DNA of 64,000 nt from Scenedesmus sp. PABB004 (GCA_014905635.1 JABVCE010000008.1:1178001-1242000), one strand, 5' to 3'. Shown: positions 1-64,000, numbered from the stretch's first letter. Made by a program: numbers and translations. The notes: generated by a model from the letters alone, not told the origin.

Positions 1-1253
1 CTGGCGCGCCCGCGGTGGGCGGGGGGGGGGGGGCGGCCGTGGGGCGGCGGCGGGTGTGGAGCGGGCGCGAGGGGCGCTCGCGGGCACGGCGCGCGCCGGC
101 GCGCGGCGGGCGGCGCGGCTCACCGGCGGCGTGGGCGCGGGCGCGGGGCTCGCGGGCGGCGGTGGCGGCGGGTCGCTCGGCGCGCCGCCGCCGCCGCCGC
201 CGCCGCCGCTTGCGGGCGTGATGCGGACGTCGGCGCAGTTGCTGAAGACCTCGAGCCGCGCGTTGTTGGTGGGGCTGCAGAACCCGGGGGTGCTGCCGTA
301 CACGACGTTGCGGCCCGACGCGTAGCCGCCGCACAGCGCGGGGTCGCAGCCGGGCACGATGCACGACTGCATCGCCTCGTAGCGCCACTGCAGCACGCAG
401 CCCGCGTCGCACGACAGCCCCGCGGGCAGGCGGTACGCCGCCGTCCAGTTGGCCGCGTCGCTCATCAGCCACGTGTCGCGCTGCCCGTTGTCGACCCTGC
501 GCCGTGCGGCGGCGGCGCGGCGCGCGGCGTGTGAGCCGGCCGGCGCCGCGGACGGCGGGGCCGGCGCGGCGAGCCCCCCGGGCACTCGCGCGGGCTGGCG
601 GCGGGGCGGCCGCGCGGTGCCGGCCCGGTCCGCGCCGTGTGAGGTAGTTGGTGCCGAAGCAGGCCTCGTCGAGCGGCGCGGTGCGGGGGCAGACGCGGTA
701 ATAGAAGCGGCCGCCGTGGTTGCTCGTCAGCACGACGCCCAGCGTCACGGTGCCGCCCGCGGCGTACGTGGCTGCGCGCGGCGACGGCGGAGACAGGCAG
801 GGGCCGGGGGCGCGCGCGCGGGGGGTGTGAGGCAGGGGGAGGTGGGGGGAGGTGGTACCGCACGCGCGCCGCGACGCGCGCCGCGACGCGCGCCGCGGTG
901 GCGCCGCGGGCGGCGCGCCTTGGATGGGGCTGGGGGAGGCGACGAAGTTGGTGGTCATGCCCTGGAAGGGGTCGCCGCAGGGGCCTGGGCGAGCCAGGGG
1001 GGCGCGGGGGGCCCCGGGCGAGCGCAGAGAGTGGCGTCACTCAAATCGAGCAGCGCGCGCGTTGGGCCCGCGCCCGCAAAAAGGCTCCACGCGAGCCCGC
1101 ACCGGCTCCGTTGCCGGACATGTGGTTCCAGAAGCGCTGCTGCGTGTTTTCGTAGTAGTTGCGCGACGGCGGCACCGCCAAGAAGCCGTGGCCGGCGGCG
1201 GGCGCCACCAGGGCCGCCGCCGCCAGCGCGGTGAGCAGCAGCGCACGCGCCAT
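1..1253 (-). CDS. Secreted lytic polysaccharide monooxygenase, AA15-like (LPMO_10/chitin-binding type 4 fold) with Pro-rich linker; 3' end lies outside the window
   Basis: Signal peptide MARALLLTALAAAALVAPAAG is followed by His1 in HGFLAVPPSRN. Spliced exons give GPCGDPF, TYAAGG..VVLTSNHGGRFYYRVCP, YRLPAGLSCDAGCVLQWRY and EVFSNCADVRI, then poly-Gly/Pro. An intron acceptor sits at positions 1-3. Confidence 0.85.
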
Positions 1254-1315
1254 GCGTGTGTGCAGCTCCGGGGCTGCGGAGGGGCGCGCGCGGCCGCCGG
1301 GTGAGGGGGACCAAC

Positions 1316-1508
1316 CCGACTAGTGAGGCCGGGCGCGCGTTGGGCGGCAGGCCGCCCCCGCGCCGGCGAAGCGTGCCGGGTGCGAGGAAGAGTGCCGATT
1401 AGTCCGGTGCGCGAGTGCGGGCGGCCCTGGTGGCCAGTTAGTTCGGTGTTTGAGCAAATCACGTGGAGACTAATCGGTTCAAAAGCCCCGGGCTGATCAC
1501 GTGGAGAC
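1316..1508. promoter_or_regulatory. Repeated motif cluster upstream of the LPMO gene (2x G-box-containing ATCACGTGGAGAC; 3x CCGAYTAGT)
   Basis: Direct repeat at 1458-1470 and 1496-1508. CCGATTAGTC at 1395-1404 is inverted as GACTAATCGG at 1468-1477. Variant CCGACTAGT near 1316-1324. Confidence 0.5.
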
Positions 1509-1862
1509 CAGAAAAAGCTGTGCGCTGACCTTTTTCGCGACCTTCGCGCCCGCTGCGGCGGCCCGCCGAGCGCCGGCGGCGGCTGCGGCGTCACCGCCGC
1601 GCTCGCACCGTTCGCACAACTGCCTGCGTCACCATCCGCGCCCGGGCCGCTCTCTCACGCACGCAACTCGCCCGCCGCTATCGTACAGGCCGGCCGCCAG
1701 CGCGCGCGCGCACGCTCGGCAGCCCGCGCCCTCCCGCGCGCTCGGCGAGCCGCCCCGCCCGCTGCCTGCCTGCCTGCACGGCCCTGCCCTGCCGCCCCGC
1801 CCGCCGCCCCGCCACCGCCGCCGTCGCCGCCTGCCCCCGCGCCCGCCGCCGCCCTGCTGCCG

Positions 1863-3594
1863 TCAGGCGAAGAGGAAGCGCAGGTCGTCCTCGGTGAGCC
1901 GGCCGAGCGCCTCGGCGTCGCGGCCGACGGTGCCGTCAAACACGGCCTGCTTCTTCTCCTGCAGCTTGAGGATGCGCTCCTCGATCGTCCCACTGATCAC
2001 AAAGCGCGTCGTCGTCACCGGCTTGTACTGCCCGAGGCGGTGGATGCGGTCCTGCGCCTGCTGCTCCACCTGCACGGCGCGCGGCGCGGCGCGGCGCGGC
2101 GCAAGGCGGGGTCGGGCGCGGGCCGCGCGCGGCGCGCCGCCGGGCGGCTCCCGGGCGCCGCCGGGCGGCTCCCGGGCGCGCGCCCGCACCGCGGGGTTCC
2201 ACCAGGGGTCCAGCAGCATGACGTGGCTCGCGGCCGTGAGGTTGAGCGCGACGCCGCCGGCCTTGAGGCTCATCAAGAACACCACCACCTTGGCACGCGG
2301 CACACAGGCACACACACGCGACACACGCGACACACGCGCGACACACGCAGCGGCCACGGCAGACCCCACGGCAGTGGGGCGGCGTGAGCGCGGAGGCGGC
2401 AGCGGCGCGGCAGGGGCGCGCGCGCGCGCGCGGCAGGCGCTGCGTGCCCCCGCGGCAGGGGGCGCCCGCGGCCGCGGCCGCGCACGTCGGGGTCCTCGGC
2501 GAAGCGGTTGATCGTGGCGTTGCGCTGCTCGAGCGTCATGCTGCCCTCCAGCTTCACGCACCGGATGCCCACCTGCGCGCGCGGCAGCACGACGCAGCAC
2601 GGCGCGGCGCCGGCTCGGCCCCCGCCACCGCGCCGCCGCCGCCAGCACGACCCCCTCCCTCAGGGCCCGCACGGCCCGGCGGCTCCCGCGCGTCTCCCCG
2701 GCGGCCCGCGCGCGCCCGCGGCGGTGCGCGCGCCTGCTCGAGCCTGAAGCGAATGAGCTCCAGCATCTGCGTGAACTGGCTGAACACGATCGCCTTTGCC
2801 CCCGGGTCGGCGGCGCGCATGAGGTCGAGCTCCTCGCGCAGCGCCTCGATCTTGGTGCTGCTCTGGAAGCGAGACCTGGGCGGGAGGCGAGGCCCGAATG
2901 GGGGGGGGGGGGGGCGTGGGCGCGGCGCGGCGCGTGCGCGGCGCGTGCGCGGCGCGTGCTCAGGGCCTTGGCCGCGCGGCGCCGCGAGCCGCGAGCCGCG
3001 GCGCGGCGAGCCGCGAGCCGCGGCGCGGCGGCGGCGCACCTGTCGATGCGCGCGAGGATGCTGCTCGCCTTGTGCCGCACGCCGCCGCCGCCGCCCGCGC
3101 CGAGCGCCTGGCCCGCGAGCTCGGCGGCGCAGCTGCTGCCCGCGCCGCCGCCGCCGCCCGCGCCCGACGGCGGCGGCGCTGCGGGGGCGACGCGCGAGAG
3201 GTCGAGCGTGAGCGCCCTGCTGCACACGGGGCACGCCGCCTGCGCGGGGCCGCCGCGGGTTGGTCAGCCGGCGGGGCGGGGTCGGCCGCACGCAACGCAC
3301 AGAGCACCCGCGCCCCCCCGCCCGGCAGCACACGCCCGCGCCCCGAACGCCGCGCCCCGAACGCCGCGCCCCGCGCATGCGCCGCCCCCGCGCCCGCGCC
3401 CCGCTCCCCCCCCCCCCGCACCCGGTCGACGCTCTCCACGTACTCCGCCACGCACGTGCGGCAGAACGCGTGCCCGCACGCCGCCGACACGCCGTCCTCG
3501 CGCGGGTCGTGGCACAGCCCGCACGTGCCGTCGTCCGCGCAGCTCAGCCCGGCGGCCGCCGGCGCGGCGCCGGCGCTGGTGCCCGCGCCGCCGC

Positions 3595-3625
<31 letters not shown>

Positions 3626-6600
3626 GCGCGCGGCGCGCGTCCGCGAGCGCGGCGAGGCCCTCCGCGTCCTCGCCCGCCGCCTCGGCCGCAGCCGCCGCCT
3701 CGGCGCCCGCCGCGGCCGCGCCGGCGGCGCTCGAGTGCACGACCAGGTAGGGGTGGTCGACCGCCTGGCGCAGCCTGCCCGCACGCGGCGGCGCACGGGC
3801 GGCGGCGCGCGGGCGTTGTCACGCGGGCGTCCGCGCGCGGGCGGCGGCGGCGGGAGGCTGGCGGCGGCCGCGCCGCGCCCGCGCCCGCGCGGGGCGGGCA
3901 GCCCGCGCCCGCTCGTGAGGCGCCGGCCGCCCTGTGGCACCGAGCAACATCTACGAGCGGAGGGGGCTGCCCGCCCCGCGCGGGCGCGCCGCGCGGCAGC
4001 AGCAGCAGGTGCCGCGGGCGCGCGCCGCGCCTCACACCCCCTCACACCCCTCAGGCCCCTGCACCCCTGAGCCTGAGCCCTCAGCACACCTCAAACAGAC
4101 CCTCGTGCCCCCCCCCCCACACGCACACACTTCCCACACACCCCCCGCCCCCCTCACCGTATGAGGAGGTCAAAGATGTGGGCATAGTTGTTCAGCAGCG
4201 TGCCCTCAGCCACGTACGCGCCAAAGCTCGCGCGGCTCTGGGGCGCGCGGCGCGGGCCGGACGGGGGGCGCGCGGCGGCGGCGGCGCGGCGCGGCGGCGT
4301 CGGCGCGTGCGGGGGGCGCGGGCTGCGTGTGTGGAGCCCCCTCCCGCCGCTGTGGGCCGCCCTCGTGTGCGCCGCCGCCCCGCCCAGGTCCCGCCCACCT
4401 GGGTGTAGAGGGCCTCGTAAAAGTCCTCCTCGCGCGCGTCAAAGCGGCAGCGCCGCAGCACCACCGTGCTGCGCGGGCGCGGGCGCGGGCGCAACCGCGC
4501 GTGGGCGCGCGGCGCGGTCGAGGCAGGGGGGCGCGCGCGCAATCGCCGCGCCGCGCGCGCCCGCCGCGGTCCGCGCGCGCGCACCGCGGCGGCAGCGTGA
4601 GGTCGTCGGCGCAGGTGATCTTGGTGCGGCGCAGCAGCACCGCGGGCAGGACGGTGTTCTTCAGCAGCAGCATCGCCGTGCGGCCCGTGCCTGCGTGCGG
4701 CGCGGCGCGGCGGGCGCGGCGGGCGTGTGAGTGCGGCGGCGCACGGCGAGCCCCGCCGCCGCCGCGCGGCCGGCAGCGCCGCGCGCCGCCACGCGCCGCC
4801 GCACCGGTGTGGCCGTACTTCTGCACCGGGTTGCCGATGTGCCGGTTCCACCAGCAGTAGTGCCCCGTGCGCGCGTGCCCGCAGCAGTCGCAGATCGCCG
4901 CGTTCTGCGGCCGCGCCGGCGCCGGTGAGCGCCCGCGGGCGAGTGCCCAGCGCGCGCGCGCGCGCCGCGCCGGGCGCGCTGCGGCGGCGCGTTCTGCGGC
5001 CGCGCGCCAGTCATCACCTGCACAAAGGGGAACTCCAGGGAGCAGCAGTCGCACTTGGTGCAAAAGTAGTGCGCAAAGGGGTGGATGCCCAGGAAGCGGA
5101 TGAGGCTGTAGAGCTCCGCCACGCGGTTCTGGGCGGTGCAGCGAGACGGTGGCGGCGGCGGCCGCGGCCTCAGCGGCAGTGCCAGCGGCGGCGGCGGATG
5201 CAGTGCCAGCGGCACGCGGCGGCGGTGCGGCGCGCGGCGCGCGCGGCCGCGCTGCCCGCACCTGCAGCGGCGTGCCGCTCAGCGCCCAGCGGTACTTGGC
5301 GGTGAGCGCGAAGACGGCCTTGGCGGTGTTGCACGCGCGGTCCTTGATGCAGTGCGCCTCGTCCAGCACCACGCGCCGCCAGCGCACCTGCCGCGGCAGC
5401 GCACGGGCGCGCGTCGCGCGCCGCGCCGCGCGCGCCGCGGCAGCCGGCGCGCAGGGCCGCGCCGCGCCGCCTGCGCCGCCGCGCGCCTCGTGCAGGACGC
5501 TGCCGGGCTTGGCCTTGGCCTTCTTGGCCCCGGCGCCCTTGGCCGCCGCCGCGGCGGCCGCCGCGGCAATCATCTTGGCCGCGGCGCGCTCCGCCGCGTC
5601 CTGCGTGCACGCCGCGGCGCGGCGCGGCGTGGCGCGCGCGTGGGCGGCCGCCGCGGCGCGGCGCGGGGGCGCGCGCGCCGCCGCCGCCGCCCCGGCCGCC
5701 GCGCGCCACGCACCGCCTCGAGGCCGCCCTCGCGCATCTGCTTCTGCATGGCAAACCAGTTGATCTTCTTGGGCTTGCCGCCAAAGAGCGCGCCCTTGCC
5801 CTTCGCCTTGCCCTTGCCGCCCTTGGCCGCGCCCTTGCCGCCGCCGTCCTCGTCGTCGTCGCTGCTGTCGCTCGCGCCGCCGCGCCCGCGCTCGCACCCC
5901 GGCCGCCGCCGCCACGGCCGCCGCCGCCACGGCCGCGGCCGCGGCCGCGGCCGCAGCCGGCGCCGCGCTTGGCTGCCGAGGCGGGGCGGCCCTCGCCGTC
6001 GTCGTCCTCCTCGCCGCTCAGGTCCGAGCCGCCCTCGCTCTCGCTCTCCGAGCCCTCGCGCGGCGCGTAGTCGCTGTCGCTGCCGCCGCCGCTGGGCGCG
6101 GCCCGGCCGCCCGGGAGCTTGCGGCGCTTGGGCGCTGCCGGGGCGCGCGCGTGCGGGCAGCGCGGCGCGGGCGGCGCGTGAGCCCGGGGCCGCAGGCCGG
6201 GCGCGCCGCCGCGCGGCGCCCGCGGCCGCCGCCCCTCCCGATTCTCACCCGCCGCCGCCGGCGCCGCCTCCTGCTCGCGCCCCTCCTCCGTCGGCGGCTC
6301 CGAGGCCGGCTCCGAGGCCGGCTCCTCCCCCTCCTCGCTCGCGGCCGCGCGCGCCCCCGCCCTCGCCGGCGCCTTGCGCTTCTTGTGGGCCTTGGCCAGC
6401 GCCGCGCTCTTGGCCGCGTCGGGGCCGCAGAAGAAGCGCAGGTGCACCTTGAGCTTCTCCGGCAGGTACTTCTTGCCACAATAGCTGCGCACGAGGCGCG
6501 CGGGGTGGGCGCGCGGGCGCGGGCGCGGGCGCGCGCAGCCGCGCCGGCGCCGCGCCCCGCCCTGCGCGGCGCCGCCGCGCCGTGCCGCGCCCCGCCCTGC

Positions 6601-7332
6601 GCGGCGCACCTGCACTCGACCTTCTGCGGGCTGATGCGCCTGTAGTCTGCCTCGATGGTGTTAAACGTCGTCAGGACCACGTCGGCGCTCGCGAGCTCCG
6701 CCGCGCTCACCGCGCCGCGCTTGGGGCCGTGGTAGAGCACCACCTGGCGCGGCGACGGCGCGGCGGCGGCGCGGCGGGGGGTGGGCGCGGCGCGGCGCGC
6801 GTGGGCGGCGGCGCGAGGGCGACGCGGCGCGCTCGCGGGGCGGGGGGCCGAGGGCGGCGGCGGCGCGGAGTGGCGCCGCGGCGGCGGCGCGCGCGCGCGC
6901 GCGTGCCTTGAGCGCGCCGGGCGCGGTGAAGCGTGCGATCTCGCTGCGCCACTGGATGATCGCGACGACGGGGCACACCACCAGCGTCGCCCTGCCGTGC
7001 GGCGCGGCGCGGCACGGGTGGGCGGCGCGCGGCGGAGGCGCGGCGGACGACGGGCCCGCCCGGGCGATGGCACGGCGCGGCGCAGCGCGGCAGCGCGCAC
7101 TTGCAGTAGCCCTGCGCGTCCTGCGCGGCGAGGTGCGCCTGGTGCGCCGCCGCGCCCTGGTGCGCCGCGTCGGCGGGCTTGGGCCGCGAGCTGCGCTTGC
7201 CGCCGCCCGCGCAGCAGCCGGGCGCCGCCGCGTCGGGCGCGGGGCTGGCGCTCGGAGGCTCCGCCGACGCGCCGCGCGCCTCGGACGCCGCCGCCGGCGA
7301 GGGCAACGCGCCGCGCGGGTCGCCGGCACCGC

Positions 7333-7367
<35 letters not shown>

Positions 7368-9198
7368 GGCGCCGCCGAGCCGGCGCGCGCCGCCGCGGCG
7401 GCCGCCGCCCCCTCGCGCGTGATGATGGCCGGCGTCTCGCCGTCGCGGCGGTGGCTGCAGATGAGGCTGATCGTCTGCGCGTGTGCGTGTGCATGTGCGT
7501 GGCGCGGGAAGGCTCAGCGCGGGAGGGCTCGGCACGGGAGCGCTCAGCGCGCGGGCGTGCTGCGCGCCAGCCCCTGCGGAGCCGCCGCGGCCGCGCCTGG
7601 ATGGTCTTGCCGAGGCCCATCTCATCCGCGAGGATGCCGCCGCGCACGGCGCCCAGCTCCTGCGGCGGCCGCGGGACCGCGCGCGCGTCGAGGCGCGCGC
7701 ACGCGTGCTGCGCGGGCCAGCCGCCTGGCGGCGGGCAGTGCTCGCTCGCGGCGGCAGCCGGCGGCGCGCGCGCGCGCGCGTGCGTGCCTGCTTGAGGCCC
7801 CAGGCGAGGAAGTTTTTCTGGAAGGGCAGCAGCGGCAGCAGCACCTCGGGCGGCGGCTCCGCAAAGTCGGTGATGCGCTGCACCGCGTCGATGTCCACCT
7901 CCTCCTCCTCCTCCTCCTCCTCTTCTGCGGACGACGACCCGCCAAACGGCCCCCACACGTTGTCGTCGTCGCTCGCGCTGCCGCTGGCCGCCGCCTTGCG
8001 CCCGCGGCCGCGGCCGCGGCCCCTGCCGCCGCGGCCGCGCCCGCGGCCCGCCGCCGCCGCCGCCGCCGCGCCGCCCTCGCCCGGCTCCGCGCCCGCCTCG
8101 GACTCGGCGGCCGCCGCGGCGCCGCGCCCGCGGCCGCGCCCCCGCCCGCGCCCGCGGCCCTGCCGCGGCCGCGGCCCGCGGGCGCCGCGTCGCCGCCGCC
8201 GCCGGGGCCGGCGCCGGCCCCCTGCTCCGCCGCCGCCGCCGCTGGCTCGCCGTCGCGGTAGTAGCCCGCCCCAAAGGGCCCGCGCCCCGCCAGGCGTAGC
8301 TCGGCATCTCGCCGTCGGGCGCCGCCGCCGCGACAAACACCGGGAAGCCGTCTGGCGTCACCGCGCGCGCCCCAGACGCCCCCGACGCCCCCGACGCGCG
8401 GCGCCGCTTGGCCGGCGGCGACGCCGCGGGCGCGGGCGACTCGACGACCAGCACAACGTCGTCGTCGCCGTCGTCGTCGTCGCCGCCGACCGTGCCGGCC
8501 GCGCCGACCAGCACCACGTCGCTGGCCGAGGCGGGCGCGGCGGCGCGGCCGCGGCTGCGGCGCGGCGGCGCAGCGGCTGCCGCGGCCGCCGCCGCGGCCG
8601 CCGCCAGCGCGGCCGCCGAGCCCGCGGCCGGCGGCGCTCCGCGGCCGCGCCGGGGCGTGCCGGGCGCCTGGAAGTCGTCGCTCGAGCCCTGCGGCCCGCC
8701 CGCGCCGGCGCCGGCGGCCGGCTCGTCGTCGTCGTCGTCGCTGTCACTGTCGCTGGCGCTGCCGCTGACGCTGCCGCTGGCGCTGCTGGGCGACTCCTCG
8801 TAGCTCGCGCGCGCCGCCGCCGCGCGGCGCGCGGGCCGGCCGCCGCGCGGCGCGGCGTCCGGCGCGGCCGCATCAGCCACGGCTGCGTCGGCCACGGCCG
8901 CGTCCGCCGCGCTCGTCAGCGTGCTGCGGCTGCGGGCGGACAGCGCGGCGCCGAGCGCTCGCGGCACCTCGTGCAGCGACGGCGTCTCCAGGCTCGCCAG
9001 CGACGCGCCGCGCGAGAGCCGCGCGCCGCCGCCCGCGGCCTTGGGGCCCGGCTGCTTGGGCGGCAGCCCCGCCCCGTCGCCGTCGGCCCGGCGCGGCGGC
9101 GCCGCCTGGTCACCCGCGAGCGCGACGTCGGGGCTCGCGGCGCCCGGCGCCGGCGCGGCCGCCGGCGCGTCGCCGGCGGCGGGTCGCCCCCGCTTCAT
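1863..9198 (-). CDS. RAD16: RAD16-like SNF2-family ATPase with RING finger (about 20 exons)
   Basis: [137 protein letters not shown]. All 19 introns trace in frame. Confidence 0.92.
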
Positions 9199-9899
9199 GG
9201 CCCCGCTGCTGGCGCTGCCTGGGCGGCGGGGGCGGGTGTGGGTACGGCGGCGGCGGCGCACGCGTCGGCCACGGAAGAGCAGCGCGGCGCAGCGCGCCGC
9301 TCGGCGCGCATGGGGCTGTGCTGCTGCGGGGTGCGAGAGCGCGCGAACGCGAGCCCTGGACGCGCCGCCAGCGCCGCCTTGGCGCAGCGGCGGGGCCGGG
9401 GAGCGGGGCCGCGCGCGCGCGCACAATCACCGGCCTCTCCCGGGCTGTACGGGCGGCGCGAGGCCCCGCGCGCCGCACCTGGTGCTCAACCGGGCGTTCC
9501 GCCACCCCAAGGCTCCCCGGCGGGCCTGATTCCGCGAAGCCGCGCCGTGCTGCGTGGTGTGGCCGCGCACGAACGCGCGGCCGAGCGCCGCGCGGCTCGG
9601 GGAGTGGCGCGGTGCCGGGTGCTGTGTGGGCGGCGAGGGCGCGCGCACGGCCCGAGCAGCAGCCGCGGTGCGAGCCAAAGCCCGCGCGGCCTTTCCAGCG
9701 CCCGCCTGCCCTCCCGACGCATTCAGCCGTCCAACAGCTTCACGGCCGCCCACACGGCTGGCGCTGCAACCGCTGCCGCTCCACCGCTGCCGCCGCTCCA
9801 CCGCTGCTGCCGCCGCTGCTGCCGCCGCCGTCTGCTCGCGCTCTCGCCCCAGCCCCCGCAGACGGCGGGTTCGCGAATCGCACGCCGCCGAAGCGCGCC

Positions 9900-11365
9900 A
9901 TGGCGCTGCGCGGGGGCGCTGCGCGGCTGCTTGGCGCGGCGGCCGCGCAGCAGCAGCTGATCAGCGGCGGCGCGGCAGCGGCCGCAGGCGCGACCGCGGC
10001 GCCGTCGGGCCTGCTGGCGCGCCTGGCCAGCGGCGCGGCCGCGTCCACTTCGTCGGCGGCCTGGCGCAGCGGCGCCGGCGGCTGCGGCGCCGCGGCCGCC
10101 GCCGCGGCGCCGAGCGACGGCGGCTGGCGCGGCTACGCGCGCGGCGCGCGCCCCTCGGACGCGCCGCGCGGCGAGTGGCGGCGGCGCGGCGGCCCCGCCG
10201 GCGGCGCCAGCCCGGGCGGCGGCGGCGGCGGCGGCGCCGCGCCGTGGCTGGAGCTCTCGGCGCTGCAGCTCGGCCGCCTGCCGCGCAACTGCGCGCCGAC
10301 GGCCGGCCTGCGCGGCGCGGCGCCGCTCGGCGGCGACCCGTTCCGGGACGCCGACGAGCGCAGCCTGCGGCCGATCCAGGTCGACGGCAGCGCGGGGGAC
10401 GACCTGGAGGACCCGCTGCTGCTGCGCCAGCAGCTCGAGGGCAGCGCGCTGCCGAACGAGTTCAAGCGCTCCCACTTCATCACGCCCGACTGGGACGAGC
10501 TGCTGGTCGACGTCAACCGCACCGTCAAGGTCACCAAGGGCGGCAAGGTGCGCCGCGCGGCGGGGCGGGCGTGGGCGGGCGCGCCGCCGGCGGCGTCTCG
10601 CCGCGGCGCGGCGGCGCGGCCGGGGCGCGCCGCCGCCGCCGAGCGCCGCGGCCGCCGCGTCGCGCCGGCAGGTCGAGACGCTGCACGCGCTCGTCGTCGT
10701 CGGCAACGGCGCGGGCCTGCTCGGCGTGGGCACGCACAGCGGCAAGAACGTGCAGAAGGTCATGCTCGACGCGGAGCTCAAGGCGTACCAGAACCTCGCG
10801 CCCATCCCGCGCTACCGCGGGCACACGCTCTTCCACCCCATCGACGTCACGCTGCGCAAGGCGCGGCATGCGCAGCAGCATGATGACGACGCGCGGGCGG
10901 GCATGCGGGCGGGCGGGCGCGCGGGGCGGGGCGAGCCGAAAGCCCCCGCCGCCGCCGCGCCGCGCGCAGGTGCGGCTGCAGGCGTGGCCGCGGCCGCTCG
11001 GCTTTGGCGTGACCGCGAGCCCGCTTGTGACGGCGCTGTGCGACCTCGCGGGCGTGAAAAACGTGACGGTCAAGCTCAGCGGGAACCGCAAGAACGCGCG
11101 CAACGTGGTGCAGGTGCGGCGCCCGCACGCGCGTGAGGGCGCCGCGCGGCGCCCTGGCGCGCGCGGCAGCGCGCGGCGCGGCGCGGCCGCCGACGCCCGC
11201 CCGCCCGCCCGCGCGCGTGCCGCTGCTACCGCCGCGCAGACGTTTGTCGAGGCGTTTGGCGGGCAGTCGCCGCCGCACGACGGCGTCGAGGGCAGCGGCG
11301 TGTACATGCGCGAGGTGCTCAAGCGGCTGCCGTGCGGGCTGCGGCGCGGCGTCGACGTGCCCTGA
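9900..11365 (+). CDS. Ribosomal protein uS5, probably mitochondrial (4 exons)
   Basis: Arg/Ala/Leu-rich presequence-like N-terminus; ELLVDVNRTVKVTKGGK, ALVVVGNGAGLLGVG, PIPRYRGHTLFH, PRPLGFGV, LCDLAGVKNVTVK. Confidence 0.85.
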
Positions 11366-12126
11366 GCGAGCGCGCGGCGTGGGGCGGGGCGCGCCGGTGC
11401 AACTGCCTGCGTTACACAGACCACACAGACCACACAGATTACCGATCAGACGGCCGCGCAGGCCCGCGGCCGCCATCATCGCGCGCCGTGCCAAAACTTT
11501 GCATGCCCGTGCACGCGCAGGGGGTCGGTGCGCCGATCGTCGCAGCACGCAACTAGCTGGGAGGGTCGTCGTCGTCGTCCGCGGCCACTAAACTTTGTGC
11601 TGCTGCGGTCGCCGGGGCGCGCCGCGCACGAGGCGGCGCCAGTGCCGCCGCGCAGCCCGTGCCCGCGCCGCACGCCCCGCACGCGCTTGCGCAGCGCGTG
11701 TTGCGGCGGGGCGGCGGCGCCGCTCACATTGCCTGCTGCGGGGCCCGGCCGGCCGACAGGGCCGGCCACGTGCCGTGCGGTGCGGTGCGCGCGTGGGCGC
11801 CGAGACAATACCGACGTGCACTCACTCTCAGCAGGAGCGCTCGCAGCGCTGCACACGCACAGCTGCCGCTCGCGCGCGCGCGCGCAGGAATGCGTGACAC
11901 ACCAAACACCCCGCCAACCGCCCGCTGCAGCAACACAAGGGGCGCGGGCGCGCCGCCGCGCGGCGGCGCTGCGGGCGCGGCGCCCGCGCATTGTGCGGGC
12001 CCGCGCCGCGCAGCCGGCCCAGGAACCGGCGCCCGGCCCAAGCCCATCCCCCCGCTCGCCCGGCCGCCCGCCCGCAAGCGCGCGCCGCCCGCGCATGTGC
12101 GCGTCCGGCCGGCCCGCGCGCTCAGC

Positions 12127-15100
12127 TCAGCCCGCGGCGTCCATGGCCGTCGCGCTGCCGCCGTCGCCCGTGGGCGCCGCCGCGCCGGGCGCGGCCACAA
12201 ACTCGGCGCCCGCGCCCGCCGCGGCGGCGGGCGTGCCGGCCAGGCCCGGCACGAGGTCGTCGTCGCCGTCGCCCTCCTCCGTCAGCATCTTGCCGCCTGC
12301 GCCCGCGCCCGCGCCGCGCGCGCCGCCGCCCCACATGTCCTCGCCGGCGTCCACCTGCGGGCGCGGGGCGGCGCGCGTCAGCGCCGCCGCCGCCGCTGGC
12401 GCCGCCGTGCTGGCCGCCCCGCGCCGCCCCCGCGCCGCGGCGCCGTGCCTGCATGTCCTCCGGCTCCTCCTCCACGGCGAGCCGCAGGTACTCGCCGCGC
12501 GCGAAGCGGTCCCAGTCGCTGAGCGGCTGGCCCTCGTCGCCGAGCTGCTCCGCGCGCAGCGCAAAGGGGTCGCGGTTCTCGTAGGCCATGAACTTGTGGA
12601 GGTTGAACATCGTGTTGAACAGCAGGCTGCTCGCCGGCCGCGTGCGCCGCACGTCTGCGACGCCGGGGCGGCGGCGGCGCGCGCGTCGGCGCGGCGCGGC
12701 GCTGGCGCGCCCGCCGACACTCTTCGTGCCGCTCCGCGCCCGCGGCTGCCGCGCCGGGGCCGCGGCTGCCGCGCCGGGGCCGCACCCGCGAGCGTGTAGC
12801 AGCCCTCGCGCTCGGGCTGCAGCATGTCGTGCAGCTGGCAGAGCACGTCCTCAAACAGCACCGGCTCCTGGGCGGCGGCGGCGCATGGGGCACGGGCGGC
12901 GGCGCGCGGGCGTGTCGGCGCCGCGGCCGCGGCTGCGGTGCGGGGCCCGCGCCCGCCGCGCCGCCTGCTTGCTGCGCGCCGCACCTGGCTGAGGCCCTCG
13001 AGGCGCTTCATCTGCTCCTCGTAAAAGTGCCACATCTCGCTCGGCGTGATCACGCCGTCGCAGTCGAGGTCGGCGCACCTGGCGCGGCGGCCGGCGGCTC
13101 AACCGCCGCGCGTGCAGCGCGGTGCTGCGCGTGCGCCCAGGCGCACTCCCCCGCGCACGCGCGCCGCACGCCCCCCACGGAGAGGGCCCGAGGGCCCCAC
13201 GCGCGCGAGCACGCACACGCACACACGCGCACCTGAACCAGTACTCCATCGCCGTCTCTGTCGTCTTGTCCTCCTCGCTGAGGATGAACCAAACAAAGTC
13301 CTCGTACCCCATCTTGCCCGGCACGCCGCTGCTGAACTTGCGCGGCGCCTGGCGCGGCGCGGCGCGGTGCGCGTTGCGGGTGAGGACGCGTCGCGGGTGA
13401 GGCACGGCGCCGGCGCCCGCGCCCGCCGCCTGCCCTGCCGCCGCGCGCCCTCAAACACGCCGTCATGCACGCCGCGCGCCGCACCTCCTCGAAGATGCGC
13501 TCCACGATCTGGTACGTGAGCCCGCAGTTGGCGTAGCGCGCGAGGTCGGTGCGGTCGAGGCTGAAGTCGTGGTCGCTGTCGAGCTCCCAAAACTTGCAGT
13601 ACACGACGTAAAAGTGCTCGTAGCTGAAGTAGCGGCTCACGCGGTTGATGTCCTCCTCCCGCTCCAGCGCAAAGAGCGCGTCGAGCAGGTCGCTGCGCCG
13701 CAGCTCGCGGAAGCTCATGCGCCCGCTGCCAGACCTGCGCGTGTGTGCGCGTGCGTGCGTGTGTGTGTGTGGGGGGGGGGGGTGCAAGCAGTGTCGGCGC
13801 GCCGCCGCGCTGCCGCCCGCGCGCCCGCGGTGCGCTGTGTGCTGTGCTGTGCTGTGCTGTGCTGTGTGCTGTGTGCTGTGCTGTGCGTGCTGTGGTCGCG
13901 CCTGTTGATGGTGTAGAAGATGCGGTAGATGACCGTCTCCGCGTAGCGCGCCTGGAACTCGGGCGTGTCGGCGAGGAACTCGAGCCCGGGGTGGTACTGC
14001 AGCACCGCCTGGGCGCGCGCGCGTGGGCGGGGGCCGGGGGCGGGAGACGCGGGTGGGCAGGGTGAGAGGGGGCGGGTGGGGGCGGGGGAGAGAGAGGGGG
14101 CGGGGGCAGAGGAGGGAGAGAGGGCAGAGCGCAGGGCTGGCCGCGCACCTGCAGCAGCGGGCGGAAGTCGGCGTAGGTGAGGTGCTGCTTGCCGTCGGGG
14201 CGCAGCACCTCCCACAGCCGCCGCGTCGCGGGCGCCGACACGAGGCCGCGGCTCGTCCACCAGCCCACAAACGCCTCCTTGCTGACCAGCCGCGCGGGCG
14301 ACGCCGACACGAGCCGCTCAAACCAGGGGTGCGCCAGGATGGTGGGCAGCTGGCACACCTGTCGCCGCGCGCGCGCGCGCGGGGGGGGGGGGGGGGGGGC
14401 ATCAGGCTCCGCACGCGCGTCCCCCCGAGCGCGTGCCGCCCGGCGCAGGCCGTTGCCGCGGCGCTGCTGCGCCGCCGTGCCGCCCGCCGCACCTCCTGCA
14501 CGACGGCGCTGAACTGCTCGAGGTTGAGCCCCGCGGGGTGGGGGTCGAACAGCGCGTTCACGCGCGCCGCAAACAGCGCGCGCACGTCGTCCGACACCGG
14601 CGCCGCGCCGCCGGGGAAGTAAAACTGCGGGATGGCCGCCAGCGGCGCCTGGCGCGCGCCGGGCGGCGGCGGCGGCGTGCGCGCGGGCGCGTGAGCGCGG
14701 GAGAGCGCGCGCGCCGCAGGCCCGCGGCGCGGGCCGCGCGGGGGCGGCCGCGCGCGCGCGCGGCGCCCGCGAGCGCGCACCCGCCGCAGCGTGCTGCTGC
14801 AGGTGTGCCGCCGCGCGGGCGACATGGGCGAGCATGGCGAGCGGCACTTCTGCGGCGACAGCGGCGGCTGCGCGGCAGCGGCGGCGGGCGGCGCGGGTGG
14901 GCGCGGGTGCGTGCGCGCGCCTCGCGCCGGCCGCCGGCCGTGCGACTTTTCGTGCCGCCGCCGCCGCCGCCGGCCGCCGGCCGCCGCCGGCCGCCGGCCG
15001 CCGGCCGCCGGCCGCGCCTCGCACCGTCGACGCAAAGATGGCGTGCGACGTGGTCGGCGAGAGGGGCGTGTTGAAGCTGCTGCTGCTGCTGCTGGGGCCC

Positions 15101-15657
15101 TTGAGGGCCCTGCCCGCCTTGGCGTCCTCCACCAGCCCCGACACCTGCGCGCGGCGGGAACTCGTTTGAGCGCCCGCACGCGCCGCCGCGGCCGCCGCAG
15201 CGGCTGCAGCGGCGCGCCGGGCCGGCCCGGCGCCTGGCGCAGCGCGGGCGGGCGTCCTGCGCGGCCCCCGCGGCGCGTCGCGCCCGCCCGCCGGCGCCCG
15301 CCGCGCATGGGCCGCCCTCCCCGCGCGCTCGGCGGCGCCGCACCAGCGCCTGGCTGTCCGGGAGGGAGAGCCACTGCAGGAAGAGCTGGTCGAGCTTCAG
15401 CTTGGCGCAGGGGTACATGGGATGGCTGTCCAGGCTCTTGGGGCCGGCCGCCGTCGCGCCTGGCGCGCGGCGCGGCGCGGTTCGGGCTCGGGGGGCGCGC
15501 CCCCGAGGCCCCGCACCCGCAGCTGCGGCGGCGGGCCGCCCACGCGCCGCGCGGCGCGGGCAGCGCGCGCGCAGCAGCCTGGCGCGCGCTGGCGACGCGC
15601 GCGCGCACCGTGCTCCGCCGCGCCCGCGTGAGCGCCGCCGCCGGCTTCAGCCTCCAT
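12127..15657 (-). CDS. PP2A regulatory subunit B'' (EF-hand; about 13 exons)
   Basis: [109 protein letters not shown]. Start ATG at 15657 joins in frame via a GT-AG intron. Confidence 0.92.
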
Positions 15658-16076
15658 GACGCCGGGCGCCCGACACGCCGCCGACACGCTGCGCGCCGAG
15701 CAGCAGCGCGCTGCTGATTCGCGGGCCCGCCGCCCGCTGCGCGGCGTCCAGGGGGCCCCACAGCGCGGCGTGCGCGCTGGCGCAGCGGCCCGGCGGCGGG
15801 GCGCGAGGGCGGGGCAGGGAAAGGAGTTGAAAGGCGCTGAGTTTGAGGAGCCGAGTTCGTCGCGCGCTCCCCGGCCGCGTGAGCTCGGCGGTGAGACCAG
15901 CGTGAGCGAGCGAGCGACTGGGCGCGGCGGGCGGCGGGCGGAGGCGGCAATTCAGCAGCAGGCAGTGGAGCGGACACGCGTCGACACAAAACCAAAACCA
16001 CCAGACAGAGAGCAATGGCCCGATTACGTCCGCCATGCCGCGCCCGGGTCCACCGCCGCCCGCCGCCCGCCGCGCC

Positions 16077-18428
16077 TCAGCAGCGCGCCGCGAGCAGCTG
16101 CCGCGCCGCGGCGTCGTGCCCCGCCTTGCGCGCGACGTCCGCCGGCGTGTCGCCCGCGGCGTCGAGCACGCGCCCCGCCACCGCCGCCGCGCCGTGGCGC
16201 AGCAGCAGGCCCAGGAACTGCTCGCAGCCCTTGCGCGCTGCGACGTGCAGCGCGGTCTGGCCGTAGCGGTTGCCCGCCGAGAGCAGCCGCGACACGCCGC
16301 CGGCGCCGCCGGCGGCGCGCAGCAGGCAGGCCGCGACGTCGACGCGGTTCGCGACCGCGGCGGCCATGAGCGGCGTCCACGCGTCGCCGTAGCGCGCGGG
16401 GTGCAGCCAGTCGGTGCCCGCGGCGGCGAGGTGGCGCAGCAGCGCCTCCACCACGCCCACGTGGCCGCGCAGCGCCGCGATGTAGAGCGGCGCCTCGCCC
16501 GCGGTGTTGCGCAGCAGCGGCTCCGCGCCGCCGGCCAGCAGCGCGCGCACGGCGGCGCCGCGGCCCGCCTCGGCGGCCGCGAAGAGCGGCGTCGCGCCGC
16601 TCGCGTCGCGCGCGTCGGGCGCCGCGCCCGCGCGCAGCAGCGCGCGCGCGTGCGCCGCGCACCCGCCCGCCGCCGCGAGGTGCAGCGGCGTGCTGCGCCC
16701 GCGGTTGCTGCAGTTGACGGCGCAGCGCAGCGCCAGCTCGACGCACGCGGGGTGCAGGCGCGCGCCGCCGCTGCCAGCACCAGCGCCCGCGCCGGCCCGC
16801 CGCTCCAGCGCGTCCGCGACCGCCGCGGCGCAGCTAAAGTCCCACACGCGCGGCGGCGGCGGCGCCGCCGCCGGCGATGCGGCCTCGCCGCCGCGGCGCA
16901 GGGCCGCCAGGCGCGGCAGCGCGGCGCGCAGCCAGCCCGCGACGCCGGGCGGCAGGAAAGTGACCTCGAGCACCGCCAGGCGCGGCAGCAGCGCGGCCGC
17001 GCACGCCAGCGCCAGCGCCGTGCCGCGCGCCGCCGCGAGCGCCGCCGGCGAGGGCTCGCTGCGCTGCAGGAGCTGGCGCTGCACGCGGCTGTTGGCCGCC
17101 TCGCGCTCCAGCAGCAGCCCGCGCCGGGGCCGGCCGCTGCGCGGCGCGGGCGGGCCGGCGCCTGCTGCCGCGTCGCCGCCGCAGCAGGCGCAGGGGCCCA
17201 GCCCGCAGGGGCCCGGCCTGTCGTCGCCGCCGGTGCAGCAGCTGCTGAGCTGCTCCCATGCCAGCACCTCGGGCAGCTGCAGTGCGTCCGCCAGCTGCTG
17301 CAGCGCGGGCGGCAGCTCCGCGCCGCCCGCCGCCGCTGGCGCGCCGCCGCCGCCGCCGCTGCCGCCGCCTCCGCCGCTGCCGCTGCTCCCGTCGCCTCCG
17401 TCGCTGCCGGCGTCCGCGCTCGGCGGCTCCGCCGCCGCGCCTGGCGCGCCGGCCGGCCGCCACGGCACGCTGAGGGTGCTGCCGCCGATGAGGAGCAGCT
17501 CAAGCTGCGGGCAGGCCGCCGCCAGCGCGAGCAGGCCCTCCGCGGACAGCTGGCAGTTGTTCAGCACGGCGACGCGCAGCCCGCCGGCCGCGCCCGCCGC
17601 CAGCGGCGGCGCGAGCGGCGTGGGCAGGCGCACGAGCGCCGCCCGCGCGAAGCGCTGCGCCGCGCAGAGGAGCGCAGCGGCGGCGGCGGCCCCACCGCCG
17701 CCCGCCGTGGCGCCACCGCCCGCCGCGGCGTTGGGCCACGCCAGCAGGTCGAGGTGGCTCAGCGCGACGCACTGCAGCGCGCTGGCGCCGCAGCTCGCGG
17801 CCACCAGGTCGGAGAGGCACCGAGCGTCGAGCTGGAAACACCGCTGCAGGCTCACGCACGCAAGCGCAGAGCGCCGCGCCTCGGCCTCCCGTGCGAGCCC
17901 GCCGCCGCCCGAGAGCGCCGCCGCCACGTCGCGCGGCTGCAGCTTCTTGCAGCCCGCCAGGTCGGCCACCTCCAGCGCGCCCAGCCCCGCCGCGAGCGCG
18001 GCGACGTGGCGGCCCTCGAGCGGCAGGCCGCGCAGGTCGAGGCGCGCCGTGCCGGGCAGGTGCTTAACCACGCCGGCCACCAGCTCGTCCAGCCGCGCCG
18101 CGTGCGCGGGGTTGCAGAGCGTGGCGCGCTGCGCCGGCGTGACGCGCAGGCTCACGCGCGCGCCGCGCGCCGCCGCCGCGAGGCCCCGGCTGGCGAGCAG
18201 CACCGCGACGACGTCGGCCGGAGCACCGTCCGTGGACAGGCCCGCCACGATGGCCGACAGCATCTCAACGGGCAGCTCGCGCAGCGCAAACGGCTCCGCC
18301 GCCGACTGCTGTTGCTGCTGCTCGGCGTCCGCTGCGCAGCGCCCCGCGTCGGCCCGCTGCGCGCTGCGGCCACCCCCCGGCACGAACACGGCCGCGTGCG
18401 GGTTCAGGCCGCTGCGGGAGCGCGCCAT
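16077..18428 (-). CDS. Intronless 783-aa protein: PAM2 motif, F-box-like segment, LRRs and C-terminal ankyrin repeats
   Basis: SGLNPHAAVFVP; LRELPVEMLSAIVAGL; LEVADLAGCKKL, LACVSLQRCFQL, LRVAVLNNCQL; STPLHLAA, GATPLFAAA, GEAPLYIAA, WTPLMAAA, GQTALHVAA, GDTPADVA. Confidence 0.85.
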   Translation of the reverse strand: MARSRSGLNPHAAVFVPGGGRSAQRADAGRCAADAEQQQQQSAAEPFALRELPVEMLSAIVAGLSTDGAPADVVAVLLASRGLAAAARGARVSLRVTPAQRATLCNPAHAARLDELVAGVVKHLPGTARLDLRGLPLEGRHVAALAAGLGALEVADLAGCKKLQPRDVAAALSGGGGLAREAEARRSALACVSLQRCFQLDARCLSDLVAASCGASALQCVALSHLDLLAWPNAAAGGGATAGGGGAAAAAALLCAAQRFARAALVRLPTPLAPPLAAGAAGGLRVAVLNNCQLSAEGLLALAAACPQLELLLIGGSTLSVPWRPAGAPGAAAEPPSADAGSDGGDGSSGSGGGGGSGGGGGAPAAAGGAELPPALQQLADALQLPEVLAWEQLSSCCTGGDDRPGPCGLGPCACCGGDAAAGAGPPAPRSGRPRRGLLLEREAANSRVQRQLLQRSEPSPAALAAARGTALALACAAALLPRLAVLEVTFLPPGVAGWLRAALPRLAALRRGGEAASPAAAPPPPRVWDFSCAAAVADALERRAGAGAGAGSGGARLHPACVELALRCAVNCSNRGRSTPLHLAAAGGCAAHARALLRAGAAPDARDASGATPLFAAAEAGRGAAVRALLAGGAEPLLRNTAGEAPLYIAALRGHVGVVEALLRHLAAAGTDWLHPARYGDAWTPLMAAAVANRVDVAACLLRAAGGAGGVSRLLSAGNRYGQTALHVAARKGCEQFLGLLLRHGAAAVAGRVLDAAGDTPADVARKAGHDAAARQLLAARC

Positions 18429-18879
18429 GGCGGCCGCTGGCCCACGCGTCGAGCTCCGCTGCCGCCGCTGCCGCTGTCGCTGCCGCTGCTCGCTGCGACG
18501 CGCGCGGGGTGCAGGCCGCCCGCGGCGGCCCGCCCGCGCGGGCGCGCGGCCCCCCGCCGCCCGGCTCGCGCTGGCTCGAGCGCAAGTTCAGCTTGGGCGA
18601 GGAGGAGGAGAGGAGGAGCGCGGCCGCTGGTGGCCGCTGGAGGGTGGGTGTGCTGGCGATGAGGTCGAGGGAGTGGCCCCGAAACGCGGGGGCGGCCGGG
18701 TTGGACACGGCGCGGCGGCGGCGCGCCAGCGGGCAGCGGCGCGCGTCGCTAACTCCCAGCGGTCGATTCCTATCTGCTTGCTTGCCAAGCAAGTCGGTGG
18801 TTTCGGTGGTTTCCGGTGCGGCGTTCCTCGGCGCCGTGCCCGCCCGTCACGCGGCGCCGCCCCGCGCCCGCCCCCGCGC

Positions 18880-20224
18880 TCAGTTGCCGGCGCCGCCGTC
18901 GAGGGTGCCGGTGCTGTTGAGAATGTCCTCCAGCCCGCCCGCCATGCGCTCCGCGACGCCGCCGACCTCGGCGGTGCGGCTGCGCGGCGGCGCGGCGCGC
19001 GTGAGGCAGGCACGCCCGCGGCGCAGCGCGGCGCAGCGGCGCGGCCCCGCACATGCGCACGACGTCGGCCACGGGGTGCACGAAAATCTTGCCGTCGCCG
19101 ATCTCGCCCGTGTGCGCAGACGTTGCCACTGCGGCGCGGCGCGGCGCGTGGGCCGCCGGCGCGGGGCCCCGGGGCTTCGCCGCGCGCCGCGCCTGCGCCC
19201 GCCGGCCGCCGCCGCCGCCGCCGCACCTGTGCGGACAACCAGGTCGACCTGCTCCCTGCGCGCGCGGCGCGGCGGCGGCGGCCGCGCGCGGTCGGCGGTG
19301 CCGCGCCGCGGCTGTCGCGACGCTGCGCCGCCGCCGCCGCCGCGCCGGGGGGCGCGCACCTCACGACCACGATCTCCACCTTGCTCTTCTCGACCAGATC
19401 TGTCAGGCTGAACTCGGTGCCGCCGTAGCGCTCCTTGTTGCCTGCGCGCGCGGCGCGTGCGGGCGCCGCACGCGGCTCGCCGATGCCCCCGCGCCCCCGC
19501 GGCGCAACGGCGCGCTCCGGCTGCGGCTGCGGCTGCGGCTGGCGCCGCGCACGCACCGCCCTGCATGCCCACGCCGCGCACGGGCGTGGCGGTCATGCCC
19601 CGGATGCCGGCGTCGCCGAGCGCGTTGATGACGTACGGCAGCCGCCACGGCCGCACGATGGCCTGCGCGCGCGCCACGCGGCGGCGGCGCCCGCCGGGGC
19701 GCGCTCGCCCACGGCGCGCGCTCGGCCACGCCCACGCCGCAGGCCGCCGGCCAGCCCCCCGGCGCGCGCTGCGCGCGCCGCCGCCGTGCCGCGCGCGGCG
19801 GCGCCGCACCTCGACCCTGAAGAAGCTGCAGTTGGGGAAGGCGCTGAGGTCGCACGCGATGCCCTCGAGCTCCTTGTACGACGCGCTGTGCGCCGCCGCG
19901 GCGGCGGCCGCGACGCGCCGCCGCGGCGCCGGTGCCGCCGCGCCCGCCGCCGTGCTGCGAGCGAATGCGGCGTGTGTGGTCGTGTGGGTGAGTGGGGTGA
20001 GTGTGTGGGAAGCGAAGCCGCCGGACGCGCGCGACGGCGGCGGCGGCGGCGGCGGTGCCGATGCGGCGCGCGCCGCTGCTCGCGCCGCAACCCTAAGCTG
20101 CTGCTGCCGGCCTGGCGCTGTTGCCGAGGACTCACAGATCGCCCGCGCGTGTCCGCGCGCACCTGCAGCGCCCCGCCCGCGCCGGCAGGCGCGCGGGGCA
20201 CCGGGCAGCAGCAGCGAGCGCCAT
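18880..20224 (-). CDS. GLB1: Plastid PII nitrogen signalling protein with C-terminal Q-loop (7 exons)
   Basis: Transit-like N-terminus; [74 protein letters not shown]. Confidence 0.95.
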
Positions 20225-20580
20225 CCTGAGTGCCTGCCGCTCTCTCGCTCGTCGAGCGTCCCGCGAGCGCTCAGTCGTCGCAGCAGGATCCGCCGTTCTC
20301 GGGGCTGCTCGCGGTGCGGCGTGGGCGGTGCTGGGGCGCGGCAGCAGGGTCCAAGCCGAGTGTTCTCGCTGCGGGGCTTCCACGCTCAGGCGCCACACTG
20401 GCGACCACCACCTCAGCACCACCAGCTCCCACCAGCTCCCCCCAGCTGCGGCGCAGCGGGCCCCCCCCCCCTCCGCCGACAGCGGCGGCAGCGAGCGCGC
20501 AGCGGTTGCGGCCCCGCCGCGCGTGCGCCGGTCCGGGGCGGCCCGCGCCGAGCTCATGCCGCGGCCGTGAGCGCGCCAGC

Positions 20581-21573
20581 ATGGCCACCGCACGGCAGCG
20601 CCTGCTCAAGGCGCGGCGCGGCGGGGGCCGCCAGCGCGCTGCTGCTCCGCCGCCCGCGGCGCCGCCGCTGCCCGCCTCACGGCGCAGCGGGCGCCGCCGC
20701 AGGAGTACAAGGAGGTCTCGCGCGCGCGGCCGGGGGACACGGGCATCACGCTCCTGCCCAACGAGGCCAACCTCTTTGTCTGGCGCGCGCTGCTCAAGGC
20801 GCGGCGCGGCCGCTGCACCGCGCCGCGACGCGCGCTCGCAGGAGCGGAGCGCGCCTGCGCACCCGCGTGCCCGCGCACGCCCGCGACGCGCGCCGCCGCG
20901 GCCGCCGCCGCCGCCGCCGCGCGCAGGGCCCGAGCGAGACGCCGTTTGAGGGCGGCACGTTTGAGCTGGCGATCAGCGTGCCAGAGCAGTACCCGCTCGT
21001 GCCGCCGGCGGTGCGCTTCCGCACCAAGATCTTCCACCCTAACGTGCACTTCAAGGTTGGGCGGCGGGCCGCGGGCGGGCCGCGGGCGGGCCGCGAGGCA
21101 GGGCGCCGCCCTGCCGCAGTGCTGTGCGCCCGCGCGCGCCGCGCACGCCGCGCCCGCCGCCGCCGCGCAGACGGGCGAGATCTGCCTGGACATCCTCAAG
21201 ACCGCGTGGAGCCCCGCGTGGACGCTGCACAGCGTGTGCCAGGCGGTGATGGCGCTCATGAGCGACCCAGCGCCAGACAGCCCGCTCAACTGCGACGCGG
21301 GTGAGTCCGCAGCCGCCGCGCGCGCACGCGCGGCGCGGCAGCCCTGCGCGCGCGGGGCCGAGCGCCGGCGGCGGCTGGGCAGGCGGCGCCCGAGCTCGAG
21401 GCGGCGCGCGTGCACTCACCGCGCGCACCGCGCTCACCAAGCTCACCGCGCGCCGCCGCGCGCGGCGCACCGGGGCAGGCAACCTGCTGCGCGGCGGCGA
21501 CACGCGCGGCTACAACTCGCTGGCCAAGATGTACACGCTTGAGTGCGCGGCGGCGCCGGGGCCCGCAGCCTGA
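20581..21573 (+). CDS. PEX4: PEX4/UBC21-like ubiquitin-conjugating enzyme E2
   Basis: Exons 20581-20610, 20703-20798, 20927-21055, 21171-21300, 21479-21573 give [68 protein letters not shown]. Confidence 0.92.
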
Positions 21574-21937
21574 GCAGGTGGCGCCGGGCCAGCCCGCGGC
21601 GCACGCGGGGGCAGGCGGCGGCGGGGGTTGAGCGTGAGGGGCCAGCAGCACGACGCCGCCTGGCTGCGTGCGTGCGTGCGTGCGTGAGTGTGCGCGTGCG
21701 TGCGTGCGGCAGCGCTCGCACACCCCGGAGAGCGTGCCCGCCGTCGGCGGCGGCGCGCTGGAGGCAACTTGCGCTCGGTGGCGGCGATGCACGGTGCGGT
21801 GCAGCTCCCCGCCGCCGCCTGCCCGCGTGCACAGGGGGCTGGGGCGCGCGCGGCAGCCCCCCGGGCCCCCTGATGAGCATGATGACGGGTTTAGGGGCCC
21901 CAGCCCGCCTGGCTGGATAAGCCCTAAACCCTAAAAA

Positions 21938-22009
21938 GGGGAACTGGGGGAATCGAACCCCCGACCTGTCCGACCCGAACGGACAATCATACCACTAGAC
22001 CAAGTTCCC
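21938..22009 (-). tRNA. tRNA-Pro(CGG), copy 1
   Basis: GGGAACT-TGGTCTAGTGGTATGATT-GTCCG-TTCGGGT-CGGAC-AGGTC-GGGGG-TTCGATT-CCCCC-AGTTCCC-C (72 nt), paired stems, A and B boxes, upstream CAA, TTTTT terminator. Confidence 0.93.
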
Positions 22010-22811
22010 GGGTTGGCATACCACTGCGCGGGTCTTGTCGACGGGAACAGGCGGCGCGGCGCCGTCAGCACTTCGCACGCCTGCCCGGTGTGCGTGGGAG
22101 CCCGCAGATCACCCCGCGCGCTCTGCACGTGCCGTGCTGCGACTCTGCACTCCCGGTCAGGCCCCGCTGCCATGCGCGCACACGGGTGGGCGGGGCCGGC
22201 CGGCGGGCAGCGGCCACTGCGGGCGCGCGAGGGCAGAGGCGCCGGCGTGGGGCGCCGCGCCGCCAAGGTCGGGCGCGGAGAGCCGCGGCGCGGCGCTGTC
22301 GGGCCCGCCGCCTGACGCGCACGTGCGCTTCACGGAGCACGCGTGTGCGCGCGCGCACGCGCCAGCCCTCAGCTCCCTGACGCCGCGCCGCAGCCGTATG
22401 CACGGCGCGTGCTCAACCCGCTTGGCTGCCGGCAGCCTCTCGGTGGCGGACACGTGCAGAACTCCCTGCCATGGCCGCGCACCGCTCCATGCGCGCGATG
22501 GGCTGGACCTCGCGGTGGCGCTCGCCTCCGCCCTGTGGCTGCCGCACGCCCCGCGCCCCTCCAGGCCGCCTGCCGCGGCTGCCGCGGCTGCAGGCGTGTC
22601 GCCCGACGCGATGTGTCGGGCTGGCCAGCCCCAACCGTGCGCGTCTGCTCCCGGCCGAGGCAGCTGCAGGAGGACCAGGGGGCAGCGGGCAGGAGCAGAC
22701 ATCGGCCGGCCGGGGGCCAGATCGGCCAGGTGCGCACGCGCCGCGCAGCCCGACCGGCGCAGTCGTCCTTGCCCTGCCCCGAGCCCCCGGCCGGTTTGAC
22801 CTTGCGCGCGC

Positions 22812-23143
22812 GGCGGTCATGGGCGCTCGTGGAGCGTCCCAGCGCCGAACAGCCCGCTCAACTGCGACGCGGGTGCGCCGCCGGCCGCCGCGCGCGCACG
22901 CGCGGCGCGGCAGCCCTGCGCGCGGGGCCGAGCGCCCGCGCCGGCGGCGGCTGGGCCGGCTGCGCCCGGGGCGGCGCACGCGCGCTCACCGCGCGCACCA
23001 AGCTCACCGCGCGCCGCCGCCGCGGCGCACCGGGGCAGGCAACCTGCTGCGCGGCGGCGACACGCGCGGCTACAACTCGCTGGCCAAGACTCGCTGGCCA
23101 AGACACGCTCGAGTGCGCGGCGGCGCCGGGGCCCGCGGCCTGA
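22812..23143 (+). pseudogene. Degenerate PEX4 exon 4-5 fragment, copy A
   Basis: Homologous to 21242-21573, with indels in the exon 4 part and a tandem duplication of ACTCGCTGGCCAAG in exon 5; no start codon or upstream exons. Confidence 0.85.
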
Positions 23144-23509
23144 GCAGGTGGCGCCGGGCCAGCCCGCTGCGCACGGGGGCAGGCGGCGGCGGGGGTTGAG
23201 CGTGAGGGGCCAGCAGCACGACCCCCGCCTGGCTGCTGCGTGCGTGCGTGCGTGCGTGAGTGTGCGCGTGCGTGCGTGCGGCAGCGCTCGCACACCCCGG
23301 AGAGCGTGCCCGCCGTCGGCGGCGGCGCGCTGGAGGCAACTTGCGCTCGGTGGCGGCGATGCACGGTGCGGTGCAGCTCCCCGCCGCCGCCTGCCCGCGT
23401 GCACAGGGGGCTGGGGCGCGCGCGGCAGCCCCCCGGGCCCCCTGATGAGCATGATGACGGGTTTAGGGGCCCCAGCCCGCCTGGCTGGATAAGCCCTAAA
23501 CCCTAAAAA

Positions 23510-23580
23510 GGGGAACTGGGGGAATCGAACCCCGACCTGTCCGACCCGAACGGACAATCATACCACTAGACCAAGTTCCC
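23510..23580 (-). tRNA. tRNA-Pro(CGG), copy 2 (one G missing from the T-stem; pseudo-tRNA or homopolymer error)
   Basis: Identical to copy 1 except GGGG instead of GGGGG before TTCGA (71 nt). Confidence 0.75.
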
Positions 23581-24382
23581 GGGTTGGCATACCACTGCGC
23601 GGGTCTTGTCGACGGGAACAGGCGGCGCGGCGCCGTCAGCACTTCGCACGCCTGCCCGGTGTGCGTGGGAGCCCGCAGATCACCCCGCGCGCTCTGCACG
23701 TGCCGTGCTGCGACTCTGCACTCCCGGTCAGGCCCCGCTGCCATGCGCGCACACGGGTGGGCGGGGCCGGCCGGCGGGCAGCGGCCACTGCGGGCGCGCG
23801 AGGGCAGAGGCGCCGGCGTGGGGCGCCGCGCCGCCAAGGTCGGGCGCGGAGAGCCGCGGCGCGGCGCTGTCGGGCCCGCCGCCTGACGCGCACGTGCGCT
23901 TCACGGAGCACGCGTGTGCGCGCGCGCACGCGCCAGCCCTCAGCTCCCTGACGCCGCGCCGCAGCCGTATGCACGGCGCGTGCTCAACCCGCTTGGCTGC
24001 CGGCAGCCTCTCGGTGGCGGACACGTGCAGAACTCCCTGCCATGGCCGCGCACCGCTCCATGCGCGCGATGGGCTGGACCTCGCGGTGGCGCTCGCCTCC
24101 GCCCTGTGGCTGCCGCACGCCCCGCGCCCCTCCAGGCCGCCTGCCGCGGCTGCCGCGGCTGCAGGCGTGTCGCCCGACGCGATGTGTCGGGCTGGCCAGC
24201 CCCAACCGTGCGCGTCTGCTCCCGGCCGAGGCAGCTGCAGGAGGACCAGGGGGCAGCGGGCAGGAGCAGACATCGGCCGGCCGGGGGCCAGATCGGCCAG
24301 GTGCGCACGCGCCGCGCAGCCCGACCGGCGCAGTCGTCCTTGCCCTGCCCCGAGCCCCCGGCCGGTTTGACCTTGCGCGCGC

Positions 24383-24714
24383 GGCGGTCATGGGCGCTCG
24401 TGGAGCGTCCCAGCGCCGAACAGCCCGCTCAACTGCGACGCGGGTGCGCCGCCGGCCGCCGCGCGCGCACGCGCGGCGCGGCAGCCCTGCGCGCGGGGCC
24501 GAGCGCCCGCGCCGGCGGCGGCTGGGCCGGCTGCGCCCGGGGCGGCGCACGCGCGCTCACCGCGCGCACCAAGCTCACCGCGCGCCGCCGCCGCGGCGCA
24601 CCGGGGCAGGCAACCTGCTGCGCGGCGGCGACACGCGCGGCTACAACTCGCTGGCCAAGACTCGCTGGCCAAGACACGCTCGAGTGCGCGGCGGCGCCGG
24701 GGCCCGCGGCCTGA
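24383..24714 (+). pseudogene. Degenerate PEX4 exon 4-5 fragment, copy B
   Basis: Same sequence as copy A, shifted 1571 bp. Confidence 0.85.
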
Positions 24715-25080
24715 GCAGGTGGCGCCGGGCCAGCCCGCTGCGCACGGGGGCAGGCGGCGGCGGGGGTTGAGCGTGAGGGGCCAGCAGCACGACCCCCGCC
24801 TGGCTGCTGCGTGCGTGCGTGCGTGCGTGAGTGTGCGCGTGCGTGCGTGCGGCAGCGCTCGCACACCCCGGAGAGCGTGCCCGCCGTCGGCGGCGGCGCG
24901 CTGGAGGCAACTTGCGCTCGGTGGCGGCGATGCACGGTGCGGTGCAGCTCCCCGCCGCCGCCTGCCCGCGTGCACAGGGGGCTGGGGCGCGCGCGGCAGC
25001 CCCCCGGGCCCCCTGATGAGCATGATGACGGGTTTAGGGGCCCCAGCCCGCCTGGCTGGATAAGCCCTAAACCCTAAAAA

Positions 25081-25152
25081 GGGGAACTGGGGGAATCGAA
25101 CCCCCGACCTGTCCGACCCGAACGGACAATCATACCACTAGACCAAGTTCCC
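25081..25152 (-). tRNA. tRNA-Pro(CGG), copy 3
   Basis: Identical to copy 1. Confidence 0.93.
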
Positions 25153-25953
25153 GGGTTGGCATACCACTGCGCGGGTCTTGTCGACGGGAACAGGCGGCGC
25201 GGCGCCGTCAGCACTTCGCACGCCTGCCCGGTGTGCGTGGGAGCCCGCAGATCACCCCGCGCGCTCTGCACGTGCCGTGCTGCGACTCTGCACTCCCGGT
25301 CAGGCCCCGCTGCCATGCGCGCACACGGGTGGGCGGGGCCGGCCGGCGGGCAGCGGCCACTGCGGGCGCGCGAGGGCAGAGGCGCCGGCGTGGGGCGCCG
25401 CGCCGCCAAGGTCGGGCGCGGAGAGCCGCGGCGCGGCGCTGTCGGGCCCGCCGCCTGACGCGCACGTGCGCTTCACGGAGCACGCGTGTGCGCGCGCGCA
25501 CGCGCCAGCCCTCAGCTCCCTGACGCCGCGCCGCAGCCGTATGCACGGCGCGTGCTCAACCCGCTTGGCTGCCGGCAGCCTCTCGGTGGCGGACACGTGC
25601 AGAACTCCCTGCCATGGCCGCGCACCGCTCCATGCGCGCGATGGGCTGGACCTCGCGGTGGCGCTCGCCTCCGCCCTGTGGCTGCCGCACGCCCCGCGCC
25701 CCTCCAGGCCGCCTGCCGCGGCTGCCGCGGCTGCAGGCGTGTCGCCCGACGCGATGTGTCGGGCTGGCCAGCCCCAACCGTGCGCGTCTGCTCCCGGCCG
25801 AGGCAGCTGCAGGAGGACCAGGGGGCAGCGGGCAGGAGCAGACATCGGCCGGCCGGGGCCAGATCGGCCAGGTGCGCACGCGCCGCGCAGCCCGACCGGC
25901 GCAGTCGTCCTTGCCCTGCCCCGAGCCCCCGGCCGGTTTGACCTTGCGCGCGC

Positions 25954-26285
25954 GGCGGTCATGGGCGCTCGTGGAGCGTCCCAGCGCCGAACAGCCCGCT
26001 CAACTGCGACGCGGGTGCGCCGCCGGCCGCCGCGCGCGCACGCGCGGCGCGGCAGCCCTGCGCGCGGGGCCGAGCGCCCGCGCCGGCGGCGGCTGGGCCG
26101 GCTGCGCCCGGGGCGGCGCACGCGCGCTCACCGCGCGCACCAAGCTCACCGCGCGCCGCCGCCGCGGCGCACCGGGGCAGGCAACCTGCTGCGCGGCGGC
26201 GACACGCGCGGCTACAACTCGCTGGCCAAGACTCGCTGGCCAAGACACGCTCGAGTGCGCGGCGGCGCCGGGGCCCGCGGCCTGA
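25954..26285 (+). pseudogene. Degenerate PEX4 exon 4-5 fragment, copy C
   Basis: Same sequence as copy A, shifted two units. Confidence 0.85.
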
Positions 26286-26651
26286 GCAGGTGGCGCCGGG
26301 CCAGCCCGCTGCGCACGGGGGCAGGCGGCGGCGGGGGTTGAGCGTGAGGGGCCAGCAGCACGACCCCCGCCTGGCTGCTGCGTGCGTGCGTGCGTGCGTG
26401 AGTGTGCGCGTGCGTGCGTGCGGCAGCGCTCGCACACCCCGGAGAGCGTGCCCGCCGTCGGCGGCGGCGCGCTGGAGGCAACTTGCGCTCGGTGGCGGCG
26501 ATGCACGGTGCGGTGCAGCTCCCCGCCGCCGCCTGCCCGCGTGCACAGGGGGCTGGGGCGCGCGCGGCAGCCCCCCGGGCCCCCTGATGAGCATGATGAC
26601 GGGTTTAGGGGCCCCAGCCCGCCTGGCTGGATAAGCCCTAAACCCTAAAAA

Positions 26652-26723
26652 GGGGAACTGGGGGAATCGAACCCCCGACCTGTCCGACCCGAACGGACAA
26701 TCATACCACTAGACCAAGTTCCC
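26652..26723 (-). tRNA. tRNA-Pro(CGG), copy 4 (AT-rich upstream flank)
   Basis: Identical to copy 1; upstream flank diverges from the other copies beyond position -21. Confidence 0.93.
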
Positions 26724-26744
26724 GGGTTGGCATGCCACTGCGCG

Positions 26745-26935
26745 TGATTGTAAGAATCATAAACGCTGTTTGTCAAACGTTCATTTTTCGCGGACCACCG
26801 TTGTTTTGCCCCGAAAACGCGTGGAAACGATGGCGAACGTCGACCCAGAAATTAGGGGGAAAATTCCCACCGCGCGAAAAATAACACATTGAAAATGAAA
26901 AGAAACAGAACAGTACAAGAAACACAAACACACAA
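26745..26935. promoter_or_regulatory. AT-rich island with an inverted pair of E2F-like motifs; candidate regulatory region
   Basis: Sharp drop in GC; TTTTTCGCGG at 26784-26793 and CCGCGCGAAAAA at 26870-26881; ACGCGT at 26817; TGTAA at 26749. Confidence 0.4.
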
Positions 26936-26993
26936 AGCGGGGCGGCATGCGGTGGCAGCAGCGCGAGCGGCAGCAGCAGCCGGACGGGCGCCA

Positions 26994-27053
26994 CGGCGGC
27001 CGCGAGGGCGGCCGCGACGGCGGCCGCGACGGCGGCCGCGACGGCGCCGCGAC
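26994..27053 (+). repeat. 12-bp minisatellite (GGCGGCCGCGAC), about 4-5 copies
   Basis: Direct inspection. Confidence 0.7.
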
Positions 27054-27721
27054 AGCTGCCTGCAGGGGCCCGAGCGAGCCGGAGCCCGCGCGCTCGGCGA
27101 CGGCCACGACAGGAGCGACAGCGCCAGCAGCACCTGCGGCACCTGCGGCAGCAGCGGCAGCAGCCGCTGGGGCCGCGCCCGCGGGCGCCGCCCCTGCGCC
27201 GCGGCCTTGTGCGGCTCGTGCTCCCGCAGCCGCCGCCGACGCCGTGCGGCGGGCCGGCCCGGGCCGCCCATCGGCGCTCCCCTCCGCTTCCGTCGCTCGG
27301 CGCAGCGCTGCCAGCAGCCTGCGTCAGCCGCGGCGGCGCTGCCGACGGTGGCCCTGGGCGCCGCTGCGCCGCAAGGGCCCAGAGCTGCGGTCATACGCAG
27401 GCGCCGCCGGCCACGGCCCGAGGCGCGCGGGCGCCTGCGCGCGCAGGAGCCAGGAAGGTGGCGGCGAGGTTGGCTGCATTGCGGCCAAGCGCCGCCGCCA
27501 TCGCCGCCGCCGCGACCAGGCGCTTGGCGGCACGCGCCGCCAGAGCCCGGGCGCGGTTCAGCGAGCGTCGCGCGTGGGCCGAACCTGCAGGGACGGCACC
27601 AGACGCGCGGGTGCGCAGCACCTGACGCTGCCCCTCTGCCAGCCGCTGACGCTCCCCCGCTGCACACGGCCGCCGCCCGCCGCCGGCGCTGAGCGATCCG
27701 TCGCTGCCGCCGGTCGGCCGC

Positions 27722-29800
27722 ATGCTGCGGGCGTGCCTGCTGAACGGAATCGCGGCCGCTAACCTCGTCGCGCGCCGGGCGGGCGCGCCCCGCCGGCCGG
27801 CGCCCGCAGCAGCAGCAGCAGCGGCGGCGGGCATGGCCGGCGCCGCCGGCGCCGGCCCCAGGCGCGAGGTGGCCGTGGTGGGCGGCGGCGTGGCGGGGCT
27901 GCACGCCGCGCAGGTGCTGGTCCGGGCGGGGCACGCGGTCACGGTGTTCGACATGGGGCGCCACGCGCCGGGTGCGGCAGGCGCCGCTGCTGCCGCCGGC
28001 GCGGGCGGCGCGGCTGCCCGGCCCGCCGGCGCCGCCGACGGCGCCGCCGCGCCGCGCCGCGCCAGGCGGCCGGCTCACGACGCGGCGCACCTCGTGGAAG
28101 GGGCTCCAGTTTGACCACGGCTGCCAGTTCGTGCGCCCCTCGAGCGAGGCGTTTGCCGCGATCTGCGACGACTGGCTCGCCGCGGGCGCGCTCGCGCGCT
28201 GGGACGGCGGCGTCGTGCGCTTCGACGCGCGCAGCGGCGCCGTCACGCCCCGCGACGACCTGCCGCCGGGCCAGCGGCAGCCGGGCGCCGCCGGGTGAGC
28301 CCGCGCGGCGCCGCCGCAGCAGCGGCAGTGGCGGCGGGGGCGGCGCGGCGCGGCCGCCGAGCCGCCCGCCCGTGTGCGCGCGCACGCGCAGCTTTCTGGA
28401 CGTGCTGGCGCCGGGGCAGCTCTTTGTCGGCACTCCTTCGAGCGACGCGGTCACGCAGCACCTGGCGGCCGCGTCGGGCGCGGCCGTGCGCAACGACGTG
28501 CGGGTGCGCGCCGCGTGCGCTGCGAGCGCCGGCGCGGCCGCGCCGCCGCGCTCGCGCCCGCCGGCCGACGCCGGGCCGTGCGCGGCGCGCCCGTGGCGGC
28601 AGGTCTCCAAGGCGGTGTGGGACGCGCACAGCCGCAAGTGGGTGCTGGAGGGCCCGCTGCGCACGCCGTCGCGCAGCCTGGTGGACATCAAGGCCCAGCC
28701 CCCGGGCACGCCCTGGAACCTGGGCGTGTTTGACGGCCTGCTGCTGGCGGACAAGATGACCGGCTGCCCGGGTGCGGCGCAGCAGCGCAGCAGCGGAGCG
28801 GCAGCAGCGGCCGCGCGCGCGCAGCCCGGCGCGCGCGCCGACGCGGCCGCGCCCGGGCGCGCGCGCGCAGGCACGCCGGGGTTTGTCGAGCTCAGCGGCA
28901 GCAGCGCCGGCGCCAAGCTGCTGGCGGCGCTGGCGGGCGTGGGGTCGACGCCCATGCTCGCGCTGCTGCTGGGCTACCAGCCGCAGGAGGTGCCGCTCGA
29001 GCAGCAGGCGGCGGGTGCGGCCGCGCCGCACGCGGCGCCGCGCGGCCGGCTGGCCGGCCGGCCTTAGCCACCGCGCTCGCCGCCGCGCTCGCCGCCGCAC
29101 TCGCCGTCGGACGCCGGCGCTCGCCGCGCTCGCCGCCCGCCGCCGGTGCGCAGGCGGGGCGCCCGCGGCGCCGCTGCTGTCGCTGCCGTTTGACGCCGCG
29201 GCGGTGGTCAACTCGGACGAGATCCAGTGGGTGGCTGTGGACTCGGCCAAGCCGGTGCGCGCACGCAGCGCGCGGCCGGTCGGCGCCCCAGCGCGGTCGG
29301 CGCCCCAGCGCGGTCGGCACCCCGCCGCCGGCGCCCCAGCACCGCCGCCGGCCGCCTGCGCGCGCCGACTCGCGGGCCCGCGCCGCCCACGCACCCGCGC
29401 GCAGGGCCGCGCGCGCGCCGACGGCATGCAGGCGGTCGTCGCGCTCGCGACGGCGGGGTTTGCCGAGTCGCTGCTCGAGTGCAACGCCGACGGCTCGCTG
29501 CCGCCGCAGACGCCCGAGCTGCTCGCGCGGCTGGTGCCGCCGATGTTTGACGCGCTCGGCCGCGCGCTCGCGCCGCTCCTGCGCGGCGGCGCGGGCGGGC
29601 GGCTGCCGGAGCCCGCGTTTGTGCAGGTGCACCGCTGGGGCAGCGCGCTGCCGGCGCGCCCGCTCGGCGCGCCCTGCCTCACCGCCGACAGCGCGGCGCT
29701 CGCCGCCGGCGGCGACTTTTGCCTCAGCGGCGGCGTGGAGGGCGCGGTGCTGTCCGCGCAGGCGGCGGCCGAGGCGCTCGACGCGATGCTGCGCGCGTGA
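27722..29800 (+). CDS. Renalase-like FAD/NAD(P)-binding oxidoreductase (multi-exon)
   Basis: VAVVGGGVAGL..FDMGRHAPGGRLTTRR, FDHGCQF, IQWVAVDSAKP, VHRWGSALP, GDFCLSGGVEGAVLSAQAAA. Confidence 0.88.
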
Positions 29801-30060
29801 TTGGAAACCCCGGCGACGTCACCGCGCCGCGCCGCGCTGCCGTGCCAGGCCCCCGCGCCCAGACGCCGCACTCCCAGCCGCACGACCGCCAGGCCCCGCG
29901 CCCGCACACCCGCACGAGGCGCGCCGCCGCGGCCCGTCGCGCCGCGCGCGCTCCCGAGCGCCCTCCCGGGCGCCTGACGCACCCCTCGACGCGCCCATGC
30001 GCGCCTGACGCGACGCGTCTGGCGCCGCCGGTGGCTAGCGGCGCCGGCGCAACTACGAAA

Positions 30061-31512
30061 ATGCACCGCGACGCCGCCGACGCGGTGGTCGACCTGACGC
30101 AGCTGGCCGGCAGCTCGCCCTCGTCCGACTCTCGCCCGCCCCCTGCGCTGTGTCAGTGGCAGCTGGGCGGCGCGCCACCGGGCGGCAGCCAGCTGCTGCG
30201 TCCGGGCGTGCAGCCGCTGGCGGCGCACAGCAACGCCCCGCCGCTGGCCCAGCCCGCCCTGGCGGCGGGGGGCGGGGCGGTGCGCCGCTCGGCGCCAACC
30301 TTCGTCACGCGCGGCCACGCCGGCGTGGCGCCCTGGGCGGCCGAGAGCGAGCGCGCACTGAGCAGCGCAGCCACGCGCAAGCGCGCGCGCGGCGACGCGG
30401 CGGCGGCAGGCCCGCCAGCTGGCGCCGCGGGGCCGGCGCCGGCAGCTGTCGGCGTGGCTGCAGCGGCGGCTGCTGCGGCAGCCGCAGCAGCCGCTGCCGC
30501 CGCTGCCAGCGCGGAGGGCACGGCAGCGGCCGCCGGCGCCCTGGCGCGGTCGGGCAGCGAGGCGAGCCATGCGCCGCCGCGGCGGCGCATGGCCGAGGAG
30601 CAGGAGCTGCTGCGCGCGGCGCAGCTGGCGCTGCAGGGCCCTGCAGCAATTGTCGCTGCGGGGCGAGCCCCACCGTCGGCGCCGCCTGGGCCGGCACCAG
30701 CGCAGGCGGCCCAGCACCGTGGTGCCGCCAGCCAGCTGCAGCCGCCGCTGCCCGCGCTGCCGGAGCAGCAGCCTGCCGCAGCCGACCGCGACGCGCGCAG
30801 GCGGCTCAGCAACCGCGAGGCCGCGCGCAAGGCACGGCAGCGCAAGGCGGCATGGGTGGAGGGGCTGCAAGAGCAGCTCAACGCCAGCAGCGAGCGCGCG
30901 GCCGCGCTCGCGTCGCACGCAGACTGCGCGGCGCGCGCGGCTGCGGTGGCGGCGGCGGACAACGCGACGCTGAGCGCCGAGGCTGCGGGGCTGCGCGCGG
31001 AGGCCGCGGCGCTGCGCGCCGAGGTCTGGCGGCTGCGTGCGCAGCTCGCTGTCGCCCGCAGCAGCGCGGCGGCGGCGGCAGCGGCTGGAGGGCCAGCCGC
31101 CGCAGCGGCCGCCGCAGCCGCGGCTGCCGCTGCGGCGCGCGCGCTCGGCAGCGCCGCCGAGCTGCCGGGCGCTGGTGGGCAACCCGTGCCGTGCGGCCCC
31201 CGCGCGCTTGGCGGGGTGGCGGGGCCAGGTGGGCAGGTGGGCCGCATGCGTGGCAGCTCGACAGAGCGACCCCAGCCAGCCGCCGGCCCTGGCGCAGCCG
31301 CCGCGGCCCGCCCGGCCAGCCCGCAGCTGCTGCACCGCCTGTCGGCGCTGGTGAGCGCGCCGGCCGGCCCTGCGCGGCCGGCCGGCGCCCAGGGGCAGGC
31401 AAGGTCTGGCTTGGCCGGCGGTGGCGGCGCGGCAGCCGCGGCGCCGCGGGCGGCAGCGCCGGAGCTCCCCGCGGGGAGCTCCAGCGGCGCCTCGGCCGAG
31501 GCGCCGCCGTGA
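30061..31512 (+). CDS. bZIP transcription factor (intronless; reading frame stays open past the TGA to 31932)
   Basis: Basic region RRRLSNREAARKARQRKAAWVEGLQEQL followed by heptad leucines (NATLSAEAAGLRAEAAALRAEVWRLRAQL). Confidence 0.8.
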   Translation: MHRDAADAVVDLTQLAGSSPSSDSRPPPALCQWQLGGAPPGGSQLLRPGVQPLAAHSNAPPLAQPALAAGGGAVRRSAPTFVTRGHAGVAPWAAESERALSSAATRKRARGDAAAAGPPAGAAGPAPAAVGVAAAAAAAAAAAAAAAAASAEGTAAAAGALARSGSEASHAPPRRRMAEEQELLRAAQLALQGPAAIVAAGRAPPSAPPGPAPAQAAQHRGAASQLQPPLPALPEQQPAAADRDARRRLSNREAARKARQRKAAWVEGLQEQLNASSERAAALASHADCAARAAAVAAADNATLSAEAAGLRAEAAALRAEVWRLRAQLAVARSSAAAAAAAGGPAAAAAAAAAAAAAARALGSAAELPGAGGQPVPCGPRALGGVAGPGGQVGRMRGSSTERPQPAAGPGAAAAARPASPQLLHRLSALVSAPAGPARPAGAQGQARSGLAGGGGAAAAAPRAAAPELPAGSSSGASAEAPP

Positions 31513-32082
31513 GCGGGGCCGAGCACTCGTCAGCCACAGCCGCTGCTGCCGGTGTCGCCGCTGGTGCTGCCCGAGCTGCCCCCCGCGAGCGCGGCAGGCG
31601 CGCCAGGCCCCGGAGAGCTGCTGCTGCTGCGCTGGCTGGCCCTGGTGGGGCCGGCCTGCACCGAGCAGCCCGCACGCGGTGGCGGCGGCGTGCAGGTGCC
31701 AGCGCCAGAAGCTGGCGGCGGTGCAGCGGAGGGGGGCAGCGTCAGCCTCGCGCCCCTGCCCCTGCCGCCGGCGCCCGCAGCCGTCGTGGCGCCCGCGCAC
31801 AGCCCGAGCGCGCAGCAGCTGCTGGCGCAGCAGCTGGCGCAGCTTCGGGCGCCACGCGCTGCTGTTGCTGAGCCCGCTGCGGGCGAGGCGCAGCCGCTGC
31901 CGGGCGGCGGCGAGACCAGGCTGCCAGGCTGAGCGAGCGGGCGGCTGCGCGGCGAGAACCCAGGGCAGTGTTGGCGTTGGGTTGCAAAGCGCTCGTTTGC
32001 TTGGCCGGCATTGCCTGGCCCGAGCCCCAGCGCGCGCTGGGTCCGAAAGCGCGCAGCGCGCGTCGCACCGCCGTGGCTGAGC

Positions 32083-34897
32083 TCACGCCGCCCTGCGCGA
32101 GGAGCGCCGCGTCGACCGCGTGGCCACGCCGCCGCCCTCGTCAGCGCTGTCCGGCTGCTGCGGGGCCGTGGCGGCGGGCGTCTGCTGCGCCTGCTCCTCG
32201 GAGGCCGTGGTCGCCGCCCGGCGCGCCCCCTTGCGCGCTGTGGCGGGCGGCGGCTCCGCCTCATCATCCCCGCTCCCGCCGGCGTCCGGCTTGGCCGCCG
32301 CCTGCTTCTTCGCCGCCGCGCGCTGCTCCCGCAGCTGCGCCCTGAACTGCCTGTCCTCCTGCTCCGCTGCCTCGTCCGCCGCGCGCTCGGCCTCGTCTTC
32401 GCCCGGGACGGCCTGCGGGCGGGGCCACGCGGCGCGTGAGCTGGGGACCCCCCACCGCCCCGCGCGCTGGATCCCCGACGCCCGACCTTGGCACCCAGCC
32501 ACGCGCGCGCCGCGGCCGCCAGGAGCGCCGCGAGCGCCGACGCCGCGAGCAGGGCCCACGCCGCCTCGGGCGCCGCAGCGAGCGCGTCCAGCGCGGGCTG
32601 CAGGCCCAGCGCCTCCCGTGCCGGCGCGATCAGCGGCGACTCCGCGGCGTCCAGCAGGCGGTTGGCCGCCCAGTGGCGCAGACCGGGCGGCCGGCTCGCG
32701 TCGCGCGCCTCCGCCATGGCAGCCGCGTACTGCGCGGTCGGCGGCGGCGCGTGAGCCGCCCGCCTCCCCGGCGCGCGCGCCGCGCCGCGCCGCGCCCGCA
32801 CACGCCCCGCCCCCCTTTCCCCGCATGCCCCCGCGCGGCGGCGGCGGCGGCAGCGCGCGGGCTGACCTCGGCGGTGTGCCGCGGGCGCCAGGTGTGGCGC
32901 AGGTACGCCCCCGCCGCGGCGAGGCCCTCGTCGCCGCGGCCGAGCAGCACGCTGTCAAAGGTGTAGCCCGGCTCGGTCGTCCACAGCTCAAACGCCACGG
33001 CCACGACCGGCCGCAGCGTCGCGAGCGGCGCGTCGGCCTTGAAGTGCGCGGGGTTGGGCACCATGCGCTGCACCCAGGGGCCCTGCGCGCACACGCCAGG
33101 GCGGCCGGGCGGCGGCGGCTCGCCGGCCCTCGCCCGCGCCCGTGGCGCCGCCGCCGCCGCGGCAGCGTGGCGCCGCGCCCGCACCTTGTAGTTTGGGTTG
33201 GGCACCTGCGGCGGGATCCAGGGCCCCTTGTAGCGCGGATTCTTCACGCGCGGCGCGCTCCACGGCCCGCACCCCGGCGCGTCGTCGCAGCGCGGGTTGG
33301 GCACGGTCGGCTGCACCCACTCGCCGTCGGCGGCGGCGTCCCAGTCGTCCGGCCGGGCCGCGTCGGGGTCGGGCAGCCGCAGCGGCTCGTCGTCCAGCCA
33401 GCCCTCGGGCTTGGTCGCGTGCGGGTCGGGCACGAGGCGCCGGTCGTCCCAGCCCTCCGGCTTCACCGCGGCCGGGTCGTCCATGCTGCGCGCGGCGCGG
33501 CGCAGCGCCGCGTCGGCGCGCCCCGCCGGCCCCGCGCACGCCGCCGCCCGCCGCGCGGTCCCCACGCCCCGCGCGCCCGCCCCCGCTGGGCGCCGCGCAC
33601 GTGTCCTCCTCCGCCCAGTCGTCGGGCTTGACGTGCTCCGGGTCGGGCAGCTCCTCCGGCGGCTGCAGCGGCGGGCTGAAGTTGGCCGCCGTGAGCGCGC
33701 CGGAGCCCTTCTCAACGCCATCAATCAGCACCTTGTACCTGCGGGCAGGCGGCCGGGGCGGGGGCGGGGGGCGCACGCGTGCACTCAGGCGCCGCGCACG
33801 CTGTGTGCCGCGCGGCCGCCGGCGCGGGCGGGGGCGCCGGCCCTGCCTGGGCAGCGGCGGCGGCGGCGCGTCCGCGTCCGCGTCCGTCGCGCGCCGCGCG
33901 CCTGTGGTTTGCGTGCAAGACGAGCGTGTAGACGTGGGTGAGGTTGTCGTCCTTTGGCGCCGGCGCGGACATGAGGTGGTGCTCGGTCGCGGCGCCGGTC
34001 ACGGGGTTGGTGCTGGTGACGATGACGTGGACCTGGCAGGGTGTTGGCAGGGTGTTGGCGGGGGCGGGGAGGGGGCGTCGCGCGCCTGGCGCGCTGCCCA
34101 CGCCCACGGCCACGCCCCCACGCCCGGGCGCCGCGGGCGCCGCACCCGGCTGTCGGGGCCGCAGCGGTCGGGGCCGAACATGACGCTGAAGGGCGTGGCC
34201 GCCTTGAGCCGGCGCGGCATGAAGGCCTCGCCCGCCGGCGGCTGCGCGGCCGCGCGCGCGGAGCCGTGTGCGCGCCGCGTCAGCAGCCGGCTGCTTCGCG
34301 CGCGCCGCGCCGGGGCTGCCGCGGCTGTCGGCGCGGCGCGGCCGTCGGCGCCGCTGCGCCGGCGGCCGCGGGGCGCGCGCCTGCGAGAGCAGCTTGAGGT
34401 AGGCGCCGCCGCAGGTGTGGCCGCGCGCAAACTTGACCTCGTACTGCAGCACCAGCCCCTCCGACGGCGACAGCGGGCCGGGCAGCGGCGCGGTCAGGCC
34501 GTAGTGCAGGTTGCCGCCGCTCATCTGCGCCAGGGCGCGGCGGCGGTTGGCGGTTGGCGCGCCGCGGCGCTGCTGCCGCGCGCGTCGCGCGGCTGGCAGC
34601 GCGCCGACTGCGCAGCAGCGCGCCTCGCCGGCCTCTCGCGCCGCTGCGTGGGCCGGGCGGCCCAGCGCGCGCCCGGCGTGCCTGGATGGCGGTGTCCTGG
34701 AAGCCCGGCGGCTGCACCGTCGAGAACACGCCCTTGTAGCGCTTGATGCCGCTGTAATGCCAGCGCTCCGGCCACCCAGGCCCAAAGGACTCGAAGAAGA
34801 ACGCGCCCGCCGGGGCCTCGGCCCGGCCCGCGCCCGCGGCGGCGGCACGCGCGGCGCCGACGATGGCGAGCAGCAGCAGCGACGCCCGCCACGCCAT
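32083..34897 (-). CDS. CNX: Calnexin (9 exons)
   Basis: Signal peptide, LVLQYEVKF..CGGAYLKLL, FSVMFGPDRCG, P-domain repeats (KPDDW, KPEGW, RPDDW; GEW, GPW), FELWT, hydrophobic TM segment, acidic/basic tail. Confidence 0.92.
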
Positions 34898-35764
34898 CCT
34901 GGCGCCGTGCGGCGCCGGCCGCAGGCGAGGGCGGTCTGAACCGTCCGCGGCGACAGACTGCGGGGAGCTGGCGATCGTGGGCGCCGCGGCCGGCCGGCGG
35001 CGGTGGCGAGCAGGCGTTGCCGTCGACGGTTGGAGTGGCGCCGCGCGGCGCGCGCACACACACACGCAGCTGGTGATTAGCTACTCTGTTGCGGCGGGGG
35101 CAGGGGCGCACGCGCGAGCAACGGGGGCGGTTTAGCGACCGTCAACGCGGCGTGCGGCGCTGCGACGACCGACGGCCGGCAGTTGCACGTCCGTGTTTGC
35201 GCCGTCGGCGCTTGGTCACCCCGGGGTACCATCCCAGAGCGCTGCGGCGGCGCAGGCTGGGCAGGGCGGCACCCACGGCGCCTGCTCCCGGGAGAGCAGC
35301 ACGCCGCGCGCAGCGGCGGGTGACGTCGCGCCCGAGGCTCGACCAGCGTTCCCCACGAGCTCGGCCCCGTGTCAGCGTTCGCCGCGACCAGGCGCTCGCG
35401 GCAGACTGGTCTCGCCTGCGCAGCGTCAAGAGCGTCGCGCGGCGCCGCCCACTGGCCGGCGATGGCAACGCCGCAGCGCAGCGTGGGCGCGCTCGTGCCG
35501 GTACCGTTGAGCAACCGGGCCCCCGGCAGCGTCCAGAGTCTGGACAGTCGGGAAGCGGCGAGCGCGGGGTCGGGAAGTCGGGGGAACAAGCGTCGGCCAG
35601 CAAGCCGCTGCAGCCCGGTCGCCCACGCTCCCTGCGCCGGCGGTCAGAGCTCAGTTCCGCCCGACGCCCGCTCGCTCGCAAAGGCGCGCCGCAGAGGCAG
35701 CGCCGGCTGAGACGCGGGCGAGCGGCGAGTGCGAGGGCAGCAGGGGCATGCCAGGGGCTGCGGC

Positions 35765-38700
35765 ATGAGACGGAGACACCTGCCCGCCGCCGGCGCGGCC
35801 GCGGCGTGCCTGCTGCTGGTCGCCGCGTGCGTGCAGGGCGATGCCGGCGCCGGCGCCGGCCCGGCCGCTGAGGCCGCTGCCGCGGCCTGCCGGACTGGCT
35901 ACGTCGCTTCAGGCACAAGCTGCGGTGAGGGGCCCGCGTCAGCAGCGGCGCGCAGGCCTCCTGGGGGCGGCGGCGGCAGCGCAGCCTGGCGGCAGCGGGG
36001 CGCGCTGCTAGCTCGGCCGTGCAGCCGCAGCCACAGCGCCGCTCGTGGGCCTGCGCGGCTGCACCGCCGCGGCCAGCAGCATGGGCGAGCAGCCGGCGCA
36101 GCGGCGGCGGCGCGGGCAGCGGCAGCGCTGCTGCTCCCGTGGTGACGCCGCGGGCGGCGCAGCAGAGCGGCGTGCCCGCGGGCCGGCCCCGGTGGAGCTT
36201 CGAGGGGGAAGGCTCGGGGCCGCGCGGCCGCGGCGTTGGGGTCCTCACGACAACCGCCGGCGCTGCGCCCCCGCAGCGTGCGCGCCGGGCTGGGGCTCGC
36301 ACGTGCCCGGCTGGCCCAACGCGACCTACCCGACGCTCCCGCCGACCTGCGCGCTGTTCCGGCCGGGCAAGGACAAGCTGTACAAGGAGGGCACGGTCTT
36401 CCCGCCCGCCGGCGCGGGCAAGGGCAAGTGCTTCTGCTTCGCCTGCCCGCCCGGCTACACCTCGGCCGGCGGCCGCCTGAGCCAGGCGGACGCGGCGTGC
36501 AGGGCGGCGCCGACGCTGAGCCTGGTGGCAACGTACACGATCGACACGAGCGGCGTGCTGTGCGACGCCAAGGTCAACGCGGCGGTGGGCGCCAAGCTGC
36601 GCGTGGCGCTCAAGCGCGCGGCCAAGGTCGACGCGCAGCTCGTGGCCGCGGACTGCCCCGACCCGCCGGTGCGTCCCACGGGGCTTGCGCGGCAGATCTG
36701 CGTGCGCGGCCCCCACGGCAACGCCGCTGCCGACGCCGCTGCCGACGCCCGCGCCGCAGGCGGGCGTGTCTGGTGGCGCCGGGCCGGCCAGCCACAAGCT
36801 GGTGCTGCGGCTGTCCTACACGGGCACGGACGCGCAGAAGCGGCTCAAGCAGTTTGGCGGCGTGGCGCGGAAGATCAACGCGCCGTCCAGCCAGACGGCC
36901 GGCAAGTGCGCGTTTGGCGTGTGCAACGCTGTGAAGCAGGCCTCACGCGGCGCAGCGAGCGTGGCCGTCGCGAGCGCAGAGGTGGCGTCGACGCTGTCCG
37001 GGCCCTCGCCGTCGCCCGCGCCGCAGCAGGGTGCGCCGCGCGGCGCGCAGCAGGCGCGGCCGCCGCGCCTGGGCGTGTGCTCGCACTGTGCCCACGTGCC
37101 ACCGCCCGCTGCCGCGCCTCGCGCCGCAGGCTGCCGGGACACCGGCTGCGAGTCCCGGGCCTGCCAGACCAGCAAGTGCGACGCGGCGAGCGGCAAGTGC
37201 AGCTATTCCAACCTGGCCAACGGCACCGCCTGCGACGACGGCGCCGTGAGCGGGCAGTGCGCGTCGGGCACGTGCGTGGGGCTCAATGCCAACATCGAGG
37301 CCGCCGCACAGGGCGTGACGGAGCCCGTGATCTTCAAGGCGCGCTTTGCCGGCGGCGGCGCGGGCGTTGGCACGGCGGTGACGCTGAACGGCGTGCGCAA
37401 CGGCAGCGACGCCGGCGAGGTGCTCGGCACGCTCTACGACGACGGCAGCCGCTTGCACGAGGACCGCTTTGCCGGCGACGGCGTGTTCTCCAACATCATC
37501 CTTCTCACCTTTGCCGAGAGCGACCAGCCCGTGTACAAGGCGTTCTACGTCTCCCTCCAGGGCGCCGCCGGCCGCAGCGCGCCCGTGGGCATCGCCGCCG
37601 TCACGACGCGCATCGACACGCTGCTGGAGCTGTTCCCCACCGAGCAGCTCGTCACGACGGCGCAGGCGCGCGTGGCGGAGCTCGTCGACGCGGGCGCCAG
37701 CCCCGAGGCGGCCATCGCGGCGATCTATGACCTCCTCATCGAGTACAGCGTGGTCGGCGGCGGCGGGCGGCGCCGCGCGGCGGCGGCCGCGGCGCCGCAG
37801 GAGGCGGCGGCCAGCGTCAACCTGACCTCCATTCTGTCGCGCGTGGACGCGTCGACGGTCACGCGCGTGAGCGAGCGGCGCGTGGAGTTCAAGACGCTCG
37901 AGGGCTTCCCCTGCATGGTGCTGGCGCTGCCAGAGTACGGCGACCGCCTGAGCGGCGGCAAGTGCGGCGACGGGGGCGGCGCACGGCGCCGGCTGCTGCA
38001 GCTCGGTCCTCAGCCGCGCGCGCGGGCCGCGGGGACGAGCGCGCGCGCTGTCGGCGGCCTGGCGGCCACCATCGCGCTCCAGCTGCAGCGCGACGCTGAT
38101 GCTGGCGCCCCGCCGGCGGCCGCGGCGACCCCCGAGGCGCCCAGCTTTGCCAGCCTTGCGCACGGCGCCGCGAGCCGGCGGCGGCTGCAGCAGGCGCAGC
38201 AGTGCCCCACGTCCAAGGGCGCGGTGCTGGTGCTGGCGCCGTTCCTTGTCGAGAACGAGTGCACCACCTTTGGCGACGAGGCGGACGCGGTGGCCGCGCT
38301 CTACCGGGCGGCCGGGTACGACGTGACGTTCAAGTGCAACGACGCCGCGCTGTGCCCGGCCGGCCCGCCGGCGCTGGAGGACTTCACGGGCTGGTCCAAG
38401 TACGCGGCGGTCGTGGTGTCGAGCCGCGGCGACGACGACGCCGGCGGCAATAGCCCCGTGCTGCTCACGCGCGCGCCGATCGACCTGGATCGCTATCAGC
38501 TGGACTGGCAGGCGGGGCGCGTCGTGCTGACCTCGGACGGCCTCGCCGCGCTGCGGCCGAGCTGGTTTGCCAAGTACCGCGACGCGGCCGGTGCCGAGCC
38601 GGCGCGCACCGTCGTCTACTTTTCGTCCGACTTCTCCGCGGTCTCGCCGCCCGCGTCGGCGCAGGACGGCGTGGAGGAGAAGGGCTTTGCCGCCGCGTTC

Positions 38701-41700
38701 TGGTCCATGGACGGCGCCACCAGCTACGCCGGCTTTACCGGCGCGCTGTCGCGCAGCTTTGACGCGCCCTCGCCCGGCGTCGCGATGGCGCGGCACCTGC
38801 TTGCCGGCGGCACCGTGGAGAGCTACGCCGGCACGGGCGGCCGCGACAAGCTGACGGGCGCGGCGTTCCGCTCGTACGCGTATCGCCGCACGTCGACGCT
38901 GCTCGACCGCTGCGCGTTCAAGTGCGAGCGTGTGACGTGCAGCCCGCCCCAGTGCGCGCTGAGCGAGGTCGTCTGCAACACCCTGACCGGCACGTGCGAC
39001 GTGAGCTGCTGCGACAAGAAGGACGGCGACGCCTGCCGCCTGCGCGGCCGCGGCAGCACGTGCCGCGCCGGCAAGTGCATCGGTGAGCGGCGCGGCGGCG
39101 AGCGCTCAAGCGGCACGGCGCTGCGCAGCGGCCGGGCTCGAGTGCCCCGCGGCGTTGGCTGACATTGCCGCCGACCGCCTCTGCTGCCGCGCCGCAGACA
39201 AGTGCGCCAGCGCGCTGTGCTCCGCGCCGCCGTGCCAGGAGCTTGTGGGGCAGGACGGCGCCATCTGCAACCCCGCGACTGGCGCCTGCCGCACCAACAA
39301 CCTGCCGGACGGCACCAGCTGCAGTTTCCAGGGTGGCGGCGGCCGCTGCGTCGCTGGCGCGTGCAAGGGTGCGGCGCCGCCGGCGCCGCTGCGCGTGCGG
39401 CCGCCGCCAGCTTGTCTCACGCCCGTCCGTGCCCACCCTGCCCCCGCGCCCTGCCGCCAGGCCTGGTCTCGCTGTTCTATCGGCTGCGCGGCCCCGCCAG
39501 CAGCTTCCCCGCGACGTTCGACGCCGCCGCGCTGACCGCGTTTGCTTCCGGCGTGGCCGGCTCACTGGACTTGCCATCCACTTACCCCACGTCGCGCATC
39601 AGCGTGTCGGTGCTGCAGCCGCCGCAGCGCGCAGCGCGCGCCGCGCCCGCAGAGGAGGGCGCCACCGCGCGGCTGACTGCGGAGCTGCTGGACGACCCGC
39701 CGCTGCCTCTCAACATGAACTTCCGCGTGCTGGGCACGGCGGCAAAGCTGCAGCTCGGGGAGCCGTTTGGCCCCGGGCTGACCGTCGAGCGCACGGACGC
39801 GGGTGGCAACGTGCTGGACTCGACGACGAGCAACAGCGCAGGTGGGGCGGCAGACTGCCCGCGGCTGCCTGCGAGCGCTACCTGTGCGCCGGTGGCGCGC
39901 CATTGACACGCTCGCGGTCACCCCCTCACCGCCGCCCGCTGCCCCCAGACCTGTGCAAGTACAAGGTCTGCACGCCGGCGGACGAGTGCAGCACGGCGAG
40001 CTGCGTGCCCGCCACGGGCAGCTGCGCCAGCACGCCCGTCAACGAGGGCGGCGCCTGCGGCACCAACGGCACCTGCACCGCCGGCAAGTGTGTCGTGGCG
40101 TCAGTCGAGCCCAAGGAAGAAGACCCGTGTGCCGCCAACCCCTGCTCCAGCGTGGCCAACGCTGTGCCGAGCTCGTGCGTCCGCACCGATGCCAACGCCT
40201 CGCTCGCCGCCTCTTTCCGCTGCAGCTGCGAGACCGGCTACAGCTGGGCAGGTGGCAAGTGTGGCGGTGAGGCGGCGCAGTCAGCGAGGGGACTGGCGCC
40301 AGCAGCAGCCAGAGGCGTCGCGTGCCGCACGCGCCCAGGCATGATCGGGCTGGCTTTGACTGCGCCGCCGCTGCCGGCCGGCCGGCCCGCAGACACGAAC
40401 GGCTGCCTCGGCAGCCCCTGCGCGAGCATTGCTGGCGCGCTGGCGGACGGCTGCCAGGACGTGCCGGCCCCGCAAACTGGCTTCACGTGCCGCTGCGAGG
40501 CCTCCTCTGTGTGGCGGGCCGCCACCTCCTCCTGCGTTGGTGCGGCGGCAGGCGCCCGCACCCACGGCGCCGCCCGCCGGCCCCTGGGCGCTCGCAGCAC
40601 GCTGCCAGCCGCTGCAGCTGACGTGCGCCGGCTGCCCTGCCTTCTGCTCCGCCGCAGCGCGCTGCGCCAACGTCACGTGCGTGAGCACCGAGTGCAGGGC
40701 GGGCAGCTGCAACGCCACTGCGGGCGCATGCGTCTTCACCAACGCTGCCGACGGCATCGCGTGCACACCTCAGCCCAGCGCGCGCCGGCGGCGGCCGGCT
40801 GCGGGCGGCTCGGGCGTGTGCCAAGCGGGCGTGTGCAAGGGTGAGCAGGGGGTGCGCTCGGCGCGCGTTGGTTGCCGAGGGGCTGCTCCCGTTGCTCACG
40901 CCGCCGCTCACGCCGCCGCCCGCGCCGCGGCACTAGACCTCTGTGCCAACGTCACCTGCGCGCCTGAGCTCTGCCGCGTGGCGACGTGCAACGCGGCCAA
41001 CGGTGCCTGCACCTACGCCGACGTGGCGTATGGGACGCCCTGCACGCTTGGTGGCGCTGGCGGCTTCTGCTCGTTTGGCAGCTGCACGCTGCCAAGTGCG
41101 CGGCGGCGCGCTGCCGGCGCGGTGCAGCGCATGCCGCCCGCGCACGGCAGCCAGGCGTGTGCGTCCTGCCCTCACTCGCTGCCGCGCGCCGCCGCAGACC
41201 CGTGCGCCGGCGTGACGTGCACGCCGGGCGCCTGCCAGACGGGAGGCTCCTGCAGCAACGGCGTTTGCAGCTTTGGCGCGGCGCCCAACGGCGCCGCGTG
41301 CACCCTGGGCGGCGGCGGCGCCGGCGTCTGCGTGCTCAGCGGCGCCAGCAGCGTGTGCACAGGTGCGGGGAGCCGCCTGGTGCAGCAGCAGGCCCCGCTG
41401 GCAGCTGCCGGCGCCACCACGACACCTCACCGTGCCCCGCTCCGCCCTGCGGCTGCGCCGCGCCAGACCCGTGCGCCGGCGTGAATTGCACCTCCACCCC
41501 CAGCAGCACCTGCCAGATTCCTGGCTCGGCCACATGCAGCGCCGGCGCGTGCTCTTTCACCAACAGGCCGGCCGGCACGGGCTGCGCGCTCGCGGACGGC
41601 CGCTACGGCACCTGCACAGCCGGCGGCACCTGCGCGGGTGCGCTGCGCCCTCGCGCTGAACCACCAGCGCCACCGGCCGGCGGCGCCCGCACGGCGCGTG

Positions 41701-44278
41701 TTGTAGTCGCCGCCGACGACACCGCTGCCGCCGTCCTGCGCGCAGAGGTGGTTGTCCAGCGCGTGCGCATCACGTCCCCCGCCAACTACACGCCGGTCGC
41801 GGTGGCCGCGGGCGCGAGCGGCACCGTGTACTTCACCACGCGCGACAACTGCGTGGGCAAGGTGCTGTCGACAGCGCTCAGCGGCACGGCGGGCGTGTCG
41901 CTTGCGACGGTGGACATCTTGGCAGACTTGCAGGGAGAGGCTGGCATCCAGGCCGACTCCCTGGCGGGGCTGGCCGTGGACGAGGCTGGCGGCTGGCTCT
42001 ACATCGCCGACAGAAGTGCGGCGCCGCGCAGCCGCGCTGCTGCGTCGGGCGCACCCGTATGCCGCGTGGGCGGCCGCGCACGCCGCCGCCCGTCCTGTCG
42101 CCCACGCCGCGCTGCGCACGCGCTGCCCGCAGGCCTGCACTGCGTGCGCAAGATGTCACTCACGTCGTCCACAGTGTCCACCGTCCTGGGGCAGTGCAGC
42201 GCCACCAACGCCTGCGCCTCATCCGTCTGCGGCGGCTCGTCATCTGCGCCGGGCGTGGCTGCGTCAGCAGTCTCGCTCTTTCGCCCTTCGTCGGTCGCGC
42301 TCGCCCCGGGGGGCGCCGGCAGCGTGCTGCTCGTCGCCGACGCGGGCAACAACTGCGTGCGCCAGCACAACCTCACATCAGATTTGGTGGTTGACGTGCT
42401 GGGCGTCTGCAACGGAACTTCGAGCGTTGTGACCTTCCCTAACCTCAGGCGCTACACCGTCGGCTCTGATCCGTCGCAGAACACCTGGTGGGCGGCGATC
42501 ACGAACGACGGAACCGGCATCAGCAACATTGACAACATCGGCGGCGGCGCGTACGAGCGCTACACTGGGGCGGGCACGAGCACCTCCTCCGGCAGCGGCG
42601 ACCTGCGCACCTGGGCCCGGACCGGCAAGCTCTCCATAAGCAACCCCGTCATCGAGGTCAACCTCATCGCCTCGGCAGCGCTGACTGGCGGCGGGCTGGC
42701 GTTTGGGTCCGACCGCGTCATCGCAAGCTCCTTCCCATCCCCCTACAGGGAAAACATGCGGTCGCACTCGCTGCTGGTCGTGCCCGACCCGGCTGGCGCG
42801 CCGACGGACGGGACCCTGCTCGTGCCCCTGGACGGCGGCGGGGGCGCGGGCGGGCCGCTGGACCCGCTGCTGACGCGCGTGGGCGGCCTGGCCGCGGTCA
42901 ACGGCACGCTGTGGGTCTCCGACGGCGCCAACGACAACCTCGTGCCGGGCCAGTTCACGCTGCTGCGCCCTGATGCGATGCCGGCGGTGCCAGCCTACTT
43001 CCGGGGCGGCGCGGTCTTTGCCGGAGCAAAGCACACCTGCGGCGTGCCGGCGCGCGGCGCGGCGGCCGGCAGCGCGCCCGTCTGCTGGGGCGACGGTGGC
43101 GCCGCGGTGCTCACGCCGCCCGCCATGCTCCTTCCGTCATCGTATGGGATCGTTGGCGCGGCCGGCGGGTCCCACACCTGCATCGCAGCGAAGATAGAGT
43201 CGGTGCGGGTCTGGGCGCGCGCAACCTTGGCAGGCCGGGCCCAGCGCATGCGCCTCTGGCTCACGCCTCCGCCTGCCCGCCCTGCCGTGCCCGCCCTGCC
43301 GTGCCCGCAGGTGGCACCAGGCCTGGCCTGCTGGGTGAGCTTGTCCAGTGGCAGCGCGCTGCGCTGCCTCCTGTTCCGCTGCCCTGCAGCCTCCCTCCGA
43401 CGCCCTCGCTGAGCGCTGACCGCGCGCGTGCGCACGCGCAGGGCGACAACTCCACCGGCCAGCTCGCGGTGCCAAGCGACGTGGCCAGCATAGCATACAA
43501 GTACGCGATGTGCGCGGGGACGTACCACACGTGTGCGCTGGTCATGGACAACAGCTACGCCATGCGCATCGCCTGCTGGGGCTGCGAGCCGGGCAACGCG
43601 CTGTGCGACTACGTGAACAATAACAGCACGGTCAACGTTGACCTCGCGGCCGCGGCAATCAACGAGCCCGGCGCCCTGTCGTGCGGGCCGCGCCACCTGT
43701 GCGTGATGTCGAGTACTGGCGGAGCCATCAACTCCGGCCACCCCTGGTACAACACCGTCGTCTGCTTTGACGGCTCAGGCTCAAGCTGTGGGCCGCAGTG
43801 CGACACGCCCCCCACCTTCACCTGGCCCTTCAGCGGCGCGCGGGTCATGGCCACCAGTGCACGGCACACGTGCGCTGCAAGTGGGCAGCAGATTTTCGAG
43901 TGCTGGCCGGCCAGTGAGCCCGCCGCGAACACGACGGACATCGCCGAGCAGGCATGGTATCCCGACCAGATTTGCGTGGGCGACGACTTTACGTGCGGGC
44001 TGTTCCGGTCCACCTCCAGCATGAGCAACCCCACGAGAACGTATGCGCTGCGCTGCTGGCCGGACAGCGTGCTGGCCCTGCCGCCGGGCCTGAGCGGGAT
44101 GGCGGCGACGGCGGCCAACGTCACCTCCATCACCTGCGGGCGGCAGCACATGTGCGCCACCAAGGGCGGCGGCGCGACGGTGTGCATCGGCGCCAACGCC
44201 GGCGCTGGCTGCCTTGATGGCCGCTGCAACGTGCCCGTCGCGGACCGCACAAAGTGGCCCTTCCGGCCCGACCCGTGA
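35765..44278 (+). CDS. Large secreted multidomain protein: choice-of-anchor-X-like Ig, clan-CD peptidase-like domain, Cys-rich and EGF-like repeats, NHL-like and RCC1/BLIP-II-like repeats (16 exons)
   Basis: Signal peptide MRRRHLPAAGAAAACLLLVAACVQG. Fifteen GT-AG introns trace in frame to the TGA at 44276-44278. Motifs: LYDDG..DRFAGDGVFS; CxxVTC..C..G.C repeats; GLAVD..LYIAD and LLVADAGNNCVR; AG..HTC..CWG repeats. Confidence 0.8.
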
Positions 44279-44933
44279 GCTGCTGCTGCTGCTGCGGCCG
44301 GCACCCAACGTTCTTTTGCACGGAGCACTGGGGCGTGCGGAGCTGATCGGTGGCATTGCGGCCGAGAGGGGGCCCTGCTTCGGGTGTTTGCTTGCTGCCA
44401 GTGCAGCACGCGCCACACACCCCATGACGGCCGGCACGCCGGCGCTCAGGGGCGGGAGTCGGGCGCGGAGCTGTTGTGCGTCCAACGTTGCATGCGCGGG
44501 CGCGGCGCCGCATGCCAGGCTCTGCGTTTCCAGGCGGGGTGGGGCGCGGGCTGGCGCGCGGCACAGCTTGGGACGGGCGGGTTGCATGCATCACTTTTGC
44601 GCGCGCGCCACGGGGCACGGATCTCCGTGCCCACCAGCACCACTCTTCACGAGCCCAAACCGGGCAGGGCTCGATATAGGCCGGCGACGGGCTGCACCAC
44701 CTGTCAGGGGCTTTCCGGCAGGGAACGGCCCCCGCCACTGCGGGCGCGCTGCCTTCCATCGCAGCACACATTACGTGACGCGCCCGAGTCACGGGGCGGG
44801 AGGGGAGGGGGGGAGGGCACAGCACGTGTGGCGCCACCAGCACGCGCTTTACGGCAACCTCTGTGCGGCGGCGTGGCGCCACCAGCATGCGCTCTGAGGT
44901 GCGGAGCGGGCACTAGGCGCTGGCAGGCTCTGC

Positions 44934-44938
44934 TTACA
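44934..44938 (-). other. Putative TGTAA polyadenylation signal of the LRR gene
   Basis: TGTAA on the minus strand about 240 nt after the stop at 45174; canonical chlorophyte signal. Confidence 0.5.
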
Positions 44939-45173
44939 AGACCCTAATTGCCACGCAGGCGGCCGCCTGCCTGCACCCAGCACTCCACCCCTGTTGGCCC
45001 GCCAGCATGCATCCCACCCCCCTCCCACATCACTGGCGAGCGGTTCAGGGCATAAACAGGCGCAGACCGAACCTGCGCGCAGTAACCAATCCTACACCGC
45101 CGCCAGGCGCACCAGTTTCACGCCTCCTCCTCCTCGCTGCGGGGAAGGTGTGTGTGGGGGGAGGGGACGTGCG

Positions 45174-48100
45174 TCAGTGGGGGCGCGCCGCCGCCAGACG
45201 CATGGCCCACCACCGCTGCACCCACCTGTCAGGGATGACCAGGTCCAGTGCCGGCTGCCAGGGCTGTGTCGCCACCGTCGTCAGCACCGGCTCGCCTGCT
45301 GTTGGAGACGCCGCGACCGCGTCCTGCAGCAGCACCCCACCCTGGTCCAGCGCCACCGCCACTGGCTGCGTCAGCAGCAGCTCCTCCTCCTCCTCCCCCT
45401 CTGCCTCCAGCGGCTGTCCCGCCCCGGCGGCCACAGCTGCGGCCTTGCCACCTGCGCCTGCCGCCGGCTCCTGCGCCGCACCGGCCGCAGCCCAGGCCGC
45501 GGATGCCTCGGCGGCCAGCGCGGGGCTGGCTGCCCGTGGCGCCACCGGGTCGGCCTGCGACGGCTGCAACGGCTGCGACGGCTGCGACGACCGCTCGCCA
45601 GCCGCGGCTGGCTCAGGTGCCGTCGCTGGCGCGGCTGCGGCTGCGGGCGCTGCCACTGCCGCTGTCCCTGGTGCTGCAGCCGGCCCCGCAGCAGCAACAC
45701 CCGGTGCCGCAGGGACCTCCGCGGCGCCCGCTGGCCCAGCAAGCACCCCCGTGCCGCTGGCACTGCATGGCTCTGCAGGCGTGCTGCTGGGCGCCGCGGG
45801 CAGCGCTGCTGCGCGGGCGCACGGCGCAGGGGCTGGCGGGGCGGGTGCGGCGCTGGGCGCGCCCCCGCCCGGAGCGCCGCAGCCGGCAGCTGCTGGGCTG
45901 CGCAGCAGGCGCGCGGCCAGGGGCGCGTCGTCGTCGTCGTCGTCGTCGCTGTCTGCCGCGCTGCTGCCGCCGCCGCCGCCGCCGCCGCCAGCGCCCTGCA
46001 GCCAGTGGCGCGCCGCCGGCCCGGCGGCGCCGGCCGCGGCGGGCAGGCCGCTGCGCGGCCGCGGGGTGTCGTGCGCCGCCGCCGCACGGCGCCGCGCGGC
46101 CTCCTGCGCCGCCGCCTGCAGCAGGCGCTGCTGCTCGTCGAGCTTGCCGGGCGAGAGCCGCTCCGGCGCGCGCGTCTGGCGCTTGCCCGCACGCGGCATG
46201 TATCTCTGCAGCGTGCCGTGCTCGGTGCCCCTGGCGCGCGCTCGAACAGCGCGAGCGGGCGGGCGGGTGAGCGTGCAGCGGCCTGCGCAGCGTGCGGCCG
46301 GACAGCCCCGGCGGCGCCCCGCCGCGCTGCGCCGGCGCGCGCGCACCCGCGGGCCTCGTCCCAGGCGAACGGCAGCGCGCCCCTGAACACGCCGACCATG
46401 CGCGACGCCCTCCGGCGCTCCGCGACGGCGATCTTGACCGCCGCGCGCAGCTGCGCGGCCTCCGCGCCGCCCGCGGCCTCGGCCGCCGCCAGCTGCTGCT
46501 GCAGCTCGGCCTCGCCGCGCTTGAGCTCGGCCTCGCGCGCGCACCACTCCCTGTACTCCTTGTACTGCGGACAGCGCAGCACAGCGCAGCGGCACAGCGC
46601 GGCGGGTCAGCCGCACAGCGCGGCGGGTCGGCGCGGCGAATGTCAGGCTGCGTGTCGCGCCGTCCCCGCCGGCGCGCCCGTCCCCCCTACGCCTGGCGGG
46701 CGCCCCCGCACCCACCATGTCGAAGCCTCGCTTCTTGCGCTCGAGCGCCGCCGCGTCCTCGGCCGCGCCCTCCTCGCCCTCGGCTGCGCAGCCGTTGAAC
46801 GCCGCCCGCGCCGCGTCGCGCGCCGCCCGCGCCGCCGCCAGCGCGGCGGGGTCGGGCGGCGGCGCCGCGTCGCCGCGCGGCGCGCCCTGCTCGCGCTGCC
46901 GCGCCTCCCGCCGCCGCTGCTTGCGCCGCCGCCGCCGCTCGCGCTCGGCGGCGGCCGCCGCGGCGGCGCCGGCCTCGACCGCGCCGGGCGCGGCGCCGTC
47001 GCCACCGAGCGCCGCCGCCTCCTCTTGAGGCTCAGAGTCGAGCAGGACGGCCCGGCGCAGGGCTCGCCCGTGCGCCGCCCACGCGCTGACTGGGTCGTCG
47101 TCCTCGTCCGCCTGCCCCCCGAGCGAGCCGCCGCTGTCGGTGCTCTGCAGCGAACACCCATCGTCGCTGCCGCTGAGCTGGCCGCCGCTGTCGCTGCTGA
47201 TGCTGAGCTGCGGCGGCAGCAGCTCGCCGGCGGCGCCGCCCTCGCCCTCGCCCTCGCCCGCCGGGCTGGCGCGTCGCGGCCCGCCCTCGCCGTCGCTGGC
47301 CAGACAGGGCGGCGTGGCGCTGCGCGAGGGCTGCGGCTCCGCGCCCGCGCCCGCCGCGGCGGCCTTCCTGGCCACCAGCTTCCGCACGGGGTGCGCCCGC
47401 CCGGCCGCCGCGGGGCCGCCGCCGGGCGGCGCCGGGGCCCGCTGCGGCGGCGGCGTCGCCGCCCGCCCCGGGGCGCCGCCGTGGCGCTCGCGCTGCGCGC
47501 GCGCTTGCAGGAAGCGCGCCAGCGCCGGCTTGTCCTGCTTCTTGCTCCGCCGCCGCGCCGCCTTGTCCAGCGTGGGGTCGACCGAAAACAGGACCAGCCC
47601 CTTGGCGCCCAGCGGGTTGCCGTCGTAATCCCTGCGGCGCACGCCGCGCGGCGCGGCCGTGTCGCGCGCCGCGCGAGCCTCGGTCGGCGAGGCGGCGGCG
47701 ACGGCCGCGGCGGCGCCGCGCGCAGGCGCGCGTGCGGGGCGCGGCGCCGCACTCGTCCCAGTCCTCAAAGCTGCGCAGCTCCTCCGGCACGAGCGCCGCC
47801 GCGGCGCGGCGCGGCGCCGGTGCCTGCGCGGCGCGCCCGCCGCGCGCCGCGCTGCCCGGGAGCTGCATGCCCTTGCGCAGGTCGGCGCCGTCGTCCGCCA
47901 CAAACGCGCGGTCCAGCTCCTCCAGCTCGGCCTCGGCCCCAGCGTCGAGCGCCGCCGGCCACTCGGCGCCGCGCGGGCTGCCCTCGCTGCCGCTGGCGCT
48001 GCCGCCGTCGCGCGCGCCTCCGGGCGCGTCCTGCAGGGGCGGCAGCCGCCCGCCGCCGGCGCCGCCGCCATCGCCGCCGCCATCGGGGAACAGCATCGCG

Positions 48101-50637
48101 TGCAGCCGCTGCTTCCTCCTTCCCCGCGGCCGCCACTCGCCGCCGGCCGCGCGCGGCGCGCGCTCGTCGCCGTCGCCGTCGCCGTCGCTGGTGAAGCACG
48201 GCGGCGGCGGCCCCCGCGGGCCCAGCCCCGCGAGCACCTCGCGCCAGCTGGGGCTGCCCGGCGCGGCGGCGTAGTCCCGGCGCAGCGGGCCGTCGTTCGC
48301 AATGAAGCCACGCCCATCCTCATCCATGCTCTCGCCGCCGTCCGCACTCCACTCGCTGCGCTCGCTCCCCTCACTCCACCCGCCGCCCCCACCGGCGGCG
48401 GCGCCCGAGGCCTCGCTGCCGCCGGGGCTGCCGGCCGCGTGCGCGAGGCGCTCCCGCCAGTCGCTCACGTAGTCGCCGTCGTCGTCCGCCGGCAGCCGCA
48501 GGCGCGGTGGGCCGAAGCCGCCGCCGCCGCCACCACCGGGCGCGCCGACAGCCACCAGCACGCGGCGGCGCCGCCGCGCGCCGTCCCCGCCGTCGCTGGC
48601 CGGCTTGCGCTTTTCGCGCCGCGGCGCCGCGCCTGCCGGCAGCAGCGCGGCCAGCCGCTGCTGGCGCGGCGCCGGCGCCGACCGCTGCGCCGCGGCCGGG
48701 GCGTCGAGCAGCGCGGCTGCGCGCTGCGCCGCAATGGCGGCGTCCGCGCAGCGCGCCTCCCGCAGCGCAAACTCCACCTCGGCAGCCAGCTCTGACGCCG
48801 ACCAGTCGGGCGCGGTGCCCGCCGCACTCACGCCCCGCAGCGCGGCGCTGAGCCGGGCGTGCGCCGAGCGCCGCGGGAGCTGGCCCTGCTGCGCGGCGGC
48901 GCGGCGCGGCGCGTCTGGTCCCGCGTCGTGCCGCGCTGGCGGCTGCTGCGCGCGGTCGCTGGGCGGCTGCAGCGCGGGTCGGGCCGGCCGCGCGACGCCC
49001 GGCCCGCGCACTGCCGGCCCGCCGACGCCGGGCGCCCAGAGCGCGCCGGGCGTGGCGGCGCGCTCGTCCCGAGGCGAGAAGCAGCCCGCCGGCGGCGGCG
49101 ACGCTGGCTGCCACACGACCGCCGCCGGCGCGGGCGGCGGCGCCGCGGCGGCGGCTGGCGGCGTCGGCGGCGGCGGCGGCGGCTCCTCCACCACGAGCGC
49201 CGCCCCGAGGCGCTGCTCCAGCGGCAGCTGCTGCTGCCCCGGCGGCAGGCGCGAGAGGCGGCAGCAGCCGGGTGCGGGATGGCTCAGGGCAAACGCGCCC
49301 GCCGCCGCGGTGCCGCCCCCGGCGGCCGCGAGCGCCGCCAGGGCGCCCGTGGCGCGCCAGGCGCACTGTAGCACCTGCGCCGCCTGCTCCTGGTCCAGGC
49401 CCCACACCTCAAGCACCAGCAGGCGCCGCAGCAGCGGCGCCGCGCTGCCGCCGAGGCGGTTGAGCAGCGCAGCAAAGAGCTCGGGCGGCCAGCCCGCAGC
49501 GGGCGGCTGCTGGCTGCCGCCGACGAGGCGCGCGAGGTCGGGCTGCGAGGGCTCGTCGCCCCAGTCCTGGCTCTCCGGCAGCGGCGGCAGCGGCTCCGCG
49601 GGCGGGCCGAGCTTGAGGCACTGCAGCTGCGCCAGCGCGAGGCTCGCGCCGGCGCGCTCGTCGCCGTCAGCGCCACCCGGGCCCGGCGGCGCGACCAGCC
49701 CCGAGAGCAGGTCCAGCAGGCGCAGCAGCTGCACGCCGCACATGCCTGTGGGCGGGGCGCGTGCGCGCGCCACTGAGCGGGCGGCGCCGGCGCGTGCGCC
49801 CGAGCCGCGCGCTGCGCGCGCTGGCGCGGCCGCGCCGCACCCGTGTGCTGCAGGCACAGCCCGCGCAGGCGCTCCGCCGCGAGCAGCAGCAGCGCGAGCT
49901 CCGCGTCGGGCACGCCCGCCGCGCCGGCGGCGCCGGAGCCGCGCCCGCCGGCGAGGGCGAGCCCGGGGTTGTGTGAGGCGTCGAGCCACTCCAGCGTGTA
50001 GAGCCAGGTCGGCGACACGCGGCCGCCCGTGAACATCGGGCCCAGCCAGTCGGCTGCGCGGGGCGAGGGAGGCGGACGGGGGCGTCGGCGGCTGCCCCGG
50101 GGGCGGGGGCGCTGGCGGCAGCGCCGGCACCCCGGCGGCGGCGCCGCACCTGCGCCGCGCGCGCGGATGCCGCAGCCCGCGACCACGAGGCGGCGCACGC
50201 AGTTGGTGCGCAGCAGCAGGCGCGCGAGCAGCTGCCAGCCCTCGGCGCCGAGCGGCTGGCCCGACAGGTCCAGCGTGCGCAGCGGGAAGGTCAGCAGCTT
50301 GCCCAGCAGCAGCTCCAGCAGGCCACGCAGCTGCCGGTGGCTCAGCGACGCCGGCGGCAGCTCCGCCGGCGGGCCCTGGTCGGCGGCGCCGCCCGCGGCG
50401 CACACGTCGCCGCCGCCATCTGCGGCGGCCCGCCGCGCCTCCTCCAGCAGCGAGGCCACGCAGAGGTCCACGCGGCCGCCGGGCGGCGCCGCGGCGGGGT
50501 CGACGCGGCACGCAAGCGAGCGCGGCAGGCGGCGGAGCGCTGCCGCAAGGTGCTCCTCCAGCGGGCGGCAGTGCTCGAGCTGCATGGCCCCCAGGCGCAG
50601 CAGGCCCTCGATCCGGGCGGGCGCGGGGCCGAGCCCC
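45174..50637 (-). CDS. Large protein with N-terminal RNI-like LRRs and long low-complexity/charged regions; function unknown, start codon uncertain
   Basis: LRTLDLSGQPLGAEGWQLLA, VRRLVVAGCGI, LEWLDASHNPGL, LRGLCLQHTGM; spliced frame continues to the stop at 45174; an acceptor near 50638 implies an upstream exon, otherwise ATG 50585. Confidence 0.65.
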
Positions 50638-50957
50638 TGAGCAGGGCGGCAGCGGCGGCGCACGCTCGCCGCTGCCGCGGGCGGCCGCGCAGCGGCGCGC
50701 CGCGGGGCTGTCGCGGGGAACGCTCTGCACTCGAGGCAGCCGGACTGCGCGCCGCTACGGGGGAAAGGGGAGCTGACCGCGGCGCGCGCGCGGCGATGTT
50801 TGAAGCGCGAATGACGGACGCGTGCGCAGAGGCAACGTTTCATCTCACAGGCGCTGCTCGCAGCAGCGCCCGACCGACCACGCACGCGGCACACGCCGCG
50901 CGGCTGCGCCTGCAGCCGCGCCGGCAGCGCGCCTGCGACGCCGCGCCGACGGCGCAC

Positions 50958-52051
50958 TCAGCCGCCGCGCTTGAGCGCCTCCAGCCGCGCGCGCACCTCG
51001 TCCGGCATGTCGTCCTCCTCCTCAAAGTCGTCGGCGGGCCGCTTGCGGCCGACCGGCGGGCCGCCGCCGCCGCCGCCGACGGGCGCCCACATCGTGCGGT
51101 TGGCCTCCACGCCCTCGCCCTCCGCCTCGGCGTCGTCCAGCGGCGTGTTCCACCAGATCGGGCCGCCAAACTTGCCGTCGCCGCTGGCGCAGCTGATGCA
51201 GCCGGTCTGCACGTCGGGCGTGACGCGCTGCTGCGCGGCGCGCAGGCGCAGCGGCACGCGGCAGTGGCTCGTCGTGCCGAAGTTGTGGTTGCCCTTCTGG
51301 ATGGCCAGCATGGAGCACAGCAGCTCGTAGCCCGGCTTGCGCCACTTGGCGATCAGCGGCCCGTCCACGATCTTTTCTCGGCACAGCCAGTCAAACTGCG
51401 GGCGGCGTGTGTGGGCGCGCGACGCGGCGCGCGGGCGGCGTGTCGGCGCGCGGCGCTGCCGTCGCGGGCCGGGGCGGCGCTGCTCCCTCGTGAGCTGCCA
51501 CGGAAGCCGCCGCGGCAGCCGCCGCCGCCGCGGGCCGCTGCCGCCGCTGCTGCCGCAGGCCGCTGCCGGCGCGGCTGCCGCCGCCGCCGTGGCTGCCGCT
51601 GCTTCAGGCCGCTGCGGCCGCTGCGCGCGCCGTGGGAGGCGCCGGCCGCCCCTTCTCTGCCGGCGCGCCACGCTGAGCCACGCCCGCGGCAGCAGCGACG
51701 GCGGCGGCGCCCCCGGCGGCGGCGGCAGCGGCGGCAGCAGCGGCGCCGGCCGGCGGCTCGCCGCGCCGCGCCCGCGGCCCCCGCCGCGCCGCCCGCTGCA
51801 GGCGGGGTCCAGCAACTCACCAGCTCGCGGCTCATGACCTTGCGCACGTACATGAGGTCGTAGATGAAGCGATTTTTCTCCCAGTGGATGCGGTGGATTT
51901 TCCAGTTGGCCTCGCACTTGCGCCGGCCCTCGTGCTCCTCGTTGACGGCGTCCTTCATCTGCGTCTCAAAGTCCTCCACCACCTCCTCGATCATGTCCCA
52001 GCCGGCCGGCGGCTTCTTGCCCTTGAGCTTGCGCTTCAGCGCCGAGCTCAT
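50958..52051 (-). CDS. BUD31: Divergent BUD31/G10 family protein with C-terminal extension (2 exons)
   Basis: KKPPAGWDMIE, HEGRRKCEANWKIHRIH..RFIYDLMY, DGPLIAKWRKPGYE, NFGTTSHCRVP; intron 51820-51396. Confidence 0.88.
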
Positions 52052-52679
52052 GGCGCCGGCACGCGCCCGGGCCGGCTGGCGGGGCCGCTGGGCCGGTGTG
52101 GAACAGGCTGGCACGCGCGCGCGGGCAGAGGCGGGGCGGGGCCGACGCGGGGCCGCGCGGGTGGGGCGCTGTGCGGGCGAGGGTGGCGCGTGCGGGCGCG
52201 GGGCGATGGTACCGTGCCGTCTCGACCGAGCGAGCGGCGCCCCGCGGTCTCTGCGCGCGGAGCGCTGGGTTCTGGCACAAACAATCGCGCCGCCGTGCGC
52301 CCTGGCCGGCATCGCTCCTCCCGTGCCGCGCAGCTCCACCGCGCCGCTGTCCCTCCGGCCCTCCGCGCAGAGCGCCCCGCCTAGTGACCCCGCTCGCCTG
52401 CCAGCCCAGGCGCCTGGGCATCACACGCGCCCCCAGCCCCCCACAGCCGCCCAGGGCCCCGCCCGGGCGCCCCCCCGGCACCGCCGCACGCCGGGCGGTC
52501 GCCGACCGGCGGCGCGGCAGCGGCGGCAGCGGCGGCGCGCCGCGCGGGGCCGCGGACGCGCGGCAGCAGCTGGTGCTGCTGCCGGTGCTCGCGGCGCCGC
52601 CGCCAGCGCCAGCGCCGGGCGCGAGGCGGCGCGGCGGCGAGGCCCGCCGCCGGCCCCGTGCGCGGGCGCAGCCGGCGGC

Positions 52680-54759
52680 ATGGCGTCGGACGTGCGCGGC
52701 GCGGCGTTTGACGCCGTCCGCGTGCTGCTCTGGTGGGCGCTCGCGCTCGCTGCGGCCGGCCTGGGCCTCTACTACCGGCGCAGCCGGCGCAGCGGGTGGA
52801 CGCTGTACCGCCTCATCGCCGCGACGATCGCGTGCCAGACCGCGTACGCGACGATGTGGGCCGCCCACAACGGCGTCGTGCGCGGGTCGGGGCTCGGCGC
52901 GCTCTCCGACACCCTCTACCGCGTCTGCATCCCCCTTGACCAGGCCGCGACCGCGTCGTTCATGGTGCGCCCCGCGCCCGCGCCGCCGCGCCGCCGCGTG
53001 GGCGATTGCATGCATGCATATGCGCGGGCGGGCGCGCGCGGGGACAGGGGACAGCAGTGCGCGCCGCCGCCGCCAGCCCGCCGGCCCGACGCGGCCGCCG
53101 TGCCCGCGTGCGCAGGGCCTGCTGCTCGTGCTCGCGAGCGGCTACTGCATCACGCGCAGCAACTTTGGCGAGTACCGGCTGCAGGTGCTGGGCATTCCGC
53201 CCCTGCTCTTCGCGACGGGCGTGGTGCGCGCAGCGCGGCGCGCCGCGCCGCGCGCCGGCCCTCCCTCGCCTCGGGCCGCCCCGCGCCGCCGCCCGCGCGC
53301 GCGCCCGCCCACGTGCGCCGCCGCCCTCGTCCCCGCGCCCCTGCCCAGGTCACGCAGTACATCAACTTCCAGCTGCTCGAGGCGAGCACCGACCAGCTCG
53401 ACGTGCTCGAGTTTGCGGGGTGGGAGGCGGGCCTGTTTGCGGTGTGCACGTTCCTCAACGTCGCCGCCTTCCTCTTCTGGGTGGTCTACATCTTTGAGAT
53501 CATCCAGGCAGAGGTCGACGCGCTGCGCGCGCAGCAGGAGGTGCGCGCGCTGCGCGCGCGCTGTGTGCGCGCGTGCGTGCGGCCGGAGCGACAGGGCGCT
53601 GCGCCGCGCCGACCCCGCGCCGACCCCGCGCCGACGCCGCGCCGCCCTGCCCGCGCCGCAGCTCAACCTCGTGCGCAGCGCCGCGCCGAGCGCGACGGTG
53701 GCGCCCTTCCCCGACGGCGCGGCGCCGCGCGCACCCGCGGCGCCGCTCGACCCCTGGTCGCTCGCGCCGCCGTCGCGCGGCGGCGCGCCGGCCGACCGCA
53801 GCGGGCTCTCCAGCGACCCGCACGCCGCGCCGCCGCCGGGCGTCGACCCCGACTGGGCGCGCGCCGCGGCGGAGGAGGGCGTCGTCGCGTACAAAAACCT
53901 GCTGGGCCCGGCGCAGAACATGAGCCACGTCCCGGGCGCCGACGCGGAGGCGCAGGAGATCACGACCGTGGTGGACATGGTCAACTTTGAGACCAAGCGC
54001 GCGATGTACCGGCGCTTCAGCACCGGCTTTGCCGTGTTCATGGTCGCCCAGCTCTGCGTCATCCTCGCGCCCGTGTTCATCCTCGACGTCGTGCAGGAGG
54101 TCATCACCGCGTTCCAGGCGGCCGTCGTGTACGCCTACCTCGCCGCGCTGCTCTGGCTCTTCCGCCCCGCCGCCGAGTCGCCGTACCTGCTCATGGACGA
54201 TGACGTGAGCCACCTCGACACCGCGCTCGGCGTCGTCGGCGACGACGGCGACGGCGACGGCGACGGCGGCGCGGGGCGCGGGCGGCACAGCGCCGAGGCC
54301 GACGCGGAGGAGGCGGCCGCGGTCGCGGCGGCGGCCGCGCGCGGCCGCGCCGCGCGCGCCGCCGTCGAGCTCGCGGCGGTCGGCAAGCACGGCGGCGGCG
54401 GCGCCGCCGACCGCGAGCGCGGGCGGGACCAGAGCGGCGGCGGCGGCGTGCTGCCAGTGAGCCGCAGCGCGCAGGACCTCAACCCTGCCACACCGGCGGC
54501 GGCCGGCGGCGCGAGCAGCGCGGCGGCGATGGCGGCGCTCGTCGGCGACTTGCCCGTGCGGCTGCCGGCGATCCGCACCAGCGTGGGCGGCGCGCCGGGC
54601 GGCGCCGCCGCGCAGGCGGCGCAGCGGCCGGCGGCGGCGCCCGCGCCAGCGCCCGCGCCAGGCGCACTGGCGGCGGCGAGCTCCCACTTTTCGCTGGACG
54701 GGGACGACGAGCTGCACGAGGTCACGCTGCACACGTCGCCGCCGCAAAAGCGCGACTGA
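52680..54759 (+). CDS. GPR107/GPR108/TMEM87-like seven-transmembrane protein (4 exons traced)
   Basis: About 7 hydrophobic helices; LLLVLASGYCITR, KRAMYRRF, LWLFRPAAESPYLLMDDD resemble the GOST family; start uncertain. Confidence 0.65.
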
Positions 54760-55111
54760 GCTGGCGGGGGGCGCGCGAGCTGTTGCTGTTGACGCCGCGC
54801 CGCGACGGCGCGCCGAGTGAGTGTGTGTGCTGAGGAGGAGAGCCGGGGAAACGTGTCCAACGCCGTTGCAGGCGCGCCCGCTCGACCGCCAGGCCCCGCC
54901 AGGCCCCGCCCGCAGGCCAGCTGGCCGCTGACTGGTGGCCATGTACACGCAGCGGCGCTGTCACAGGCAGCAGCGGAGGGAACCACAGGCCCACGCGTGT
55001 CGCTCAATCCCCCGCCCCCGCTCCTCCCGTGCTGGCTGACTCGCCCAGAGAGCCGCGCGGCGCGGCGGCAGCCGCTGCTACCGCCGCCGCCGCGCGCCCC
55101 GCGGGCGGCTG

Positions 55112-56579
<1,468 letters not shown>

Positions 56580-56936
56580 TCAGGGGGCCGGGCTGGGCTG
56601 CCGAGGGCTGCGGGCTGCGCGTGTGCAGGGCGCGACGGCGTTCGGCGCTGGGTGGCCTGGGTGTTTGTTTGTTGCTGGGGAGCGTCGGCCTCAGCGGGCA
56701 GCACGGCGTCAGGGCAGGCCGGCGAGCGGGCGCGCGAGGGCGGCGGCGACTGATGGAGCGCCGCCGTCTGCGCAGCTGCCTGCACATCAATCCCATCCGC
56801 CCTGGGGCGCCCACAGTCCGCCCCCGCGCGCGCTGCAGCTCACGACCGGGCAGGCCCCTCGCTGCGGGGACGAGCGCGCGCGGCAGCAGCAGCAGCGGCG
56901 AGCGCCGGCCGGCGGCGGCGCCGCGCGGCGCCCGCC

Positions 56937-59900
56937 ATGGGCGGCGGCGGGGCGCTGCCGGAGGGGGACAAGCAGGTGCGCCGCTGGCGACCGCCGGCGC
57001 GGCGCGGGGGGGGGGGGGGGGGGCGCTGCCCAGCCGCCGCGCCGCGACAAGCCGCGACAAGCCGCGACGCCGCCGACCGCAGGTCCCCCGCCTCACGGCG
57101 GTGCTGCGCGCGCTCGCGACCGACCACGGCGTGGCGTTTGATGCCGACGCCGCCTTCATCGCGCGCCAGGCGGTGCTCGCGCGCCGCCTCGGCGACCGCG
57201 CCGGCGGCGCCGCGCCGGCCGGCGTCGGCCGTGCGCGCCTCGCGGGGGCGCTGCTGGGCGACTGGTCGGCAGGTGCGGGCGCAGGGGCGCGCTGCGCGCG
57301 CCGCCCGCGCGGTGGGGCGGCCGCCGACGCGGCCACCGGCCCGCCGCCGCCGCGCAGCGCCCAAGGCAGCGCGCGACGACTGGGACGAGTACCTTGGCGC
57401 GGTGCGGCAGCTGCTGGGCGGCGACGTGGCGTCGGACGAGCTCGCAGACGCGGTGCAGCAGGTGGGGAGGGGTTGCCCCCGGCTGTGGGCTGGGGCGCTG
57501 GCAGCGCTGGCAGCGCGCCGTGCCGTGCCGCTGCGTGCGCGCTGACAGCGCAGCCCCTGCCGCCACTGCCACCGCGTCCGCCGCGGCGCGCAGGTGTGGG
57601 ACGCGCTGCTGCCGCTGCCCGCGCCCGACAAGCTGCCGCCGGCGGGGCACATGCAGGAGCGCGAGCTGCAGCCGCACACCGCCGCGCTCGGCGGCCTCCC
57701 GTGCTGCGCGGGCGCGCGCCTGTCGCCGGCGGGCGTGGCCAAGGCTGTGCTGGCCGCCGGCCGCCTGCGCGGCTGGCAGCAGGGGCTCAACCCCGGCGGC
57801 GGCGCCGGCGGCGCCAAGGGCGGCGCCGCGCCCAGCGGCGCGGCGGCGCTGGCGCTGTCGCAGCAGCTGGCGGGGCTGTCGCTGCTGCCGCAGGAGTTTG
57901 GCGCGGGGCTGCAGATAAGCATGCCCGAGGGGCCCCGGGCGCTCGCGTGGTTCCTGCGCGGCAGCGGCGACGGCGCCGGCAGCGACGGCCAGCAGCACGG
58001 CGCGCAGCGGCAGGCCGCGGCGGCGGCGGCCGCGGCGGCCGGCCTCGCGGCCACGCCCGCGGAGCTGCGGCAGCTGTTTGCCGCAGGCGCCGCCGCCGAC
58101 GACCTGGGCTGGGACGGCGGCGCCGCCGGCGCCAGCGCCGGCGCCGGCGGCGGGGTTGACGAGGTGGACGTGGACATCGACAGCGACGACGAGCGCAAGG
58201 GGCGCGGCAAGAAGGTGGCCCGCCGCCGCCGGCGGGGCGCCGCGCGGGTCAACGGGCCGCGCCGCGCCGCGCCGCGCCGCGCCGCGCCGCGCCGTCCTAG
58301 CCCGCCACCAACGCGCGCCGCTGCCGCGCTGTGCACGCGCGGCCTTCGCGGCCCAGGTTGGCCTTGCCTGGCTCAACCGCTGGGCCGCGAGCTGCGCGGG
58401 CAAGGACCAGGCGCCCGTGCTGTGCCTCTCCATCGCGAGCCAGCTCGTGGCGGCGGAGCAGACGGAGCTCGGCGACGACCTGCTCGCGGCGCAGCTGCTC
58501 GACCTGCTCGGCGACGCCGCGTTTGACCAGGTCGGCGTGCTGCTGGAGCGCCGGTGAGCGCGCGGCGTGGGCGGGCGCGGGCCGGAGAGAGCCGGAGCGA
58601 GCCGCCCGCGCGGCGCGGTGCCGGCGGCGCGCGGCGCGCGGCGCGGCGCCGACGGGTCGTCCGCGCGCCCGCCGCCGCAGGCGCGACCTGTTTGCCGCCA
58701 TCCGCGCCGGCCTCGCCAAGCTCGCGGGTCCCGACTTCCCGGGCGGCGCCGGCGCCGAGGCGGCGCCGGGCGGGCCGATGCCGCGGCTGGGGCCGAGCGT
58801 AACCATCACAAGCAGCAGCGCAAAGCTCATGGCAAAGCTCGAGCGCAAGCAAGCCCGCCGCGGCGGCGGCGCCGGCGGCGCGGCGGCGCCCGGCGCGGGT
58901 GCGCGCGGCGCGGCGCGGCGGGGTGCCGCGCGCGCGCGCGCGCGCGGGTCAAGCAGCTCACGCCGGCGGCGGCCCGCGCGCAGACCTGGACGCCGAGCTG
59001 GACCTGCTGCAGAGCCTGGCCTGGGACGAGCTGCTCGCAACCGAGGTGCGCCGCCGCGGGCGCTGCCGGCGCGCGCGGGCGCTGCCGGCGCTCGCGGGGG
59101 CGCTCTGCGCCGGGCGCGCGCGTGCAGCGCAGCTGCCGCCGCGCCGAGCGCCGAGCGCCGAGCGCCCGCCGCTGGCGGCCCCTCTGCCGCAGGTCGGGGC
59201 CAAGGACCGCAGCGGCGGCACGCTCGAGCTCGGCGGCATGACCTTCACCATGGCCGACACCGCCGGCGGCCTCGCCACGCGCGGCGTGCTGCCCAAGGGC
59301 ACCAAGCGCACGTGCGCCGCGCCGCCGCCGCCGCGTCGCCGCCGCCGCCGCCGGCGCCGCCGGTGGCCCCTGCGCGCGCGCTCACTGCCGCCGCCGCCGG
59401 TGGCCCCTGCGCGCGCGCTCACTGCCTGCCGCCACATCCGCCAACCTCCCTGGCGCTCCCTCCCCTGCCCGCCCGCCTTCCTGCCCGCCTGCCTGCCTGT
59501 GTGTGCGTGCAGCAACCACAAGGGCTACGAGGAGGTCAGCGTCCCCGCGGTCGCGGGCCTGCCGCCGCCGGGGCCGGACGAGCTCGTCCCGGTCGCGAGC
59601 CTGGAGCCCTGGGCGCAGAAGGCGTTCCCGGGGTACAAGACGCTGAACCGCATACAGAGTCGCATCTTCCCGACCGCCTTCTTCAGGTGCGGGGAAAGCC
59701 GCCCGCGCGCCGCCCGCGCCACCTGCACGGCGCGCTCGCGGGGCGCCCGACGGCGCGGCCGCGCCTGCCGCGGCCCTCACGCCTGCCTGCGTGCTGCGTG
59801 CTGCGCCGGCGCGGCGCGGCGCGGCGCGGCGCAGCAACGAGAACCTGCTCGTCTGCGCGCCGACGGGCGCGGGCAAGACCAACATCGCGATGATCGCGGT

Positions 59901-60905
59901 GCTGCGCGAGGTGGCGGCCAACATGGCGCACGGCGTCATCGCGCGCGATGCGTTCAAGGCGCGCACCCGCACCCGCCGCACCCGCCGCACCCGCGGCCGC
60001 CGCGCGGCCTAAAACCTCCCGCACGCCACACACCGCGCGCGCACACGCCCGCGCACACGCACACGCACACGCACGTGCCTCACACGCACCACGCACCCAC
60101 GCCCCGCGGCAGATCGTGTACGTCGCGCCCATGAAGGCGCTCGCGGCCGAGGTGGTGGCCAACTTTGGGAAGCGACTCGCGCCGCTCGGCCTCACCGTGC
60201 GCGAGCTCACCGGTGCGCGCGGCATGGCGCCGCCGTGCGCTCCCTGCCCCGCCCCGCCCCGTCGCCGACCCCGCACGCCTCTGCTCCCCTCTGCCCCCGC
60301 CGCCCGCATCGCCGCGCGACAACACCCCCCCCCCCCCCCCCCACACACACACCCACACACCCACACCCCACCCACACTCACACGCCCCGCGCCGCGCCGC
60401 ACAACCTCGCCCCCTCCCGCCAGGCGACATGCAGCTGAGCAAGCGCGAGCTGGCTGGCACGCAGATGATCGTGACGACGCCGGAGAAGTGGGACGTCATC
60501 ACGCGCAAGGGCGGCGACGTCGCGGTCGCGTCGCTCGTGCGCCTGCTCATCATCGACGAGGTAGCCGCGGGGGCTGCCCGCGATGGGGGGGAGGGGGGGG
60601 TGCTGTGCGGCGCTTCGCAGGCGCCGCGCGAGGCCCGGCGCGCCGCCGCCGCTGCCTCGGGGCGTGCGCCGCGCGCAGCCCCGGCCCCTACTCCCCTGAC
60701 CCCTCCCGACTCCCCCCCGGGGGCGCACCACCGCCGCCGCGCCAGGTGCACCTGCTGAACGACGAGCGCGGCCCCGTGATTGAGACGCTCATCGCGCGCA
60801 CGCTGCGACAGGTGACGCGCCGCGCCGCGCCGCGCCGCGCGCGCCGCCGCACAGCGCGCGCCTCGCTCCCACACCCCTCCTCACCCCACGCTCCTCACCC
60901 TCCAC

Positions 60906-60943
<38 letters not shown>

Positions 60944-62553
60944 ACACACACACCCGCCCCCAGGTTGAGAGCAGCCAGAGCATGATCCGCATCGTCGGCC
61001 TCAGCGCCACGCTGCCCAACTACCAGGACGTCGCGTCCTTCCTCCGCGTCAACCACGCGACGGGGCTCTTCCACTTTGACGCGACCTACAGGTGAAGAGA
61101 CTCTGCCGCCGCGCCCGCCGCACGCCGCGCGCCACGCGCCGCACGCCGCACGCCGCACGCCGCACGCCGCACGCCGCACGCCGCACGCCGCACGCCGCAC
61201 GCCGCACGCCGCACTCGCCGCAACACGCCGCAACACGCCGCACGCCGCACGCCGCATGCCGCACCCGCCGCGCGCCGCGTCAAGACTGGCCTCGCGCGCG
61301 CACACGCGCCGACGCCGCGCCGGGCCGCCCGCCGCGCCGTCCGCACCGCGCGCGCGCAGGCCTGTCCCGCTGGCGATGACGTTTTGCGGCGTGACTGTGG
61401 CCAACATGATGGCGCGCAACAGCATGATGAACCAGATTGCATACGACAAGGCACGCCGCGCGCTCGGTGGCACCGGGGGGGGGGGGGGCACGCCTGGCCG
61501 GCCGCGCTGGCGCGCGCCCACGCCCACGCCGCCACCGCGCCGCGCCCTCACGTGTGCCCCCCCCCCACCCCCCGTCTCTCCTGTCTCAACACACAGGTGG
61601 TTGACAGCCTCAAGCGCGGCTACCAGGTCATGGTCTTCGTGCACAGCCGCAAGGACACGGGTGCGCGTGTGAACCGCGCGCGCGTGTCGGCGCGTGTGTG
61701 TCGGCGCGTGCGTGTGCAGCACAGCACGGCCCGCCGCCCAAGCGCCCGTGCTGCCCCCCCCCCCCTGTGGCCACCTGTAGGCAAGACGGGGCGCATCCTG
61801 GCTGAGCTCGCGGCCAAGGCGGGCGAGAGCCACCTGTTTGAGCCGGAGCCAACCGGCGAGGACCCGCGGCGAGGGCTGGCAGTCAAGGAGGTCAACAAGT
61901 GGGTACAGGCCTAAACCCTAAACCCTGCGCGGGTCCCACGCCGGCCGCTGCCGCCGCGCTGCAGCGCCGCGGCTTGTGCCGGGGGGCTCGCCCGCGCTCG
62001 CGCGGCGCCCGCGAGGTTTGGAGTGCTTGCGGCGGGGCGGGCCGACCCCGCGCCGCCGCCGCGCCGCCGCCGCCGCGTGCCGTGTGCCGTGTGCCGCGCG
62101 CCGCGCCGCAGGTCGCGCAACCGCGAGCTGCAGGAGCTCTTCCAGAGCGGGCTGGGGCTGCACCACGCGGGCATGCTGCGCAGCGACCGCACGCTCACCG
62201 AGCGCCTCTTCGCCGACGGCTGGATCAAGGCGCGCCCGCCGCCTGGGCGCCTGCCCGCCCGCCCGCCGGCCCCCGCGGGCGGACGCATGATGGCTGACGC
62301 GCGCCCCGGCCGCGCCGGTGCGCGCGCAGGTGCTGTGCTGCACGGCCACGCTCGCGTGGGGCGTCAACCTGCCGGCGCACACCGTGGTCATCAAGGGCAC
62401 GCAGGCGCGCGCGCCCGCGCGGCGCGCGTGGGAGGGAGCGCGCGCGAGTCACACGTTCGCAGCCACCTTCGCCGCCTCGCCCGCGCCCACTGCCGCCGTG
62501 GCCGGCACGCTGACCGTGCGCCGCGCCCGCGCCTGCTCCCGCGCCCGCTCCCG

Positions 62554-62584
<31 letters not shown>

Positions 62585-64000
62585 GCCGCCGCCGCGCAGG
62601 TGTACGACGCCAAGCGCGGCGCGTTCACGGAGCTGGGCATGCTGGACGTGCAGCAGATCTTTGGCCGCGCGGGGCGGCCCCAGTTTGACACGAGCGGCGA
62701 GGCCAACATCATCACCGCGCACTCCAAGCTCGCACACTACCTCGGTGCGCCTCCGCCCCGCACGCACGCACGCTCGCAGGCCGGGCGGGGCCTTGCTGGC
62801 CGCGGCTCGGCTCGGCGCCGGGCCCCGGCGCGGCGCGGCGTGGCGCAGCGCGCGGGCCGCCGCTCGCTGCCGCGTGACGCCCCATCCCCCCCCCCCCCCC
62901 CCCCGCTCACACACACGCACACGCGCGCGCGCAGGCATGCTCACGCACGCGGTGCCGATCGAGAGCCAGTTCAAGAGCCTGCTGCCGGACAACCTCAACG
63001 CGGAGCTCGTCCTCGGCAGCGTGTCCAACGTGCGCGAGGCGGTCGCCTGGCTCGCCTACACCTACCTCGCCGTGCGCATGACCAAAAACCCGCTCGCCTA
63101 CGGCATCACCTACGAGCAGCTCCTGGTACGGGGGTTTAGGGGTTAGGGGTTAGGGTACGAGTTTAGGCCTAAACCCTAAACCCTACGACCAGCTGGCAAT
63201 CAGCGCGCAGCGCACAGCGCAGCACAGCGCGCCGCGCCCGCCCCGCCTAGCCCCGCCCGCGCCGACCGCTCGAGCGTGCGGCCGGCGAGCGAGCGCGCCC
63301 CGCCGCCGCGCCGCCGCCGCCGCCCGCGGTGCGCAGGCCGACCCCACGCTGTCGGAGCACAGCCGCGACCTCATCGTCGGCGCGGCGCGGCAGCTGCGCG
63401 ACGCCAAGATGGCCGTCTTTGACGACCGCACGGGCAACCTCTTTGTGACAGAGCTCGGCCGCGTCGCGAGCCACTACTACATACGGTGCGCCCCGCGGGG
63501 CCGCGCCCCGCGCGCCGCGCGCCAGTGGGGCGGCCGGCGGTGGCGCGCACCCGTGGGCGTGCCCCTCCGCCTCGCACGCCCTTTGCCTCACGCCCCGCTC
63601 GCCCGCGCCTGGCTCGCTCCCCCGGTTGACTCCCCCCCCCCCCCCCCACACACACACACACACACACTCACTGCCCCCCCCCCCCCGCCCGCCCACCCAC
63701 CCACACCGCCCACCCCCCCCCCTGCACCCCCCCTGCAGGTACCAGAGCATCCTCATCTTCAACGACCGCCTCAAGGAGCACATGACCTGGGCCGACGTGC
63801 TCGGCATGATCAGCCTCAGCTCAGAGTTTGAAAACATCATGGTCCGGTGAGGCGGAGGGGGGCCCACGGCGCCGGCAGCGCCGCCCTTGCCGGCGCGCTG
63901 CGCGGCGCGCGAGCACGCGCGCACGGCCGGCGGCGGCGCGGCGCCGCGCGCGCGCGTGCGCGCCCCGCCCGTCGCCCGGCTTCTCACGCGTGCCCTGTGC
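56937..64000 (+). CDS. ASCC3: ASCC3/Slh1 (DExH14-like) Ski2/Brr2-family helicase, 3' partial (23 exons in the window)
   Basis: [121 protein letters not shown]. Confidence 0.92.
61134..61265 (+). repeat. Intronic heptamer microsatellite (GCACGCC)n
   Basis: About 10 perfect copies plus degenerate copies in ASCC3 intron 14. Confidence 0.9.
61910..61926. repeat. Short interstitial telomeric repeat / telo-box in ASCC3 intron 17
   Basis: CCTAAACCCTAAACCCT about 11 nt after the donor. Confidence 0.75.
63132..63185. repeat. Inverted interstitial telomeric repeats in ASCC3 intron 21
   Basis: GGGTTTAGGGGTTAGGGGTTAGGG..GTTTAGG then CCTAAACCCTAAACCCTA. Confidence 0.85.

Follow-up and report, generated by a model that had tools for sequence, protein, structure and literature searches.

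A probable pseudopeptidase of an undescribed CHAT-like family in a putatively secreted protein of Scenedesmus sp. PABB004

The window, by which we mean the whole stretch of 64,000 nucleotides analysed here, originates from Scenedesmus sp. PABB004 and contains the gene HT031_003234, the protein of which (P0053) is identical to the translated query across its length (100%). Exon pieces of this gene model, mapped by ungapped tblastn of P0053, span 35837-44275. The largest of them is 37130-39082, and as at least ten others map within the same limits, the gene is intron-dense. An earlier reading of the DNA made without database searches (the sequence-only reading) had proposed an uninterrupted 1.95-kb exon in such a gene; indeed, the exon is flanked by the acceptor ...cag/G and the donor G/gtgagc and corresponds to P0053 residues 258-908 with a 100% match. 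The motifs that had been picked out in it are all found exactly where they were placed (LYDDGS at 37432, VVVSSRG at 38410, VVYFSSDFS at 38611, FAAAFW at 38686 and GATSYAGF at 38713). The features are as follows.

35765..44275, + strand: whole gene HT031_003234, annotated as a 2087-aa hypothetical protein
37130..39082, + strand: uninterrupted exon of 1953 bp, codon frame from 37132, product P0001 of 651 aa
37132..37281, + strand: Cys-rich N-terminal module (aa 1-50), with further such modules elsewhere in the gene
37282..37620, + strand: segment with the choice-of-anchor-X motif (aa 51-163), core L101-N121 at 37432-37494
37621..37941, + strand: conserved middle region (aa 164-270), terminating in a short conserved stretch
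37942..38181, + strand: Ala/Arg/Gly-rich low-complexity linker (aa 271-350), lowest conservation in the protein
38203..38910, + strand: predicted CHAT-like caspase-fold (clan CD) pseudopeptidase domain (aa 358-593), from AlphaFold2, VIA-align and Foldseek
38425..38427, + strand: Arg432 codon CGC, at the catalytic-His column of the family
38629..38631, + strand: Asp500 codon GAC, at the catalytic-Cys column of the family
38911..39082, + strand: Cys-rich C-terminal modules of the exon, which carry on into the next exons

The length of an open reading frame proves nothing at this locus because the G+C content of 78% opens all six frames, including an antisense ORF of 720 aa at 36943-39105. The reading frame of the exon is supported by its high GC3 (approximately 0.94-0.95 vs. 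0.74 overall) and by the 59-85% protein identity of its product to paralogs and to Tetradesmus obliquus. That the exon is a decaying pseudogene, an open frame driven by composition or bacterial contamination is therefore extremely improbable: chance long open frames do occur at such a composition, but the 100% match to an annotated protein, the canonical splice sites, the GC3 of 0.95 in the exon frame and the lack of frameshifts relative to the paralogs (85%) or T. obliquus (59-63%) all speak against it, as does the location of the intron-bearing gene on a 1.46-Mb contig and of the T. obliquus homolog on a 4.4-Mb contig.

The gene probably starts at 35765 with a signal-peptide-like N-terminus. 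The alignment of paralog P0003 begins at this position, and the in-frame reading from the Met at 35765 is, by eye, hydrophobic and signal-like. Signal-like N-termini are also seen in P0003 and in the T. obliquus protein P0057, and a Sushi domain is present in P0058. The protein is probably extracellular. It would be a giant secreted component of the matrix or cell wall that also contains Cys-rich EGF-like modules, NHL-like repeats and RCC1-like repeats, and in it the exon would supply a conserved extracellular module made of the choice-of-anchor-X segment, the middle region and the CHAT-like caspase-fold domain.

The Cys spacing of the first 50 residues recurs at four other sites of the gene, and relative P0005 has the same spacing after the domain as that at 38911-39082; no family in Pfam or NCBIfam matches the module at aa 1-50. 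The next segment had been assigned to choice-of-anchor X, with a putative Ig-like fold, and the assignment to choice-of-anchor X stands for the motif and falls short for the model. The acidic motif D-D-G ... D ... A-G-D-G-aromatic-S/T-N is present in the window and conserved across 13 members, in the alignment of which D104 and D111 do not vary and conservation is at least 90% at L101, D103, G105, D116 and N121. Bacterial relatives likewise carry the motif ahead of the domain, in collinear order, and in the T. obliquus homolog it is shortened. The NCBIfam model choice_anch_X (NF041940), with positions 2-22 of its 37 aligned to the motif, gives the window segment 15.7 bits (E 0.009) and thus does not reach the curated cut-off of 25 bits. 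Nine of 18 family proteins are matched by the model at E ≤ 0.05, with the match in each case preceding the domain by 157-273 aa, and P0044 alone, the homologous segment of which scores 25.9 bits, passes the cut-off. A full-text literature search on 'choice-of-anchor X' found nothing in print. The middle region, taken for a helical linker in the sequence-only reading, shows 85-86% identity with the paralogs and 39% with T. obliquus, and in alignments A2 and A4 it lines up with its counterpart in the bacterial members. For the linker the corresponding identities are 55-56% and 20% (P0053 residues 531-614).

The sequence-only reading had also predicted a caspase- or gingipain-like fold for the alpha/beta domain, and structure prediction agrees with it. 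The AlphaFold2 model of exon-product residues 351-600, built from a 48-sequence alignment (A1), has a pLDDT of 89.0 and a pTM of 0.88 and is an alpha/beta/alpha sandwich with a caspase-type central sheet, as is expected of clan CD. Among 48,161 chains compared by VIA-align, the first two ranks were taken by CHAT structures, SAVED-CHAT (8tl0; Z 14.2, 185 residues aligned, rmsd 3.6) and DdvA CHAT (8rot; Z 12.7, 175 residues aligned, rmsd 3.9). Lower scores were obtained for metacaspase 4 (Z 12.1), legumain (11.9), the gingipains RgpB (11.4) and Kgp (10.5), c-FLIP (3h13; 9.0) and Raptor (5wbi; 7.7), with caspase and metacaspase C14 structures at Z 9-12. Judged by title, clan CD accounts for 32 of the 33 matches at Z ≥ 7.9 (CHAT, metacaspase, legumain, gingipain, GPI transamidase, separase, MALT1, caspases and c-FLIP), and the title of the remaining one, 3bij, carries no family name. 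The best Foldseek matches were caspase-3, Craspase and MALT1 (E 1.2e-3 to 2.3e-3), with nothing at E ≤ 0.001 and TM-scores of only 0.2-0.44, and no clan-CD chain turned up when PDB sequences were searched with profiles. On the basis of the model, the domain can be assigned with confidence to the caspase-haemoglobinase (clan CD) fold, with CHAT domains as its nearest relatives.

At the level of sequence models, none of the 48 family members reaches the cut-off of any Pfam model. CHAT (PF12770; gathering cut-off 24 bits) does not match the window domain and matches two of the 48 members at E ≤ 1, the best being P0048 (21.1 bits, E 2.3e-4), in which the sub-threshold match covers the dyad region. 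Peptidase_C14 (PF00656) also matches two of the 48, below its cut-off (best E 0.047), and neither gingipain C25 (PF01364) nor C13 matches the window or the family. A protein-language-model look-up pointed, as a weak lead, to a cluster with Peptidase_C25 in 29% of its members (score 0.90). Gingipains (C25) and legumain/GPI transamidase (C13) share the fold of the window domain, but their structures score below CHAT. Like gingipains, the proteins of the window family would be secreted and have accessory beta-rich domains. The domain belongs to a small, previously undescribed CHAT-like clan-CD family that is not covered by Pfam or NCBIfam models. Like CHAT proteins (SAVED-CHAT 8tl0, DdvA 8rot, Craspase TPR-CHAT/Csx29), the dyad-bearing members carry His-Gly and Cys behind two successive core strands, respectively; in the anti-sigma factor DdvA the dyad H862/C907 is placed on strand-end loops (PMC11506125). 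Unlike them, the new family has no TPR or SAVED partner domain, is putatively extracellular and is coupled to a choice-of-anchor-X segment, and its copy in the window lacks both dyad residues.

Arg432 and Asp500 are equated with the dyad from the alignment of the family and from where the strands fall in the model, in which the two residues lie two positions past the strands 76-80 and 144-148, respectively. The SRG and SDFS motifs, proposed earlier to mark the dyad, fall exactly in the His and Cys columns, just past consecutive core strands. The His column is occupied by His in 25/25 dyad-bearing members and in 0/21 members of the clade that has lost it (the dead clade), where V (7), I (6), R (5), A, L or T is found instead. 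At the Cys column, Cys is found in 24/24 dyad-bearing members and in none of 13 dead-clade members, all of which (13/13) have Asp. Among the 36 members that cover both columns, 27 have His-Gly and Cys, eight combine a non-His residue with Asp, and one has Ala/Pro. The residues next to the Cys column differ little, with mostly D-R-S in the dead clade vs. C-R-S. When 35 columns at least 80% conserved in the dyad-bearing members are taken as a reference, the dead clade retains 22, and retention is 0% at the His and Cys columns only. The algal sequences that lack the dyad group together in a single supported clade, two T. obliquus proteins among them (11 rows; SH-aLRT 97). The dyad state needs two changes on the tree, the second being in the bacterial-type protein P0044; in the algal dead clade the dyad was lost once.

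With Arg432 and Asp500 in place of His and Cys, the window domain is to be regarded as a structural homolog and pseudopeptidase and not as a catalytic member, as the sequence-only reading had suspected from the CGC codon at 38425 and the Asp at 38629. The scaffold has nevertheless been conserved: between the genera no other part of the protein is as well conserved as the domain (61% identity to T. obliquus, vs. 33-45% for other aligned parts), which is 84-85% identical to the paralogs. We consider it quite likely that the exon encodes a pseudopeptidase of the undescribed CHAT-like family within an algal secreted protein and that it acts as a non-cleaving binding module. The dyad-keeping bacterial members, and some intron-bearing eukaryotic ones, would presumably be secreted cysteine peptidases. 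In the lineage of Scenedesmaceae both catalytic residues were replaced once, His by a variable residue (Arg in the window) and Cys by Asp, which is invariant thereafter, and the rest of the scaffold was held under strong constraint. The sequence-only reading had suggested a binding or decoy role. The substrate-binding cleft would most likely have been kept, and the domain, presumably devoid of peptidase activity, would serve as a non-cleaving protein- or peptide-binding module.

The invariant Asp (13/13) could also mark a retained chemical role instead of simple inactivation. A domain that is still an enzyme, either with Asp in the part of nucleophile, acid or metal ligand or with a Cys/His pair at new positions in place of the dyad, would agree with the fixed Asp between similar flanks, with the strong conservation of the domain and with the other conserved Cys and His residues in it. 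We nonetheless find such an enzyme very unlikely, as the His column offers no consistent general base as a replacement, and dyad-bearing members conserve the other cysteines, e.g. C358, just as well, so that these look structural rather than like a relocated nucleophile. An Asp nucleophile is not known from any clan-CD peptidase. A pseudopeptidase, the reading we prefer, resembles instead the protease-like domain of c-FLIP, which partners caspase-8, the caspase-like domain of Raptor and the bacterial pseudo-orthocaspases, all of which have a dyad-less caspase fold retained by selection. In the pseudo-orthocaspases Tyr and Ser replace His and Cys (PMC6426788). The window family is distinct from these known clan-CD pseudopeptidases in that its substitutions are a variable residue and Asp and in that the domain resides in a putatively extracellular multi-domain algal protein.

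Homologs are not broadly spread in eukaryotes. A phmmer search over 1.84 billion representatives, including NCBI proteins, gave 50 matches (two of them spurious, to NHL repeats), and Scenedesmus sp. PABB004 and T. obliquus were the only named eukaryotes with the family. The Planctomycetaceae protein P0048 aligns to the window module by BLASTP in two collinear segments (E 7e-9 and E 3e-13), the upstream one with 38% identity (E 7e-9). In the phylum of a Planctomycetaceae MAG the family is present in 7/401 genomes, always with an intact dyad, and six further homologs from this phylum all keep His-Gly and Cys (6/6). Bacterial members have varied architectures with RTX repeats, FG-GAP, CARDB, the LEPR-XLL signal and choice-of-anchor L. 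In addition, 11 dyad-bearing fragments (nine clusters and two cluster members) end exactly after the catalytic Cys-Arg, and a twelfth continues from the same point with unrelated sequence; such ends fit an intron at a conserved position, which would make these fragments parts of eukaryotic genes that keep the dyad.

Of the horizontal acquisition proposed in the sequence-only reading, the homology with bacteria was borne out and a bacterial origin of the module is plausible; the family tree, which is unrooted and has an open backbone, is compatible with either direction of transfer. The opposite possibility, that algae did not acquire the module from bacteria and that it either goes far back in eukaryotes and was lost from many of them or passed from eukaryotes to bacteria, seems to us doubtful, though worth keeping in mind. 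It would be in line with the fragments ending at Cys-Arg, with an AU test that did not reject one clade of these fragments and the dead clade (p 0.145, for a group defined post hoc), with the state of the tree and with the lack of a compositional trace of transfer, the exon GC3 of 0.95 being similar to the values in adjacent exons (0.88-0.99). On the other hand, the named eukaryotes are two Scenedesmaceae only, the bacterial architectures contain typically bacterial parts, and choice-of-anchor X is an NCBIfam model made for bacterial and archaeal proteins; the family, with 7/401 genomes in the phylum, is sparse on both sides.

Combining plausible bacterial origin with the binding role leads to a more specific scenario, which we put forward as a speculative and rather unlikely one. 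A complete secreted bacterial protease module, with both the choice-of-anchor-X segment and the CHAT-like peptidase, would have entered chlorophytes, where it would keep intact dyads in some intron-bearing genes, and in Scenedesmaceae a fixed Cys-to-Asp replacement would have turned it into a non-cleaving ligand receptor in a giant matrix protein. If so, the receptor could serve cell-cell or cell-wall adhesion in the coenobium-forming Scenedesmaceae or trap foreign proteins, and the invariant Asp would represent a gain of binding function beyond the loss of catalysis. Diatom Trailins (bioRxiv 10.1101/2023.03.06.531300) differ in having Choice-of-Anchor-A instead of choice-of-anchor-X domains and no protease-fold domain and in belonging to another algal group, but they provide a precedent for a bacterial surface-protein domain that came by horizontal transfer to reside in secreted matrix or adhesive proteins of algae.

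The exon considered here belongs to HT031_003234 (P0053), a hypothetical protein of 2087 amino acids encoded on a 1.46-Mb contig, which was 100% identical to the query in the profile search. Pieces of this protein were placed by ungapped tblastn at 35837-44275 on the plus strand, and its residues 258-908 correspond with 100% identity to 37129-39081. The splice borders (acceptor cag followed by G, donor G followed by gtgagc) set the exon at 37130-39082 and, together with the P0053 match, show that the sequence-only reading had delimited it exactly. It is the largest exon of the gene model, which contains at least 10 further exon pieces, and the gene is therefore intron-dense, as had been claimed as well. 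The G+C content is approximately 78% across the window and all six frames are open, so that openness of a frame is no evidence for coding. An antisense ORF of 720 amino acids (36943-39105, minus strand) spans the whole exon; it was rejected as a composition artefact at 78% G+C, since by its GC3 of 0.95 the plus frame starting at 37132 is identified as coding. The GC3 of the exon in this frame is 0.948 vs. 0.737 overall, and both this value and the conservation of the product in other proteins support the frame as coding. Contamination is excluded by the introns of the gene and by the megabase contigs in two genera.

Database models hardly recognize the 651-residue exon product. In Pfam there was no meaningful match, and NCBIfam returned choice_anch_X (NF041940) only, at residues 100-122 (E 0.009, 15.7 bits, cut-off 25). 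PDB sequence searches with the exon product, with the profile of the 48-row domain alignment (A1) and with the profile of the upstream region (A4) gave chance-level matches only (scFv, Tie2, coiled coils; E >= 0.057). A protein-language-model look-up of residues 350-600 gave weak leads at 0.89-0.91, in clusters with Peptidase_C25 (29% of members), DUF6345 and CHAT, and the same look-up of the upstream region gave no usable match. The CHAT model matches two of the 48 family members, both below its cut-off.

The fold emerges at the structural level. When the domain (residues ~351-600) was modeled by AlphaFold as a single sequence the pLDDT was 35.5; with the 48 rows of A1 it was 89.0 (pTM 0.88), and 169 of the 250 residues reached at least 90. 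The model was compared by VIA-align with 48,161 PDB representatives, the leading matches being the following.

Structural matches of the domain model (VIA-align)
SAVED-CHAT 8tl0: Z 14.2, 185 residues aligned, rmsd 3.6
DdvA CHAT domain 8rot: Z 12.7, 175 residues aligned, rmsd 3.9
Metacaspase 4: Z 12.1
Legumain: Z 11.9
Gingipain RgpB: Z 11.4
GPI transamidase: Z 11.1
Separase: Z 11.0

Below these come MALT1, caspases, c-FLIP and Craspase. Among the rows with Z >= 7.9, 32 of 33 are clan CD by title, the exception (3bij) having a title without a family name, and unrelated Rossmann-like folds start at Z of approximately 7. Foldseek found nothing in the PDB at E <= 0.001 (best E 1.2e-3, TM-scores 0.2-0.44); yet caspase-3, Craspase, MALT1 and CED-3 headed its weak list. 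The caspase-haemoglobinase-like fold proposed from the sequence is thus borne out by the model and its matches, and the domain belongs to a clan-CD (CHAT-like) family beyond the current Pfam and NCBIfam models.

Residues 351-600 were searched exhaustively by phmmer in 1.84 billion representative proteins, which yielded 50 matches at E <= 0.001; the source records of 30 matches were looked up. Two of the matched proteins (P0043 and P0049) were dropped as homologs, being NHL-repeat proteins in which only a piece of 30-40 residues was matched, many times over. The named eukaryotes with the family are two Scenedesmaceae only. Scenedesmus sp. PABB004 itself has two paralogs on a different contig (HT031_004572 and HT031_004575; 85% identical), and in Tetradesmus obliquus there are P0057 (63% identical) and P0058 (59% identical), the latter carrying a Sushi domain. 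On the bacterial side, a relative (P0048) comes from an "uncultured Planctomycetaceae bacterium", and the family profile matches in 7 of 401 genomes of the phylum of this MAG. The architectures of bacterial-type members are varied and include RTX repeats, FG-GAP, CARDB, a LEPR-XLL signal and choice-of-anchor L. Other searches added little: a word-indexed homolog search with residues 50-600 returned one protein, low-complexity words having crowded the candidate list, and a related-locus search with P0048 alone returned its own contig only. A metagenome scan with the family alignment A3 gave three loci (31% identity over 59 residues), none of which matched the A1 profile HMM, and they were discarded as spurious.

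In the sequence-only reading, Arg was placed at the catalytic His position and Asp at the Cys position of clan CD. In the family alignments S-S-R-G of the window indeed lies opposite S-S-H-G-D of the relatives and F-S-S-D-F-S opposite F-S-A-C-R-S, so that SRG and SDFS fall on the dyad columns, and all motif coordinates proved exact. The two codons are:

38425-38427, plus strand: CGC, Arg432, aligned to the family His column
38629-38631, plus strand: GAC, Asp500, aligned to the family Cys column

Both dyad columns are covered by 36 sequences, of which 27 have His/Cys, eight a residue other than His together with Asp, and one Ala/Pro. His-Gly and Cys are also kept in all six further homologs (6/6) from genomes of the phylum of the Planctomycetaceae MAG. 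In the AlphaFold model the strand 76-80 is followed two residues later by Arg432 (model residue 82), and the strand 144-148 likewise by Asp500 (model residue 150). The dyad of the DdvA CHAT domain, H862/C907, has been located at strand ends (PMC11506125), and Arg432 and Asp500 occupy the corresponding strand-end position, as judged from the family alignment and the strand positions in the model. Of the 35 columns at least 80% conserved among dyad-bearing members, the dyad-less algal sequences retain 22 at >= 80%, and retention is zero at only two, namely those of His (25/25 to 0/21) and Cys (24/24 to 0/13). The His column is variable in the dyad-less sequences (V 7, I 6, R 5, then A, L, T) and the Cys column is occupied by Asp in 13 of 13.

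A maximum-likelihood tree was built from 37 domain sequences, entry requiring coverage of 120 or more profile positions from the N-terminal side. P0059, equal in length to P0018 and clustered with it at 90% identity, was left out as redundant. The 11 algal-type rows without the dyad form one clade (SH-aLRT 97) that includes all five named Scenedesmaceae proteins, and the dyad state requires just two changes on the tree, the second being that in P0044. The tree indicates that the dyad was lost once in the algal clade. Support for the bacterial-type group is 90-94, and the backbone between this group, the dyad-less clade and the other dyad-bearing fragments is poorly supported. When Scenedesmus is compared with T. 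obliquus, identity amounts to 61% in the domain, 33-45% in the other aligned regions and 20% in the linker; identity of the domain to the Scenedesmus paralogs is 84-85%. As identity between the genera is highest in the domain, it is, long after the loss of the dyad, the part of the protein under the strongest constraint. In bacterial-type P0044, where the dyad is replaced by Ala and Pro, the choice-of-anchor-X score is the best one (25.9 bits); judged from the alignment, this protein is a second putative pseudoenzyme of the family, in which the dyad has been lost independently.

Eleven dyad-bearing fragments stop exactly after the catalytic Cys-Arg (P0016, P0018, P0020, P0022, P0023, P0024, P0030, P0034, P0038 and the cluster members P0059 and P0060), and P0026 continues past this point into unrelated sequence. 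The simplest reading would be a conserved intron behind the active-site Cys, the first in-frame codon of which is a stop; the fragments would then be exons of eukaryotic genes. The gene in the window has no intron at the Cys-Arg point. Among the family members found, the named algae contributed no paralog that retains the dyad. One clade uniting the stopping fragments with the dyad-less clade, a group defined after the tree had been viewed, was not rejected in the AU test (p 0.145). With 7 of 401 genomes and varied architectures among bacteria, and two named Scenedesmaceae among algae, the family is sparse on both sides, and the broad vertical distribution in eukaryotes that would have spoken against a horizontal origin is ruled out. 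Such a two-sided distribution is compatible with inter-domain transfer in either direction. The composition of the exon is indistinguishable from that of the neighboring exons, and any transfer must therefore be old.

Of the bacterial-looking choice-of-anchor-X segment proposed upstream of the domain, the motif itself holds up, being conserved and located upstream of the domain in bacterial-type members too; the assignment to the database model does not, as the exon product stays below the cut-off (15.7 vs. 25 bits). The choice_anch_X model matches nine of the 18 scanned family proteins at E <= 0.05, the cut-off being reached by P0044 only, and in every matched protein the motif precedes the caspase-like domain by 157-273 residues. 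When the exon product was aligned by BLASTP with P0048, the Planctomycetaceae relative, two collinear segments were obtained, one bearing the motif (38% identity, E 7e-9) and the other covering the domain (30% identity, E 3e-13). Given these segments and the conserved motif, the unit common to algae and bacteria is the whole module, beyond the protease fold. Among 13 aligned members, two Asp of the motif never vary and conservation reaches at least 90% at five further positions, a pattern which suggests a metal-binding loop. Complex prediction for the upstream region and the caspase-like domain, in which the alignments were not used, scored 0.02 vs. a mark of 0.34. A full-text literature search for "choice-of-anchor X" returned no papers. 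In P0057 of T. obliquus the motif (residues ~355-375) is shortened and degraded and the domain still 61% identical; in algae the motif-bearing part and the domain thus seem to be constrained differently. Several bacterial-type members (L003-L008, P0014, P0017 and P0048) have an extra conserved C-terminal domain with acidic Gly-rich motifs past the caspase-like domain; in the algal proteins its place is taken by Cys-rich modules.

The observation of a caspase-fold module with a replaced dyad is thereby confirmed, and its interpretation is supported. As both catalytic residues are gone and the scaffold is strongly constrained, a pseudopeptidase is the best-supported mechanism. The domain most likely acts as such in an extracellular matrix or cell-wall protein, where the former substrate cleft would serve non-cleaving binding. 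Precedents with the same fold are c-FLIP and Raptor, pseudopeptidases that are both among the structural matches to the domain (VIA-align). Dyad-less caspase folds are also represented by bacterial pseudo-orthocaspases, with Tyr/Ser instead of the dyad (PMC6426788), in contrast to Arg/Asp in the window domain. Bacterial choice-of-anchor domains have been adopted by algae into secreted adhesives in the diatom Trailins (bioRxiv 10.1101/2023.03.06.531300). Pseudo-caspases and algal uptake of bacterial surface domains are thus already known, and these ideas are extended rather than overturned. New are the clan-CD CHAT-like family, coupled to a choice-of-anchor-X segment and sparse across bacteria and green algae, and the monophyletic branch of putative algal pseudoenzymes within it. 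One scaffold with and without the dyad is a natural experiment, by which it can be tested what the caspase fold does after cutting ends. The finding also provides a first functional handle on a set of giant "hypothetical" secreted proteins of Scenedesmus and Tetradesmus, which are biotechnology algae.

The whole HT031_003234 protein looks secreted, judging from the N-termini. P0057 of T. obliquus begins with a hydrophobic signal-like peptide. The annotated start of HT031_003234 gives a short N-terminus without a signal peptide. In the stretch 35765-35940, however, reading in frame from a Met at 35765 yields a basic-then-hydrophobic signal-like leader, to which the beginning of the paralog HT031_004572 can be aligned, so that the first exon was probably annotated wrongly. 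In the passages covered of a cell-wall proteomics study several PABB004 proteins are listed, none of them recognizable as HT031_003234 (PMC11839794). A Cys-rich module of approximately 40 residues occurs in five copies with regular Cys/Gly spacing and had no Pfam or NCBIfam match at the thresholds used:

37147-37260: Cys-rich module
39969-40091: Cys-rich module
40957-41070: Cys-rich module
41203-41331: Cys-rich module
41487-41615: Cys-rich module

The C-terminal third (41466-44275) contains an NHL repeat match (PF01436; 22.9 bits vs. a cut-off of 20), and the paralogs have RCC1-like repeats; these NHL-like and RCC1-like repeats are probably beta-propellers. Identity between the paralogs in this third is 42-45%, far below that of the pseudopeptidase module.
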